This document shows, piece after piece, positions 1 to 64,000 of a stretch of DNA of 64,000 nt (position 1 is its first letter; the number at the start of each line of letters is the position of its first letter). The translations under genes and the position numbers were made by a program. Origin of the DNA: an uncultured Gammaproteobacteria bacterium (GTDB lineage: Bacteria > Pseudomonadota > Gammaproteobacteria > JAGOUU01). A model generated the notes under the pieces. That model did not search any database. It was not told the origin of the DNA and worked only from the letters and a program-made list of their open reading frames with translations. The stretch is from positions 839 to 64,838 of the forward strand of contig CAZSRF010000007.1 of the NCBI GenBank assembly GCA_964609155.1, written 5' to 3'.

Positions 1-85
1 CAACGGAAACAACCAATACTAACCATGTAATCACAACTTTTAAAGATAAAATTGCTGCTTTAAAAAATAACTTTTATGGTCATGA

Positions 86-2251
86 TTAAAAACCACTTTC
101 TCGCAACATGATGGCGACAGCTCGCCGCCAAAACCTAGACATTATACTTACTTTTTCGCCATATAGATATAACTTTCCTTTTACAGAAAAATTAGGCAAA
201 TCTTTTATTGACACGTTACTTGGCTTAGCTATAACCTGATAAACTGCATCATGTAAAATTAAATTTTCAACTTCTCTTGTACGCTTAGTTTCTGCATTTT
301 TGTTTAAAAAAGTTGTCAACTCACCACCATATAGTGATGCTAAATATTTATTATCTAAATATTTACTGCCTGCCTTATTAAATCTTATTAATTGCACCTG
401 TATTGGAGCAAATCTCATTCGTTCAAAATAAAATTGTCCGTTAATTTTTGTAATATCCACATTAAGCCTAGCCACATCATGTTCATCCATATAACCCGTT
501 ATAGATAATGTTCCAGGATCGCTGACAGTAAACAAATAATTATTTTGATCATGCCAGGTATTTACCTTCAAATATTTTGATATATCTGTAATTTGACCAT
601 CATAAGGAGCAGCTATAGTAAGTTTAGCTTTTTCAGCTAAAGCACCTGCCAACTCAGATTCTTTGTCCATCAGCTCTTGTGCAGATGCCTGCTTCTCACC
701 TAAAACACGCCCCAAACCACTTTGTTCTCGTAATTTATTTTTGATAATATTTAACTCAACGGTTGACTTATTTACTTGATAATCGATTTCATCTGAAGTA
801 AATGCTGCTAAAACAGCATCTTTTTTCACCCAATCCCCCTGTTTAATATCTAATTTTTTTAACAACCCAGGGTTAAGAGTATATATTTTTACTTCTTTTT
901 CATATGTTAAAACAGCAGGAGTTTCGATTCTATTTTGCAATGGTACAAATAAAAGAATAACTCCAAATACAAAAATTGTTATTGTGACTAATGCTCGAGT
1001 AGGTAAATGTTCTGTTTTTTTCAAAAGCGCAGCACAAGCTATTGCTTCTTTATAGGCTGGATTAAGAATAAACAAATAAACTTCTGCTATCATCAATACA
1101 ACACCAAGTATTTTGAAAAAATAAAAATACACAATAGTAGCCACAGATAGATACAAACTAATTCTATATACCCATGAGAAATAAGCATAAAATAAATACA
1201 GCCTTAAGTCAGATTTTGAACATGGAACAGGTTGAGCGCCCTTGATTCCAAACAACTGCTTTCTAAAGTACCATGTAGCCAAGTTGTAAGCTTTAGTTTG
1301 CAAATTATCAGTCGCTAAAATCTCAGAGATAATATGATACCCATCATACCGTAATAATGGATTAGCATTAATTAAAATTGTGCTTATTATTGAAACAGTT
1401 GGTATATAAATTAAAATACTACGTAACACTCCATCATCTATCAACCCCCACAAAAATAGAGCTATAATGGCTACCCCAGTTTCTGCAATAATACCAGCAC
1501 TGGCAACAACAGTTCTATGATGTCGACTTTTAAGACGCCAAGTATCTGTTGTATCTGTATAAAAAACAGGCCAAAAAACTAACAAAGCTATCCCCATAGT
1601 AGGTATTTTACAACCATAATACTTTGCTACAAACGCATGACCAAGCTCATGAAAGAATTTGGTTACAAGTACAGCGACAGATAAAATAAACATATTCTGT
1701 GGTGTAAATAAATAGTCAAACTGACCTATAAATTCACCCCATTGTCGCATTATAAGATACAATCCCATCACAAGAATAAAAAATAATACATATAAAGTTT
1801 TTTTGGTAAATAAAACTTTGACATATTTCAACATGTGCCTCAAAGCCTTATCTGGCTTAAACAACGGCACTTGCAAGAATAAATATTTTTGTAGCGCTTT
1901 TTGAATAATATGTTTTTTACTGTCAGAATGTACTTGGTATAGATAATCACCAGTATTGCTTTGATCTATCTCTAGTAATTCGTTCAATTTTAAGAACTCT
2001 AATATTTTCTCTATATTTACAGTATTTATTTTTGTGGTCGTCGTAGCATTAACTATTTTACAAATATCATCTGGATTACCAAGATACCAGTGAGATATTA
2101 TTTCAAACTCCTGCCATCCAATACGAAAAAACTTTTCTTTCAATGGATCATGAATAACCCATGTTGGAGCACCAAATTTGTCATGCCCTCCATCAATAAT
2201 ATCAAGCTCCGATCTTAAGTTTGGTAAAGATTGAATAGCTACAGTGGCCAT
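86..2251 (-). CDS. M50 (site-2 protease family) intramembrane zinc metalloprotease fused to a C-terminal HlyD-like periplasmic adaptor domain
   Basis: Both S2P catalytic motifs are intact: HELGH (nt 1637-1651) and NPLLRYDG (nt 1343-1366), inside a polytopic hydrophobic core. The C-terminal ~270 aa has HlyD-like lipoyl half-motifs (GDWVKKDAVLA, TIAAPYDGQITDI) flanking a coiled coil. The track ORF starts at TTG 2281. The ATG at 2251 lies 2 nt after the upstream stop and is the likelier start. Confidence 0.8.
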   Translation of the reverse strand: MATVAIQSLPNLRSELDIIDGGHDKFGAPTWVIHDPLKEKFFRIGWQEFEIISHWYLGNPDDICKIVNATTTTKINTVNIEKILEFLKLNELLEIDQSNTGDYLYQVHSDSKKHIIQKALQKYLFLQVPLFKPDKALRHMLKYVKVLFTKKTLYVLFFILVMGLYLIMRQWGEFIGQFDYLFTPQNMFILSVAVLVTKFFHELGHAFVAKYYGCKIPTMGIALLVFWPVFYTDTTDTWRLKSRHHRTVVASAGIIAETGVAIIALFLWGLIDDGVLRSILIYIPTVSIISTILINANPLLRYDGYHIISEILATDNLQTKAYNLATWYFRKQLFGIKGAQPVPCSKSDLRLYLFYAYFSWVYRISLYLSVATIVYFYFFKILGVVLMIAEVYLFILNPAYKEAIACAALLKKTEHLPTRALVTITIFVFGVILLFVPLQNRIETPAVLTYEKEVKIYTLNPGLLKKLDIKQGDWVKKDAVLAAFTSDEIDYQVNKSTVELNIIKNKLREQSGLGRVLGEKQASAQELMDKESELAGALAEKAKLTIAAPYDGQITDISKYLKVNTWHDQNNYLFTVSDPGTLSITGYMDEHDVARLNVDITKINGQFYFERMRFAPIQVQLIRFNKAGSKYLDNKYLASLYGGELTTFLNKNAETKRTREVENLILHDAVYQVIAKPSNVSIKDLPNFSVKGKLYLYGEKVSIMSRFWRRAVAIMLRESGF

Positions 2252-2253
2252 AA

Positions 2254-3618
2254 TTAAATTCCAATTGTTCGGCGCAACCAAGAAATCGGTTTTCTAAATA
2301 TATAATATATCAACAGTACCCTGTTGCCATATATTTTAGCTGTACCCTTTATTCCAAATCGTTCATCTTTATTGAATTCATTTGTAAAATCTGCAACACC
2401 GTAATAAGCAAGTTTATCATCAGGCTGTAAGTCTGCATGTTTACTGATAAAATTTATATTAGCTTTCATTGGAGACAATGGCTTAGGATTGGGATAAAAC
2501 ACAACTTGTGATCTATCTGGCATTTCAATAAGATCATCAATTGGAATAAAAAGATCTAATTGTTTATTACTCTCACTCGCCAAGAGCATCACACGTTCAC
2601 CAATTTCTACTGGTCGACCTAGCCAGTTTTTTGGGTCTGAAAATATTACTGTACCAGCAAATTCAGCTCTTATCACAGCTCGATCTAACAATAGCTTATT
2701 ATAATTTGCTTCTATTTCTGCAATTTTAATGTCATCACTTAACACCCTTAGGTCGTTTTTGGCTTGAGCATCATTGTAGGATTGTTGATATCCTTTCCTA
2801 TACTTTTCTCTAACGACATCAAGACCTTTCTCTGATTGATCATATTTATTCTGCAAAGTAATTGTATCTAGCTTAAATAACGGTTGTCCTGCTCTAACCA
2901 TCTGATTTGGTAGAACATAAATCTCTTTAATCATTCCTTTTATTGACGAAGCTATAACTGTAGGGTTTTTAGGAGAGATTTCCGCAGGAACCAGTACTGA
3001 ATCCCGAATGGGATAAAACAAAACTAATAAAATTATAAATATAATAGTCTTCCTAGACTCATGAACTTTTTTTAATTTTTTATAAGAAGATACTTTATTT
3101 TGATATAAACGCCATATGTTTGAATAATATGTCATTACTTTCGGTATTTTTTCAATTACTTCAGGCGTCCAGTTCTCTGATGCTAATAGTATCAAACCAC
3201 CTTTCCTGGCACCTGGAAACAACACAGACACCATATACTTATACATTTCACCATCGTAACTTGCTATTGCGTCTTTAAATTTATCGATAGAAAAAAATGT
3301 TACTTTATTAGTTTCAAAAGCCAATTTTGGTAACAAGACTTTTTCCCATAAATGAATGTATGGAGCATGATGATTAACCACGCTAATAGCAGAGACTGCA
3401 AAAATCTTATAACCGTGCAAACTTTCTTGCCAAACAATAGCTTGATCATAAGGAATAATTTTTTTAGTATGATTTACTATATGAAAAGCTAATTGGGTGA
3501 TACTTGTAGACGTGAGTGCTTTACTAATTAACCAGGTTAAAGTTTTATCGTAACTATTTTCCTTTTGTTCTTCTGCGTTTGATTGGTTAGATGGAGTAAA
3601 TTTTATTTCTGTAGCCAT
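2254..3618 (-). CDS. HlyD-family membrane-fusion (adaptor) protein with ~185-aa cytoplasmic N-terminal domain
   Basis: Single TM anchor (IIFIILLVLFYPI) followed by HlyD-type lipoyl halves (IKGMIKEIYVLPNQMVRAGQPLFKLD, VIRAEFAGTVIF) around a coiled coil. The N-terminal domain has a GAF-like pattern (inference). There are 2-nt gaps to both neighbouring genes. Confidence 0.8.
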   Translation of the reverse strand: MATEIKFTPSNQSNAEEQKENSYDKTLTWLISKALTSTSITQLAFHIVNHTKKIIPYDQAIVWQESLHGYKIFAVSAISVVNHHAPYIHLWEKVLLPKLAFETNKVTFFSIDKFKDAIASYDGEMYKYMVSVLFPGARKGGLILLASENWTPEVIEKIPKVMTYYSNIWRLYQNKVSSYKKLKKVHESRKTIIFIILLVLFYPIRDSVLVPAEISPKNPTVIASSIKGMIKEIYVLPNQMVRAGQPLFKLDTITLQNKYDQSEKGLDVVREKYRKGYQQSYNDAQAKNDLRVLSDDIKIAEIEANYNKLLLDRAVIRAEFAGTVIFSDPKNWLGRPVEIGERVMLLASESNKQLDLFIPIDDLIEMPDRSQVVFYPNPKPLSPMKANINFISKHADLQPDDKLAYYGVADFTNEFNKDERFGIKGTAKIYGNRVLLIYYIFRKPISWLRRTIGI

Positions 3619-3620
3619 GT

Positions 3621-4466
3621 TTATGGCCCTTTAAATGTAGCATTACCACTTTCCCCTACAAAAAGCCCTGTGCTCTCACTAGTTATTTTACCAATCAACT
3701 TCACTGATTGACTAACAGCATCAGCATTGTAAATAATTTTGGTGACTTTTGCTTTATATTTACTACTAGTCTCTTTTATTGAAACTTCAAAATCGTCATT
3801 AATTTTTATCCAACTTAACCATTCTGATGGTACAATTGCAGTTACGTCTAAGTTCTTATTGTCTATTATGCTAAACAATTTATCACCTGCTTTTACAGTT
3901 TCAAAGTTTCTTACCTTTAATTCCATTAGTTGACCATCAAATGGAGCTTTTTGTATACAACGTTCAGCTTTGTATTGTGCAATCTTCAGCTTAGCTAATG
4001 AACTTTCGTAATCTCCTTGGCTTGTTAGTAATTCTGTTTTACTAGCACCATCTAAATTTGCTAGATTCTTCATAGCTTGATATTTTTTTTCATTAACAAT
4101 ATTTTCTGCTTTACTTTTTTCTAAATCTGCCGTGTAAACCGTACAATCAAATTTTAATAATACGTCATTTGCTTTAAAGTAATCACCTTCTTTGACTAAA
4201 ATTTCTTTAATTGTTCCATCTATTTCTGTCGAGATGACTGCTTGATTAGTTGTGGTTAATACTGCAGGAACTGCATACTTATCTATATTTAATTCACTAC
4301 CCAATGAAGTTATATGTGAATTTGGCAAATTAGTGGAATTATTTTGATTGGCTGTACTTTTATTATGTTGATTATTAACATCATTAGAAATAAACGTATT
4401 TTGCGCTTGCAAAATACTAATCGTAGTAATCATGACTAATGTAATTTTTTTTACTTTATGCTTCAT
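3621..4466 (-). CDS. Periplasmic adaptor subunit (efflux MFP/HlyD_D23-like), signal peptide
   Basis: N-terminal signal sequence (ITLVMITTISILQA). Lipoyl halves (ISTEIDGTIKEILVKEGDYFKANDVLLKFD, IQKAPFDGQLMELKV) with a short alpha-hairpin, then a beta-barrel-like C-terminus. The start overlaps the upstream stop (ATGA, 4463-4466). Confidence 0.75.
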   Translation of the reverse strand: MKHKVKKITLVMITTISILQAQNTFISNDVNNQHNKSTANQNNSTNLPNSHITSLGSELNIDKYAVPAVLTTTNQAVISTEIDGTIKEILVKEGDYFKANDVLLKFDCTVYTADLEKSKAENIVNEKKYQAMKNLANLDGASKTELLTSQGDYESSLAKLKIAQYKAERCIQKAPFDGQLMELKVRNFETVKAGDKLFSIIDNKNLDVTAIVPSEWLSWIKINDDFEVSIKETSSKYKAKVTKIIYNADAVSQSVKLIGKITSESTGLFVGESGNATFKGP

Positions 4467-6595
4467 AGCACGGCACTAATTAAATTTTTCTCTATATTTT
4501 TAGTATTATTTATCACACGCACCTGAGTTTGCATTTTACCTCTTGCTTGTGGCTCAGAGTTTGGTATCTGCTTTGGAAGCACTGAAGCAGGAGCAGGTGG
4601 ATTAACAGGTTCTACAGGAGTTGAACTAGGTTGTTGTTGCACAGGTTCTGGTGTAACTACAGGAGTAACTGGTGTATTAGATGGCAAAGGAGGATTAACA
4701 TTTCCTTCAATCTGGGTAGTTACAGGAGCAACCGGTGCACTAGATGGCAAAGGAGGATTAACATTTCCTTCAGTCTGGGTAGTTACAGGAGCAACAGGTG
4801 TACTAGATTGCAAAGGAGGAGCGACATTTTTTCCTTCATCCGGTGTAACTACCTTTAATTTTGCCTGTGCATTCTCAGGACGTCGGCGTATTCTCGAAAC
4901 TTTGTTTTTTTTATGATTGGATTTAATCTTAGCATCATTCTTAGATTTATCTTTCATGTTAATTACAGATGTATTATCCAATTTAGCTTGTTTCAACTTA
5001 GGCGACTCTAATCGAAGACCTTGCATTGGGATATCATTAATAGATTGGGATTTAGGTTTATTTATTTTTGATTTATTAAATTTAGCATATTTGCCCTTAA
5101 TCTCATCTAATGTTATATAAAACCCTTGCTTGCTTTTAAGAGAATCTGCTATCTCTTTAGCAATTGCTTTTATTGGCTGATTTAATGTAGTTAATTTATG
5201 CACACTGTTATAACCAACAGAATCTAATAATTCATGATAAGCGGAGAGTTTATCAAAATGCGCAGTTAAAACCCTTAATTTAGCGTCAAAATAATTAATT
5301 TTAGCATTGTATACTTCTAATTGACTTGCCAGATCAGATACCGAACGTTTTTTAAGATTTTCATAGACTATCTCATTATCTTCATAAAAACCTTGAGCCA
5401 GAACACTATTTCTTTCTGCCTCTAATAATCTCACATAAGCAATATTAACTTGAGTCAAAATAGATACTGCCAAAGCCTGACGACGAATTTTGCCAAGATC
5501 TTTATTTGCATTAGCTTTTTCTAAACGAGTATATTTACTAAAAAGATCTAATAAATTACCCGTCAATTGAACTGCTGTCTGCTTCCAAAAATTATAAACT
5601 AGAAAAGATGTGCTGTCATGAAATGCGCCATAATTTAGAGTAAAATTTGGTATCATTTGAAGCCGAGCTTTATAAATCTCATCCATATCAATACGGTTTT
5701 TTAACAACTCCTCTCTTATTTCAGAACGATTATGCAAAGCTAACAATTCGATTTGCTGTATATTATACGGTAAAGAGTTTAACTGTATTTTATCATCATA
5801 AGCCGTATTTAATTCAATTTTTGAGGCTGTTGGCACATTAATCAATAACGCTAATGTTACCACCGCTCTTTCAAGATTATTTTTCATTTTATTTATTTCG
5901 GTAGATTTATCCCATAATGCTATCCGAAATTCAGCTGCTTTTTCTTTAGATATTAACTGCTCTTTTTCCTGTTTTTTAGACTTTTCTATAGCTTGATCAA
6001 TTTCTTTGCTAAGTAGATTAATTTGTGGAATAATATTATTAGTAACGTGACTAGCCCAATATGCGGTACGTGTATCTCGAACAATCTCTTGTAATAGGGT
6101 TTTCTTTTTTTCTTCAAGCATTAAATATTCATTGGCTTTTTGTTTTGAGTTATAGTAGCTAATCCCAAAATCAAGAATACTCCATGACAATTGTAAATCT
6201 AATGTATTCGTATATTTATTACGCGACAAAGATACTTGATTTGTATTAGGCGATAAAACTTTACCTGGTCGATCACGGGCTGTGTAATTAAAATTTGCAA
6301 CAAGATCTGGAAGCATTTCATAGGTAACAGCACGATGCTCTATCAAACCTACTGCAGCTTCTTGAATTTTTTGTTTGTAACTTAAATTATATTTAATAGC
6401 TCTTGCAATTGCTTCTGAAAGGGTCAATGGCTTGATTAATGGTTCAGTAGTACGATAACGCTCAGAACGATCTAGATATAATGCTTTTTTAATCTCATCT
6501 TTAGTTAATGGTTCAGGATTAACTGAGCAACCATTAATAACCAAAATTAACAATAAAAAAGGTAAAAAAACTAACTTAGTATAATTGCTCTTCAT
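4463..6595 (-). CDS. TolC/NodT-family outer-membrane efflux lipoprotein with ~230-aa Lys- and Pro-rich C-terminal extension
   Basis: Lipobox (LVINGC). The first ~480 aa have the duplicated alpha-helical/beta pattern of outer-membrane efflux proteins (LTLSEAIARAIKYNLSYK, LNIAYVRLLEAERN). The C-terminal tail is KxK-rich, followed by PVAPVTTQxEGNVNPPLP repeats. Confidence 0.8.
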   Translation of the reverse strand: MKSNYTKLVFLPFLLLILVINGCSVNPEPLTKDEIKKALYLDRSERYRTTEPLIKPLTLSEAIARAIKYNLSYKQKIQEAAVGLIEHRAVTYEMLPDLVANFNYTARDRPGKVLSPNTNQVSLSRNKYTNTLDLQLSWSILDFGISYYNSKQKANEYLMLEEKKKTLLQEIVRDTRTAYWASHVTNNIIPQINLLSKEIDQAIEKSKKQEKEQLISKEKAAEFRIALWDKSTEINKMKNNLERAVVTLALLINVPTASKIELNTAYDDKIQLNSLPYNIQQIELLALHNRSEIREELLKNRIDMDEIYKARLQMIPNFTLNYGAFHDSTSFLVYNFWKQTAVQLTGNLLDLFSKYTRLEKANANKDLGKIRRQALAVSILTQVNIAYVRLLEAERNSVLAQGFYEDNEIVYENLKKRSVSDLASQLEVYNAKINYFDAKLRVLTAHFDKLSAYHELLDSVGYNSVHKLTTLNQPIKAIAKEIADSLKSKQGFYITLDEIKGKYAKFNKSKINKPKSQSINDIPMQGLRLESPKLKQAKLDNTSVINMKDKSKNDAKIKSNHKKNKVSRIRRRPENAQAKLKVVTPDEGKNVAPPLQSSTPVAPVTTQTEGNVNPPLPSSAPVAPVTTQIEGNVNPPLPSNTPVTPVVTPEPVQQQPSSTPVEPVNPPAPASVLPKQIPNSEPQARGKMQTQVRVINNTKNIEKNLISAVL
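4647..4852. repeat. In-frame 63-bp tandem repeat (about 3 copies), encoding 21-aa Pro-rich units
   Basis: Units at 4678-4740 and 4741-4803 are near-identical (tagatggcaaaggaggattaacatttccttca...). Degenerate partial copies flank them on both sides. Confidence 0.9.
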
Positions 6596-6836
6596 ATTCT
6601 TCTTATTTGCTTTGCTTATTTAATATAAAAATTATACGTCTATGTATACATTATAGATGGTATTTTTTTATCTTAAAGTTTATAGTTACAAACAATTACA
6701 AAACATGAAATAAACACTTAAAATTTAAAATAATAAAACTAACTCTAACGAATGTTATACCAAAAGATTATTAGAATCTTTTAGTATTACTTATTATAAT
6801 AATAATCAACAACCACTACACCCTATATACAGCCTA

Positions 6837-7403
6837 ATGACTAATTTAAGCAATGCATTTCTATTCTTAACTAACTTTTTATTTGACTTTTATATTTCTC
6901 TTGTGCTGTTACGTTTTATACTTCAGTTAGTTCGAGCTCCTTTTAATAACGATATTGGCCAGTTTATTATTAAATTAACCAACCCGGGTGTATTATTATT
7001 TCGAAAATTTGTACCGGGTATCCGGGGTATTGATTTCGCGACCGTTGCGCTAGCATATCTTTTAGCTATTTTGAAAATGCTAATGGTCGTTGTTTTCTCT
7101 ACCCGAGGTTTCTTACCTGTTTATGCAAATTTTCCTGCCTATTTATTATTAGCATTCATATGCCTAATTGAGTTGACTTTAACAATTTATTTTTGGGGTA
7201 TCATCTTACGAGTTATACTAAGCTTTATGGTTAGTAGCTCACCATCTGTTTATAATAACCCTTTTTATACTATGGTTTACTTACTAACAGAGCCAGTATT
7301 AAGTTTTATCAGAAAATTTGTACCATTAATTGGCGGATTTGATCTATCACCAATGATTGCTTTACTAATGATAGCGGTATTAAGAATAGTCTTTAATGTT
7401 TAA
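6837..7403 (+). CDS. yggT: YggT-family integral membrane protein
   Basis: 188 aa. Two YGGT-type hydrophobic repeats (LRFILQLVRAPFNN, LRVILSFMVSS). Lies near rdgB, as in enterobacterial yggS-yggT-yggU-rdgB loci. Confidence 0.8.
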   Translation: MTNLSNAFLFLTNFLFDFYISLVLLRFILQLVRAPFNNDIGQFIIKLTNPGVLLFRKFVPGIRGIDFATVALAYLLAILKMLMVVVFSTRGFLPVYANFPAYLLLAFICLIELTLTIYFWGIILRVILSFMVSSSPSVYNNPFYTMVYLLTEPVLSFIRKFVPLIGGFDLSPMIALLMIAVLRIVFNV

Positions 7404-7412
7404 CGAAAGTGA

Positions 7413-7772
7413 TTAATGCACTAAATGTTTTGAGCGCGGGATAATAAAATGGTTATAAGGAAAATATTCCAAATTACTTATTAAGTGTTTTATATCTCGC
7501 ACAGTTGGTAAGACTAATAAGTAAGTAACATCTTCCACCAACTCTTCGTAATCTTCGCCTAAGCTATTTAATAAAATAATTTCATGTTGATCACCAGACT
7601 CCCAACGTCTTAAAAAATCTTCAGCTAAAGATTTATTTGGGAAAGCTAAATAGGCGCGCTCTTCATTGATAGAAAAACACCAAGGTCCACCGACAACTTC
7701 ATCTTCGGTTTCTATTATAGGATCGTATATTGTATAAAATTCTATCTTTGCAGTTGGAACTTTATCGGCCAT
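7413..7772 (-). CDS. Hypothetical acidic protein (119 aa)
   Basis: Clean ORF filling the gap between yggT and rdgB on the opposite strand. I recognise no motif. Confidence 0.45.
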   Translation of the reverse strand: MADKVPTAKIEFYTIYDPIIETEDEVVGGPWCFSINEERAYLAFPNKSLAEDFLRRWESGDQHEIILLNSLGEDYEELVEDVTYLLVLPTVRDIKHLISNLEYFPYNHFIIPRSKHLVH

Positions 7773-7879
7773 TTTATTTCTCCTTGACTAGAAATATAGC
7801 ATAAATAAAAAAAAAGTTATTTTTGTTAATTTATGATAAAATTGGTCCCTTCAATTCGCCATTTTATATACTCGTATTC

Positions 7880-8506
7880 ATGAATACATTTACTACCACT
7901 CCATCCTATTGGGTGCTTGCAAGTAACAACAACGGTAAAATTGCTGAGCTAAATGATTTAGTTAAAGAATATAATCTTATTCTTAAACCCCAACGGGAAT
8001 TCGATATCCTCGAAATACCCGAGACAGGTTCTACTTTTATTGAAAATGCTTTACTTAAAGCAAGACATGCAAGCAGTATTGCACAGTGCCCTGCTCTAGC
8101 AGATGATTCAGGGCTTGTAGTTGCAGATCTAAACGGCGCACCTGGTATTTACTCCGCTCGTTACGCTGGAACCCAAGATCCTAAAGATAATATTGCTAAA
8201 TTAACTACTACACTTAAAGAATTAAATTTTCCACCTGAGCATAGATTTGCCGCTTTTTTTTATTGTATTATTGTGCTCTTAAAATTCCCTGATGATCCTA
8301 CACCTTTCATTGCAGAAGGTACGTGGTATGGTGAAGTTATTTTAGAACCTCGGGGAAACAATGGGTTTGGTTATGATCCTGTATTTTTTGACCCTAAATT
8401 AAACTGCACTGCTGCTGAGCTATCAGCTTCCCAAAAGCATATGTATAGCCATAGAGGAAAAGCGCTCAGTAAATTATTGACAGGTTTGAAGAAGATTAGA
8501 GATTAG
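7880..8506 (+). CDS. rdgB: Non-canonical purine NTP pyrophosphatase (RdgB/HAM1 family)
   Basis: Motifs VLASNNNGKIAEL, ETGSTFIENALLKA, DDSGL, GAPGIYSARY, GFGYDPVF and SHRGKA. The track ORF begins at TTG 7823. The ATG at 7880 gives the normal length. Confidence 0.9.
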   Translation: MNTFTTTPSYWVLASNNNGKIAELNDLVKEYNLILKPQREFDILEIPETGSTFIENALLKARHASSIAQCPALADDSGLVVADLNGAPGIYSARYAGTQDPKDNIAKLTTTLKELNFPPEHRFAAFFYCIIVLLKFPDDPTPFIAEGTWYGEVILEPRGNNGFGYDPVFFDPKLNCTAAELSASQKHMYSHRGKALSKLLTGLKKIRD

Positions 8507-9558
8507 ATAGAACTAGGCCATAAAGCAACAACAGATCTAACCAAAATAGCCATTGGGATAGCAAAAACCACCCCCCAAAAACCTAAAACACCACCAGACA
8601 ATATTATCGACAAAATAATGGCTATAGAACTCATATTTAATGCCTTAGACAATAAAACTGGCACTAAAATATAGCCATCAATCAAATGAATGGCTGCATG
8701 GACCATCATAAGTTGAATAAAATAGTATCCCAACCCCATTTGAAATAAACCTACAATAGCAATAGGAACAGTCACTATAGTAGCGCCTATATAAGGGAAA
8801 AATACAGAAATACCAACTAGAACACTTAGCAACGCATTATATTGTAAATTATAGTAGCGAAATGCAAAATAGGTTACAACGCCAATTATTATAGCTTCTA
8901 GAAATTTTCCTCGAATATAATTGCCTACTCCTATGTGAGCATCATCAAGAACACGATAAATTAAGCTGCTTTCTTCTGGCATAAATGAATCAGCTTGATG
9001 AATTAATTTTTCTTTATCTTTAAGCAACAAGAAAACTAATACTGGAACAAGAACTAAATACAAAATAATAGTCATTATATTACTTATTGATGCTATTGAT
9101 AGCGACAGAAGATACTTCCCTGCACTGGTACCTGAATTTTTTATATTATCAACAAATTCTATTAGTTGATTATCATTAAAAATAGTAGGATATTCTTTTT
9201 GTATGGCAACCAACAACTTTTTGCCCTCTGTAAACATATCCGGAAGAGTATTTAGTAAAGATAACAATTGAAGCTTTAATACAGGAACGACCCCCAGGAT
9301 AACCAGAACCACTGTTGTAATAAAACATACAAAAATTATTGAAACTGATAATAACCGTGGTACTCTCATTTTAGATAACCAGGCTACTGGCCATTCCAAA
9401 AGATAGGCCATAACTAAAGCAATTAATAGCGGTAACAGAATACTGCCTAATGAGAACAAAAGAATGGACATAATCACAATGAAGACCAGAAGTGCAACTA
9501 CTTCAGGATCCCCTAAATGACGTTTATACCATTTTTTAAAGAAGCCTGGAACTGACAT
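8503..9558 (-). CDS. AI-2E family transporter (PerM/YhhT-like permease)
   Basis: 351 aa and about 8 TM segments. The central loop with GNYIRGKFLEAIIIGV and the C-terminal FWGVVFAIPMA are typical of the family. Confidence 0.85.
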   Translation of the reverse strand: MSVPGFFKKWYKRHLGDPEVVALLVFIVIMSILLFSLGSILLPLLIALVMAYLLEWPVAWLSKMRVPRLLSVSIIFVCFITTVVLVILGVVPVLKLQLLSLLNTLPDMFTEGKKLLVAIQKEYPTIFNDNQLIEFVDNIKNSGTSAGKYLLSLSIASISNIMTIILYLVLVPVLVFLLLKDKEKLIHQADSFMPEESSLIYRVLDDAHIGVGNYIRGKFLEAIIIGVVTYFAFRYYNLQYNALLSVLVGISVFFPYIGATIVTVPIAIVGLFQMGLGYYFIQLMMVHAAIHLIDGYILVPVLLSKALNMSSIAIILSIILSGGVLGFWGVVFAIPMAILVRSVVALWPSSI

Positions 9559-9630
9559 AGCTACACCCAGTAATAGTAATAATATTAGATATTAAGTAAG
9601 TTACATATTTACATCAACTTTAATATATTA

Positions 9631-10572
9631 TCACTTATTACTATCAACCGAAAGTTCTTTTTCTTCTTCACTATTGTAAAGTGGCTGATAAAATTTATGT
9701 GAAAACTCAACTAATTCTTTAACATTTAACACTGGAAACTTTTGCTTTTTATAAACAAACGATAATGTATTAGTAAATGATGGCGTCAAGTGCAGTGTTT
9801 TAAGACGGTTAGTTTCGATGTCTTTTGCAACTGAACTATGAGGCAAAACTGATACTCCCAATCCACTTTCAACCGCATTCTTAATAGCCTCTATACTTCC
9901 TAGTTCCATTAAAATATTTAGTTTATCGTAATTCAATCCGTTAGCAATTAAATATTTAGTGAAATCTGTATGAATACCCGAACCCTGCTCTAGTAAAACT
10001 AAAGGTTGAGTAATCAATTGATTGATATCTATGTTATTGCCTTGCGCTAGCGGATGGGAAGGACTACAAACAGCAACCATTTCATCATAGGTTATTTTTT
10101 CTGTTCCAATCATCTTGTTATCTAACTCTGTATCTATAACTCCAATATCAATAATGCTATTTTCAACCATAGAAGCAATACTGCCTGTATGCGACAATTT
10201 AAGCTGAATATTTACTTCAGGAAAATCTTTCTTAAATGCTACTAATAATTTAGGCAGGACATAGTCTCCTATAGCAATGGTGGCTCCTAAACGCAGAGTC
10301 CCAGATACATTACCAGTGACCTCCCGTATTGAATTCTCCATTTCACGATAGAGATCAAAAAGCTTTTCAGAATACTCATACATTCTTCTTCCAGCTTCTG
10401 TAAGATTGATTTTATTATGTGATCTATCAAACAACCTGGCATTAAAGGTCTCTTCCAACTGTCTTATCTGAAATGTTACAGCCGGTTGAGTCATTTGTAA
10501 AACTTCAGCAGCTTTTGTAAAACTAAGTAATTTTGCCACCGTATGAAAAACTTGCAATCGCTTATCGGCCAT
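9631..10572 (-). CDS. LysR-family transcriptional regulator
   Basis: N-terminal HTH (FHTVAKLLSFTKAAEVLQMTQPAVTFQIRQLEE) plus a LysR substrate-binding domain. Confidence 0.9.
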   Translation of the reverse strand: MADKRLQVFHTVAKLLSFTKAAEVLQMTQPAVTFQIRQLEETFNARLFDRSHNKINLTEAGRRMYEYSEKLFDLYREMENSIREVTGNVSGTLRLGATIAIGDYVLPKLLVAFKKDFPEVNIQLKLSHTGSIASMVENSIIDIGVIDTELDNKMIGTEKITYDEMVAVCSPSHPLAQGNNIDINQLITQPLVLLEQGSGIHTDFTKYLIANGLNYDKLNILMELGSIEAIKNAVESGLGVSVLPHSSVAKDIETNRLKTLHLTPSFTNTLSFVYKKQKFPVLNVKELVEFSHKFYQPLYNSEEEKELSVDSNK

Positions 10573-10809
10573 AGTCTTTATCCTTACTCATCTTTGATAT
10601 TATTATAATTGTCTATACTTTAGATTATAGTAAGAATTTTTAAATTAAGTATGATTATCAGGGCATCAATGTAATTTTTTTACAAATTTATAAATCTTAA
10701 TAACTAACTCAAGATATCAAGCAATATCAATAGCATCAGATATTTGGTTCTTTTGTGAGAAACAACTATAATAGCGATACTAGAAAATAAAAATAATAAT
10801 AATAGTCAA

Positions 10810-12294
10810 ATGCCTCCTTTTTCAAAAAAAATACTCATTCTCTTAAGTGTTATCATTAGTATACAGGTGCAATCTTACAATTTACCCGACATTGGTAACT
10901 CTTCTGCTATTTCTTTGTCATATAAAGACGAACGCATTCTAGGAGAGCATATCTATGTAGATGTTCAAAGAGAGTTACCCTTGATTAATGACCCACTTAT
11001 CGAAGCGTACATTCAAAACTTGGGTACCAAACTATTAAATAGTAGCAACAAGCATTATGAAGACTTTCATTTCTTTATCGTCGATAGCACGCAAATCAAT
11101 GCGTTTGCACTTCCTGGAGGATATATAGGTGTTAATCGAGGTTTAATAACTGCAGCAGAAGATGAAAGCGAATTGGCTGCCGTTCTGGCTCATGAAATAA
11201 CCCATGTAAATCAACGTCATATAGCAAGAAGTTTTGAAAAGCAACAACAATTACAACTACCCATGATTGCTGGTGTCATAGCTGGAGCTCTAGTCTCCGC
11301 CTACAATCCTTATGCTGGCCAATCTTTGATAGCTGGATCTATGGCTGCTGGTAATCAAGCCTTAATAAATTACACTAGAAGCAATGAAGAAGAAGCAGAC
11401 CGAATAGGTATGTCAGTGTTAGTAAAAAGCGGTTATTCGCCTTATAGTATGGGATCATTTTTTAATAAACTACAACGCGGCTCGTACGCCGATAAAGACA
11501 GTTTTCCAGAATATTTAAGAACTCACCCAGTAACCGATAATCGTATCTCTGATGCAAATAGCCGTGCTGATGAGATCTTTATCGGCAAAAATAAAAATCG
11601 AAATAAATCTCAAATGAAACTAACTCTTCAACAAGTACCAACTGTCTCCAACCAAAATGAAGACGAAATTAATTTTGTGCTTATCAAAAGCTTACTTAAC
11701 TATAATAAGAATAATAATTTACGCGCGTTTAAATATAGCGAAGATACCGGTGCCCAGCAATTTGCTATGGGGTATCATTTATTAAGAAGCAATAATTTTC
11801 AAGAAGCCAATGGTATTTTTAAAAATTTACATGCTAAATTTCCTAAAAATACAACTATTACTTCTTTATATGCTGAAACGATGAATAAAGATCCAAAAGC
11901 CGCGCTATCACTATTAGCTGAACAATTAAAATTTACCCCCAATAACACTACAATTAGCTTACAATATGCAAGACTAGCTTTGGCAAATAATCAAATTCAA
12001 GAAAGCATAGATATACTAAAAAAAATAACGAAATCTTCTAATAGTTATCCACCCACCGTCAATCTTTTACTAGCTGAGTGTTACAACAAATTAAATCAAA
12101 AATGGCAAGCTAATATCGCTTATGCCGATTACTCTATCCAGAAAGGTGATTTATCAGCGGCCATTATGCAGTTAAAATCTACAAATAAGTTTGATAAACT
12201 TACAAACTATCAACAGAAAATAACTGATTATAAAATTCAACAATTAGAAGAACGATACAAAGAACGTCAAGAACAATTAAAAGCATGGCTATAG
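10810..12294 (+). CDS. bepA: Periplasmic M48 metalloprotease with TPR domain (BepA/YfgC-like)
   Basis: Signal peptide, HEITHVNQRH zinc motif, downstream EEEADRIG, and a C-terminal TPR-like region. Size is about that of E. coli BepA. Confidence 0.8.
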   Translation: MPPFSKKILILLSVIISIQVQSYNLPDIGNSSAISLSYKDERILGEHIYVDVQRELPLINDPLIEAYIQNLGTKLLNSSNKHYEDFHFFIVDSTQINAFALPGGYIGVNRGLITAAEDESELAAVLAHEITHVNQRHIARSFEKQQQLQLPMIAGVIAGALVSAYNPYAGQSLIAGSMAAGNQALINYTRSNEEEADRIGMSVLVKSGYSPYSMGSFFNKLQRGSYADKDSFPEYLRTHPVTDNRISDANSRADEIFIGKNKNRNKSQMKLTLQQVPTVSNQNEDEINFVLIKSLLNYNKNNNLRAFKYSEDTGAQQFAMGYHLLRSNNFQEANGIFKNLHAKFPKNTTITSLYAETMNKDPKAALSLLAEQLKFTPNNTTISLQYARLALANNQIQESIDILKKITKSSNSYPPTVNLLLAECYNKLNQKWQANIAYADYSIQKGDLSAAIMQLKSTNKFDKLTNYQQKITDYKIQQLEERYKERQEQLKAWL

Positions 12295-12314
12295 ATTACA
12301 GATACCACTACTCT

Positions 12315-13031
12315 TTAGACCTGCCAGTCTATAACTTCTTGATTATGACTCCGTAAATATTTATTAATAGTAGAAAAATGTTTACACCCAAAAAAACCTC
12401 TATAAGATGACAACGGTGACGGATGCGCTGAAGTCAAAACTAAATGTTTATTTGTATCTATTAAATTAATCTTTGCTTTGGCTGGCGAACCCCACAATAC
12501 AAAAATTAATTTATTTTTATCATGACTCAATATCTTAATTATACTATCTGTGAACATCTCCCAACCCTGGTTGCGGTGTGAGAAAGCCTGATTTGCTCTT
12601 ACTGTCAGCACGGTATTTAATAGTAACACACCCTGTGTTGCCCAATGAGTTAAATTACCATGTTTAGGAATAATAAATTTCTCACCATTACTATTAAGAT
12701 CATCAGCAAGTTCTTTATATATATTTACTAAAGACGGTGGTGATGCAATGCCATTTGGCACGGAAAAAGCTAACCCATGTGCCTGCCCAACCCCATGATA
12801 GGGATCTTGCCCTAAAATAACAACTTTTACTTTATCGAACGGTGTAGTATTTAACGCATTAAAAGTTAAATTATTTGGAGGATAGATAGTTTGACCATCT
12901 TTTTTTTCTTTAACTAGAAATTCTTTTAGATTTGCCATAAACGGCTGATTAAAAACATGTTCTAATTTTTTTTGCCAGGATATATCTAAATTTTTCACCA
13001 TATCATGCCATATAGAGTAAGTAGTAGACAA
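12315..13031 (-). CDS. ung: Uracil-DNA glycosylase
   Basis: Motifs VVILGQDPYHG, GLAFSV, LLLNTVLTV and HPSPLS. The start is TTG, and the N-terminus aligns with E. coli Ung (TWHD). Confidence 0.93.
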   Translation of the reverse strand: MSTTYSIWHDMVKNLDISWQKKLEHVFNQPFMANLKEFLVKEKKDGQTIYPPNNLTFNALNTTPFDKVKVVILGQDPYHGVGQAHGLAFSVPNGIASPPSLVNIYKELADDLNSNGEKFIIPKHGNLTHWATQGVLLLNTVLTVRANQAFSHRNQGWEMFTDSIIKILSHDKNKLIFVLWGSPAKAKINLIDTNKHLVLTSAHPSPLSSYRGFFGCKHFSTINKYLRSHNQEVIDWQV

Positions 13032-13061
13032 CAGAACTTACTCATAATAGTACTATGGAGT

Positions 13062-14732
13062 CTAATAGATAGTCAAAGGAGAAATCATTTCACCGCAAAC
13101 GTTTGATTGAGCTAGTGGAGCATCACTTTCTAATGGTATTGGTAATGGCTTTTGTTGAAATTTATAACAATGATAAGTTCGCATAGGTTTCACTGCGGCA
13201 GCCACATCTACTCCTGGTGCAACAGAATCTGCTACTCCAGCTACTCTAACTACTCTAACTACTCTAAGAGACGCTGGATAGTCTGAAGCATCAGGTAAAG
13301 GGCTAAATGCATCAATAGACGCTTTGCTGTTAGCAGTAAAAGACGCAGTATAAATTAGACCAAAAGCTAAATACTTTAAAACCCACACACTAGTTAACAA
13401 CGCCGAAACACCTGTCGCTACTCCCGTTGCATTACCTATGCAAAATAGTACCAACACACCTATAATTGTGTAGTTTATAATATTATTATACCATCTCTTA
13501 CTACCTAAATTTAAAGGATCTGTCGACGACTCAGCTTTCGTTCTATCTGCCGTCCCACTAAAGTATCTGTAGATGGTGTTTTTAATTGTGCCTAAAAACT
13601 GATATAAATTTTTGCCGTAAAATATACCATTTAAGCAACCAAGAACACTTATTATACCTGCTGATATTTGACTGGTAGTGATGCCAAAACCAAATAAACT
13701 TGTTAGTAATTGAAAAGATTCATTATAAAACCAAAGCTGAGCAAAAATAATCGCCGCTGCTGATAAACTAAGAGAAATCAAATCTGAGAAACCTAATTTC
13801 TTCCAACCAGATTCTGCAAAGAATTTTTTAAAACTTAAATAAGTCTTGTAACAAATTGGCTTAAATAATGCTATATTGGCCAAAGCAGTAACCGTTGCAA
13901 AAAATACTGATGCGATAAATAACAAGGGCAATGATGCTGACATAACAGCAGCAGCGGAACCTAAGCCATAGATCAGCATCCCAGCTGGCACATAAATAGA
14001 ATTAAATAAAAGTATTCCCATCGCTACACCAGCGAATACAGTAATAAAATTTAGGACCTGTTCTTCAAAAGAATTTATTTTAGGTTTTTTTGCTGCTTTT
14101 TTCTCTGATTTAAAAAAATTTTTTATAAATGAATAAATATCATTTTTATACAAAAAATAACTTACACAAAAAGCAGATAAACCAAAAACTGCCACATTAA
14201 ATAATGTAAAAACTCCATAACCATAAACTGCTAAAGCTCCTTCTGGAAAGGCCACTAAGAAAGCCAAAGCGAAAGCTAAATATCCAAAAAAATCTTTAAA
14301 ACGACGACGGGAAATTCTTTCTTTTTTTAGATTATTATACTCATTCCATGTGAATTCTTTAGACAAATCATGCCTACTAATTAGATAATTAAGATTGTGT
14401 GCATCAAGATATCTATTGATAGCAACTTTGATTTTTTTTAAACCAGGATCTTTGTGATCACTAGTTACACTGTGCTTTATAAATGTCTGTAATAAAATAT
14501 TGGCAAAACCGTCCTGGGTTAAATCTTTGGCGTGTTCGCAGCAAGCAGTTTGCAAGTCCTCTATAAACTTGTAACGCTTGGTATTTATGGCACATTCAAG
14601 TATATCTAAAAGATTTGCGTCGTAGTAACCACTAAAAAAAGGAATTTTGTTGAGTTTACTTTTTACATAATAACCTAAAGCGCTTGATTCGGTTATTATC
14701 CTAATAGTTCTTAATTCTCTTTCTACACTCAT
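13062..14732 (-). CDS. Hypothetical polytopic membrane protein (556 aa) with soluble N-terminal ~150 aa
   Basis: About 10 hydrophobic segments after a charged N-domain. The C-terminal tail carries VRV repeats and a Pro/acidic stretch. I recognise no family. Confidence 0.55.
   Translation of the reverse strand: MSVERELRTIRIITESSALGYYVKSKLNKIPFFSGYYDANLLDILECAINTKRYKFIEDLQTACCEHAKDLTQDGFANILLQTFIKHSVTSDHKDPGLKKIKVAINRYLDAHNLNYLISRHDLSKEFTWNEYNNLKKERISRRRFKDFFGYLAFALAFLVAFPEGALAVYGYGVFTLFNVAVFGLSAFCVSYFLYKNDIYSFIKNFFKSEKKAAKKPKINSFEEQVLNFITVFAGVAMGILLFNSIYVPAGMLIYGLGSAAAVMSASLPLLFIASVFFATVTALANIALFKPICYKTYLSFKKFFAESGWKKLGFSDLISLSLSAAAIIFAQLWFYNESFQLLTSLFGFGITTSQISAGIISVLGCLNGIFYGKNLYQFLGTIKNTIYRYFSGTADRTKAESSTDPLNLGSKRWYNNIINYTIIGVLVLFCIGNATGVATGVSALLTSVWVLKYLAFGLIYTASFTANSKASIDAFSPLPDASDYPASLRVVRVVRVAGVADSVAPGVDVAAAVKPMRTYHCYKFQQKPLPIPLESDAPLAQSNVCGEMISPLTIY
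13241..13267. repeat. In-frame 9-bp tandem repeat x3 (ctactctaa), encoding (VRV)n
   Basis: Direct reading of 13241-13267, within the 3' part of the 556-aa ORF. Confidence 0.9.
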
Positions 14733-14854
14733 TACAGCTACCCACTATAAAACTTCTGTATGTCTGTTATAAAACTACGTTACAATACTATTGCATAGTT
14801 GTAAAGGGGTACAATAAATAAATTCAGCTTTTGAATTGTGAGTTTTCTACGCTT

Positions 14855-15943
14855 TTACCCACCCGGACTGATTTCAATAGCATCTATTGCCATTAATTTA
14901 TAGTACTCGTATGTCATGTAAAATTCACCATTATCCCCTGATGTACTACCCCATGAATTACGTATTTTTAATACTTGTTGCGCATCGTTATAACCTACTA
15001 CAATAACTTCATGACCACTAGCCTCATTATTCGCAATTTGTTCGTCTAATTCTTTAAAAAAGCTCTCAAGTCCTGTCTTACTAGTAGGCAAAGCCCATAA
15101 ACCAGAAGTTTTATTATTAATAGGATATCCATTAGCATACTCAATTTTTGAAGGGTTGATTAAAAACCCCATAGCGACTCTATTGCCGTTATTTAAAGCT
15201 TTTTTTAATTCTTCAATATTGCCACTCTCAATAAATTTCCAGTTGAAATCTTTCGACCATTGGCCATTGAAACTTAAATTTTTATATTCATCTGTTGATA
15301 ATTTTTTATTTTTAACTGGATATTTATTTAAACATTGTGCTTTAGCAATTACTCCGTGACTTTGAACTCGCGCTAATTGGCATTCAGCAAAATAGCCATC
15401 CCAACCCGATAAATTATTACATAAATCATATTCAATGTTATTAGGTATATAATAAGTGCTACTTAACTCTAATAAACACTGTTGACTCACAAAATCACCT
15501 GCTTGCTTCAAAGCATCTAAAGCTGCAGTAATAGCAAAAGTAACACAGGTTCCCAAAGATCCTTGATCTAAAACAGGTACATTAGCCATTTTTAGATCCA
15601 CATTGAAATTTGTGTCACTCACATAAGATGGGGTTCCCTGTGTACCAAAACTTAAATGCTCATCAATAATATTTTCCGCTTTGTTTATAATACGCTGTTG
15701 AGATTTTGGGCTGATCTCTATTGTAGATAGTCTAATAGTCTTATGTTGTTTAAAGTACTCTTTTGCAAAAACTAAATCTAATGGACTATTTTCTAACGAA
15801 ATGCTTACAGATGTAGTACCAATTACATTGATCTCTTCAGCAGCTATAGTAGTAGTCTGCGAAATAGCTATATTAGACGTTACAATAAAAAATGTAACTA
15901 TAGATAGTCCTAACCAGTAATTCATTAAGTTAAACATACCCAC
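14855..15943 (-). CDS. Papain-like (C1 family) cysteine peptidase, secreted or membrane-anchored
   Basis: Catalytic-site context QGSLGTCVTFAITAA (Cys), HEVIVVGYN (His) and NSWG (Asn/Trp), plus an N-terminal hydrophobic signal. The track start is GTG 15943, and ATG 15937 is an alternative. Confidence 0.8.
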   Translation of the reverse strand: MGMFNLMNYWLGLSIVTFFIVTSNIAISQTTTIAAEEINVIGTTSVSISLENSPLDLVFAKEYFKQHKTIRLSTIEISPKSQQRIINKAENIIDEHLSFGTQGTPSYVSDTNFNVDLKMANVPVLDQGSLGTCVTFAITAALDALKQAGDFVSQQCLLELSSTYYIPNNIEYDLCNNLSGWDGYFAECQLARVQSHGVIAKAQCLNKYPVKNKKLSTDEYKNLSFNGQWSKDFNWKFIESGNIEELKKALNNGNRVAMGFLINPSKIEYANGYPINNKTSGLWALPTSKTGLESFFKELDEQIANNEASGHEVIVVGYNDAQQVLKIRNSWGSTSGDNGEFYMTYEYYKLMAIDAIEISPGG

Positions 15944-16135
15944 CTCATCAAATCTCTAGAATGTAACTTACCACATGGGCTTAGTAAAGTAAACACCTTG
16001 TTGTAAACACGTTATTGACCTCCCTGTCTAAAATATATATAAGTTTAACTAGTTACCCTTAATTTACACTTAACGAAGCCTCTATCTCCTGATAAAATTT
16101 CCTAAATTAAATACATATAAGATCAAGGGGTTAAC

Positions 16136-17383
16136 ATGACTGCCAAAAATATTTTTTACGCTCAATCTGGCGGTGTTACAGCCGTTATTAATGCAACAGC
16201 CTGTGGGCTCATAGAAACAGCAAGGCAATTCCCTGAATTTTTTGGCAAAGTGTTAGTAGGTAAAAATGGCATTATTGGAGCTCTAAACGAACAACTTATT
16301 GATACTAGCCTTGAATCAAGCAACGATATCGCTAAGCTTAAATACACACCCGCAGGCGCTTTTGGATCATGCAGACACAAACTCCCCAATCCCAAACAAA
16401 ATATTGAACCTTATAAAAAGATCATAGAAGTCTTTAAAAAATATAATATTGGCTATTTTTTCTACAATGGCGGCGGTGATTCCCAAGACACTGCCCATAA
16501 AATATCCCAAATAAGCCGCGAGTTAGACTATGCTCTTGTTTGTATAGGTCTGCCTAAAACAATAGACAACGATCTACCTGCAACAGACACCTGCCCTGGG
16601 TTTGGCTCTGTTGCCAAATATGTCGCTGTTTCCATTCGTGAGGCCGGGCTTGATGTATTCTCTATGGCTGAAACATCTACTAAAATCTTTGTTATGGAAG
16701 TAATGGGTAGGCATACAGGTTGGATTGCCGCAGCGAGTGGTTTAGCAGCTGAATTAAAAAATCAAGCACCTCATATTATTTTATTGCCTGAAGTGCCTTT
16801 TGACCAAGACAGGTTTTTGGTCAAGGTTAAAGAATGCACTAAAGCGTATGGCCATTGTGCAATTGTTGTTTCTGAGGGTGTCAAAGATACAGATGGTAAT
16901 TTGCTGCAAAAAAGCGCCTTAACAGACTCTTTTGGCCATGCTCAGTTAGGTGGCATCGCACCTATCATAGCTAATATAGTTACAAAAAATTTAGGCTACA
17001 AAAATCATTGGGCCGTCTGTGATTACCTACAAAGAGCAGCACGCCATATAGCATCTAAAACTGATGTAGAACAAGCTTATGCACTTGGCAAGGCAGGTAT
17101 TGAACTAGCAATAAAAAACCTGAATGGTGTTATGTTGACTATCAAAAGAACCTCTAATAATCCTTATCAATGGGTCATCGACCATGTGCCCCTAGAAGCC
17201 GTTGCTAATCAAGAAAAACATCTTCCTAAAGAATACATCAGTGAAGATGGTTTTCATATAACTGCTCAATGTCGCGAATATTTAAGTCCTTTAATTCAAG
17301 GAGAAGACTACCCTCCATACAAGAATGGCTTACCGGATTACGTGCAGCTTAAAAATGAATTATTGACATTCCCACCTCCCTAA
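16136..17383 (+). CDS. 6-phosphofructokinase family enzyme (ATP- or PPi-dependent, ~415-aa class)
   Basis: Motifs SGGVTAVINA, NGGGDSQDTA, PKTIDNDL and MGRHTGW. The phosphoryl-donor specificity cannot be decided by eye. Confidence 0.85.
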   Translation: MTAKNIFYAQSGGVTAVINATACGLIETARQFPEFFGKVLVGKNGIIGALNEQLIDTSLESSNDIAKLKYTPAGAFGSCRHKLPNPKQNIEPYKKIIEVFKKYNIGYFFYNGGGDSQDTAHKISQISRELDYALVCIGLPKTIDNDLPATDTCPGFGSVAKYVAVSIREAGLDVFSMAETSTKIFVMEVMGRHTGWIAAASGLAAELKNQAPHIILLPEVPFDQDRFLVKVKECTKAYGHCAIVVSEGVKDTDGNLLQKSALTDSFGHAQLGGIAPIIANIVTKNLGYKNHWAVCDYLQRAARHIASKTDVEQAYALGKAGIELAIKNLNGVMLTIKRTSNNPYQWVIDHVPLEAVANQEKHLPKEYISEDGFHITAQCREYLSPLIQGEDYPPYKNGLPDYVQLKNELLTFPPP

Positions 17384-17445
17384 AAAGAGGTGATTCCCTG
17401 ATTATTGCATTAACGCCGCACTTATGCACTTACTTGCTCTGCAAG

Positions 17446-17487
17446 CCAACAGGACATGCTGCTCTTTCAATTGTTGGATTATTTTTT
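17446..17487 (+). terminator. Possible rho-independent terminator after the pfk-family gene
   Basis: ccaaca...tgttgg stem (large loop) followed by attattttttt. The stem is weak. Confidence 0.3.
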
Positions 17488-17552
17488 TAATACATTACAA
17501 GCGATTTGATGCCGATTATATTTTATTTTTAAATTTACGTCAAAGTCGAATT

Positions 17553-18542
17553 TTATTTTGCTCGCTCGTACCCCATTAACTGTAATATTCTATTTGTATT
17601 AATTAATAAATTTTCCGCCGTCACACCACGGCACTCACTTAAGAATTGCCGCCATAACCTTGCCCCTGGCTGATCTTTAAACAACCCCATAAAATGACGA
17701 GCCATTTTTATCCAGGCTGTACCATTATTTAATTCACTTAATATGTAAGGATACAATTGCTCTAAAATATCATCGCGAGAGATAAGATTATTTTTATAAA
17801 TTATTTGACTAATTGTGGCCAATAAATAAGGGTTCGCATAGGCTGCTCGGCCAATCATTACACCGTCAATATGCTCTAGACTTTGTGTAATTTGGTGTAT
17901 ATTTTCAAATCCGCCGTTAATAATAATTTTTAAATTTGGGAAATCTTTTTTGATTTGATAAACCCGCGAATAATCTAACTCTGGAATTTCGCGATTTTGT
18001 TTAGGGTTAAGCCCTGATAACCAAGCTTTACGAGCATGGATAATAAATTTTTTGCAACCTGCTTTATTTACTATCTCAATAAAACGATATAAAAACTCAT
18101 AACTGTCATGGTTATCTATGCCTATACGCGTTTTAACTGTTACAGGAATTGAAACTTCATCTTGCATAGCTTTAACACTGTCAGCAACTAATAGAGGTTC
18201 AGCCATTAAGCATGCCCCTATCTTTGCTTTTTGTACTCTATCACTTGGACAACCCACATTCAGATTAACTTCACAAAACCCATAATCTTGTGCAAGCTTT
18301 GCACCAAAAGCTAGGTCTTTAGGTACACTACCGCCTAACTGTATTGCAAGAGGATGTTCCGCAGGCGTGTATCGTAAAAACCGCTGTTTATCTCCATAAA
18401 TTAATGCATTAACAGTAATCATTTCTGTGTACAATTTTATATGAGGAGAAAATAGTCTTAAAAAATAACGACAATGCCGATCTGTTAGATCCATCATAGG
18501 GGCTACAGAAATTTCAGGAAAGATTTCAGATTGATCGTGCAT
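17553..18542 (-). CDS. dusA: tRNA-dihydrouridine(20/20a) synthase
   Basis: VAPMMDLTDRHCRYFLRL N-terminus typical of DusA, with TIM-barrel FMN motifs (NLNVGCP, KTRIG, HARKA). Confidence 0.9.
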   Translation of the reverse strand: MHDQSEIFPEISVAPMMDLTDRHCRYFLRLFSPHIKLYTEMITVNALIYGDKQRFLRYTPAEHPLAIQLGGSVPKDLAFGAKLAQDYGFCEVNLNVGCPSDRVQKAKIGACLMAEPLLVADSVKAMQDEVSIPVTVKTRIGIDNHDSYEFLYRFIEIVNKAGCKKFIIHARKAWLSGLNPKQNREIPELDYSRVYQIKKDFPNLKIIINGGFENIHQITQSLEHIDGVMIGRAAYANPYLLATISQIIYKNNLISRDDILEQLYPYILSELNNGTAWIKMARHFMGLFKDQPGARLWRQFLSECRGVTAENLLINTNRILQLMGYERAK

Positions 18543-18672
18543 ACTTATATTCTAATAAAGCCCAACTAGGGACACACAAACGACAAATATTTATGTTTTT
18601 ATGTTCGCAAATGTGGTGGTATTATATTACAATCTTGCAATAAAACCTATATTTAAGCTCTAGAGAATACCT

Positions 18673-19194
18673 ATGTTTGATAAAATACCTCCTGGAAAAA
18701 ATATTCCAGATGAAATCAATGTGATAATAGAAATTGCAGCTAATCAAAACCCTATAAAATACGAAGTTGATAAAGTTTCAGGGGCTATTTTCGTTGATCG
18801 CTTTATGAGCACTTGTATGCATTATCCTTGCAACTATGGTTATATACCCCAAACTCTGGCAGAAGACGGCGATCCTGCTGACGTCTTAGTTGTAACGCCT
18901 TTCCCTGTGATTCCAGGCTCAGTTATAAGATCTCGACCTATCGGCTGTTTAATGATGTCTGATGAGGCTGGTACTGATATAAAAATTTTAGCTGTCCCAA
19001 TAACAAAATTGTGCCCTATTTATGAAAAAATAGCAAATTACCTAGATATGCCTGACTTACTAATAAAACAAATCGAGCATTTTTTCACTCATTATAAAGA
19101 TCTTGAACCAAACAAATGGGTAAAAATTGAAGGTTGGCAAGATACAAACGCAGCAAAACAGGCAATTCTAAATGCAGTAAATAAATATGTGTAA
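18673..19194 (+). CDS. ppa: Inorganic pyrophosphatase (family I)
   Basis: Motifs [37 protein letters not shown] and [13 protein letters not shown]. Confidence 0.95.
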
Positions 19195-29545: not shown

Positions 29546-32110
29546 TTACTCTTGAATTCTCGCAACACTTACCAACTTTTCACCATTAGATAAGTTAATT
29601 AAACGAACACCTTGTGCTGTACGCCCTACTTCAGAAATCCCAGAAATTTCAGTTCTCACCAAAGTACCACCGTCACTAATTAACATAATTTCATCTTCAC
29701 TGGTAACTTTAATAGCACTAACTGTTTTACCATTTCTTACTGAAGTCGATATAGCAATAACACCTTGCCCACCACGATTATGAATTGGATACTGATCTAG
29801 TAATGTACGCTTACCAAAACCATTTTCTGTTGCCGTTAGAATAGTATTGTTATCTGATTTAGCAACAGTTATTAAGGCAATTAATTTTTGATCTTCTGCT
29901 AGTTTTATCCCTCGCACTCCACGCGCTGTTCTCCCCATGGCCCGAACCGCTGACTCAGCAAATCTTATAGCTTTTCCTGAATCTGAGAATAACATAATGT
30001 CATAGTTGCCATCTGTTAAACTTACGTCAATTAATTGATCATTATCGACTAATTCTAATGCTATAATACCGCTTGCTCTTGGACGAGAAAACTCATCTAA
30101 ACATGTTTTCTTAATCAGCCCTGACGACGTCGCCATGACAATATAATGTTCTGATCCGTTTTTTATATCTGCAGCTTTCAAGGGTAAAATAGCACTTATT
30201 TTTTCATCTTTTTCTAACGGCAAGAGATTTACAATAGGACGACCACGAGCAGTACGACTAGCTTGAGGTAACTGATAGACTTTTAACCAATAGACTTTAC
30301 CCTTACTTGAAAAACACAAAATAGTATCATGGGTATTTGCAACTAGCAGTTTATCTACAAAATCTTCATCACTCGTTGTGGTCGCTGTTTTCCCTCTACC
30401 GCCCCGCTTTTGAGTCTGATAAACATTTAAAGACTGATACTTAACATAACCTTTGTGTGATAACGTAACTACCACATCTTCCTGCTCAATTAAATCTTCA
30501 AGTACAATGTCATTTTGGCTATTTTGAATTTCTGTACATCTAGGATCGGCAAATTCATTTTTGACCTCGAGTAGTTCTTGATCAATAACAGCCATTAAAC
30601 GCTCAGGTTTATTTAAAATGTCTAAAAGATCTTTAATAAGCAATAAAAGATTCTCATACTCTTTGATTATTTTATCTTTCTCTAGACCGGTTAATCTGTG
30701 TAATCTTAAGTCTAAGATAGCTTGAGCTTGAACTGAAGATAACTTATATTGATTATTATTAATTAAACCAAAGTCTGCAGCTAAATCAGCTAATCTTGCA
30801 TTTTTTAAATCTTCCTTGCTTATATTAGCCAACAGTGATTCTAATGATCCTGCCTGCCAATTTTGATTCAGTAATCGCTCTTTAGCTTCCGCGGGAGATG
30901 CAGAGGTCTTAATTAAATTGATTATATCATCTATATTCGCTAACGCTACGGCCAGCCCCTCTAGTATATGGGCCCGTTCACGAGCTTTACGTAAATCATA
31001 AATACTTCGACGAGTAACGACTTCTCGGCGATGTCTTAAAAAAGCTTGTAATAACTGTTTTAAATTAAATAATTTTGGCTGTCCATCGATAAGAGCAACC
31101 ATATTAATGCCATAGACTGTCTGTAGCTGAGTATAAGAATACAATTTATTCAGGATGATTTCTGCCGAATCACCTTTTCTTACTTCTATGACAACCCTCA
31201 TCCCTTCTTTATTAGACTCATCACGCAGAGCGACAATACCTTCAATTTTCTTTTCTTTTACTAATTCCGCTATTTTTTCTACTAAACGAGCTTTATTAAC
31301 TTGAAATGGTAGCTCAGTTACTATTATAGTCTGTTTACCGCTACGTTCATTTTCTTCAATTTCAGTCCTTGCTCTTACATATATCCTACCGCGACCAGTT
31401 CTATAAGCAGAGACGATGCCTTCACAACCATTAATGATTCCAGCGGTAGGAAAATCTGGACCTTTAATATGGCTCATTAATTGTTCTAACGTGATATCAG
31501 GGTTGGCTAATAAAGCTCGACAGCCATCTATCACCTCACCCAAGTTATGCGTTGGAATATTAGTTGCCATCCCTACTGCAATTCCAGAAGAACCATTAAC
31601 TAATAAATTAGGAATTTTCGTTGGCAATACCGTAGGACAAAACTCTGTTTCGTCGTAATTAGGAGCAAAGTCGACAGTCTCTTTATCTAAATCAGCTAAT
31701 AAGCTATGAGAAAGCTTAGACATTCTTACTTCAGTGTAACGCATTGCTGCTGGAGGATCGCCATCGACAGAACCAAAGTTACCTTGCCCATCTACTAAAA
31801 GATAACGCATAGAAAAAGGCTGCGCCATACGAACAATAGTATCATACACTGCCGTATCACCATGCGGATGATATTTACCGATTACATCACCCACTACACG
31901 AGCAGATTTTTTATGAGGCTTATTCCAATCATTACCTAACTCCCGCATCGCAAACAACACCCGACGATGTACAGGCTTTAAACCATCGCGCACGTCTGGT
32001 AATGCCCGGCCTACAATTACGCTCATTGCATAGTCTAGATATGACTGTTTTAACTCGTCCTCTATATTAACTGGTATGATATTATTTGAACGTTGCGTAG
32101 TTTCTGACAT
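29546..32110 (-). CDS. gyrA: DNA gyrase subunit A
   Basis: Motifs [18 protein letters not shown] (active-site Tyr) and the [15 protein letters not shown], with C-terminal beta-pinwheel repeats. Confidence 0.98.
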
Positions 32111-32215
32111 AAATTTATCCTATTTCAACATGCTATATATTAACATATTTAATGAATATTTTTTCAATAAAAGTTATGATGAGATTAATTAAATCTACTT
32201 ATATTAAACCAACAC

Positions 32216-33586
32216 ATGGAAAGTATTCAAAAAAGTATCAATAACAATAATCAGTTACAATATTTATCTGGTTTTAATAGTTATCATCAATCAGAAGCTG
32301 AGCCAGGTGCTCTGCCTAAAGAACAGAACTCTCCTCAAAAAGCTCCCTTAGGGCTTTATGCAGAGCAGCTTAGTGGAAGTGCCTTTACTACCCCCAGAGA
32401 ACAAACAAAGTTTAGTTGGTGTTATAGAACACTACCTTCAGTGACACATACACCATTTAAGAAAATACAACAAACCCAATGGCTAAGCCCCCCGTATAAC
32501 TTAAGTCTACAAACACCTAATCAATACCGCTGGTCACCTTTTGTCAATGCTGATCATATTCACAATCAAGCTAAAACAACCTTTTTCACCGGGATTAAGA
32601 CAGTTGCTGGTTTTGGTTCGGCTCAAAGTTTGCATGGCGCCAATGCTAATGTATTCTTTGCTAATCAATCCATGAGCGAAGAAAACATTTACTTTTCTAA
32701 TCATGATGCAGAAATGCTTATTGTTATGCAAAGTGGTAGTGCTTTATTTATCACAGAATTTGGCCAATTAGCTGTAGCATGTAATGCCGAAAAATCTGAA
32801 ATAATTGTTATTCCTAGGGGAATTAGATTTAAAGTCGATCTGATTTCAGACAGTATTTCAGGTTATATAGCTGAAAACTTTGGTAATCCTTTTAATTTAC
32901 CAGAACTAGGTCCTATTGGAGCCAATAGCCTTGCGAATCCTCGGCATTTTTTATACCCTCATGCAAGCTTTGAACATCCTCAAGCTCTCAAATCTCATCT
33001 TCCCGTTAAATGGCTTTGTAAATACCAAGGTTCTTTTTTTGCAGCAGAACTTCAAACATCGCCTTGTAACATAGTTGCATGGCATGGCAATTATGCGCCT
33101 TATAAATATAATCTCGATTTATTTAATACTATTAATACAGTAAGTTTTGATCATCCTGATCCTTCTATTTTTACTGTACTAACCTCTCCTACTGAAAGAC
33201 CAGGAGTTGCTAATCTAGATTTTGTTATTTTCCCTCCACGTTGGATGGTAGCAGAGAATACATTTAGACCACCTTATTTTCATCGTAATATTATGAGTGA
33301 ATTTATGGGGTTAATCAGAGGCGTGTATGATGCCAAACAGGGTGGATTCATACCTGGCAGCTACAGCATTCATAACCGCATGACGCCGCATGGTCCAGAT
33401 ACAGAGTCGTTGTTAAGTGCACAAAATGCAACACTCACTCCTGTAAAATTAATAAACACTCTAGCATTCATGTTCGAAAGTAATATGGCATGGGATATTA
33501 CTGAAGCTGAGTTAAATTCAAAACGTTTAGATCATGATTACTACAAGTGTTGGCAGAATATTCCACAACAAACCACGATCTCCTAA
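32216..33586 (+). CDS. hmgA: Homogentisate 1,2-dioxygenase
   Basis: Motifs YLSGFNSYHQSEAEPGALP, NSPQKAPLGLYAEQLSGSAFT, FRPPYFHRN and MSEFMGLI. Confidence 0.93.
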   Translation: MESIQKSINNNNQLQYLSGFNSYHQSEAEPGALPKEQNSPQKAPLGLYAEQLSGSAFTTPREQTKFSWCYRTLPSVTHTPFKKIQQTQWLSPPYNLSLQTPNQYRWSPFVNADHIHNQAKTTFFTGIKTVAGFGSAQSLHGANANVFFANQSMSEENIYFSNHDAEMLIVMQSGSALFITEFGQLAVACNAEKSEIIVIPRGIRFKVDLISDSISGYIAENFGNPFNLPELGPIGANSLANPRHFLYPHASFEHPQALKSHLPVKWLCKYQGSFFAAELQTSPCNIVAWHGNYAPYKYNLDLFNTINTVSFDHPDPSIFTVLTSPTERPGVANLDFVIFPPRWMVAENTFRPPYFHRNIMSEFMGLIRGVYDAKQGGFIPGSYSIHNRMTPHGPDTESLLSAQNATLTPVKLINTLAFMFESNMAWDITEAELNSKRLDHDYYKCWQNIPQQTTIS

Positions 33587-34088
33587 ACACGATGCCTTTA
33601 CTATTATAGAATTATTAGTAGTCGTATCTTTGATCTCTGTAATTACTATAACCTCTTTAAAAATTATAGAGAGGTATGTTTATTATTATAAAACACAAAT
33701 CACTCTTACTAAAATAAAAGCTCTAATTATACAGGCTCGCACCACTGCTCTTATAACGAATAAATCTATTAGCATCTGTGCTTATAACAAAACACTTAAA
33801 TACTGTGATGTTGACTGGCATCATCCTATTATAATTTTTTATCACACCGAAAATAAAGAAACATTCTCTCAAAGCCAAATTATACTTTTTGAACAACTCA
33901 ATCTATCACCTATTGAGACAATTAGTTTTGCTCAGTTTAAAAAAAATCACATCCTGACTTTCAACCAATACGGCGATTTGCCGCAAAATGGCAGTATTAT
34001 TTATACTAATAATTACAACAAGGCCATCCTTAACATTAATAAGCAAGGGCTAATTAAAGATAAGTTAGAGACTCTTCCTAACTTTTAA
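33534..34088 (+). CDS. FimT/GspH-family type IV minor pilin (paralogue 1)
   Basis: Class III signal-like FTIIELLVVVSLI with E5, and a GspH-like core (LIIQARTTALITNKSISICA). The only start is ATG 33534, which overlaps the hmgA 3' end by 53 nt. Residue -1 is Ala. Confidence 0.65.
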   Translation: MITTSVGRIFHNKPRSPKHDAFTIIELLVVVSLISVITITSLKIIERYVYYYKTQITLTKIKALIIQARTTALITNKSISICAYNKTLKYCDVDWHHPIIIFYHTENKETFSQSQIILFEQLNLSPIETISFAQFKKNHILTFNQYGDLPQNGSIIYTNNYNKAILNINKQGLIKDKLETLPNF

Positions 34089-34208
34089 TGACCTTTCTTT
34101 ATTCATTAGTCTTCACAGAATTACTAGACAAACCAACTTAATACACTTTAATGTATACTATAATTAACAACGAGAAGTAATTAGGACTTACACAGAATGA
34201 TCCTAGGT

Positions 34209-34285
34209 TGTCATCTAGGTCAAACGCTAAGTGTGCAGAACTGAGATCTGTTTTGCAAGACACCGGCTCTTCGGCCGGTATGACA
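34209..34285. repeat. Copy of the MITE-like palindromic repeat family, between the two fimT-like genes
   Basis: ttgtcatctaggtcaa...gtgcagaactgagatct matches the left half of the 21.7-kb element. It ends in cggccggtatgaca, as at 20603-20616. Confidence 0.6.
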
Positions 34286-34415
34286 GGTTTTTTGCGTAAG
34301 CCCTGGTAATGTTAGTTTTGTACCCAGTGCAAAACAGGATTGTGCCATAAATTTTTTTTATGTCCTGTAACATTTGTAACCATAAAAACAAATATAAAAT
34401 AGAGTTAATCAAGAG

Positions 34416-34970
34416 GTGTGCATTGTGTCTCAGTTTAAAAATTTTATTATCGCTGCATTTTCATTAATAGAAACTGTAATCATTGTTGCAATTGTAGGGA
34501 TTGTTGCAATATTGGTCGTGCCTAATATGAATACCTTACTTAACCAAAATCAAGCTACCCAACAATCACATGACTTTGTTACAGCAATACAATTAGCCTC
34601 AAGCCAAGCTGAAAACAGTGGGACCAAGGTTTCAATATGCGCAAAAAAATCTACTACAGAAGAATGCGTTAGTTACACGGCTTCTCCAGATAAAACAATT
34701 TGGAGCAATGGTTGGTTAATTTTTATTGATAACAATGATAATGCTATTTATGACTCCGGAGATACTCTAGTCAAAGTACAAGCAAACTCAACTAATCAAG
34801 TTTCTATCACCGCGCCAAGCTCAACTGTAACAATTACAGACGGAGGTATTGTCACCAGAGGTTCGGGAAATTTTGACTTTACCCCTGTTGCTTGTAAAGT
34901 TAATGGCACACATCGAGTCAAGCTTACAACTAACGGAAATATTACCGTGGAAGGTGTTGCGTGCAGCTAA
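34416..34970 (+). CDS. fimT: FimT/FimU (GspH-domain) type IV minor pilin (paralogue 2)
   Basis: AAFSLIETVIIVAIVGI prepilin-type N-terminus, then GspH-like TAIQLASSQAENSGTKVSICA and WSNGWLIF. GTG starts at 34416 or 34425, after AAGAGG. Confidence 0.8.
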   Translation: MCIVSQFKNFIIAAFSLIETVIIVAIVGIVAILVVPNMNTLLNQNQATQQSHDFVTAIQLASSQAENSGTKVSICAKKSTTEECVSYTASPDKTIWSNGWLIFIDNNDNAIYDSGDTLVKVQANSTNQVSITAPSSTVTITDGGIVTRGSGNFDFTPVACKVNGTHRVKLTTNGNITVEGVACS

Positions 34971-34975
34971 AATAT

Positions 34976-35434
34976 ATGAAACCCCGAGGTATTGGGCTTC
35001 TAGAAACATTGAGTACGGTCCTGATTGTTACCTTTGGCCTAGTAGGCCTAGCAAATCTTCAAACAAAAAATATAGCTTATGTAAATAATAGTTACAGCCT
35101 ATTAAAATCTTCTTTCTATGCTGATGAATTAATGCAAAAAATTACAAATAACCTCACTCTTGCTAAATCAGATCCATCCCCTTATGTGCTGGCCAGCTTT
35201 ACAGATACCCCATCGGTTCAAGCCACCAGTGCCTGTATTACCACTGATTGCACTCCGGATCAATTAGCTGTTTTTGATATGTCGACTTGGCTTTTTAAAG
35301 TTAAAAATGGGCTACCTAATGGCAAAGCTAGAGTTACAAAAGACACTAGTGGTAGCTCTGTACTGTATACCATTGAAATACAATGGCAATATAAAACAGA
35401 TACAAAAAATTATAAATTTGTGGGGCAGTTATGA
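34976..35434 (+). CDS. pilV: Type IV minor pilin PilV
   Basis: MKPRGIGLLETLSTVLIV N-terminus and the position after fimT. The track ORF begins at GTG 34961, and I prefer ATG 34976. Confidence 0.75.
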   Translation: MKPRGIGLLETLSTVLIVTFGLVGLANLQTKNIAYVNNSYSLLKSSFYADELMQKITNNLTLAKSDPSPYVLASFTDTPSVQATSACITTDCTPDQLAVFDMSTWLFKVKNGLPNGKARVTKDTSGSSVLYTIEIQWQYKTDTKNYKFVGQL

Positions 35435-36450
35435 TACGTAAAATAAAAGGTCTAACGCTCACCGAATTAATGGTTGATCTGGTATTATCCTCTATGGTGA
35501 TAAGCGCTGTTTTAGGTTTATATATTAATTATAAGCGTAGCTTTAACTACCAATCAGATATGATATTTATGTACCAAAATGCACAAAATGTCTACGATTA
35601 CTTAAATAATGATGTACAATTAGCTGGTTTCTATGGCTGTGATTCTGATCCAAGCTCTATTCAATACGCACTAACTGCTAGCTATGACTACAATTTATCA
35701 AATATTGTTACAGGTAACGAAGCCACAGGAACTGGTATCAATACAACCTATTCACTTGCATCACCAGCATCCGGTTGGTCGCCAACTTTGCAAGGGCAGG
35801 TTGCAACAGTTACCCCAAACGCAGGCTCAGATATTGTAACTATAAGATTTGTTGATACCAATACAGTAGGTGTCCTTTCTGCAGATACAACCGGACTCAC
35901 TATTGCAAGCACTGGCATTCAAAATAATGTTGCAGTAGGTGATATATTATTAATTTCAGATTGTAGACGCACTGTTGTATTTCAAGTAGCTACTGTTAGC
36001 ACTAATCAAATAACTCCAACTGCTTCCATTGGTAGTTTAAACTCTGGAGCTGAAATTTATCCTATTAATATTAATAGCTACTATGTTAGAACAGTCAATA
36101 ATATCTCCAGCTTATATAGATTACATAATGGAATCGAGGAAATGCTAGTACCTTATGTAGAAAATCTCCAATTGCTATATGGCCAAGATACTAACTCTGA
36201 TGGGGTAATCAATAGAATTAATACGGCAAGCACAATCAGTGCCAATCCAATTAACAGCATACTGGTAAGCGTATTAATGCGTTCCATTGACAAGCAAATG
36301 CAAACACCTGTTTCTGTAACTAGCTATTCAATAATGGCTGCCCCGACAGCAATACAAATGACAAGCACAATTAATGTAACCAATGATAAATACCAGCGAA
36401 AAGTTTTTGATTATAACTTAGACTTTCCTAACATAGGAGGTAACGTATGA
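35431..36450 (+). CDS. pilW: Type IV minor pilin PilW
   Basis: KGLTLTELMVDLVLS prepilin N-terminus, ~340 aa, ATGA overlaps on both sides. Confidence 0.8.
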   Translation: MIRKIKGLTLTELMVDLVLSSMVISAVLGLYINYKRSFNYQSDMIFMYQNAQNVYDYLNNDVQLAGFYGCDSDPSSIQYALTASYDYNLSNIVTGNEATGTGINTTYSLASPASGWSPTLQGQVATVTPNAGSDIVTIRFVDTNTVGVLSADTTGLTIASTGIQNNVAVGDILLISDCRRTVVFQVATVSTNQITPTASIGSLNSGAEIYPININSYYVRTVNNISSLYRLHNGIEEMLVPYVENLQLLYGQDTNSDGVINRINTASTISANPINSILVSVLMRSIDKQMQTPVSVTSYSIMAAPTAIQMTSTINVTNDKYQRKVFDYNLDFPNIGGNV

Positions 36451-36983
36451 GGCACTTAAAATCGTCACAAAGATCTAAAGGCATGGCTTTACTTATTAGT
36501 GGGGTAGTACTACTAGTGGTGTTAATGCTTACTATGACAAGTATCAAAAACACACAGTCTAACCAACAAATTGCCACAAACTTTCAAAGTAAAATTGAAG
36601 GACAAGCCGCTGCTCAAGCGGCAGTAAATGAAGCAAAAACATTTTTATCTTCACAAAAACCTAACACTGTTTTATTTACAAGCAATTGCCAAAATGGTTT
36701 ATGTACAGATCAAAAAACTGGCTCCATATGGAACAGTGCATCAGCTTGGACTAACCCAGTGCAGTTACAAAGCAATCTGCAAAGCAAAACTAATATTTTA
36801 AGCAATCCTAAATATATAATAGAATATGTAGGCGATAAAACATCGCAAGACTCTTTATCTGTTGGGAGCGGTGATTATGGCAATAACAAAGACGTTTCTA
36901 CTAAGCCTGTCTATAGAATCACAGGTAAAGCGCAGGGGCAAAAAGGTACAAAACAAACTATCATTCAATCAACAGTATATTAA
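36447..36983 (+). CDS. pilX: Type IV minor pilin PilX
   Basis: PilX_N-type N-terminus (SKGMALLISGVVLLVVLML) and its position in the operon. Confidence 0.7.
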   Translation: MRHLKSSQRSKGMALLISGVVLLVVLMLTMTSIKNTQSNQQIATNFQSKIEGQAAAQAAVNEAKTFLSSQKPNTVLFTSNCQNGLCTDQKTGSIWNSASAWTNPVQLQSNLQSKTNILSNPKYIIEYVGDKTSQDSLSVGSGDYGNNKDVSTKPVYRITGKAQGQKGTKQTIIQSTVY

Positions 36984-37001
36984 CAATTATCAATATAAGT
37001 T

Positions 37002-37400
37002 ATGAAAAATTATAGATACAGCAATATCAATGGATTTAGTCTTATCGAGATGCTGATTGTCATTGTGATTATAAGCATATTAGTGGGTATAGCATTTCCA
37101 ACTTATACTAAGCAAATTCAATCCTCAAAAAGAACAGAAGGTCGTAATAGCTTATTAGATTATGCCATGAAGTTTGAAGAATATTATGGAACAAACTTCA
37201 CCTATACTGGCGCTGACACCTATTACGGTTTAAATGCTACGCCCGTAACAGATAATGGCCTATACAAAATCTCTGCAGCAGTAACTACAAACACTTACAC
37301 TCTAACAGCAACAGCACAAGGTGCGCAAACCAAAGATACGACCTGCCCCACCTTAACTTTAACTCAAACAGGAAGCAAAGCACCTAGCGCCTGCTGGTAA
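37002..37400 (+). CDS. pilE: Type IV pilin PilE-like
   Basis: NGFSLIEMLIVIVIISILVGIAFPTY canonical G/FSLIE site, with a C-terminal Cys...Cys loop (TTCPTLTLTQTGSKAPSAC). Confidence 0.85.
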   Translation: MKNYRYSNINGFSLIEMLIVIVIISILVGIAFPTYTKQIQSSKRTEGRNSLLDYAMKFEEYYGTNFTYTGADTYYGLNATPVTDNGLYKISAAVTTNTYTLTATAQGAQTKDTTCPTLTLTQTGSKAPSACW

Positions 37401-37441
37401 CTAACCTTTACAGCTAAGCAGGTGCAAAAGCTGTTATCTAG

Positions 37442-40045
37442 TTAATTTTTATTAAAAATAATCTCACCTTCTTTATTTAAATTCACTTTTATATTATCCT
37501 TTGGCATGAATTTCCCAGCTAATATCTCTTGCGCCAAAGGATTCTCTATATAAGACTGAATAGCTCTCTTTAAAGGTCGTGCACCGTAGACTGGATCAAA
37601 ACCTGATTCAGACAGCTTCTCTAATGCTTCATTAGATAAATCTAATGTAATCTCTCTCTGTGCCAAACGTTTACGTAAATACTCCAATTGAATTAAAGCA
37701 ATCTGTTTAATATTATTTTTATCCAATGGATGAAACACTACTGTCTCATCAATACGGTTAATAAACTCAGGCCTAAAACTTTGAGCAACAATTTCTAGCA
37801 CCTGTTGTTTTAATTGATTATAGTCTAATCGATGTGCCGATTCTTGAATAATATGAGAACCCAAATTTGAGGTCATAACAATTACAGTATTTTTAAAATC
37901 AACTGTCACTCCCTGCCCGGTAGTTAATCTACCATCATCCAATACTTGAAGCAGCACATTAAAAACATCATTATGTGCTTTTTCAATTTCATCAAATAAA
38001 ATAACAGAATAAGGTTTTCTACGCACCGCTTCGGTTAATTGTCCACCTTCTTCATAACCAACATATCCAGGAGGAGCACCAATAAGTCTTGCTACAGAGT
38101 GTTTTTCCATATATTCAGACATATCAAGTCTAATCATAGCGCTTTGTGTATCAAATAAGAAACTAGCTAAAGCTTTACAAAGCTCTGTTTTTCCAACACC
38201 TGTAGGACCTAAAAATAAAAAAGAGCCTATTGGCCTATTAGGATCAGATAACCCAGCACGAGAACGCCTGATAGCATTAGCAACTGCATTGACAGCTTCA
38301 TCTTGACCAATAACTTGTTTATGTAACTCGTCTTCCATTTTTAATAGTTTTTCTCGCTCTGACTCTAGCATTTTAGACACGGGGATACCCGTCCAGCGAG
38401 ATACAACATGCGCTATTTCATCAGTAGTTACTTTATTACGGATAAGCTTGTGATTATCTGCACCTGTATCAGCAGCCTGAACAGACGCAGCAGCTTGTAA
38501 TTGTTTCTCTAGCTCAGGAATCTTACCATACTGCAATTCTGACATACGAGCAAGATCACCTGCACGTCTGGCTGATTCTAACTCTATACGTGTTCTATCT
38601 AGCTCTTCTTTAATATGCTGAGTTCCCTGTAAACTAGCTTTTTCAGCTTGCCAGATCTCATTAAAGTTTGCGTATTCTGCTTCTAACTTATTTATCTCAG
38701 CTTCAAGTAGACTTAATCTTTTTTTAGAAGCTTCATCGGATTCTCTTCTCAAAGCCTCACGTTCAATTTTATATTGAATTAACCTACGCTCAAGTTTATC
38801 CATTACTTCTGGCTTAGAGTCTATTTCAATTCTTATTTGGCTAGCCGCTTCATCTATTAAATCAATCGCTTTATCTGGCAACTGCCTACCACTGATATAT
38901 CTATGCGATAAAACAGCTGCAGAAACCAATGCCGGATCGGTTATTTCAACACCATGATGCAATTCATAACGCTCATAAAGACCTCGTAAAATAGCAATTG
39001 TATCCTCCACTGAAGGTTCATTTACTAAAACTTTTTGAAATCTTCTTTCAAGTGCTGCATCTTTTTCTATATATTTTCTATACTCATCTAAAGTAGTTGC
39101 ACCCACACAATGTAATTCTCCACGCGCTAAAGCGGGTTTTAACATATTACCAGCATCCATAGCCCCTTCAGCCTTACCAGCGCCAACCATCGTATGAATC
39201 TCATCGATAAATAATATAATTTGACCTTCTTGTTTTGCTAAGTCATTCAATAAAGCTTTTAAACGCTCTTCAAATTCTCCTCTAAACTTTGCACCCGCGA
39301 TTAGAGCTCCCATGTCCAATGATAATAATCTTTTACCTCTTAGGCCCTCGGGTACTTCATTGTTTACTATTCTTTGCGCAAGACCTTCCGCAATAGCTGT
39401 TTTACCTACCCCAGGCTCTCCAATCAATACTGGGTTATTTTTAGTACGTCGTTGTAATACCTGAATAGTACGTCTAATTTCATCATCACGACCTATCACC
39501 GGATCTAGTTTTCCCTGCTCAGCTCGCTCGGTCAAATCAATAGTATATTTACTCAAAGCCTGTCTATTATCTTCTGCATTTTGATCATCTACTTGCTGAC
39601 CACCTCTAATTTTATCAATAGCAGCTTCTAATTTAGTTTTATCACAACCACTTTTTTGTAAAATCTTTGTCAATTCACTTTGACGATTGTTATTTTCTAA
39701 TGCAGCTAACACAAATAATTCACTAGAAATAAACGCATCTTTGCGTTTTTGAGCTAAACGATCAGTCAAATTAAGTAAGTTATTAAGCTCTTGCGATACA
39801 GTTATATCTCCCGTTGCATTACCCAATTGAGGTAATTTATCTATAGCTTCATCTAGTAACGTTCTTAAATTTGGAATGGAAACCCCAGCACTTACTAATA
39901 GTGGTCTGATAGTCCCTCCCTGTTGGTCTAATAACGCTTTCATAAGATGAAGCGAGTCGATAGATGGATGATCTCGACCCACAGCTAAAGATTGTGCATC
40001 TGCAATAGCTTGTTGAAACTTATTAGTAAGTTTGTCTAATCTCAT
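37442..40045 (-). CDS. clpB: ATP-dependent chaperone ClpB
   Basis: Two AAA+ modules ([16 protein letters not shown]), the long middle coiled coil and a Clp N domain. Confidence 0.98.
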
Positions 40046-40170
40046 ATATTGCCCTTATTAAATATCTTCTTAATCTTAGATATAATTTAATATAGGGGCG
40101 AGTTAGTAAATTTCAATACAAGTCTTAGATAAAAGCTTTAAGTCTTTTTAATATACTTTACTATATTTTA

Positions 40171-40503
40171 TTATATTTTGTAGACTCTGCGAGTTATCGT
40201 TAAGTAATCTCCGTATCGATCAAGAGTAAGCTGTCGCATTTTCTGCGCATGATTTACAAAGTAATCATCTAAATATTCTTGTGAGCTAATTTCATATTGT
40301 ACTAACAAGTAGCTATGAGACAGTTTTTTATTATTACCTGTGGTGTTACAACTATCAGTATAGATATCAGTAATATCTAAGAATATTTTTGCCGTTAAAA
40401 ACCCTTCAAAATTTAGCATATCCTTGATGTGATCTTGTAACCATATTTTGTACTCTTCAAATATCACATTGGATACTTGTATATTAACTTCATAAATTAG
40501 CAT
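40171..40503 (-). CDS. DUF4286-like small protein
   Basis: MLIYEVNIQV...EEYKIWLQDHI...GF pattern resembles the DUF4286 N-terminus as I recall it. Confidence 0.5.
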   Translation of the reverse strand: MLIYEVNIQVSNVIFEEYKIWLQDHIKDMLNFEGFLTAKIFLDITDIYTDSCNTTGNNKKLSHSYLLVQYEISSQEYLDDYFVNHAQKMRQLTLDRYGDYLTITRRVYKI

Positions 40504-40563
40504 TGTAAATTCTTAATATTACATTATAATCGCTGCTAATATACTATATAAATATATATTATT

Positions 40564-41142
40564 GTGGCAAATAAATTATTTTTTCTTTATTCATTTTTTA
40601 ATTTAATAATATTAAATATTAAGAACATTATTATTAATAAAATTAAAATTATTGGTAAATTTTATTATAGTGCCTTTAAGAATATCAATAACGAATATAA
40701 TTTAATACTAGAAAAAATAATCTTCTCTCCTAAACATAACCAAAAAATTCCGGTACTCCGTTTAACTGGTTCTGGCGGTTATATTTTAGAAACTGCAGCT
40801 AGTATTTTAAAAAATGAGAAATTTAAATGTTATCTACATCCAGATGATTTAATTACTATCTATAAATTAAATGAAGAACTACAAAGTAACAACCATATTG
40901 TTCAAGAAGATTTTAGTGGACAAATATATTTATCAAATGGTGACAAAGTAAATATCTATACACCCAATTTGGAAGAAATAGATCTTAATAAATTATTTTC
41001 ACTCCCCAAAAACCAGGCAGCTCGTTTACTCGAACAACGGGGGTTTAAAAAGGGCCGAGAAATTAGCCAAGAAATTGCCGAACTTAAATCAAATATTGTT
41101 AAATTAACCAGAAATAGTTTTAAGGTCATTACCAGACGCTAA
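40564..41142 (+). CDS. Hypothetical protein (192 aa), GTG start
   Basis: Long ORF with no internal Met. The N-terminal ~35 aa are very AT-codon-rich, so the true start is uncertain. Confidence 0.4.
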   Translation: MANKLFFLYSFFNLIILNIKNIIINKIKIIGKFYYSAFKNINNEYNLILEKIIFSPKHNQKIPVLRLTGSGGYILETAASILKNEKFKCYLHPDDLITIYKLNEELQSNNHIVQEDFSGQIYLSNGDKVNIYTPNLEEIDLNKLFSLPKNQAARLLEQRGFKKGREISQEIAELKSNIVKLTRNSFKVITRR

Positions 41143-41144
41143 AC

Positions 41145-41969
41145 TCAAGAAAACCAATGTGTCAGCATGGTACTATTAGCTAAAGAAAAGACTACTTCTA
41201 TCGCAATAAGTATAATAATAATTACCTCTAGTCTTGTGGAATGCTTATAATTTAACTCGTTAGATAAAATATGATATAACTCATGTATTGTATCTAATCT
41301 GTGATTTAAAATATTTTGTCTTATTTGAATATCTTGGAACTCTGCTGTCATTAGATACAGAGGCTCAAAACTTGGGCGGCGCCAAAAAAACTCCGGCGTA
41401 TCCAAAATATCACTATGTAAATTTACAGAATATCTTTCACTGAATAAAATACCAATCTGCTTAGAAATTTGTTTTTTTGATAAAGAAACACTACCTGTAT
41501 GAGCTAATTCTTTCTGTAACGGAGATGCTTGCTCTAAAAGATTAGAAACGGATTGTTCCAATGTGTTTAATTTTACAGACTGCGCCAATGCGTGCGAGAT
41601 TGATAATTTTATAAAAACTGAATCATCATTAAGAATAATCTCATTTTTTTCTTCATTGATAAAGGTCCTGGACTCACTATCATCACGCCTGTAGTAAATA
41701 AAATCACTTGATGGATTATTTAATTTGTCTATAGCATATTTATTAATTTGCTGAATTATTGCCTGCTCTTGCATTTCATCAGCCCCCCAAATCGTCACGC
41801 ACCCAAAAGGGAAAAAGAAAATATCTATATTAGATTCCATATATTTATTATCTTTCTGGACGTGAACAACGTCATCAAAATATTTAGGCTCAAGCCCAAT
41901 ATCACTCAGATGGGTAACAAAATCTTTTATATTGTATTCTGCAGCAGTACAGTAAGATGCACATCTCAT
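41145..41969 (-). CDS. RMD1/DUF155 (YagE) family protein
   Basis: FFFPFGCVTIWG core and a single C-terminal TM segment (LEVIIIILIAIEVVFSL), typical of the RMD1/RMND1 family. Confidence 0.7.
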   Translation of the reverse strand: MRCASYCTAAEYNIKDFVTHLSDIGLEPKYFDDVVHVQKDNKYMESNIDIFFFPFGCVTIWGADEMQEQAIIQQINKYAIDKLNNPSSDFIYYRRDDSESRTFINEEKNEIILNDDSVFIKLSISHALAQSVKLNTLEQSVSNLLEQASPLQKELAHTGSVSLSKKQISKQIGILFSERYSVNLHSDILDTPEFFWRRPSFEPLYLMTAEFQDIQIRQNILNHRLDTIHELYHILSNELNYKHSTRLEVIIIILIAIEVVFSLANSTMLTHWFS

Positions 41970-42038
41970 ATTAATAATGTATATAATAACTCGTATCTTT
42001 ATGATATCTATTAAATAAATAAAGTCAAATTAAGCCGC

Positions 42039-43625
42039 TTACTCCCACTCTATAGTCGCAGGTGGCTTACTTGAAATATCATAAACAACTCGTGAAATAC
42101 CCGGAACTTCGTTTATTATTCTATTAGAAGCTCTAGCTAACAATTCATAGGGCAGTGGCGACCAATCTGCAGACATAAAATCATGAGTACTTACTGCCCT
42201 TAAAGCGACAACATAATCATAGCTTCTAGCATCTCCCAAAACTGCAACTGATTTTACAGGCATAAAAACGACAAAAGCCTGGCTGGTTTTATCATACCAA
42301 TCATATTCTCTTAAGATTTCAATAAAAATACGATCTGCCTGGCGTAATAAATTCAAATATTCCGGTTTAATTTCACCTAGTATTCTAACAGCAAGCCCTG
42401 GGCCTGGAAAAGGATGTCTGTATACCATGGCATAAGGGATATTCAGCTGCAATCCTATTTTTCTTATTTCATCTTTAAATAGCTCTTTAAAAGGCTCTAA
42501 TAATTTGAAGGGTAATTGTTCTGGTAACCCGCCAACATTATGATGAGATTTAATCACTGTTGCTTTACCAGTTTTAGATGCAGCTGATTCAATAACATCA
42601 GGATAAATAGTACCTTGTGCTAGCCATTTAATCTTATTATTCTTATTAATCTTTTTTGCTTCTGCAACAAAAACATCAATAAAAACATGACCAATAATTT
42701 TACGTTTTTCCTCAGGATCGCTAATGTTTTTTAAAGCGTTTAAGAATTGTTTTTGCGCATCTACTACAATAAGATTAATTTCGAATTGGTTTTTAAAAGT
42801 ATTAACTACTTCTGTGACTTCATTATGTCTTAGTAAACCATTATCTACTAGGACACACACTAATTGTTTACCTATCGCTTTATGCAGCAATAAAGCCAAA
42901 ACTGATGAGTCCACACCACCAGATAAACCAAGTAACACCTGATCATCTTTAACTTGCTCACGAATTTGTTTAACACTATCGTCTATAATATTATTTATTG
43001 TCCATGATTTACTGCATGTACAAATATTACAAATAAAATTGCTTAACAACACATTACCACATTCAGTATGTGTCACTTCCGGGTGGAACTGTAATCCATA
43101 ATATGGCTTAGCTACATGCGCCATAGCTGCTACAGAAGTATTTTCTGTAGTCGCTGTAACAATAAAATCTTTGGGTAATTTTGTGACTTTATCACCATGG
43201 CTCATCCAAACATGAGTATTATTAACAATGTGCTCAAATAGATTATATTGTGCTTTATTCGTATTTATTTGGTTATTTTGAATCTCTATAGGTGCATGCC
43301 CAAATTCACGATGCTCAGAACTCTCCACTTGTCCACCTAATTGTACAGCCATAGTTTGCATACCATAGCAAATTCCTAATATGGGGCAATTGAGCTCAAA
43401 AATAATTTTTGGCGCCCGATACGTATCATTACTAGTAACAGAAGCTGGTCCTCCTGATAAAATAATTCCTTTAGGATTAAAGGCTTTAATTAAATCATCT
43501 CCAACATCACAATGATAAATCTCACAATAGACACCCAGCTCTCGTACTCTGCGGGCTATTAATTGAGTAGTCTGCGAACCAAAATCTAAAATTAATATGT
43601 TATCCATATTTTTTATATGACTCAT
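42039..43625 (-). CDS. guaA: GMP synthase (glutamine-hydrolysing)
   Basis: GATase (GICYGMQ, catalytic Cys), SGGVDSS PP-loop, C-terminal ...PPATIEWE. Confidence 0.97.
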
Positions 43626-43636
43626 TTTAATTAAAT

Positions 43637-45112
43637 CTAATCTTTCGTAAGCTGATAATTAGGTGGTTCTTTAGTTATAGTGACATCATGAACATGACTT
43701 TCCATCATGCCAGCACCAGTGATTTTTACAAATTTTGCAATATGTTGTAAGGTGGAAATATCCTTACTGCCCATATATCCCATACCTGATCGCAAACCAC
43801 CTACCAGTTGATGCAAAATAGCAACTACTGATCCCTTATATGGTACTCGACCTTCTATGCCCTCTGGGACAAGTTTCTCAGCACCACTGGAACTATCTTG
43901 AAAGTAACGATCGCTTGAGCCATCTTTTCTAACCATGGCCCCTAAAGATCCCATTCCCCTATATGATTTATAAGATCTGCCCTGAAATAATTCTACTTCT
44001 CCAGGCGCCTCTTCAGTACCCGCAAACATTCCACCCATCATAACAGTATCAGCACCCGCTGCAATGGCTTTGACTATATCTCCTGAATGTCTAATACCTC
44101 CATCTGCTATGACAGCAACACCTGTATTTTTTAATGCCTTACTTACATTACTGATTGCTGTGATCTGAGGAACGCCAACGCCAGCTATAATTCTAGTCGT
44201 ACAAATAGATCCCGGACCAATGCCTACTTTTACAGCATCAACTCCTGCTTTATAAAGCGCCTTTGCAGCTTCCGCAGTAGCTATATTACCAGCGATTACT
44301 TGAAGATTAGGATATTTTTTCTTAACCCAAGTAACTCTATCAATAACACCTTGTGAATGGCCATGAGCTGTATCCACCACTAAAACATCCACTCCCGCAG
44401 ATACCAAGGCAGCAACACGTTCTTCAGTATCTCCGCCTACACCCACGGCAGCTCCAACTAGTAAACGACCTAAGTCATCTTTTGAAGCATTAGGCTTTTC
44501 TTTTTCTTTTAAAATATCTCTAACCGTAATTAAACCCACTAGTTCAAAATTGTTATTTACCATTAAAATTTTTTCAATACGATGTTGATGCAATAAATTT
44601 AACACTGTTTCTCTCGTCGCTTCACCTTCTTTTACAGTAACTAATTTACTTTTAGGTGTCATAATGTTCGCAACAGGTTGTTCTAAGTTAGTTTCGAAAC
44701 GCATATCTCTATTTGTTACTATACCAACTACTTTATTGTTCTCAATGACAGGAACGCCCGAAAAATTATGCTTTTTAGTTAAAGCTAGAAGCTCCGCCAC
44801 CGTTGCTGTAGGCGAAATCGTAATAGCGTCTTTTACAACCCCACTTTCATATTTTTTAACTTGATTGACCTCAGCAGCTTGTCGCTCTATGGACATACTT
44901 TTGTGAATAATACCAATACCGCCTTCTTTGGCTAATGCAATTGCTAACTTAAACTCTGTCACTGTATCCATAGCAGCTGATAAAACAGGTATATTAATAT
45001 TAATTTTTTTTGTTAACTTTGAGTTAGTATTAACATCGCGAGGTAATACTTCTGAATGTAATGGAATTAAAGAGACATCATCAAAGGTAAAAGCTTCTTC
45101 TATAATCTGCAT
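43637..45112 (-). CDS. guaB: IMP dehydrogenase
   Basis: Motifs FDDVSLIP, the CBS pair, [11 protein letters not shown] (catalytic Cys) and GGIRHSGD. Confidence 0.97.
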
Positions 45113-45188
45113 AGTATAAAACCCAAATGTAATTTGTAGGCCATTATAGAGAATATTTTCTCTCTTATCAAAACTTAGATTGTTTGAT

Positions 45189-48100
45189 TTACTGCATCCT
45201 TTCTTCTGTAAACATCTTGCTGTCTTCCTTTTCTTTAGGCAGATCTTTCAACCAACTAAGCTCTATTAGACTCCCTCGCTTATTCTTAAGTTTCTTTACT
45301 TTAGGATCTCTCCATGCGCCTGTAATAGAATAAGCACGCTCAGATATTTGATCAACTGGGGACTCTAGTATTTTATCTACTAAAAACACTACAGCCCCTG
45401 CAACTGGCGTACCTACAACGGCCGCGGCAACAGGCAATCCGCTGGTAACATGAGGTGTTATATCAGCTTTCATATCATAAGTTTTTTCAATAATATTTAC
45501 CCCCCCGTATAATTCAACATCCGCCGATCCTGCTGCAAGCTTAGCTTTTGTTGTAGTTAATATACCATTTTTTAACGTAAATTTTCCACGCAAATCATCA
45601 AACTTAAATCCTGGTTCAAAAACATCAGAAAAATCTAATCGTAGGCGCTTTTCCAATGAACCCAAATTAAAGAACCCAAACAATCTCCCAATCCCTAGCT
45701 CTACATCATAGATTTTGCCATACCCTGAGTCTATTGTTAACTCTCCACCAGCTATACTCATATCAAAATCTAATAGATTCTTAGGCCAAGAAATATTGTA
45801 GTGACCATCAAATTTGATTTTTTCTCGAAAAACAACATCATCAAATACACTAACTACTTTCGGTAAATTTTTAATTTTATACGTCCCCTGTATCTTAGAC
45901 TCACCATCTACAATATATTCTGCCTTTAAATTTAAATTTAAATTTTGACCATTGAGCGAACTATTGCTAACGATAAATTTCTTTTCTTTTTTCTCTACTT
46001 TCGTATTTACCAGCAACTTGCCCAAATCTACATTATTGTAATTAAAATTATCTATCTTCAATACTATATTAGGAAAATTAAGAAACTCTTTATTTTGCAA
46101 AGTAAATGGCTCTCGTTTAGGGTTATCATCTTGATATAAAATAAGTTTATTTAAATCTGCAAATATTGCTTCTACATCTTCGTTTTTATTTTTAATAAAA
46201 TTAACATTACCTATTATATCATCCGTATCTATAGCTATAGATGAGAGCTTTGGAGAATTAAAATAAGAAAAACTACTTATTTTGTGACTCTTTTGCTTAA
46301 GACTCGTACTCCCATTAGAATGGTGAACTGTTAAGTTACTAACATGCTTGAAAGCATCTTCTTGCATAATTAATTTTACAACTAATTTTTGCTGAGGCTT
46401 TTTATTAAATGCACTATTAAACCATGTCTTGGGTAAATTAATAGCAACTCCATCTAACTCAGAATTAGCTCTTATCGTTAAATCCTTACCTTTTTGTTTC
46501 AAATTAAAAATAAATGGGGTTATACCGGTAATATATTTATCAGAAATGAGGTTGAAATATTTATTCAAATTATCAAAATCGAACCATCCTGTTAAATTTA
46601 GACTTAATCCTTTTTTATTGTTTTGATCTAAATTCAAGTTAATTTTCGCTTCTTTGTTATTAAAAGAAGATCTAATATTATCTCCAGATACTCCATGATC
46701 AGTAAAAAATAATTTACCAGTTAAATCATTAAACACAAATGGTGTATCTTTGATTTCTAATTTATTCTTCAAAAACCCTAAATTACCTGCTATAGCCATT
46801 TTTTTATAATCAAGCAAAGGTATGGATAAATTTAATGAAAGATCCATAGGGCCAAAAAATTTTGTAACATTAGTGACAACACCGATACTCGTATTAAGTG
46901 GCGTATGTTGAATAATATGAACTAAGTCTTCACTTGTTGTTTTAATCTCGCTTTCCAGTTGCAAGGTATATGCTGATGCTATATTATCTATTCCTAATCC
47001 CGGAATTTTCACAGAAATATTGTTAATACTACTATTACTAATCTTTGCATCAGTAGATGCTATATTTAGCTCTCTTCCACGCAACAATAATACAGCATTC
47101 ATATCATAAATTTTTGGCCAAACTTTGCTATAATCTACGTTGACATTTAACAACTCTGCTCTCAATAAAAATACGCCTTCAGGCTTATCATATTGACTAT
47201 CATAGGGGAAACTAGCGTTAAGGTTACCTCGCCACAGAATTCTTGCATCTCCTATTTGCCCAGACTCCACATGGTTTTTCAGCCAGTTACCAGTATCATT
47301 TTCTAGTAAATAAACTGGCAAATGAGAAATAAATTTTTTGATGTCAACATATCCAAATTCTATGTTACTGGTAATCTGCAAATTCTCTTTCTTACCTTCG
47401 CGCAGCACATCAGCTTTTACAATAAAATTTGAACCAGCTAAGTTTACTCTAACATCATCCAGCTTAAGATGAAATTTATCAAAAAAATTAAATTTACTTT
47501 TGTTAGAGTATGTAAGATCACCATGTATTTCTTTTAGTTCTAAGACTTTATCCACGTCTAAAACTATTTTAATTTGTGGTGAATCTACATGTATCTGTAG
47601 ATCTGGTGACAATTCTAAATTTTCAATATCTGTATTCTTAAGGCTACCCCATATTTTTAACAAAGTATTGGGATGAAAATTTATTGCCTTTAATCGATTG
47701 CTGTCAATTAATTTTTTTGTGATAAATGTGTATAATTGGCAACTGTTTGTAGCAAAATAAAACTGATGATCTGCCCTAGAAATATTTTCTACATTTGCTT
47801 TATTATATCTAGCCGCAAACTCAAGTTTTTCTAATGATTCTGGCAATAATAATGAAGTGTATAATGACAGATAATATTTACTATTATGAATCTTTAGTTT
47901 ATCTAATCTATATTGATTAAAACTAATATTTTTCAACCTAAAATTTTGGATAAAAAACTTATTCTGATCACGCAGATCGTTAATATATTTTCTTATAATA
48001 TCTTCAGGATTTTTTGTGAAACTTGAGTCTTTTGCTATCTCCTGGTTAAAAATTAATTTTCCATCTTCTATACTTACTTGATCAACAACAAGCTTACCGA

Positions 48101-48452
48101 ATAAGATAGTTTTCATGGGATGCATCAATATTTTAACATCAGAAACCTCAATACTTTCTTCAGGCTTTAAAGATAAATCATTAATAGCTTTATTTTTAAG
48201 AACAACATCACTCGCCTGAATGTATATTTTAAGGCCGTGCCAACTGGCCGTAATTTTAGGGATATTAATATGATAGTCTGTTGATTTTTCTATATAACTT
48301 ATGATTTCTTGCTTATAGCTTGGAATGATGCTTACTATAATTGCACACATCCCGTAAAAACCTAGGATAATAATAAATAATGCACACAACAGTTTATAGA
48401 TAACTGTTTTTATTTTATAAATATTGTCAATTATTTTAAACATAACTAACAT
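45189..48452 (-). CDS. yhdP: YhdP-family (AsmA-like) large envelope protein
   Basis: N-terminal TM anchor, long beta-rich body, and a C-terminus ([15 protein letters not shown]...[10 protein letters not shown]) typical of YhdP/TIGR02099. Confidence 0.75.
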
Positions 48453-48543
48453 CCTAGCATTATTTTATAAGCATGCACAGCGTTTATTATATTATTAAAT
48501 ATACACTATACATGATAAACTATAGAGCATTACATTGCTATGC

Positions 48544-49026
48544 TTATCGCTTAGCTTTAAAAAAATCTTTTAACAATCTTGAGCATTCCTCAGACAAGAT
48601 ATTGCCTATAATATCTATCTGATGATTAACAAGGTATATTTTAGATAAATCAATCAACCCACCAATACTCCCTGTTTTTGGATCAGTTGCTCCAAAATAT
48701 AATTTTTTAACTCTTGCATGCAATAACGCACCTAGACACATCATACAAGGTTCCAGTGTTACATAAATCTCACAATCAATTAATCTATAATTATTTAACT
48801 TTTTACTAGCAGCGCGCATACACTCAATTTCAGCATGAGCAGTGGGATCACAAGATACAATATTGCTATTAAAAGCTTTTGCGATTAAAGCATTATTTTT
48901 CACAATAACAGCTCCAACAGGAACATCACCTTTGGATTCTGCAATCTTTGCTTGCTCTAAAGCTACAGTCATCCAATACTCAGGATGATTGCCTGTGGAA
49001 GACATATTAGCTGAATTTTCTACCAT
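48544..49026 (-). CDS. tadA: tRNA adenosine(34) deaminase
   Basis: HAEIECM and PCMMCLGAL zinc motifs. Confidence 0.9.
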   Translation of the reverse strand: MVENSANMSSTGNHPEYWMTVALEQAKIAESKGDVPVGAVIVKNNALIAKAFNSNIVSCDPTAHAEIECMRAASKKLNNYRLIDCEIYVTLEPCMMCLGALLHARVKKLYFGATDPKTGSIGGLIDLSKIYLVNHQIDIIGNILSEECSRLLKDFFKAKR

Positions 49027-49063
49027 AGACTAATAGACCTACAATATACTAACACTTAACTGT

Positions 49064-49987
49064 CTATGGCAGATAATCAACTTGTCTCTTTGCTGGTAAC
49101 AAATCTGATTTATTTAATCCAAGCACTAATGCTAAAGCACCTGCTATATAAATAGAAGAATAAGTACCAACTAATATGCCTATACATAATGATAATGAAA
49201 AACCATGAAGAGTGGGGCCACCGAAAATCAATAGGGCAATAACAACCAAAAGAGTTAAACCAGATGTCATAATTGTTCTGGATAGTGTTTGATTTATAGA
49301 TAGATTAATAACCTCTAATGGGGTTGCTTTTCTTAACTTAATGAAATTTTCTTTCACTCTATCAAACACAACAATTGTATCATTCAAAGAATACCCAATA
49401 ACTGCAAGGATACCAGCTAGTGTAGTCAAATCGAATTCGACTTGAAACAATGAGAATAACAATAAAATCACTATAGGATCGTGGGCTAAAGCAACCGCTG
49501 CTGCAATAGCAAACCTCTTTTCAAAACGCATTGCAATATAGATCATTGTAGCTACTAATGCCACAAGAATAGCCAAGCTCCCTTGTTCTGCCAATTCAGC
49601 TCCAACTTGTGCACCTATAGCATCTACTCTACGCAACTCAACCTTATCGCCTGTAGAGGTTAATAACTTTATTATATTTTCCGCAACTACTTTTTCATTG
49701 ACATCTTTTCTTGCTGCTAACCGTATAATAACTTCTTTTGGTGAACCAAAACTTTGAACTACTGCTTCAGAATAATCTGTTTTTAATCTGTTTCTAATTT
49801 CCGTTAATGGCGCGTCTTGCTCATAACCTAATTCAACAACAATACCACCTGTAAAATCTAAACTCCAATTTATTCCTTTAAGATATATGCTAACAAAAGA
49901 AGCTATTATCAATATCCCTGATACAATAGCTGTCAGACCTCTAATACGCATGAAGTCAATTCTTGTGGTTTTTGGGAAAAACTCCAT
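49064..49987 (-). CDS. secF: Protein translocase subunit SecF
   Basis: FMRIRG...LDFTGG, six TM segments, follows secD. Confidence 0.95.
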   Translation of the reverse strand: MEFFPKTTRIDFMRIRGLTAIVSGILIIASFVSIYLKGINWSLDFTGGIVVELGYEQDAPLTEIRNRLKTDYSEAVVQSFGSPKEVIIRLAARKDVNEKVVAENIIKLLTSTGDKVELRRVDAIGAQVGAELAEQGSLAILVALVATMIYIAMRFEKRFAIAAAVALAHDPIVILLLFSLFQVEFDLTTLAGILAVIGYSLNDTIVVFDRVKENFIKLRKATPLEVINLSINQTLSRTIMTSGLTLLVVIALLIFGGPTLHGFSLSLCIGILVGTYSSIYIAGALALVLGLNKSDLLPAKRQVDYLP

Positions 49988-50010
49988 GATTACTCCTAAT
50001 TTAATTAATT

Positions 50011-51960
50011 TTAAATCCCTATTGGTAACTTAGACAATCTTCTATCACCATACACTAAATTAACAATTGCTCTGGAACCTGTGATAGCAGTGAACATTGA
50101 GGTTAAAAGACCAATAGTTAAGACTAAAGCAAAGCCTTTTACAGCACCTGATCCAATGCTAAACAATACGATAGCTGCAATTAACGTTGTAACATTAGAG
50201 TCAATAATGGTAGAAAGAGCTTTATCATAACCTGCTTTAATGCTTGCCTGTATAGGAGTACCCAGTCTTAATTCTTCTCTGATACGCTCAAAAATTAAAA
50301 CATTTGCATCCACGGCCATACCTAAAGTTAAAACAATACCAGCAATACCAGGTAGTGTCATTGTAACACCAATTAAAGAGCATACTGCCACTAGTAATAC
50401 TAAATTCATAAATAATGCCATATTAGCAATTATGCCAAAAACTCTGTAGTATAGAATCATAAATAATACAACAAACATCAAGCCATAGATTACAGAGTTC
50501 AGCCCCATAGCGATATTGTCTTTACCAAGACTAGGGCCAATCGTCCGTTCAGAAACGATATGAACAGGTGCAGGCAAAGCACCTGCACGAAGTAATAATG
50601 CTAAGTTTTTAGCTTCTTGCATCGACTGCAATCCTGTGATTTGGAAACGTTTACCTAAAGCGGTTGTAATAGTTGCAATCGAAATAATCTCTTTAGTAAT
50701 TTCTTTAGAAACTTTAACCTCACCACCCTTATCATCAGGCGTCTCTTTCATTCTGGTTTCAACATAGACTGTAGCCATTGGCTTACCCTGATTCTCGAGC
50801 GTAACTTGACTAAATTTTCTTATAGAAGCTGAACTCCCACTTAAAGTGATAACTACTGATGGTCGGCTATTTTGGGGATCAACATCAGCATAGGCGGTTA
50901 CAATAGATTCTCCAGTTATAATAACATCATTTTTAACAGCCTCTTTGTAGCCATTACTTTGCATGGGTAACATAACATAACCAACAGGTACTGAAGAACC
51001 ATAATCTCTACCAGCATAGGCTAAACGAAATTCAACAGTTGCAGTTTTGCCTATAATGTCTTTAGCACGAGCTGTATCCTGTATCCCAGGTAATTCCACA
51101 ACAACTCGGTTAGTCCCTTGTCTTTGAACAATAGCCTCAGCTACCCCCAATTCATTGACACGCTTACGCAACGTAATAATACTTTGCTCCATTGCATAAT
51201 TTCTTATTTTAGTTTTTTCTGTATCAGAAAACTTTAAGACGAGAACGTTATTATCTTTGTCATTTGCTTTAGAAATGACCAAGTGAGAAAATTGTTTTTG
51301 CAATAAAATACTTGCGTTATCTAGATCTTCGACTGTTTTTAATCGCACTAGTATCGCTGTATCATCTGCTGTATCTGCTACAGTAACAGGGCTTTCTGTA
51401 CCAACATTATCTGAATTGAGATTAGAGTTAGAGCTAGACTTTAACGTCACTCCTCTATAGCGGATATTCTCTTCTCTTAATTGTTTTCTGATCTCCTCAA
51501 TATCACTTTCTATGTAGCGAGTCAAAGCTGCCTTAGTGTCAACTTCCATTAAGAAATGTACACCACCACGCAAATCTAAACCCAATTTCATAGGCTCAGC
51601 TCCGATGCTTGTCAACCACTTAGGCGTCGCAGGAGCTATATTTAGAGCAACTATGTAATTATCACCTAAGGTTGCTTTGACCCATGTCTTTGCTGTTAAT
51701 TGAGACTCAGAATCGTTCAACCGTATTAAGAGACCGTTATCTTGCTTCTCAATACTTTTGTAAACAATACTTTTTTGAGCTAAAACTGTTTCCACTTGTT
51801 CCTGCATTTCAACAAGCTGCTCAGGGGCGATTCCTTTGCTAGAACTTACCTGTAAAGCATAATCTTCGCCAAACAAGTTAGGCAATGAGTACAATGCACC
51901 TAATATGACTATAAATAATACTAACAAATTTTTCCAAAGAGGGTATTTATTCATAGCCAT
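50011..51960 (-). CDS. secD: Protein translocase subunit SecD
   Basis: MNKYPLWKN..., LGLDLRGGVHF, and a C-terminal six-TM domain with GMAVDANVLIFERIREE. Confidence 0.95.
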   Translation of the reverse strand: MAMNKYPLWKNLLVLFIVILGALYSLPNLFGEDYALQVSSSKGIAPEQLVEMQEQVETVLAQKSIVYKSIEKQDNGLLIRLNDSESQLTAKTWVKATLGDNYIVALNIAPATPKWLTSIGAEPMKLGLDLRGGVHFLMEVDTKAALTRYIESDIEEIRKQLREENIRYRGVTLKSSSNSNLNSDNVGTESPVTVADTADDTAILVRLKTVEDLDNASILLQKQFSHLVISKANDKDNNVLVLKFSDTEKTKIRNYAMEQSIITLRKRVNELGVAEAIVQRQGTNRVVVELPGIQDTARAKDIIGKTATVEFRLAYAGRDYGSSVPVGYVMLPMQSNGYKEAVKNDVIITGESIVTAYADVDPQNSRPSVVITLSGSSASIRKFSQVTLENQGKPMATVYVETRMKETPDDKGGEVKVSKEITKEIISIATITTALGKRFQITGLQSMQEAKNLALLLRAGALPAPVHIVSERTIGPSLGKDNIAMGLNSVIYGLMFVVLFMILYYRVFGIIANMALFMNLVLLVAVCSLIGVTMTLPGIAGIVLTLGMAVDANVLIFERIREELRLGTPIQASIKAGYDKALSTIIDSNVTTLIAAIVLFSIGSGAVKGFALVLTIGLLTSMFTAITGSRAIVNLVYGDRRLSKLPIGI

Positions 51961-52017
51961 GTTATATTCTTCCTAAACATTTATCTACAGATTATATATA
52001 CTTATTTCCTAAGAGTA

Positions 52018-52341
52018 TCAAATAGACTTTAAAGTTCCCTTGGGCAATACACTACGGATGTGACTTTTTTGCATCTTAATCTCGACATTATCTGCAATAT
52101 TGAGAATAATATAATCGTCTTTTAACCTCACTATTTTACCCATTATTCCAGAGTAAGTGATTACCTCATCATTTTTATCAAGTTTACTGATAAGATTGTT
52201 TTGTTCTTGTTCTTTTTTTTGCCTAGGACGGATAGAAAGAAAATAAAATACCAAAAAAAAGCTAGCCATTAAAATCAGCAGAGAAAAATTACTCGCTTGA
52301 CTTTGCGCAACATCAGATGCTGCATATGCAGTTGGAAACAT
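52018..52341 (-). CDS. yajC: Preprotein translocase subunit YajC
   Basis: Single TM segment plus RPRQKKEQE, then DEVITYSGIMGKIV. Confidence 0.9.
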   Translation of the reverse strand: MFPTAYAASDVAQSQASNFSLLILMASFFLVFYFLSIRPRQKKEQEQNNLISKLDKNDEVITYSGIMGKIVRLKDDYIILNIADNVEIKMQKSHIRSVLPKGTLKSI

Positions 52342-52436
52342 TTCGTACCTCTTATAAATTTATTACAATTATTCTAATATGTTTTAATATGCCTTTTAAG
52401 CAATGTAATTTCGTCTATTATATACAACTCTATTTT

Positions 52437-53537
52437 TTAATCTAGACGATCTAACCACATCGCATCACCATAAGAATAAAATCTATATTTATTCTCAATG
52501 GCCTGTTGGTAATAATACCCAATATTATCTAAGCCAGCAAAGGCACTCACTAGCATCATTAAAGTAGAACCTGGCAGGTGAAAATTTGTCACCAGAGAAT
52601 CGACTATTTTAAATTTATAGCCTGGATAGATAAAAATATCTGTCTCACCCGTGATATCTTTAATCCCTGTAGACTGCTCTTTATTTGCTGCCTGATTATA
52701 AGCAACAAGATTTAAATCTGTATGATTTAAAATAACATCTGCGACTGATTCTAAACATCGTAGACTTGTGGTTCCTACAGCTACTATTTTATTTTTATTT
52801 TTTTGCACTCTTAAGATACTCTCAATAGTATCTGCTTTGATTTCATACACTTCACTGTGCATTTTGTGCTCTAAAATATTTTCTGTTCGGACTGGCTGAA
52901 ATGTTCCTGATCCCACGTGTAAAGTCACGTACTTAATTTCTATACCTTTTGCTTTAATCAAAGCTAATAATTCTTGATCAAAATGCAAACCAGCCGTGGG
53001 TGCTGCAACTGCCCCATCATTCTTAGCATAGACTGTCTGATAGCGCTCTTGATCTTCTATAGATAAATTTCTATTTATATAAGGCGGTAATGGTAAATGA
53101 CCATGTTTATTTAATAACTCTATCCATACATTATCCTTGTTTAATTTAATTAAAAACAAGTTGTCTTGCTTTTCAATGACTGTAATACTGTAGTTGTTAT
53201 CTATATTGACAACCAATCCAGGTTTAGGTGATTTATTAGCTTTTATATAAACTAGAGCTAAATTATTCTCCTGAATCCGTTCTAATAAAAACTCTATTTT
53301 AGCTCCTGTTAGTTTATGCCCATAGAATCTAGCTGGCAATACTTTGGTATTGTTTAACACCAATAAGTCACCTGGATTTAAGAGCTCTATAATATTTTTG
53401 AAATATGAATGGCTAATTTTATCGATGTTATCTCTATGATTCTCACATATCATCAGCCTACTCCCTGTACGATTAGGCGAAGGGAACTTTGCTATTAGTT
53501 CCTCAGGAAGCTCATAAGAAAATTGAGACAAGTGCAT
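52437..53537 (-). CDS. queA: S-adenosylmethionine:tRNA ribosyltransferase-isomerase
   Basis: Motifs FSYELPEELIA, PLPPYI, YQTVYA, AAPTAGLHF and GTTSLR. Confidence 0.95.
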   Translation of the reverse strand: MHLSQFSYELPEELIAKFPSPNRTGSRLMICENHRDNIDKISHSYFKNIIELLNPGDLLVLNNTKVLPARFYGHKLTGAKIEFLLERIQENNLALVYIKANKSPKPGLVVNIDNNYSITVIEKQDNLFLIKLNKDNVWIELLNKHGHLPLPPYINRNLSIEDQERYQTVYAKNDGAVAAPTAGLHFDQELLALIKAKGIEIKYVTLHVGSGTFQPVRTENILEHKMHSEVYEIKADTIESILRVQKNKNKIVAVGTTSLRCLESVADVILNHTDLNLVAYNQAANKEQSTGIKDITGETDIFIYPGYKFKIVDSLVTNFHLPGSTLMMLVSAFAGLDNIGYYYQQAIENKYRFYSYGDAMWLDRLD

Positions 53538-53673
53538 GTTCTAGCAGACTGATTAATATTAATAAAGCAAGATCTTATCATATCCTAACTAATATGCACT
53601 ATTAGTTTAAAATAAATCCTTACGAGTAATCTCTAAATTTGCCTCACCACCAACCTAATTTTAACAATTTCTA

Positions 53674-53682
53674 TGTTATAAT
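53674..53682 (+). promoter_or_regulatory. Candidate extended -10 promoter element (TGtTATAAT) upstream of leuS
   Basis: tgttataat lies 39 nt upstream of the leuS ATG. The AT-rich background makes such matches common. Confidence 0.3.
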
Positions 53683-53720
53683 GCCCAAATCACTGAGATA
53701 TAAGTAATAAAATATATACT

Positions 53721-56225
53721 ATGCAGAATCCAACTTCTCAATACAATCACAAAACTCTAGAGCCTGCCGTACAAAAATATTGGCAAGATCATAAATCTTT
53801 TGAAGTAACTGAAGATAAATCTAAAGAAAAGTTTTATTGCTTATCTATGCTGCCTTACCCTAGTGGCAACTTGCATATGGGACATGTAAGAAATTATTGC
53901 CTAGGTGACGTCATAGCCAGATTTTGGCGGATGAATGGTAAAAATGTTCTACACCCCATGGGATGGGATGCTTTTGGATTACCAGCAGAAAATGCAGCTA
54001 TTGAACGTAAAATTGCACCAAGTAAATGGACTTATCAAAATATTGATCATATGCGCGCTCAATTGAAGACCATAGGGTTCAGTTTTGATTGGACGCGTGA
54101 ATTTGCTACCTGCTCACCAGAGTATTACCGCTGGGAACAGTGGTTATTTACCAAATTATACAAAAAAGGGTTAGCTTATCAGAAGAAAAGCGTGGTTAAT
54201 TGGGATCCCGTTGACCAAACCGTCTTAGCTAATGAACAAGTAGTAGATGGTAAAGGCTGGCGTTCTGGTGCTACGATTGAGCGCCGAGAAATTAACCAGT
54301 GGTTTTTGAAAATAACCAGCTATGCTGATGAGTTATTAGACAGTCTAGATAATTTACCTGGTTGGCCTGAGCAAGTCAAAACTATGCAGCGCAATTGGAT
54401 TGGACGCTCACAAGGCACTAATATTTCTTTTAAAATTGAAGATGCACTGCTTTTAAAAAACTCATTAGAACAATTAACTGTTTATACTACAAGAGCCGAT
54501 ACTTTAATGGGGGTCTGTTTTGTTGCTGTTGCCCCTGGACACCCACTTGCTCTAGAAGCAGCAAAACAAAATTATCAACTATCTCAATTTTTAGATAAAT
54601 GTAAACAAATTAAAGTCGCCGAAGCCGATTTTGCAACCCTGGAAAAAGAAGGAATGCCCACTGGCTTTTTTTGCATTCATCCTATTACAAAACAACAGAT
54701 ACCTATTTGGGTGGGAAATTATGTCTTAATGGAATACGGCACTGGCGCAGTAATGGCAGTACCAGCTCATGATCAGCGAGATTTCGAATTTGCTAAAAAA
54801 TATCAAATAAATTTTACGCAAGTAGTCAAACCAGACAATAATCTTACATTTGACTTAACTCATGCCGCTTATACTGATTATGGTGTATTAATTAATTCTG
54901 GACAATTTGATAACTTATCTTCTCAGGATGCAATAGAAAAAATTACAAGTTATTTAATACAAAATAACTTAGGTGATAAAACTGTACATTATAGATTACG
55001 CGATTGGGGTGTTTCTCGCCAAAGATATTGGGGTGCACCCATCCCCATTATCTACTGCGATGCTTGCGGCATTCTACCTGTGCCTGAACACGATCTCCCT
55101 GTGTTACTACCTCCAAATATTGAGTTTACAGGCGCCAGCTCTTCTCTAGCAAATATCCCTGAGTTTTATCAAACCACTTGCCCACAATGCAACAAAATAG
55201 CAAAAAGGGAAACGGACACTTTTGATACTTTTATAGAATCATCTTGGTACTATGCTCGTTACACCTGTCCAGATCAACATAATAAAATATTGGATGAACG
55301 AGTGGACTATTGGGGGCAAGTTGATCAATACATCGGAGGAATTGAACATGCTATTATGCACCTGCTTTATGCTCGATTTTTTCATAAAGTCATGCGAGAT
55401 GAAAATCTAGTACACACTGATGAGCCTTTCAAGAATTTATTAACTCAAGGAATGGTACTCAAAGACGGTTCAAAAATGTCAAAGTCAAAAGGCAATACCG
55501 TATCACCGGTTGAACTTATTGAAAAATACGGTGCGGATACAGTACGTCTATTTAGCATGTTCGCCGCCCCTCCAGAACAATCTCTTGAATATTCTGATTC
55601 TGGGGTTGAAGGCTCTTACAGATTTTTGAGAAAACTGTGGACCATTACACACGATTATCTAGCTAAACCGGTTGCAAAAGAAGCTTTAAATACCAGCTGT
55701 AACTTTAAAACAAATGAATTAACAACACTGCAAAAAGAAATTAGATACAAAACCCATAGCGTTTTGCAAAAAACTAGTCAAGATTATGCAAAAAAATATG
55801 CTTTTAACACCGTAGTCTCTGCAGTCATGGAGTTAATAAATCTTTTAAGTAAATTTAATATTAATTCTCTTCAAGATAGCCTTGTTTTTCTGGAAGCTTT
55901 AAGAGTCGCTATTTGTATTCTAGCCCCCATTACTCCACATATTTGTCATGAACTTTGGCTTATGTTAAACCCTAATACAAATATACCAGTGATAGATCAA
56001 AAATGGCCTAAAGTTGATGAGAATGCATTAGTAACAGATCTCCTCACTCTTGCAGTGCAAGTGAATGGTAAAGTTAGAGCCAATATTACTGTTGCAACTA
56101 ATGCAGACAATATGAGTATAGAAACAGCAGCATTAGATCACTCTAATGTCAAAAAGCATATTGCTGATACTAAAATTAAAAAAATTATTATTGTCCCTAA
56201 AAAACTGATAAATATTGTTATATAA
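53721..56225 (+). CDS. leuS: Leucine--tRNA ligase
   Basis: HMGH (HIGH) and KMSKS motifs, CP1 editing domain, bacterial-type length. Confidence 0.98.
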   Translation: MQNPTSQYNHKTLEPAVQKYWQDHKSFEVTEDKSKEKFYCLSMLPYPSGNLHMGHVRNYCLGDVIARFWRMNGKNVLHPMGWDAFGLPAENAAIERKIAPSKWTYQNIDHMRAQLKTIGFSFDWTREFATCSPEYYRWEQWLFTKLYKKGLAYQKKSVVNWDPVDQTVLANEQVVDGKGWRSGATIERREINQWFLKITSYADELLDSLDNLPGWPEQVKTMQRNWIGRSQGTNISFKIEDALLLKNSLEQLTVYTTRADTLMGVCFVAVAPGHPLALEAAKQNYQLSQFLDKCKQIKVAEADFATLEKEGMPTGFFCIHPITKQQIPIWVGNYVLMEYGTGAVMAVPAHDQRDFEFAKKYQINFTQVVKPDNNLTFDLTHAAYTDYGVLINSGQFDNLSSQDAIEKITSYLIQNNLGDKTVHYRLRDWGVSRQRYWGAPIPIIYCDACGILPVPEHDLPVLLPPNIEFTGASSSLANIPEFYQTTCPQCNKIAKRETDTFDTFIESSWYYARYTCPDQHNKILDERVDYWGQVDQYIGGIEHAIMHLLYARFFHKVMRDENLVHTDEPFKNLLTQGMVLKDGSKMSKSKGNTVSPVELIEKYGADTVRLFSMFAAPPEQSLEYSDSGVEGSYRFLRKLWTITHDYLAKPVAKEALNTSCNFKTNELTTLQKEIRYKTHSVLQKTSQDYAKKYAFNTVVSAVMELINLLSKFNINSLQDSLVFLEALRVAICILAPITPHICHELWLMLNPNTNIPVIDQKWPKVDENALVTDLLTLAVQVNGKVRANITVATNADNMSIETAALDHSNVKKHIADTKIKKIIIVPKKLINIVI

Positions 56226-56255
56226 AGGCAACTACTAATCTAACGAGTTAACAAC

Positions 56256-56813
56256 ATGAATAATCTACCCACCTTGTATCGTTCATTACCGTTAATAATA
56301 GCCTTATTATTAACCGGCTGCGGGTTTCATTTGCGCGGTTGGGAACAAGATAAACTATCGACCATTAAAGATGTTACCTTAAATTATACTACTATTAATA
56401 GCACTTACCTAAATAATAAATTTATTGATGGACTTATCTCAAGATTACGTGGCAACCGCATTCAAGTTAATGCCATTGGTTATGGGTCCAACTCTTCTTT
56501 AGATACTACGCACTCTAATCATGCACAATATACAATAGAAATATTAACTGCTGAGTACTCTAAAAAAATTATTTCAACTGGAAGCACCCAATCAGTAACT
56601 CAATATAAATTAAGTTTTAATACTACGTTCAAAGTATTTAAAGCAGATAAACTCATTTTAAATAATCAGGTTATCAATGCTCAGCGTAACTATAATTACC
56701 AAGCAAATCAGATCCTTGGTATTAATTACGAAGAAGATACAATAGCCACTGAATTAATTCAGGAAGTAGCAGATAGAATTATGAATCAACTTATTCTCGC
56801 TAAAAATAAATAG
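56256..56813 (+). CDS. lptE: LPS-assembly lipoprotein LptE
   Basis: Lipobox LLLTGCGFHLRG, as in LptE/RlpB, in the conserved leuS-lptE-holA position. Confidence 0.85.
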   Translation: MNNLPTLYRSLPLIIALLLTGCGFHLRGWEQDKLSTIKDVTLNYTTINSTYLNNKFIDGLISRLRGNRIQVNAIGYGSNSSLDTTHSNHAQYTIEILTAEYSKKIISTGSTQSVTQYKLSFNTTFKVFKADKLILNNQVINAQRNYNYQANQILGINYEEDTIATELIQEVADRIMNQLILAKNK

Positions 56814-56829
56814 AGATTACATATCCAAA

Positions 56830-57942
56830 ATGCAACTCAACCAAAATCAATTAATATCTTATCTAAATAATAAGAAAAATAGTTTTTCTAATATACATTT
56901 TTTTTTGTTACATAGTGACGATACCTTCTTATTGCAAGACTATGCTAAACAATTAAAACAACATATTATACCTAGTTTATCTTTATCTCATGCTTCACAG
57001 ACACAACGTATAGAAAGTACAGAAAATACAGAAAATACAGAAAATACAGAAATAGTAAAAATAATTTTTCATATCGACTCCAGCACAGACTGGCTTGCTA
57101 TTCTCAATACTATCAACACGCCTGGGCTATTTAGTGAAAAACAACTTATTGAAATCCATTTTCTTAATAAAATAACACTTGATGAACAAAAATATTTAAT
57201 GCAGCTTGCAAAAACGGTTCATAATAATCCAGATCTACTTTGTGTAATACTATACCCATACAAACTAGACAGCCAAGCTTTAAAACAAAAATGGATAACC
57301 ACTTTAGACGAATATGGTTTAATAATAACTATATGGCCTCTTTCGTCTGTAGATTACCCCAAATGGCTTTCCAACCAAGCACAAAAATATAAAATTAGTT
57401 TTAGTGATCAGATGGTATTTGATTATTTTTGTCAAAAAACTATGAGTAACCCTAATGTTGCTGATCAGACATTATATAAGCTACAATTACAAAATATTTG
57501 TATAGTTAATCAAGACCTGTTGACTGCTATCCTTTCCGAACATGCTAACTATGATATATTTGACCTCATCGATAACTACTTATTAGGCAATATAAAACAA
57601 GCACTTATTATTTTAAACTTGTTAAAAAGCAATACTGAACCTTTATTAATTCTCTGGGCCCTGCGTAAAGAACTACATACTCTTACTACTATTAATGAGC
57701 AATCTTTGGCTACAAATCCTCCTACCCCTTTTGGTAATATTATTAAAAATTTAAAATTATGGTCAAATAAAATTAATATTATTAATACGGCCCTTAAAAA
57801 ATATGATCTCAAAGCACTTTACAAGATTCTCGATAAGATTGCCTCTACAGAGCCGCTGATTAAAACAGAGAATAATCCTGACTTTATTTGGCAGCAACTT
57901 AATGAAATTTTACTGTTTAATACTGTTGTACTATCTGAGTAA
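56830..57942 (+). CDS. holA: DNA polymerase III subunit delta
   Basis: Position after lptE and size/pattern of HolA (FLLHSDDTFLLQDY, FDLIDNYLLGN). Confidence 0.8.
   Translation: MQLNQNQLISYLNNKKNSFSNIHFFLLHSDDTFLLQDYAKQLKQHIIPSLSLSHASQTQRIESTENTENTENTEIVKIIFHIDSSTDWLAILNTINTPGLFSEKQLIEIHFLNKITLDEQKYLMQLAKTVHNNPDLLCVILYPYKLDSQALKQKWITTLDEYGLIITIWPLSSVDYPKWLSNQAQKYKISFSDQMVFDYFCQKTMSNPNVADQTLYKLQLQNICIVNQDLLTAILSEHANYDIFDLIDNYLLGNIKQALIILNLLKSNTEPLLILWALRKELHTLTTINEQSLATNPPTPFGNIIKNLKLWSNKINIINTALKKYDLKALYKILDKIASTEPLIKTENNPDFIWQQLNEILLFNTVVLSE
57019..57054. repeat. In-frame 9-bp tandem repeat (acagaaaat x3 plus a degenerate copy), encoding (TEN)n inside holA
   Basis: Direct reading of the sequence. 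The protein reads STENTENTENTEI. Confidence 0.9.
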
Positions 57943-58046
57943 ATTTGATTGCATGTACAACACAAAGCCATTTGACAAACTTTTTAATTCTCTAAAAATC
58001 AAGGCTGGAATTTACATTCTTAACTATTTAAGCCTAGAATAATAAC

Positions 58047-59231
58047 ATGCATAAAAGAAAATTTATCTTTCTAATAGTATTAATTTTTACTTTTGGTCAA
58101 ATTGCGACTGATTTATACCTACCCTCTTTAAATCATATTGCTGCAAGTTTTTCCTCCAATACCGCAATGGCTCAACTGTCTATAACTATTTATATAATCA
58201 GCGCTGTATTTTCTCAACCTGTCTACGGAGTAGCCTCCGATGGCTATGGCCGTAAGCCTTCTTTAATTTTGGGAATGACTTTAGCAAGCCTTGGTACCTT
58301 AATTTGCTTATTTGCAAATACCATAAATATTTTCTTACTCGGGCGATTTATTCAAGGCCTAGGAGCGGGTGTGGGATCAACAGTCTGCAGAGCGATCATG
58401 CGCGATTCTTTTTCGGGAAGAGAACTCATCACAGCAAATTCCCATTTAGCTGTTTCTAATATAGCATTTATGATTTGTGCCCCTGTCATGGGTGGCTATA
58501 TAGCTTATTATATAAACTGGCGATGCTGCTTTGTCTTATTACTAATTCTTGCTCTAACTAATCTCATTTCAGTCATTTTTTCTTTACCAGAAACAAGCAA
58601 AAAGCATGGCAGGCATAACTTAAAACCTAGAATCATTATTAATAACTTTGCAAGTTTATTAAAATCTCATAATTTTTTATTTTATAGCTTTTGTTCTTTT
58701 ATGACTTTCGGCGGTATTATGGCATGGACAACAGCAGGGCCAATTTTACTACATAAAATTTATAATGTAAGTCAAATTCATATAGGCTGGATTTATTTTA
58801 TTATAGGTTTTTGTTACATCATAGGTAATATTTTTAACCGAAAAACTGTTTACCGAGTAGGAATGAATAACATGATTAAATATGGCTTTGCTATACAATT
58901 TGTATCAGGTTTAGTTTTATTATTAATATATCTATCTCATATCGCTTATATTTACGCTTTAATCATACCTGTTGCAAGCTATACATTTGCCTCCAGTTTA
59001 ATAGCGCCAAATGCCAGTGTTGGAGCAATAAATGACTTTACAGATATATCAGGTACAGCATCAGCTCTTTTAAGCATGCTACAGAATCTTGGGGCGGTCT
59101 TTTTTAGTCTTATGATGATTATCTTTAAAGCCCAATCTATATTACCCTTTGCTATTTGCCTTACAGCTATTGGATTAATTGCATTGCTAGGGAACTTTGT
59201 TTTAAAGCATGATCAAATCACTATAGCTTAA
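58047..59231 (+). CDS. MFS transporter, Bcr/CflA-like drug:H+ antiporter family
   Basis: 12 TM segments, DLYLPSL, motif A-like GVASDGYGRKP, and FIQGLGAGVGS. Confidence 0.85.
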   Translation: MHKRKFIFLIVLIFTFGQIATDLYLPSLNHIAASFSSNTAMAQLSITIYIISAVFSQPVYGVASDGYGRKPSLILGMTLASLGTLICLFANTINIFLLGRFIQGLGAGVGSTVCRAIMRDSFSGRELITANSHLAVSNIAFMICAPVMGGYIAYYINWRCCFVLLLILALTNLISVIFSLPETSKKHGRHNLKPRIIINNFASLLKSHNFLFYSFCSFMTFGGIMAWTTAGPILLHKIYNVSQIHIGWIYFIIGFCYIIGNIFNRKTVYRVGMNNMIKYGFAIQFVSGLVLLLIYLSHIAYIYALIIPVASYTFASSLIAPNASVGAINDFTDISGTASALLSMLQNLGAVFFSLMMIIFKAQSILPFAICLTAIGLIALLGNFVLKHDQITIA

Positions 59232-59243
59232 TTTAAATACATA

Positions 59244-60299
59244 TCATTGAACAATATTCGAAAGAATCTCATCATTTTTTTCTATTATATTCCAACGCCA
59301 AGATTCGACTGGATCAATTTGTTTATAATTATTACCCCAAGTACAATTTTCCGTAAAAGTATTTTGACTACATTTATCTTTATATACCAATATAAAATTA
59401 TAAGCTGTTAGAATGCTACACCCATCTTTAGTTTTAAAGTTCAATAGATCACTTTGCTGCTTTTGCGCTAACTTTGCAATGATAAATAAAGCTTCCAAAT
59501 TAAACAAACTGTAAGTTAAAGATCGTGTCCTTGTTAATTCTAATGGTTGTTTACCATCAGGTTCGATTTGTTTTGCAATAATATTTGATTTTGTATCTTC
59601 AATAATTTTTTCTACATAATCTTGCTTATTTAAAAATAATGCTATAGCTAATACTTGTGCGTTGTACCAAGTATGATGGTTATTTTCAAGTTTACTAGCC
59701 TCTATTCCCATATTACTGTTTGTAAGCCATGTAAAATATTTTTCTAGCCAATCTTTAAATTTCTGATAATCACCCTCTGACAAAGATTTAGATTCTAATA
59801 GAATAGGCACAACCTCTAACAAACTTATAAGATATCTAAACTCTACTATGCCTGAAGATTCACCTTGATTATTATTTACACCTAATCTAACTTGAGCATA
59901 ATTTAAATTTGGCTCCATACTGGTGTTATTATCTAAAAACCATAAATTTAAAAATCTTACCGCAATATCTGCCGTGTTTTTATCTTTGGTTACTTTATAT
60001 TCTTTAGAAAAATTAATTATATTATCAATTGTTTTTTTTAAACATCCAGCATCACCTTGTTTTACTAAATCTACATTACGAATGCCATCTTTTTTTATAT
60101 AGGGCAAACCATCTGGCTTATTAGGATCTGGCCACCAATATGGTGAATAGCTAATGTAATTATGATTATTAAAGTTTGATAAAGATACTTTTTTATCCAT
60201 TATTGAGCAAAAAACCAATTTATTTCCAGAGTAACTAATATTTAAAGCTGTTAACAATAGAATTATTTTAATTAAAGCCACAAATCTTCTATATAGCAT
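59244..60299 (-). CDS. Alginate-lyase-family (polysaccharide lyase) protein, secreted
   Basis: Signal peptide, WPDPNKPDGLPYIKKDG, and NNHHTWYNAQVLAIALF resembling the NNHSYW motif of AlgL-type lyases. Confidence 0.6.
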   Translation of the reverse strand: MLYRRFVALIKIILLLTALNISYSGNKLVFCSIMDKKVSLSNFNNHNYISYSPYWWPDPNKPDGLPYIKKDGIRNVDLVKQGDAGCLKKTIDNIINFSKEYKVTKDKNTADIAVRFLNLWFLDNNTSMEPNLNYAQVRLGVNNNQGESSGIVEFRYLISLLEVVPILLESKSLSEGDYQKFKDWLEKYFTWLTNSNMGIEASKLENNHHTWYNAQVLAIALFLNKQDYVEKIIEDTKSNIIAKQIEPDGKQPLELTRTRSLTYSLFNLEALFIIAKLAQKQQSDLLNFKTKDGCSILTAYNFILVYKDKCSQNTFTENCTWGNNYKQIDPVESWRWNIIEKNDEILSNIVQ

Positions 60300-60349
60300 A
60301 CTTATTTCTATTTAATCTTTAATTTAAAATTTTAAATAATTACTGTTTA

Positions 60350-61735
60350 TTAAATAATAAAATCTAAAACTTCAGAAATATTATTAATCACTTGCGTCTT
60401 TAAGCCTGGAAACTCACCTTTAGGTAAATTTAATTTTGGTAATATTGCTGTTTTGAAACCATGTTTTTGTGCTTCTTGCAACCGCATGGCTGCTGATTGA
60501 ATAGGTCTTAATTCACCACCTAATCCTAACTCGCCTATAATAATAGTATCGTTTGGAATTGGTCTATTTTTTAAACTAGATATAACCGCGCAAGCAATAG
60601 CCAAATCTGCAGCTGTTTCATTTATCTTTACTCCACCTACTACATTAATAAAAACATCTTGATCATATGTAAAGATACCACTATGTCGGTGTAACACTGC
60701 TAAACACATAATAAGTCTTGCGTGTTCTATCCCTACGCATATACGACGAGGGTTTCCTAAATGGCTTTTATCGACCAAAGCTTGCACTTCTACTAATAAA
60801 GGCCTTGTGCCCTCCCAAGATGCAGTAACCACGCTCCCTGGAGTAGGATTGTCTGTTTTCTGTAAAAAAATGGCTGAAGGATTAGTAACTGCTTTTAAAC
60901 CTTTATCACCCATTACAAATAAACCTAACTCATTTACAGCACCAAATCTATTTTTAACAGCGCGCAACGCTCTGTACCTACTATCACCCTGCCCTTCAAA
61001 ATAAAGTACAGTATCAACCATATGCTCTAAAACTCTAGGACCTGCTATAGCACCTTCTTTAGTGACATGACCTACTATAAATAACGCAGTACCTGTTTGT
61101 TTAGCATATTGTACCAATTGCGCTGCTGACTCTCTGACTTGACTCACGGAGCCAGGAGCTGAGCTAACTTGAGAACAACACACTGTTTGTATGGAATCTA
61201 TAATAATAACTTTAGGTTTTATTTTTCCTGCCTGAGTAATAATATTATCAATATGGATCTCAGAGAATAATTTTAAATTAGTCTCAGTAATGTCTAATCT
61301 TGCTCCTCGCAATACTACTTGTTGTAAAGACTCCTCCCCCGTAACATAGAGAACTTCTAAGTTCTGTGATAAAACATCAGCTGCTTGTAATAAAAGGGTA
61401 GATTTTCCGATTCCAGGATCACCGCCTATTAAGACAACTGAACCAGCTACAAGCCCCCCTCCAAGCACGCGATCTAACTCTGATATTCCAGTTGTAATTT
61501 TAATAGATTCTTGTAAGTCTACCTCTGCAAAGCTACGCACTGTGTTTTCATCAACCCCTGCATATCCCCTATAAGAATTATAATTTGAATTATTAGAGTT
61601 CTTAGCGGTAATCACCACTTCAGTAAAACTATTCCATGCTTGGCAATCCCCACATTGTCCATTCCATTTGGACTCCTGGTTACCACAGTGCTGACATTCG
61701 TATATCTTTTTAGTTTTAGCGACTTTTGGTGACAT
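60350..61735 (-). CDS. radA: DNA repair protein RadA
   Basis: Zinc finger (YECQHCG...CGDC), Walker A GDPGIGKST, KNRFG, and a Lon-like C-terminus. The track ORF runs to 61864. ATG 61735 (MSPKVAKTKK) gives the canonical N-terminus. Confidence 0.95.
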   Translation of the reverse strand: MSPKVAKTKKIYECQHCGNQESKWNGQCGDCQAWNSFTEVVITAKNSNNSNYNSYRGYAGVDENTVRSFAEVDLQESIKITTGISELDRVLGGGLVAGSVVLIGGDPGIGKSTLLLQAADVLSQNLEVLYVTGEESLQQVVLRGARLDITETNLKLFSEIHIDNIITQAGKIKPKVIIIDSIQTVCCSQVSSAPGSVSQVRESAAQLVQYAKQTGTALFIVGHVTKEGAIAGPRVLEHMVDTVLYFEGQGDSRYRALRAVKNRFGAVNELGLFVMGDKGLKAVTNPSAIFLQKTDNPTPGSVVTASWEGTRPLLVEVQALVDKSHLGNPRRICVGIEHARLIMCLAVLHRHSGIFTYDQDVFINVVGGVKINETAADLAIACAVISSLKNRPIPNDTIIIGELGLGGELRPIQSAAMRLQEAQKHGFKTAILPKLNLPKGEFPGLKTQVINNISEVLDFII

Positions 61736-61799
61736 TTTTAAAATAATGCTGATTATGTTAATATATTTGCGATTAACAGTATTACATCTAGGGACTACC

Positions 61800-64000: not shown

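Follow-up and report, generated by a model that had tools for sequence, protein, structure and literature searches.

A coupled envelope operon facing a repeat-protein gene

The window, by which we mean the whole 64-kb stretch of DNA analysed, contains near its start four minus-strand genes for envelope proteins and the end of a gene running towards them:

3..89, plus strand: convergent repeat-protein gene, presumed cargo (last 28 codons plus stop)
86..2251, minus strand: RRE–M50(S2P)–adaptor fusion gene (ORF, 721 aa counted from ATG)
2254..3618, minus strand: GAF–TM–adaptor gene (ORF, 454 aa)
3621..4466, minus strand: short periplasmic adaptor (MFP) gene (ORF, 281 aa; signal-peptide-like N-terminus)
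4463..6595, minus strand: outer-membrane factor (OMF) lipoprotein gene (ORF, 710 aa)
6596..6836, no strand assigned: operon-upstream intergenic region, divergent from yggT; presumed promoter region, by position only

As originally predicted, the four minus-strand genes are coupled, which is evident from the ORF coordinates and from reading the junctions in the sequence. One junction, CTATGAAG, is an ATGA overlap and the other two read TAA-AC-ATG and TAA-TT-ATG, with a 2-nt gap each. An alternative TTG start at 2281 would lengthen the M50 fusion to 731 aa. Upstream of the operon the best sigma-70-like match (9/12) lies at 6758–6730 on the minus strand, and promoter-like sites in 6596..6836 are no more numerous than in shuffled sequence.

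Profile searches of the products revealed no ABC, RND or MFS tripartite pump in the operon or nearby. A Pfam scan of 18 window ORFs, the largest included, likewise returned no pump and only housekeeping functions; the sole RND-superfamily protein among the scanned ORFs is SecD, 45 kb from the operon. We also looked for an energised transporter directly downstream and found that the end of the convergent ORF occupies this site. There is no space for a pump gene 3′ of the M50 gene because the plus-strand ORF ends at 87–89, overlapping the M50 stop codon by 4 nt.

This ORF ends in …TETTNTNHVITTFKDKIAALKNNFYGHD*. The remainder of its gene falls outside the window, and the contig exceeds the window by only 1,312 nt. 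The convergent ORF of relatives sharing 95% and 99% identity runs on for at least 302–308 aa and matches Big_9 (2e-11), Cadherin_4 (2e-8) and the tandem-95 repeat, and a relative at 69% has, on the same contig, a convergent gene for a partial ‘VCBS’ protein. In all three relatives the gene breaks off 0.9–1 kb in. The C-terminal …TFKDKIAALKNNFYG of the window protein resembles the C-terminal motif of giant proteins from SAR11 and Colwellia. We infer that the convergent gene encodes the cargo of the window operon. No LEPR-type motif, the leader signature described below, was found in the 64-kb window; the N-terminus of the repeat protein lies off the contig.

Domain architecture of the operon products

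Pfam and NCBIfam profile searches upheld the assignment of an OMF, adaptors and an M50 protease. The 710-aa OMF matches Pfam OEP with 6e-27 (95 bits, cutoff 22) over a core of approximately residues 50–470. It displays an N-terminal lipobox (LVINGC, residues 19–24) and a Pro/Thr/Val-rich C-terminal extension of ~240 aa that is missing in most homologues (~510 aa); a 63-nt tandem repeat lies inside the gene at 4658–4820. The 281-aa protein matches Pfam HlyD_D23 (7e-17) and HlyD_3 (8e-17), and its 99.7 bits against TIGR01730 (RND_mfp) exceed the curated cutoff of 94.9. The remaining two adaptor domains fall short of this cutoff on TIGR01730, with 53 and 47 bits, and both pass the Pfam HlyD_3 gathering threshold. 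The operon contains a HlyD-type membrane fusion protein (MFP) as well as a TolC-family OMF, one of the features by which type I secretion is recognized.

The 454-aa protein (HlyD_3, 8e-9) is composed of a cytoplasmic N-domain of ~185 aa, a single TM segment at 192–210 and a periplasmic MFP at residues 203–435. Its N-domain adopts a GAF fold at approximately residues 14–150 (nt 3169–3579), and its C-terminal helix …FRKPI..R..IG is conserved.

The 721-aa fusion combines an RRE-like domain (residues 17–89, nt 1985–2203), a polytopic M50 core (approximately residues 134–435, nt 947–1852) and a periplasmic MFP (residues 439–701, nt 149–937), and ends in a conserved …RESGF. Peptidase_M50 scores 33.7 bits (cutoff 27.2), and the C-terminal part matches HlyD_3 with 23.7 bits (cutoff 22.2). 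Three strands and three helices at the N-terminus correspond to a PqqD-like RiPP recognition element (RRE), and shorter relatives of the fusion are labelled PqqD family by PGAP. Both motifs of an M50/site-2 protease, HELGH at residues 201–205 (nt 1637–1651) and NPLLRYDG at residues 296–303 (nt 1343–1366), are located in the polytopic core with its S2P fold, and HExxH and NxxPxxxxDG are invariant.

The fusion also matches the daptide peptidase family NF041824 over residues 40–399 (1.2e-43), where its 149.8 bits stay below the equivalog cutoff of 300, and the YydH/LiaK family NF058609 (4.5e-15), again below the equivalog cutoff (56 bits versus 225). The daptide enzyme MpaP has been called an ‘RRE-dependent intramembrane peptidase’ responsible for leader removal, and cleavage of daptide precursors is its proposed role (bioRxiv 10.1101/2023.03.08.531785). 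Together, the RRE fold and the homology to MpaP and YydH/LiaK support the earlier suggestion that the M50 domain is of the leader-removing kind. MpaP (NF041824) and YydH/LiaK (NF058609) share with the fusion the N-terminal RRE-like domain and an M50 domain with HExxH and NxxPxxxxDG. In contrast to them, the window protease is fused to a periplasmic adaptor, belongs to diderm hosts with an OMF, is accompanied by no modification enzymes and has putative substrates of thousands of residues.

Conservation of the module and its giant neighbours

The RRE–M50–adaptor fusion family comprises 5,755 clusters at E≤1e-30, and the gene order of the operon is kept from SAR11 and Nitrospira to Pseudomonas. 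The compared loci come from Alpha-, Beta-, Gamma- and Deltaproteobacteria, Nitrospira, Scalindua and SAR11; in 70 of 73 evaluable ones the gene immediately upstream of the M50 fusion encodes an adaptor of the 454-aa type. The short MFP holds the matching position in 60 of 71, and a homologous OMF is found at the equal position in 41 of 63. Hence the unit of OMF, three adaptors and M50 protease recurs in related loci, and the lack of a pump, already part of the original prediction, is borne out here and in dozens of them. Across 80 loci there is no conserved ABC, RND or MFS neighbour within 10 kb, and neither an NTPase nor a known pump forms part of the conserved module. Our literature search found no functional study of the system.

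In E. coli the five genes sit together as a cassette, flanked by ISKpn26 and IS1B, on an IncF plasmid of 69 kb whose listed genes include no transporter gene. The giant protein of this cassette has 4,459 aa, and the cassette is present at ≥99% identity in 24 complete genomes out of 5,426.

Of the 40 loci with no less than 9 kb of flanking sequence on each side, 35 have a giant Ig/cadherin/tandem-95 repeat protein adjoining the operon, while ~12% of these well-flanked loci have no adjoining giant. Clustering of the neighbouring genes gave no additional conserved neighbour. The presumed cargo gene of the window is convergent to the operon, whereas in most other loci the two are co-directional. 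The linked giants range in length from about 900 to over 5,800 aa. Among 25 aligned N-termini two begin inside repeats and were left out; the other 23 giants, whose true N-terminus is visible, all have a leader in common, consisting of a basic stretch followed by …LEPR[IM][ML]FDGAxxAT…, the NCBIfam LEPR-XLL motif. The LEPR-XLL profile (NF012209, cutoff 17) scored three giants at 19.5, 16.2 and 12.7 bits. A regular expression for the leader, run over the six-frame translation of 1.43 Mb, gave 28 matches. Towards the C-terminus, the strict form of the motif G[KR]x[SA][LF]xxQ[LF] occurs in 16 of 38 giants, and looser forms occur in more.

In all but one (L076) of these 23 giants the leader is followed by DUF4347. 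Both LEPR-XLL and DUF4347 (PF14252) are catalogued N-terminal features, and the linked giants carry them together. The DUF4347 protein Tce1 structurally resembles the cysteine protease domain (CPD) of TcdB/MARTX, and a His/Cys dyad has been proposed for it (PMC13323088). DUF4347 is a putative CPD-like cysteine-protease domain; in the Nitrospira giants it has a glutamate in place of the histidine. Unlike in Tce1 (PA0256; PDB 9QPE), a small T6SS cargo, the domain stands here behind a leader at the start of giants. Among 52 plasmids encoding the complete fusion, at least 41 likewise carry DUF4347, at a spacing of 15–20 kb from the fusion in the records checked. Many DUF4347 plasmids, for example 40 from Phaeobacter, are absent among the M50-fusion records listed, indicating that this cargo class is not strictly tied to the machine.

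A candidate leader-directed export route and its alternatives

With slightly better than even confidence, we propose that the operon encodes the envelope-spanning components of a machine dedicated to processing and exporting the neighbouring giant surface protein; cleavage, export and complex formation are the activities we infer for its products. By fold and homology, the 721-aa fusion unites a cytoplasmic RRE, a predicted active inner-membrane M50/S2P core and a periplasmic adaptor. The RRE would bind the conserved N-terminal LEPR-type leader of the cargo, and the M50 site, open towards the cytoplasm, would remove this leader in the manner proposed for the homologous MpaP. The short MFP, GAF-MFP and M50-MFP may form a periplasmic tube docked to the TolC-family lipoprotein, and the cargo would exit through both. 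The GAF domain of the 454-aa adaptor may sense a ligand or bind cargo and thus gate the process. Candidate energy sources are the proton-motive force, extracellular folding of Ig/cadherin domains as a ratchet, and a host component. It counts against this proposal that no protein of several thousand residues is known to traverse the inner membrane unaided by a recognisable motor.

More tentatively, and at odds somewhat below even, the fusion, GAF–adaptor, short adaptor and TolC-like channel could constitute a complete ABC-independent, leader-directed machine and thereby a previously unrecognised secretion class of diderms. If so, multi-thousand-residue adhesin-like proteins would be exported after intramembrane removal of a LEPR-type leader. 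New here are the size of the fusion family, its conserved gene order, the giant neighbours with a common leader, and the RRE together with the homology to daptide peptidases.

The type I systems for giant adhesins (LapA–LapBCE, SiiE–SiiCDF, HlyA–HlyBD–TolC) likewise combine a TolC-family OMF with HlyD-type adaptors. They are also alike in the Ig/cadherin-repeat giant encoded alongside and in the presumed one-step route across both membranes. The operon differs from them in that it lacks an ABC transporter, provides three adaptor domains where they have one and has an RRE–M50 metalloprotease as the inner-membrane component, and its linked cargo has a conserved N-terminal leader and no RTX repeats. 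PCAT exporters follow a similar principle, recognising and cleaving a leader in step with export via an adaptor, plus TolC in Gram-negatives. They use a C39 cysteine protease and double-glycine leaders, in contrast to the M50 metalloprotease and LEPR-type leader here, and no C39 or ABC domain was matched in the four operon proteins. As for the tripartite efflux pumps MacAB-TolC, EmrAB-TolC and AcrAB-TolC, the nearest structural matches of the adaptors are MacA, EmrA and BesA, and the outer-membrane partner is again an OMF lipoprotein. However, a MacB, EmrB or AcrB equivalent is missing, and the adaptors bear cytoplasmic GAF and RRE/M50 modules.

Alternatively, the operon could belong to an incomplete tripartite system whose ABC (T1SS or MacB-like), RND or MFS pump is encoded elsewhere, with the M50 protease merely trimming the leader, an explanation we regard as unlikely, if still the most serious competitor. 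Every characterised tripartite system has an energised inner-membrane partner (Chem Rev review PMC8277102), the adaptors are most similar to MacA, EmrA and HlyD, and the conserved C-terminal motif of the giants could be a T1SS-type signal. In addition, one LEPR-XLL giant has been reported to end in RTX and serralysin domains at its C-terminus (PMC10868602), which hints that classical T1SS may serve some such giants. The linked giants, however, essentially lack RTX repeats (0–4 chance matches per protein), the 80 loci share no conserved pump gene within 10 kb, and the module moves as a five-gene IS-bounded plasmid cassette with no transporter listed. Nor would a standard pump need three distinct adaptors with cytoplasmic sensor and recognition domains.

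A device for retention and release, in which the RRE holds the threaded giant by its N-terminus until a GAF-ligand-gated M50 cut frees it, appears improbable to us. It would be analogous to LapD/LapG control of LapA and draws on the GAF sensor fold fused to one adaptor, on the adhesin-like cargo and on its N-terminal leader, behind which come a linker and a putative self-processing domain of CPD-like type. Nevertheless, it still requires an export route and energy and would thus extend the proposed export machine instead of replacing it; furthermore, no c-di-GMP module is conserved in the loci. Least probable is the original prediction of small-peptide (RiPP/bacteriocin) maturation and export or an S2P-type signalling cascade, to which the RRE fold of the protease N-domain and the homology to daptide and YydH/LiaK leader peptidases would lend themselves. 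Trans-envelope signalling finds no support in the neighbourhoods, where no sigma/anti-sigma pair is conserved. A small peptide as cargo is disfavoured by the lack of any conserved small precursor ORF or modification enzyme near the operon, both in the 80 loci and in the window, and by the 64-kb window having no LEPR-type motif. Moreover, 27 of the 28 leader matches lie near the N-terminus of a large ORF, the check covering the ORFs listed as operon-adjacent giants, and none heads a small peptide ORF. In these loci the conserved leader occurs only on giant repeat proteins adjoining the operon.

The four-gene operon and its fusion protein

Four minus-strand open reading frames (ORFs) lie at the left end of the window.

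4463 to 6595, minus strand: outer-membrane factor (OMF), 710 aa
3621 to 4466, minus strand: short adaptor, 281 aa
2254 to 3618, minus strand: adaptor protein with a GAF domain, 454 aa
86 to 2251, minus strand: RRE–M50–adaptor fusion, 721 aa from ATG (731 aa with an upstream TTG)

Direct reading of the junctions gave one ATGA overlap and two 2-nt gaps, which confirms the four coupled genes of the original prediction, and the family scans run here agree with its OEP, HlyD and M50 assignments. The OMF belongs to the OEP/TolC family (6e-27) and has an N-terminal lipobox (…LVINGC). The 281-aa protein reaches 99.7 bits against TIGR01730, over the curated cutoff, and is a genuine periplasmic adaptor. 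The 454-aa protein consists of a cytoplasmic N-domain of ~185 aa, a single transmembrane helix (192-210) and an adaptor half. The fusion scores over the gathering threshold of Peptidase_M50, with HELGH at 201-205 and NPLLRYDG at 296-303, and carries HlyD_3 at the C-terminus.

A pump directly downstream of the operon is absent: a convergent plus-strand ORF, ending in …TETTNTNHVITTFKDKIAALKNNFYGHD with its stop at 87-89, overlaps the stop codon of the fusion and leaves no space. Nor was a tripartite pump found among 18 other window ORFs scanned with Pfam, the largest included; these are mostly housekeeping genes (YggT, Ham1, AI-2E, LysR, M48, GuaAB, YhdP, SecD, ClpB and LeuS), and GyrA and RpsA were recognised from their translations alone. 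Promoter and terminator scans returned nothing beyond the expectation from shuffled sequence.

No exact match to the 721-aa or the 454-aa product was found, and a word-indexed search returned more than 1,778 homologues of the fusion. Among those listed, almost all are full-length (695-727 aa), and they are named only 'putative peptide zinc metalloprotease protein', 'site-2 protease family protein' or 'HlyD family efflux transporter periplasmic adaptor subunit'. At E≤1e-30, 5,755 proteins among 1.84 billion cluster representatives match the fusion profile. The family is large, conserved and unnamed. In an alignment of 20 homologues, H201, E202, H205, N295, D303 and G304 are invariant, as is the C-terminal …RESGF; from its catalytic residues the protease is expected to be active. 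Invariant beyond the catalytic site are two membrane-embedded glutamates, E257 and E390, which may be a lead to the energy source.

In an AF2 model of the fusion (pLDDT 80.5), residues 17-89 fold into three strands and three helices and residues ~134-435 into a helical membrane core; an adaptor with a hairpin at 487-542 and a terminal helix complete it. This layout fits the match to the NCBIfam daptide intramembrane metalloprotease (1.2e-43, residues 40-399), which lies under the equivalog cutoff. The daptide enzyme removes leaders and is described by its authors as an 'RRE-dependent intramembrane peptidase' (bioRxiv 10.1101/2023.03.08.531785). Shorter relatives of the fusion independently carry the PGAP label 'PqqD family peptide modification chaperone'. 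Sequence and profile searches of the PDB found no solved structure of a close relative, and matches for single proteins and profiles were generic periplasmic adaptors (MFPs) and site-2 proteases (S2Ps).

In the adaptor/fusion alignments A1 and A2, a conserved helix follows the beta-barrel domain both in the 454-aa GAF-adaptor (window 2254-2300, …LFYYLFRKPI..R..IG) and in the fusion (window 86-130, …R.WR…AV.IRESGF). This shared ending points to a paralogous origin of the two adaptor halves; their C-terminal tails may turn back to the membrane or contact each other. The OMF has a C-terminal extension of ~240 aa rich in Pro, Thr and Val (window 4463-5155), holding a 63-nt tandem repeat in 2.6 copies at 4658-4820 (…NVNPPLPSSAPVAPVTTQIEG…). 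Homologous OMFs of the system are mostly ~510 aa long, and the one of the relative from SRR14234075 has 715 aa.

Conserved gene order and giant repeat proteins

Scanning one genome per species gave at least 599 loci, of which the best 80 were analysed, with neighbours assigned by phmmer of the four window proteins against the ORFs of the loci. These 80 span Alpha-, Beta-, Gamma- and Deltaproteobacteria, Nitrospira, Scalindua, Pelagibacteraceae, Coxiellaceae and others, including Pseudomonas, Burkholderia, Rhizobium and Chromobacterium. A homologue of the 454-aa protein lies directly upstream of the fusion in 70/73 evaluable loci, and the short adaptor and the OMF hold their positions in 60/71 and 41/63, respectively; the operon order, whose conservation the original prediction had proposed to check, is kept. 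In the P. fluorescens group and some other lineages the OMF sits behind the cargo gene, and a few loci, among them those of Colwellia and one Comamonadaceae genome, have a two-gene core alone. Three single-cell genomes of Pelagibacteraceae (L030, L052 and L069) show a three-gene form to which the OMF is not adjacent, and this SAR11 form adjoins a giant of >2,300 aa with leader and DUF4347. SAR11 genomes are very small. Overall, carriers of the module include SAR11, Nitrospira, anammox bacteria, methanotrophs, rhizobia, Azospirillum, Pseudomonas, Burkholderia and plasmids of E. coli and Citrobacter.

Clustering all other neighbours across the 80 loci revealed no conserved ABC, RND or MFS gene. 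The one recurrent ABC cluster was rejected as part of the system, as it joins unrelated ATPases that differ in size and in distance; Pfam placed the scanned member in the oligopeptide type. Several seemingly conserved clusters were dropped because they were antisense ORFs within core genes of high-GC genomes.

In the biggest neighbour cluster (56 loci), most ORFs overrun the 10-kb flank, i.e. encode >2,000 aa. Where at least 9 kb were available on both sides, such a giant adjoins the operon in 34 of 40 loci, and a Big_13/He_PIG giant does so in a 35th. Their domains are Big_9, Cadherin_4/5, He_PIG, Big_5, Laminin_G_3 or beta-helix, with tandem-95 repeats; RTX repeats were not found in the linked giants. 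A metagenomic giant, a LapA/Calx-beta protein, reaches 5,850 aa. The module is linked to proteins that rank among the largest of its carriers.

Two of 25 rows in the alignment of N-termini begin within repeats, leaving 23 genuine visible N-termini. All 23 share a leader layout of a short basic stretch, the motif [LM]x[AS]LE[PSQ]R[IMLV][ML]FD[GA]A..AT and an acidic linker of ~20 to 190 aa. As a regular expression, the motif was matched 28 times in six frames of 1.43 Mb, and in 27 cases the match falls close to the N-terminus of a large ORF (operon-adjacent giants were the ORFs checked). The motif is LEPR-XLL of NCBIfam (NF012209); one giant scores 19.5 bits (cutoff 17), and two others come slightly under cutoff. 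Many giants also bear a short C-terminal motif, G[KR]x[SA][LF]xxQ[LF].

After the linker, each of these 23 giants except L076 has DUF4347 (PF14252, E down to 5e-56). In L076 (1056-6074, Marinomonas rhizomae) an LEPR-type leader (…FALEQRMMFDAAGAAT…) is followed by a lactonase-type beta-propeller, so the leader, rather than DUF4347, seems to be what the cargo proteins have in common. The DUF4347 profile matches 9qpe chain G in the PDB; its top matches, de novo TIM barrels, were dismissed as a low-complexity artefact. Chain G is Tce1, a T6SS cargo of P. aeruginosa that structurally resembles the TcdB/MARTX cysteine protease domain and for which a His/Cys dyad is proposed (PMC13323088). The Cys is invariant in 14/14 aligned DUF4347 domains, and the near-invariant 'SHG' His corresponds to the putative catalytic His of Tce1. 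In giants of Nitrospira/Nitrospirota (L011, L015 and L016) this His is replaced by Glu (GEG or AEG) and the Cys is kept; such domains may be inactive or have altered chemistry.

Neither an LEPR-type leader nor DUF4347 was found inside the window. Its NCBI contig measures 65,312 nt, 1,312 nt more than the window, so the contig end truncates the convergent gene. In relatives at 95% and 99% identity the convergent ORF runs for 302-308 aa until the contig ends, 0.9-1 kb into the repeat gene, and the fragment matches Big_9 (2e-11), Cadherin_4 (2e-8) and the tandem-95 repeat. A 69% relative encodes a partial 'VCBS' protein on the same contig. Homology searches with the C-terminal fragment returned partial proteins only, and its end, …TFKDKIAALKNNFYG, resembles the motif F.PL..QL……NYG of SAR11 and Colwellia giants. 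From these repeats and this likeness, a repeat-protein gene abuts the window operon too, with only its C-terminal end visible. Three assemblies, independent of one another, each break off within this gene, as fits a long and repetitive one. The window holds an ordinary copy from an uncharacterised family, and it is the family that is of interest.

Annotated replicons bear out both the module and its mobility. Plasmid p2 of A. brasilense Sp7 carries, in this order, genes for a DUF4347 protein (12.6 kb), TolC family, RND adaptor, HlyD and HlyD (the fusion). At least 41 of 52 plasmids with a full-length fusion recur in the top 60 DUF4347 matches, at 15-20 kb between DUF4347 and fusion in the records checked. 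The 69-kb IncFIA/FIB plasmid NZ_CP081687.1 of E. coli strain 0H23 (locus L087, record 43301-65430) holds five genes between ISKpn26 and IS1B, encoding a 4,459-aa Ig-like protein, TolC, adaptor, GAF-adaptor and M50 fusion; its PLSDB gene table, which is incomplete, lists no transporter gene. The 4,459-aa protein starts with MTTIKNRRLRPRAHRFALESRQLFDGAALAE…, has the leader MTTIKNRRLRPRAHRFALESRQLFDGA… and the SHG/YGC signature of DUF4347, and ends in …GAPSLAAQVDAL…. At ≥99% identity the cassette occurs in 24/5,426 complete E. coli genomes, chiefly on plasmids, and the five-gene module is also found on plasmids of Citrobacter, Hafnia and Kosakonia. This IncF cassette is a ready experimental model that makes the system directly testable.

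Accessory genes recur between operon and giant in Pseudomonas, Phytobacter and Chromobacterium loci (L043:13964-14827, L077:12178-12888, L027:12046-12633 and L067:14399-15079). They encode a sulfotransferase, an APS kinase, a GNAT acetyltransferase or a phage-tail-collar-domain protein and may serve cargo modification.

A proposed leader-directed route for giants and its alternatives

The architecture and folds, the intact catalytic motifs, the synteny with leader-bearing giants and the lack of a pump gene are observed. The best model, which we hold to be somewhat favoured, is a leader-directed machine that processes and exports the giants. The RRE of the fusion would bind the LEPR-type leader in the cytoplasm and its M50 site would cut the leader off; the three adaptor domains and the OMF would form the conduit, with the GAF domain of the 454-aa adaptor gating or recognising.

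Tripartite envelope machines are classed by their inner-membrane motor, ABC, RND or MFS. The system here is of the same kind as these and the T1SS, set apart by its inner-membrane component: the sole polytopic one is a leader-recognising metalloprotease fused to an adaptor. In working, the T1SS for giant adhesins comes nearest, but its defining ABC transporter is absent here. A conventional pump could be provided in trans; with no pump gene conserved across the 80 loci, we regard this as unlikely, though the strongest of the rivals. Retention and release of the giant is a variant to which we give a low probability. Export of small peptides or signalling, as originally predicted, is very improbable. 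The protease is homologous to RRE-dependent RiPP leader peptidases, but its match is under their curated cutoffs and their gene context is absent. Nor is the system a PCAT.

The chance that this machine is a secretion pathway of its own is substantial, though less than even. If self-sufficient, it would be a new export route for giant surface proteins and would raise a new question on powering. If not, it would still give the LEPR-XLL motif a role, as a leader, and a role to thousands of genes annotated 'HlyD family efflux transporter periplasmic adaptor subunit', and the pair of RRE and M50 leader peptidase would gain a non-RiPP use. LEPR-XLL and DUF4347, the features of the cargo, are already catalogued, though without an assigned function. 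In the full texts searchable outside subscription-only literature we found no functional study of the operon or fusion and none linking LEPR-XLL/DUF4347 to the operon; a preprint on Chlorochromatium giant proteins concerns a different system, annotated TolC/SapC/HlyD.

Other genes of the window

A 556-aa protein with several hydrophobic stretches and a repeat-like VRVVRVVRVAGVADSVAPGVDVAAAV tail at its end (13062-14732, minus strand) has no Pfam match. Amid housekeeping genes lie a secreted papain-family C1-like protease (14855-15943, minus strand) and a DOT1-like histone-methyltransferase domain protein (19620-20348, minus strand; PF08123, 2.4e-14). As both are eukaryote-like and the GC content is ~32%, they suggest a host-associated gammaproteobacterium.

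What the first reader, a model, noticed from the sequence alone, without database searches (positions are those of the whole stretch)
1907..2251. PqqD/RRE-like peptide-recognition signature at the N-terminus of the M50-adaptor fusion
Residues ~18-105 (LPNLRSELDIIDGG...WVIHDPLKEKFFRIGWQEFEIISHWYLGNPDDICKIV...NIEKILEFLKLNELLE) follow a recognisable pattern. A short strand region is followed by 'x-F-F-R-I' and then helices ending in 'ILEFL..NELL'. I associate this pattern with PqqD-like RiPP recognition elements. If real, the protease binds a peptide leader in the cytoplasm, which would support a peptide-processing and export role for the operon. The assignment is by eye only.
Basis: inference. 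Interest (0 to 1): 0.55.

Follow-up and report, generated by a model that had tools for sequence, protein, structure and literature searches.

The report
Leader-binding domain on a membrane protease-adaptor fusion
The start of this membrane protease does fold like the small peptide-binding domain known from peptide natural-product pathways, but comparative genomics suggests it recognises the conserved N-terminal "LEPR" tag of giant adhesin-like proteins, pointing to an undescribed processing or export system found in hundreds of bacterial species.

Summary

The protein is a triple fusion of RRE, M50 site-2 protease (HELGH, NxxPxxxxDG) and HlyD adaptor. It is the last gene of a TolC-HlyD-HlyD cassette found in at least 598 species and on E. 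coli plasmids. RRE-M50 fusions are already known from daptide clusters, so the domain itself is not new.

The context is new. No conserved small precursor ORF lies nearby. Instead, giant Ig/cadherin-repeat proteins with an N-terminal "ALEPRxMFDGAA" motif (NCBIfam LEPR-XLL) followed by DUF4347 flank the cassette. A sister family sits beside 8,800-12,700-residue "LEPRVLLSAD" proteins.

My best reading is that the cytoplasmic RRE docks the LEPR leader for M50 cleavage and export through HlyD/TolC. Binding, cleavage and export are inferred, not shown.

The parts
1985..2203 (-). Core of the RRE/PqqD-like winged-helix domain (residues 17-89: strands 1-3, helices 1-3)
1907..2251 (-).
86..2251 (-). 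Whole gene: RRE - M50 site-2 protease - HlyD adaptor fusion, 721 aa, stop at 86-88
   Evidence: Pfam Peptidase_M50 33.7 bits (cut-off 27.2) and HlyD_3; NF041824 daptide_HExxH 149.8 bits over residues 30-389; 1,776 homologues; full-length AF2 pLDDT 85.7
947..1804 (-). M50 membrane domain (residues 150-435), seven predicted transmembrane helices
   Evidence: AF2 helices and hydropathy, positive-inside loops
1637..1651 (-). HELGH zinc-binding motif (residues 201-205); H201, E202 and H205 invariant
1340..1369 (-). NANPLLRYDG (residues 295-304), the second site-2 protease motif; N295, D303 and G304 invariant, P298 conserved in at least 90%
89..937 (-). Periplasmic HlyD-type adaptor part (residues 439-721) with a short alpha-hairpin at 487-542
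2254..3618 (-). Second adaptor (454 aa): an N-terminal domain of about 190 aa with no family hit, followed by a HlyD domain. Conserved immediately upstream of the fusion gene
3621..4466 (-). First adaptor (281 aa, RND_mfp/HlyD_D23)
4463..6595 (-). TolC-family outer membrane factor (710 aa), first gene of the cassette
   Evidence: Pfam OEP 95 bits; synteny
1..89 (+). 3' end of a convergent gene for a large Ig/cadherin-repeat protein, the candidate substrate. It encodes ...TETTNTNHVITTFKDKIAALKNNFYGHD*
   Evidence: A contig whose fusion protein is 95% identical (L081) continues this ORF for at least 308 aa, with Big_9 and Cadherin_4 domains

Best explanation
The N-terminal ~90 residues of the 721-aa protein form a cytoplasmic RRE (PqqD-like winged helix). 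The RRE is fused to an intramembrane M50 metalloprotease and a periplasmic HlyD adaptor.

Shown here: the fold, intact catalytic motifs, an N-in/C-out topology, and a four-gene cassette (TolC, HlyD, HlyD, RRE-M50-HlyD) conserved across phyla. Also shown is tight genomic linkage to giant Ig/cadherin-repeat proteins whose N-terminus carries a basic stretch, a conserved 'ALEPRxMFDGAA' motif (NCBIfam LEPR-XLL) and a DUF4347 domain.

Inferred: the RRE binds that LEPR motif as an added strand in its strand-3/helix-3 groove. This presents the following Ala-rich segment to the M50 active site for removal of the leader. The protein is then passed outward through the HlyD/TolC conduit. The logic resembles a peptidase-containing bacteriocin exporter, but with RRE+M50 in place of the C39 peptidase. 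In this family no ATPase is encoded in the cassette.

The invariant E and R of the leader and the invariant R13 and D35 of the RRE are candidate charge partners. This is speculation.
For: Fold:
- AF2 gives pLDDT 95-97 for residues 11-90, with strand-strand-strand-helix-helix-helix order.
- Foldseek: TbiB1 probability 1.0.
- hhalign 94%, E 1.4e-7, to a PqqD-positive sister domain.

[quoted passage not shown] The window protein matches that NCBIfam model at E 1.1e-43.

Protease and topology: HELGH and NxxPxxxxDG are conserved (N295, D303, G304 invariant; P298 in at least 90%). Seven transmembrane helices with K/R-rich cytoplasmic loops are predicted.

Cassette: it is conserved in nearly all of 80 loci, drawn from 598 confirmed matches.

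Substrate:
- No conserved small ORF family was found.
- The LEPR-type motif with a following open frame occurs in 30 loci, against 0 in reversed sequence.
- It reaches the NF012209 cut-off and is followed by PF14252 DUF4347 plus Ig/cadherin repeats.
- 56 of 80 loci have a motif protein or an adjacent ORF of at least 900 aa. Of the 36 loci with 5 kb on both sides, 32 have a motif protein or such an ORF anywhere in the locus.
- Annotated plasmids show the same arrangement: Azospirillum, Kosakonia and E. coli pABWA45_1.

Sister family: the PqqD-M50 sister family lies beside proteins of 8,847-12,737 aa carrying 'LEPRVLLS/NAD' in 3 of 3 cases checked. One of these is named 'LEPR-XLL domain-containing protein' by PGAP. 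The RRE subfamily and the leader variant therefore change together.

Window: its first 89 bases encode the C-terminus of such a repeat protein.
Against: - No binding, cleavage or export was tested, and a leader-RRE co-fold could not be run.
- The window itself does not show the N-terminus of its neighbouring giant gene, and no LEPR motif occurs in its 64 kb.
- About a quarter of loci show no giant neighbour within reach, and some ORFs of at least 900 aa counted are unrelated genes.
- The cassette of this family has no ATPase, so the energy source for exporting a protein of 2,000-4,500 residues is unexplained.
- Site-2 proteases normally cut within or next to membrane helices, and the LEPR leader is not an obvious one.
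- Genomic linkage would equally fit a role in anchoring, release or quality control rather than export.
Confidence: 0.6

Rival explanations
1. The RRE binds the leader of a small ribosomal peptide (a RiPP or bacteriocin) encoded elsewhere. The cassette is then a peptide maturation and export pump, as the first reader proposed and as in daptide MpaP or epipeptide EpeP/YydH.
For: All characterised RREs bind short precursor peptides. The best protein-family matches are the daptide and YydH/LiaK maturation proteases. M50 enzymes process RiPPs (PMC10885120).
Against: No small ORF family recurs near 80 orthologous cassettes. No RiPP-modifying enzymes are present in the cassette. Scores lie far below both family cut-offs (149.8 against 300; 56 against 225). 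The one recurrent neighbour is a giant protein with a conserved N-terminal motif.
Confidence: 0.12
2. The RRE-like domain has lost peptide binding. It serves as a structural or regulatory module, for example gating the M50 active site or contacting the cytoplasmic domain of the second adaptor. The giant neighbour is handled through other determinants, such as its C-terminus.
For: The most conserved parts of the domain could reflect intramolecular contacts. The second adaptor has its own conserved cytoplasmic domain, which is a GAF domain in the sister family. The giant proteins also share a weak C-terminal motif.
Against: Conservation is strongest in strands 2-3 and helix 3, where RREs bind leaders. 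The leader motif is conserved to a matching degree, and its variant tracks the RRE subfamily.
Confidence: 0.15
3. The domain is a DNA-binding winged helix released by regulated intramembrane proteolysis, as in site-2 protease signalling.
Confidence: 0.03

Closest known systems
Daptide RRE-peptidase MpaP/DapP (NCBIfam NF041824; Ren et al. 2023, PMC10036551)
   Same: An N-terminal RRE fused to an intramembrane site-2 (M50) protease that removes a leader. The window protein aligns to the model over residues 30-389 at E 1.1e-43.
   Different: The score of 149.8 is below the 300-bit cut-off. MpaP has no C-terminal HlyD fusion, occurs in Gram-positive hosts, and acts on short precursors with an ELExMEAP leader alongside modifying enzymes. 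Here the setting is a TolC/adaptor cassette and giant proteins.
Lasso-peptide B1 proteins TfuB1/TbiB1, and PqqD
   Different: They are stand-alone proteins of about 85-95 residues, share only 15-17% identity with the window domain, and partner with a cysteine protease or a radical-SAM enzyme. Pfam PqqD does not hit the window protein.
PGAP 'PqqD family peptide modification chaperone' M50 fusions of Rhodobacterales and Methylosinus plasmids (sister family)
   Same: They are homologous over the RRE, M50 and early adaptor regions (tblastn E 1.6e-45; hhalign 94%). They are also encoded next to adaptors and giant LEPR-XLL proteins.
   Different: In the Pseudosulfitobacter member scanned here, the N-domain passes Pfam PqqD and the cassette adds a DUF3467 protein, a GAF-HlyD adaptor and a SecA-like ATPase. 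The two other plasmids show the same gene order in their annotation. The leader variant is LEPRVLLS/NAD, not LEPRxMFDGAA.
Type I secretion systems for giant adhesins, and peptidase-containing bacteriocin exporters
   Same: A TolC-family channel plus HlyD-family adaptors encoded next to a giant repeat protein. In the bacteriocin exporters, leader recognition, cleavage and export are combined in one inner-membrane protein.
   Different: There is no ABC transporter in the cassette. The conserved signal is N-terminal rather than C-terminal. The protease is M50 with an RRE rather than C39.
Epipeptide protease EpeP/YydH (NCBIfam NF058609)
   Same: An M50 intramembrane protease thought both to cleave and to export its peptide.
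   Different: The match is only 56 bits against a cut-off of 225, and it covers the M50 region alone. The one search match starts at residue 104, after the RRE, and these enzymes act in a Gram-positive setting.

Membership tests
RiPP recognition element (RRE, PqqD-like winged helix) | Three-stranded sheet followed by three helices, superposable on solved RREs | tested here: met
RiPP recognition element (RRE, PqqD-like winged helix) | Sequence membership in Pfam PF05402 PqqD | tested here: not met
   No PqqD hit at E<=1 for the whole protein or for residues 1-130. Homology is only transitive: hhalign 94%, E 1.4e-7, to a sister domain scoring 26.8 bits against a cut-off of 23.4.
RiPP recognition element (RRE, PqqD-like winged helix) | Binds a leader peptide in the strand-3/helix-3 groove | not testable with these tools
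Only the conservation of strands 2-3 and helix 3 is seen.
RiPP recognition element (RRE, PqqD-like winged helix) | Co-encoded substrate with a conserved leader motif | tested here: inconclusive
   Met in relatives: the LEPR motif occurs in 30 of 80 loci against 0 in the null, and on plasmids. In the window only the C-terminal 28 residues of the neighbouring giant protein are visible.
Daptide intramembrane metalloprotease (NF041824) | Score at or above the curated cut-off, and a daptide gene cluster | tested here: not met
   149.8 bits against 300. The neighbours are TolC and adaptors, not daptide enzymes.
YydH/LiaK epipeptide protease (NF058609) | Score at or above the curated cut-off | tested here: not met
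   56 bits against 225.
Peptidase M50 / site-2 protease | HExxH and NxxPxxxxDG motifs in membrane helices; Pfam PF02163 above the gathering score | tested here: met
   33.7 bits against 27.2. HELGH and NANPLLRYDG are present and conserved in 62 sequences (invariant except P298, conserved in at least 90%).
Type I secretion system / tripartite efflux pump | Energised inner-membrane transporter (ABC, RND or MFS) together with adaptor and TolC | tested here: not met
   Adaptors and TolC are present. No transporter family is conserved in the 80 loci, and no SecA-like gene is present there.
LEPR-XLL proteins (NF012209), for the neighbouring giant proteins | N-terminal LEPR motif at or above the 17-bit cut-off | tested here: met
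   18.2, 19.8 and 17.8 bits in three of six relatives. 33 bits in the sister system. PGAP gives this name in Pontibrevibacter. Not assessable for the window's own neighbour.

The most novel reading that the evidence does not exclude
RRE-M50 fusions, together with HlyD adaptors and TolC, form a previously undescribed envelope-spanning pathway. Some members have a dedicated SecA-like ATPase. The pathway recognises the N-terminal LEPR-XLL motif of giant adhesin-like proteins, removes it and exports or installs the protein. The RRE, so far known only from peptide natural-product biosynthesis, would then serve as the signal receptor of a protein secretion or sorting system present in hundreds of species and on E. 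coli plasmids.
Probability: 0.4. Interest if true: 0.9.

Novelty: new variant of a known kind. Interest (0 to 1): 0.72.

Why it matters
RREs are used as markers for mining peptide natural products. A large RRE family attached to a TolC cassette and giant proteins would produce false RiPP leads. It would also show the domain reused for protein sorting.

The LEPR-XLL motif is a curated NCBIfam domain model (NF012209) that matches the N-termini of very large proteins. I found no paper that assigns it a partner. This linkage gives a concrete and testable candidate receptor and protease. The cassette occurs in nitrifiers, methanotrophs, SAR11, rhizobia and on E. coli/Citrobacter plasmids, so a role in surface adhesins could matter for biofilm and host association.

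Tried and rejected
- Pfam and NCBIfam scans of the isolated N-domain gave nothing relevant.
- A profile search of PDB sequences gave only chance hits such as P-Rex1 and TGA3, so the fold could not be assigned by sequence.
- The first attempt to fetch related loci with the N-domain alignment failed for lack of a conserved 7-10-column stretch. A full-length alignment worked.
- The source contig, and the contig of the 69%-identical relative, are not on record.
- All-against-all clustering of 14,165 ORFs from 80 loci found no conserved small ORF apart from shadow ORFs of the cassette genes. The small-precursor idea was therefore set aside.
- The AlphaFold-database library was not available.
- A C-terminal motif shared by the giant proteins is real but too weak to classify them.
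- ABC ATPases in the loci are heterogeneous and not linked to the cassette.
- Phage tail-collar genes recur in only a few loci.
- Literature searches for site-2 protease with HlyD and TolC, for DUF4347, LEPR-XLL and DUF3467 found no description of the system.

Full report
**What is there**

The flagged stretch lies on the minus strand, at the start of a 721-codon gene (86..2251). The mechanical ORF begins at a TTG at 2281. The ATG at 2251 follows the stop of the upstream gene by 2 nt, and it matches the N-termini of the 95%- and 69%-identical relatives.

Pfam finds Peptidase_M50 (residues 191-295, 33.7 bits, cut-off 27.2) and HlyD_3. It finds no PqqD. NCBIfam gives its best match to the daptide intramembrane metalloprotease model NF041824: E 1.1e-43, 149.8 bits against a cut-off of 300, over residues 30-389. 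A weaker match is to the YydH/LiaK model. Scanned alone, the N-terminal 130 residues match nothing relevant.

**Is it an RRE?**

I cut the N-terminal regions from homologues found and aligned 48 of them. The domain is well conserved. Its consensus reads LPxLRxDLxLxxGPxxxDGxPTWTLHDPxRNxFFRIGWxEFEILSRW...FLxxNxL, with R13, W31, D35, F86 and L92 invariant.

- AlphaFold2 on this alignment gives block-mean pLDDT of 95-97 for residues 11-90. The order is strands 17-23, 29-35, 40-44, then helices 46-53, 60-70, 77-89. The full-length model reproduces it.
- Foldseek agrees: TbiB1 probability 1.00, CteB 0.98.
- A profile of PDB sequences found nothing, so the assignment rests on structure.
- One sequence bridge exists. 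A more distant M50 fusion from a Pseudosulfitobacter plasmid, named 'PqqD family peptide modification chaperone' by PGAP, passes Pfam PqqD (26.8 bits, cut-off 23.4). It aligns to the profile of the window's domain with hhalign probability 94%, E 1.4e-7, over 107 columns. The two whole proteins align from the RRE through the M50 domain (E 1.6e-45).

**Is it new as such?**

No. [quoted passage not shown] PGAP already names sister-family members PqqD proteins.

The members of the window's own family seen here are annotated only as 'HlyD family efflux transporter periplasmic adaptor subunit', 'site-2 protease family protein' or 'putative peptide zinc metalloprotease'. I found no paper describing a site-2 protease-HlyD fusion in a TolC cassette.

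**The rest of the protein**

HELGH (201-205) and NANPLLRYDG (295-304) are conserved in 62 homologues, invariant except P298, which is conserved in at least 90%. The protease therefore looks active.

The full-length model (pLDDT 85.7) has seven hydrophobic helices between residues 150 and 435. A HlyD-type domain with a short alpha-hairpin follows. Loops rich in K/R fall on the side of the N-terminus. This gives a cytoplasmic RRE and a periplasmic adaptor. The topology is inferred from the model and the positive-inside rule.

**Context**

The gene is the last of four on the minus strand:
- a TolC-family lipoprotein (4463-6595);
- a 281-aa adaptor (3621-4466);
- a 454-aa adaptor with an unassigned N-terminal domain of about 190 aa (2254-3618);
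- the fusion gene.

They come from Gamma-, Alpha- and Betaproteobacteria, Nitrospira, Scalindua, Desulfobacterota and Pelagibacteraceae. In the 80 loci kept, the four-gene order is conserved almost everywhere the flank allows. A profile of the RRE domain finds 1,657 clusters at 50% identity. The long ones are nearly all 700-730 aa, so this RRE type is essentially confined to this fusion.

**What does the RRE bind?**

Clustering all 14,165 ORFs of at least 25 aa from the 80 loci gave no conserved small family other than shadow ORFs of the cassette genes.

What recurs instead is a very large gene next to the cassette. It usually ends just upstream of the TolC gene, and sometimes starts just downstream of the fusion gene. 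Where its N-terminus is visible, it reads as follows: a basic stretch, then [A/L]LEPR[I/L/M][M/L]FD[G/A]A, then an acidic linker, then a conserved domain.

- The motif followed by an open frame of at least 150 codons occurs 31 times, in 30 loci. It occurs 0 times in the reversed sequences.
- It reaches the curated cut-off of NCBIfam NF012209 'LEPR-XLL domain' in three of six proteins tested.
- The domain after it is Pfam DUF4347 (E about 1e-53), followed by Big_13, Big_9, Cadherin_4 and He_PIG repeats.
- Overall, 56 of 80 loci have a motif protein or an adjacent ORF of at least 900 aa. Of the 36 loci with 5 kb of flank on both sides, 32 have a motif protein or such an ORF anywhere in the locus. 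A few of those large ORFs are unrelated genes.

Annotated plasmids give the same picture independently:
- Azospirillum argentinense p2 has 'DUF4347 domain-containing protein', 'Ig-like domain-containing protein', TolC, two adaptors and the fusion.
- A Kosakonia plasmid has a 2,347-aa Ig-like protein starting ...WSLEPRMLFDGA.
- E. coli IncF plasmid pABWA45_1 has a 4,457-aa Ig-like protein starting MTTIKNRRLRPRAHRFALESRQLFDGAA, followed by the cassette. In all, 18 E. coli and 8 Citrobacter plasmids carry the fusion gene.

**The sister family**

Three plasmid loci of the PqqD-annotated sister family were inspected.
- Pseudosulfitobacter: a 12,737-aa protein starting ...ETFEPRVLLSAD (NF012209, 33 bits), then DUF3467, a GAF-HlyD adaptor, the PqqD-M50 fusion and a 660-aa SecA-like ATPase.
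- Pontibrevibacter: a 10,603-aa protein that PGAP itself names 'LEPR-XLL domain-containing protein' (...DPMEPRVLLSAD), with the same gene order.
- Methylosinus: an 8,847-aa protein (...DTLEPRVLLNAD), with the same order plus TolC.

Two related RRE-M50 families thus each sit next to giant proteins with a LEPR motif, and the motif variant differs between the families. This is the strongest argument that the RRE reads this motif. The SecA-like ATPase and DUF3467 are absent from the 80 loci of the window's family and from the window.

**The window itself**

The window starts 85 bases downstream of the fusion gene. Its first 89 bases, on the plus strand, encode ...TETTNTNHVITTFKDKIAALKNNFYGHD*, convergent with the fusion gene and with overlapping stop codons. 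In a contig whose fusion protein is 95% identical, this ORF continues for at least 308 residues with Big_9 and Cadherin_4 domains. The window's cassette therefore also abuts a large repeat protein. Its N-terminus lies outside the window, and no LEPR motif occurs within the 64 kb.

**Mechanism, and what is not shown**

Shown:
- the fold;
- intact protease motifs;
- the predicted topology;
- the conserved cassette;
- linkage to LEPR-XLL/DUF4347 giant proteins.

Inferred:
- the cytoplasmic RRE binds the LEPR motif;
- the M50 site removes the leader;
- the protein leaves through the adaptor/TolC conduit.

Unresolved:
- The energy source is unknown, since this family's cassette has no ATPase.
- Whether the system exports, anchors or releases the protein is open.
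- The cleavage site is not known.
- The second adaptor's cytoplasmic domain has no assigned role.

I could not co-fold leader and RRE. The invariant E and R of the leader and the invariant R13 and D35 of the RRE suggest a charge pairing. That is speculation.

**Verdict**

The domain-protease fusion is a known kind (daptide MpaP). The RRE-M50-HlyD fusion in a TolC cassette coupled to LEPR-XLL giant proteins is, as far as the searchable literature shows, undescribed. I rate it a new variant of a known kind. There is a substantial chance that it marks a distinct protein-sorting pathway.

Noticed in passing
window 1-89 (+): The window opens inside the 3' end of a convergent gene for a large Big_9/Cadherin_4 repeat protein. 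Its stop codon (87-89) overlaps the stop of the fusion gene (86-88).
   Followed up: yes
window 4463-5150 (-), C-terminal ~230 residues of the TolC-family protein: The outer membrane factor carries a long Lys-rich, then Pro/Thr/Val-rich tail with near-repeats (NVAPPLQSSTPVAPVTTQTEGNVNPPLPSSAPVAPVTTQIEGNVNPPLPSNTPV...). The related loci aligned mostly up to residue 460-500 of this protein.
   Followed up: no
window 3022-3618 (-), residues 1-199 of the second adaptor: This is a conserved N-terminal domain, presumably cytoplasmic, with no Pfam family. In the sister family the corresponding adaptor has a GAF domain there.
   Followed up: partly
L085 (Pseudosulfitobacter plasmid NZ_CP085155.1), L088, L089: The sister cassette encodes a giant LEPR-XLL protein, DUF3467, a GAF-HlyD adaptor, the PqqD-M50 fusion and, in Pseudosulfitobacter, a truncated SecA-like ATPase of 660 aa. 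The gene at the same position is annotated 'DEAD/DEAH box helicase' or 'prepilin peptidase' in the other two and was not scanned. It looks like a dedicated translocation motor for proteins of 8,800-12,700 residues.
   Followed up: partly
L084/L086 (E. coli IncF plasmid pABWA45_1, NZ_CP022155.1): The full cassette plus a 4,457-aa Ig-like protein with a LEPR-type N-terminus is carried on this E. coli IncF plasmid. The fusion gene alone was found on 18 E. coli plasmids, 8 Citrobacter plasmids and one Hafnia plasmid. This would be a convenient experimental system.
   Followed up: partly
L082 1-1853, L083 17137-19244, L061 13395-13982, L074 ~13099-13683: Genes of about 195-225 aa lie near the cassette in Azospirillum, Kosakonia, Chromobacterium and Paludibacterium. 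The two plasmid records annotate theirs as 'tail fiber protein'; the Chromobacterium one looks to me like a phage tail-collar domain (not scanned). A probe found them in only 2 of 80 loci.
   Followed up: partly
C-termini of giant proteins in L028, L032, L033, L040, L052, L060, L061, L067, L068, L074, L078-L080 and others: A weak shared C-terminal motif, roughly G-K/R-P-x-L/F-x-x-Q-L-x-x-x-G followed by a Leu-rich helix, ends many of the giant proteins. The window's '...TFKDKIAALKNNFYG' resembles the variant seen in Colwellia and Pelagibacter.
   Followed up: partly
window 2251-2281 (-): The mechanical ORF starts at a TTG 30 nt upstream and overlaps the preceding gene. Homologue N-termini favour the ATG at 2251.
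   Followed up: yes

What the first reader, a model, noticed from the sequence alone, without database searches (positions are those of the whole stretch)
4466..5155. TolC-family protein with a ~230-aa basic and Pro-rich C-terminal extension built from 63-bp repeats
The OM-factor fold appears complete by about residue 480. It is followed by a Lys-rich segment (KFNKSKINKPKSQS...KSNHKKNKVSRIRRRP). After that come near-identical 21-aa units (EGNVNPPLPSSAPVAPVTTQ) encoded by 63-bp tandem repeats at 4647-4852. Pro-rich rigid spacers are used by TonB to span the periplasm. Here such a spacer could tether the channel to peptidoglycan or to the inner-membrane partners. The high identity between the DNA repeats suggests recent expansion and possible copy-number variation between strains.
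Basis: partly seen in the sequence, partly recalled or inferred. Interest (0 to 1): 0.5.

Follow-up and report, generated by a model that had tools for sequence, protein, structure and literature searches.

The report
TolC-type channel with orphan disordered tail
A real outer-membrane exit-duct protein carries a roughly 200-residue floppy, lysine-rich then proline-rich tail found only in its own narrow lineage; related ducts often carry cell-wall-binding modules at the same position, so it is an interesting but not revolutionary variant.

Summary
Window 4463-6595 (-) encodes a 710-aa lipoprotein-type TolC/OMF. Its fold ends at about residue 510, not 480. About 200 residues predicted to be disordered follow:
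- a Lys-rich segment (504-575, net charge +15);
- a Pro-rich segment (576-684, 24% Pro) holding three 63/66-bp units (4646-4837);
- a 26-aa terminal motif.

The units are 76-89% identical, not near-identical.

The tail is not an artefact. It is in frame in three independent assemblies. dN/dS is 0.30 for the tail against 0.03 for the core. The terminal motif is the best conserved part.

A second strain (95% identical) also has three units. So no copy-number variation was seen, but the array is mosaic from gene conversion and carries a one-codon indel. The 71% orthologue has the tail without repeats.

A profile search of 1.84 billion proteins found this tail only in its own cluster.

The gene heads a widely conserved operon: OMF, adaptor, adaptor, M50-protease/adaptor fusion. 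In this OMF subfamily the C-terminus is a hot spot. 69 of 119 relatives have extensions, 20 of them ending in a peptidoglycan-binding SPOR domain. This protein has no recognisable binding domain.

Best reading: a periplasmic flexible tether. That function is inferred, not shown.

The parts
4463..6595 (-). Complete gene for the 710-aa OMF/TolC-family lipoprotein. The stop TGA (4463-4465) overlaps the ATG of the next gene (ATGA).
   Evidence: ORF list; Pfam OEP x2; sequence at 4460-4470.
6527..6595 (-). Signal peptide with lipobox ending in Cys23 (..LVINGC).
   Evidence: Translation. Cys23 is conserved in at least 90% of 101 family members.
5066..6526 (-). OMF fold proper (residues 24-510): beta-barrel strands, long alpha-barrel helices and equatorial-domain helices 475-487 and 496-510.
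   Evidence: AF2 pLDDT is mostly above 85 up to residue 500 and 81 for 501-510. Foldseek matches TolC/OprM/CusC. The shortest family members end about 25-45 aa after invariant G461.
4871..5086 (-). Lys-rich basic segment (residues 504-575, net charge +15). It holds small islands conserved with the 71% orthologue (IPMQ..L.SPK, SR.RRRPE).
   Evidence: Composition; alignment; pLDDT below 50 from residue 521; dN/dS 0.26-0.39.
4544..4870 (-). Pro-rich spacer (residues 576-684, 24% Pro, 45% GC in a 31% GC gene).
   Evidence: pLDDT about 40; dN/dS 0.33-0.41.
4646..4837 (-). Three tandem units of 66, 63 and 63 bp (22, 21 and 21 aa: EGKNVAPPLQSSTPVAPVTTQT / EGNVNPPLPSSAPVAPVTTQI / EGNVNPPLPSNTPVTPVVTPE).
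   Evidence: TRF; unit alignment and identity matrix including the second strain; shuffle control.
4466..4543 (-). Conserved terminal motif RGKMQTQVRVINNTKNIEKNLISAVL (residues 685-710). A short strand-prone stretch is followed by a predicted helix at 698-709.
   Evidence: Identical in strain L119. 17 of 25 aligned residues are identical in the 71% orthologue despite saturated synonymous sites (dN/dS 0.13). pLDDT rises to 54-69.
3621..4466 (-). Downstream gene 2: 281-aa periplasmic adaptor (HlyD/RND_mfp type).
   Evidence: Pfam and NCBIfam.
2254..3618 (-). Downstream gene 3: 454-aa adaptor-like protein with an unassigned N-terminal half.
86..2281 (-). Downstream gene 4: 731-aa fusion of an M50 HExxH intramembrane protease with an adaptor domain.
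   Evidence: Pfam Peptidase_M50 plus HlyD_3. NCBIfam daptide_HExxH scores 1e-43 (below cutoff) and YydH/LiaK 4.5e-15.

Best explanation
The finding is a genuine, lineage-specific, intrinsically disordered C-terminal extension of a dedicated outer-membrane factor (OMF).

The OMF is the first gene of a conserved four-gene envelope-spanning system: OMF, adaptor, adaptor-like protein, and an M50-protease/adaptor fusion.

In TolC-type proteins the C-terminus leaves the fold at the equatorial domain, on the periplasmic side, at about the height of the peptidoglycan layer. In this OMF subfamily that end is a hot spot where accessory modules have been appended repeatedly, usually behind a low-complexity linker.

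Proposed mechanism, which is inferred:
1. The tail lies in the periplasm.
2. The +15 Lys-rich part sits next to the anionic cell wall or membrane surface.
3. The 109-residue Pro-rich part, lengthened by triplication of a 21/22-aa unit, acts as an extended spacer. Its contour length as a PPII helix is up to about 34 nm.
4. The spacer presents the conserved 26-residue terminal motif to a partner. The most plausible partners are the system's own adaptor or inner-membrane components, or the cell wall.
5. This helps to position or recruit the duct.

Shown here: the anatomy, the reality of the tail, purifying selection, lineage restriction, the family hot spot and the operon. Inferred: the location, the binding partners and the tether function.
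For: - OMF identity and where the fold ends.
- Conserved four-gene operon, present in 46 of 119 loci and in 15 of the 23 loci with at least 6.5 kb of downstream sequence.
- The tail is in frame in three assemblies.
- dN/dS against the 95% strain is 0.031 for the core and 0.30 for the tail. Against the 71% orthologue it is 0.045 for the core, 0.34 for the tail and 0.13 for the terminal motif.
- Pro-rich DNA is 45% GC against 31% for the gene. The composition runs against the genome's AT bias.
- Family hot spot: 69 of 119 relatives, and 53 of 110 complete loci, extend at least 40 aa beyond the core. SPOR occurs in 20 of the 69. An OmpA domain, SH3b domains, Cds6_C and Ig/cadherin modules occur in others.
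- SPOR-tailed and W-motif-tailed relatives sit in the same operon.
- Literature: the equatorial domain is proposed to contact peptidoglycan, and the peptidoglycan layer lies between AcrA and TolC (PMC13082787, citing Shi 2019). The OprM C-terminal tail affects partner interaction (PMC4790312, PMC8277102).
Against: - No peptidoglycan-binding or other domain is detectable in this tail (Pfam at E<=10, family SPOR HMM, hhalign, PDB sequences).
- No partner has been identified.
- The tail evolves about ten times faster than the core.
- The 55% relative P0003 has a Lys-rich tail with no Pro-rich part or obvious terminal motif.
- Many family members work without any tail.
- The predicted terminal helix is not significantly amphipathic.
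- Only three sequences carry this tail, so the conservation statistics are thin.
- Periplasmic location is inferred from homologous structures and was not tested.
Confidence: 0.5

Rival explanations
1. The tail is a largely neutral low-complexity appendage. A tolerated disordered tail drifts and expands by replication slippage, with no specific function beyond perhaps the short terminal stretch, which overlaps the translational coupling region of the next gene.
For: - The tail is lineage-restricted. It was found only in its own 50% cluster among 1.84 billion representatives.
- dN/dS is ten times that of the core.
- There are indels between close strains.
- P0003 lacks the Pro-rich part.
- About half of the family has no tail.
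- The last 26 codons show zero changes between strains, synonymous changes included. This could reflect DNA-level constraint or recombination rather than protein function.
Against: - dN/dS of 0.30-0.34 is still clearly below 1.
- Against the 71% orthologue the terminal motif has 10 synonymous and 11 non-synonymous differences, with dN/dS 0.13. That is protein-level constraint.
- Pro richness runs against the AT mutational bias.
- The reading frame is kept open over about 620 nt in three genomes.
Confidence: 0.25
2. The tail is a surface-exposed extension like Burkholderia Bucl8. It would reach the cell surface and act as an adhesin or variable antigen.
For: - Bucl8 is an OMF followed by a repetitive low-complexity region with strain-variable repeat number and an unstructured tail. 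It is modelled as extracellular and binds fibrinogen (PMC7682875).
- The repeat array here shows intra-array gene conversion.
- Some relatives carry Ig or cadherin-like modules at the same position.
- The system is next to a giant adhesin-like gene.
Against: - Solved OMF structures place the C-terminus in the periplasm at the equatorial domain.
- Relatives carry periplasmic cell-wall-binding modules (SPOR, OmpA) at this same position.
- There are no collagen GXY repeats.
- Copy number is the same in the two strains.
- The extracellular location of the Bucl8 tail is itself a model.
Confidence: 0.08
3. The terminal motif is a degenerate remnant of a lost cell-wall-binding module. It would be the first strand and helix of a SPOR domain, or a diverged copy of the 'YRVVNTDMWDNLQSL' C-terminal motif seen in Brenneria, Pectobacterium and Dickeya relatives.
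For: - By eye, QVRVINNTKNIEKNLISAVL resembles FVQVGYFAERANVEKLKNVL at the start of the SPOR domain of P0028.
- The overall architecture of linker plus terminal element matches that of relatives.
Against: - The family SPOR HMM gives E 0.17-0.5 with a different register.
- The W-motif HMM gives no hit to this tail.
- hhalign probability is below 1% for both.
- Pfam SPOR is not detected even at E<=10.
Confidence: 0.07
4. The tail is an assembly or sequencing artefact, or a frameshifted fusion with a separate downstream gene.
For: - Repeats and an A8 homopolymer (4905-4912) lie inside the tail. Both are classic error sites.
Against: - The same frame and the same three units appear in an independent assembly from SRR14234075.
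- The tail, with the same ATGA overlap to the adaptor gene, is present in the 71% orthologue.
- dN/dS is below 1.
- No separate gene occupies this position in any relative.
Confidence: 0.01

Closest known systems
Bucl8 of Burkholderia pseudomallei/mallei (an OMF with a collagen-like (GAS)n region and an unstructured C-terminal tail; PMC7682875, PMC8277102)
   Same: Both have a canonical two-OEP lipoprotein-type OMF followed by a repetitive low-complexity region and a disordered C-terminus. Both head an operon with more than three components.
   Different: Bucl8 has Gly-Ala-Ser collagen triplets that form a triple helix, 6-38 repeats across strains, a fusaric-acid pump context and a proposed extracellular location. 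Here the units are 21/22-aa Pro-rich units (three in both strains), preceded by a +15 Lys-rich segment. The context is an M50/adaptor operon and the location is probably periplasmic. No sequence similarity was found.
SPOR-, OmpA- and SH3b-tailed relatives (e.g. P0028, P0067, L108; L038 is distant)
   Same: For the SPOR-tailed members checked, the OMF subfamily and the four-gene operon are the same. The extension starts at the same point after the equatorial helices and begins with a low-complexity linker.
   Different: Those tails end in recognised cell-wall-binding domains. This one ends in a 26-aa orphan motif. The operon context of L108 is unknown, and L038 (22% identity) lacks the partner genes within the sequence held.
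TonB (Pro-rich periplasm-spanning spacer)
   Same: Both have a long Pro-rich, probably extended spacer between a membrane-anchored part and a terminal interaction element. Polarity is reversed here: the anchor is in the outer membrane.
   Different: There is no TonB_C domain, no (Glu-Pro)/(Lys-Pro) repeats and no ExbBD coupling. This is an analogy of design, not homology.
C-terminal tails of OprM and TolC
   Same: Both have a short flexible C-terminal tail that emerges at the equatorial domain. For OprM the tail influences interaction with the adaptor and pump (PMC4790312, PMC8277102).
   Different: For OprM the tested tail is about 20 residues. This tail is about 200 residues, with distinct compositional zones and tandem repeats.

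Membership tests
Outer membrane factor (TolC/OprM family, Pfam OEP PF02321) | Two tandem OEP repeats | tested here: met
   Pfam OEP scores 6e-27 in 2 stretches; the best stretch is residues 284-459.
Outer membrane factor (TolC/OprM family, Pfam OEP PF02321) | TolC-like fold (beta-barrel, long alpha-barrel and equatorial domain) | tested here: met
   AF2 gives pLDDT >=90 for 392 residues. Foldseek matches TolC, TOprJ1, OprM and CusC at E 1e-14 to 1e-17, with target-normalised TM-score 0.66-0.81.
Outer membrane factor (TolC/OprM family, Pfam OEP PF02321) | N-terminal lipoprotein signal with a lipobox Cys (NodT/OprM-type subclass) | tested here: met
   The N-terminus is MKSNYTKLVFLPFLLLILVINGC. 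Cys23 is conserved in at least 90% of 101 relatives. Lipidation itself is not testable here.
Outer membrane factor (TolC/OprM family, Pfam OEP PF02321) | Genetic linkage to periplasmic adaptor proteins and an inner-membrane component | tested here: met
   Two adaptor genes and an M50/adaptor fusion lie directly downstream, and the order is conserved. The inner-membrane component is not a classical ABC, RND or MFS transporter.
Outer membrane factor (TolC/OprM family, Pfam OEP PF02321) | Homotrimeric channel | not testable with these tools
   Only monomer prediction was available.
SPOR-domain peptidoglycan-binding proteins | SPOR domain (PF05036, beta-alpha-beta-beta-alpha-beta) | tested here: not met
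   There is no Pfam hit on the tail at E<=10. The family SPOR HMM gives E 0.17. hhalign probability is 0.4%.
TonB family | C-terminal TonB_C domain | tested here: not met
   No TonB_C was reported in the Pfam scans of the protein or the tail.
TonB family | N-terminal inner-membrane anchor | tested here: not met
   The N-terminus is a lipoprotein signal peptide, followed by an OMF fold.
TonB family | Pro-rich periplasmic spacer | tested here: met
   Residues 576-684 are 24% Pro and predicted non-globular. This feature alone does not define the family.
Bucl8-type collagen-like OMF | Gly-X-Y collagen-like repeats after the OMF domains | tested here: not met
   The units are 21/22 aa with no GXY periodicity.
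Bucl8-type collagen-like OMF | Repeat number varies between strains | tested here: inconclusive
   Only two strains are available and both have three units. A one-codon indel and conversion mosaics are present.
Tails ending in the 'YRVVNTDMWDNLQSL' C-terminal motif (Brenneria/Pectobacterium/Dickeya-type relatives) | Terminal motif [YL]R.V....W..L.S[LV] | tested here: not met
   An HMM built from 27 non-redundant motifs finds nothing in this tail. hhalign probability is 0.2%.

The most novel reading that the evidence does not exclude
The tail is a 'reverse TonB'. It would be an outer-membrane-anchored tether that spans the periplasm. Its conserved terminal motif would dock onto the inner-membrane M50-protease/adaptor complex, and its Lys-rich part would engage peptidoglycan, possibly covalently through Lys-mDAP links as described for other envelope proteins (that comparison is from memory). 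This would couple duct recruitment to a so far uncharacterised four-component system that appears to be dedicated to giant adhesin-like proteins.
Probability: 0.15. Interest if true: 0.65.

Novelty: new variant of a known kind. Interest (0 to 1): 0.35.

Why it matters
OMFs are usually treated as compact, interchangeable exit ducts. This case, and the family survey behind it, show that one widespread OMF subfamily uses its C-terminus as a docking site for accessory modules. These include SPOR, OmpA, SH3b, NTF2-like and Ig-like domains, and conserved terminal peptides on flexible linkers.

If the tail here acts as a tether, it would be a simple natural example of how an outer-membrane duct is positioned relative to the cell wall or to its inner-membrane partners. 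It would also give a handle on an uncharacterised M50-protease/adaptor system that sits next to giant adhesin-like genes.

If the tail is only tolerated low-complexity sequence, the finding is ordinary.

Tried and rejected
1. SPOR remnant hypothesis for the terminal motif. Pfam at E<=10, a family SPOR HMM and hhalign were all negative.
2. Homology of the terminal motif with the W-containing C-terminal motif of Brenneria-type relatives. The HMM and hhalign were negative.
3. Word-index protein search with the tail alone. It returned nothing, not even the protein itself, so it is uninformative. It was replaced by an exhaustive profile search, which found only the tail's own cluster.
4. Metagenome scan with tail-proximal peptides found no relatives. 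A scan with core peptides found 80 loci, all at 33% identity or less. These served only for family statistics.
5. The genome-collection scan does not contain the source genome. The closest entry is the 71% MAG.
6. PDB sequence search with the tail gave no hits.
7. An AF2 model of a Brenneria-type relative (P0015) was made to see whether its terminal motif docks on the core. Tail pLDDT was 47-64 in 10-residue blocks, so the result is inconclusive.
8. Other OMF paralogues or copies of the tail in the 64-kb window: none by tblastn.
9. Rfam on the window gave no matches.
10. Amphipathic-helix test of residues 697-710 was not significant; 23% of shuffles scored as high.
11. Literature searches for TolC with SPOR, for Pro-rich OMF tails and for M50/HlyD/TolC clusters found no description of this architecture. 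Only Bucl8 and the OprM-tail work came up as analogues.
Full report
WHAT IS THERE

Window 4463-6595 (- strand) is a single 710-aa ORF. The N-terminus is a lipoprotein signal ending in Cys23, a residue conserved in at least 90% of 101 relatives. Pfam finds two OEP repeats at 6e-27.

An AlphaFold2 model built on a 101-sequence family alignment is confident (392 residues at pLDDT >=90) up to two short helices at 475-487 and 496-510. Confidence then collapses to below 50 for 521-693. It recovers partly (54-69) for a terminal helix at 698-709. Foldseek matches the model to TolC, TOprJ1, OprM, CusC, CmeC and MtrE at E 1e-13 to 1e-17.

The shortest members of the family end 25-45 residues after the invariant Gly461. 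The extension therefore starts at about residue 504-511 and is about 200 aa long.

ANATOMY OF THE TAIL

- Residues 504-575 (window 4871-5086) are Lys-rich, with 21 K+R against 6 D+E and a net charge of +15.
- Residues 576-684 (4544-4870) are 24% Pro. Their DNA is 45% GC in a gene that is otherwise 31% GC.
- Within the Pro-rich part there are three tandem units: 4772-4837 (22 aa), 4709-4771 (21 aa) and 4646-4708 (21 aa).
- Residues 685-710 (4466-4543) are RGKMQTQVRVINNTKNIEKNLISAVL.
- The stop codon overlaps the start codon of the next gene (ATGA).

TRF reports period 63, 2.6 copies and score 277. The best ungapped self-match at offset 63 is 105/126, against 53 +/- 2 in shuffles. The units are 56/63, 51/63 and 48/63 identical at the DNA level and 12-15 of 21 at the protein level. 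They are similar, not near-identical.

IS IT REAL?

Yes. The 90% protein cluster has a second member, P0241 (715 aa). It comes from an independent Logan assembly of SRR14234075 (L119) and sits in the same gene neighbourhood. It is 95% identical and has the same three zones and the same three units. It also has a 4-aa insertion in the Lys-rich part and a one-codon difference in unit 2.

The 71% orthologue (P0002, locus L001/L003; a MAG labelled Gammaproteobacteria Gw_Eff_bin_521) has the Lys-rich part, the RRRPE island, a Pro-rich part and the same terminal motif. It has no tandem repeat. The 55% relative P0003 has a Lys-rich tail only.

Nei-Gojobori estimates against L119 give dN/dS of 0.031 for the core (dS 0.34) and 0.30 for the tail (dS 0.16). 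The last 26 codons show no change. Against L001, dN/dS is 0.045 for the core, 0.39 for the Lys-rich part, 0.41 for the Pro-rich part and 0.13 for the terminal motif. Synonymous sites are saturated in that comparison.

The tail is therefore translated and under purifying selection. That selection is relaxed relative to the core, as is typical of disordered linkers, and the terminal motif is the most constrained part. A frameshift or fusion artefact is excluded.

REPEAT DYNAMICS

Both strains have three units, so the single comparison available shows no copy-number variation. The array predates the strain split and post-dates the split from L001.

The array is mosaic:
- The 5' half of our unit 1 matches the other strain's unit 1 (32/33), but its 3' half matches that strain's unit 2 (31/33 against 21/33).
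- The 5' half of our unit 2 is identical to that of our unit 3 (30/30).

This is the signature of intra-array gene conversion since the strains diverged.

HOW WIDESPREAD IS THE TAIL?

A profile of the two tails was searched with HMMER against 1.84 billion cluster representatives. It found only the tail's own cluster. Pfam, PDB sequences and family-specific HMMs find nothing in it. It is an orphan, lineage-restricted sequence.

The organism is an uncultured, 34% GC gammaproteobacterium. The best named GyrA relatives (Sedimenticola, Thiodiazotropha, Legionella) are 66-68% identical.

CONTEXT

The OMF is followed, with overlapping or abutting genes, by:
- a 281-aa adaptor (HlyD/RND_mfp type);
- a 454-aa adaptor-like protein;
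- a 731-aa fusion of an HExxH M50 intramembrane protease with an adaptor domain. Its protease half resembles the daptide and YydH/LiaK RiPP-maturation proteases, but scores below their family cutoffs.

This four-gene order recurs across Proteobacteria. It is present in 46 of 119 loci, and in 15 of the 23 loci with enough downstream sequence.

THE FAMILY-LEVEL RESULT THAT BEARS ON FUNCTION

In this OMF subfamily the C-terminus is a hot spot. 69 of 119 database relatives, and 53 of 110 complete loci, extend at least 40 aa beyond the core. 28 and 33 of them, respectively, extend at least 100 aa.

Of the 69 extended database relatives:
- 20 end in a SPOR domain (peptidoglycan binding), behind an Ala/Pro-rich linker in the members inspected;
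- 2 carry a Cds6_C NTF2-like domain;
- about 30 end in a conserved '[YL]R.V....W..L.S' peptide behind such a linker.

Among metagenomic and genome loci, tails carry an OmpA domain (L108), two SH3b domains (the distant L038), He_PIG/Big_9/cadherin Ig-like domains (L111, L026) and HEAT repeats (L032). SPOR-tailed and W-motif-tailed members sit in the same four-gene operon.

Linker composition appears to follow genome composition. In the sequences inspected, the Azospirillum, Rhodospirillales and Brenneria-type tails are Ala/Pro-rich, whereas this AT-rich lineage has Lys/Asn/Ser-rich sequence. That makes the GC-rich Pro segment here stand out as selected rather than drift.

MECHANISM

Established structures place the OMF C-terminus at the equatorial domain on the periplasmic side. 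The literature places the peptidoglycan layer at about that height, between TolC and AcrA (PMC13082787, citing Shi et al. 2019). The OprM C-terminal tail influences interaction with its partners (PMC4790312, PMC8277102).

The most likely reading is that the tail is periplasmic. The basic segment would lie against the anionic wall or membrane surface. The Pro-rich segment would act as an extended spacer, with a contour length of up to about 34 nm as a PPII helix. The conserved terminal motif would be the business end, docking on a partner that is still unidentified.

I put this at about 0.5. Only the anatomy, the selection and the family pattern are shown. The location and the binding are inferred.

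Rivals:
- A largely neutral low-complexity appendage (0.25).
- A Bucl8-like surface-exposed extension (0.08).
- A degenerate remnant of a SPOR or W-motif module (0.07; tested and negative).
- An artefact (0.01).

COMPARISON WITH WHAT IS KNOWN

Membership in the OMF family is met on every testable criterion. The tail is not a member of the SPOR, TonB or Bucl8 collagen-like families, because their defining domains or repeats were tested and are absent.

The tail works most like a TonB-style Pro-rich spacer with reversed polarity. Architecturally it most resembles Bucl8, an OMF followed by a repetitive low-complexity region and a disordered end (PMC7682875).

I found no paper that describes SPOR-, OmpA- or peptide-tailed OMFs, or this M50/adaptor operon. 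The library searched is incomplete.

VERDICT

This is a new variant of a known kind, an OMF with a C-terminal extension. Interest is moderate at 0.35, raised mainly by the family-wide hot spot and the uncharacterised system it belongs to.

Noticed in passing
window 3-86 (+), stop at 87-89; L119:14522-15430 (-); L001:6152-7192 (-); L120:1-6982; L121:1-6934; L122:1-6765: In all six neighbourhoods inspected, a giant or truncated Ig/cadherin-repeat protein gene lies next to the four-gene operon. The window edge encodes its last 28 aa (..ITTFKDKIAALKNNFYGHD*), the same C-terminus as in L119 and nearly the same as in L001, and both of those assemblies break inside this gene. In SPOR-tailed and Brenneria-type relatives, proteins of at least 2898 to 5152 aa (genes cut at the locus ends; DUF4347 plus cadherin or Big_6/Big_13 domains, or He_PIG) lie directly upstream. 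This suggests the system serves a giant adhesin-like substrate.
   Followed up: partly
window 86-2281 (-), 2254-3618 (-), 3621-4466 (-): The inner-membrane component is not an ABC, RND or MFS transporter. It is an HExxH M50 protease fused to an adaptor domain, and it resembles the daptide and YydH/LiaK RiPP proteases below their family cutoffs. Two further adaptor-like proteins accompany it. The operon is conserved across Proteobacteria, and I found no description of it in the literature searched.
   Followed up: partly
relatives P0010-P0092 (e.g. P0015 of Brenneria, residues about 550-570): A second class of OMF tails consists of an Ala/Pro/Thr-rich linker ending in a conserved peptide, KPYRVVNTDMWDNLQSLQAGG (general form [YL]R.V....W..L.S[LV]). 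It occurs in about 30 relatives (27 distinct motif sequences), including Brenneria, Pectobacterium, Dickeya, Symbiopectobacterium and Erwinia. Its function is unknown, and the AF2 model is uninformative there (pLDDT 47-64).
   Followed up: partly
window 4466-5086 compared with L119:9510-10148: Synonymous divergence between the two strains is about half as high in the tail (dS 0.16) as in the core (dS 0.34). It is zero in the last 26 codons. Possible causes are recombination, constraint from translational coupling to the next gene, or small-sample noise.
   Followed up: no
window 4905-4912: An A8 homopolymer (on the coding strand) lies inside the Lys-rich segment, at the codons for HKKNK. It is present and in frame in both strains. 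It is a potential slippage site, but there is no evidence of phase variation.
   Followed up: partly
window 6596-6836: The intergenic region upstream of the operon is very AT-rich (21-23% GC) and separates it from the divergent yggT gene (6837-7403). It holds only a weak sigma-70-like match at 6758-6730 (-), and promoter-like matches in the scanned region 4300-6900 were no more frequent than in shuffles.
   Followed up: no
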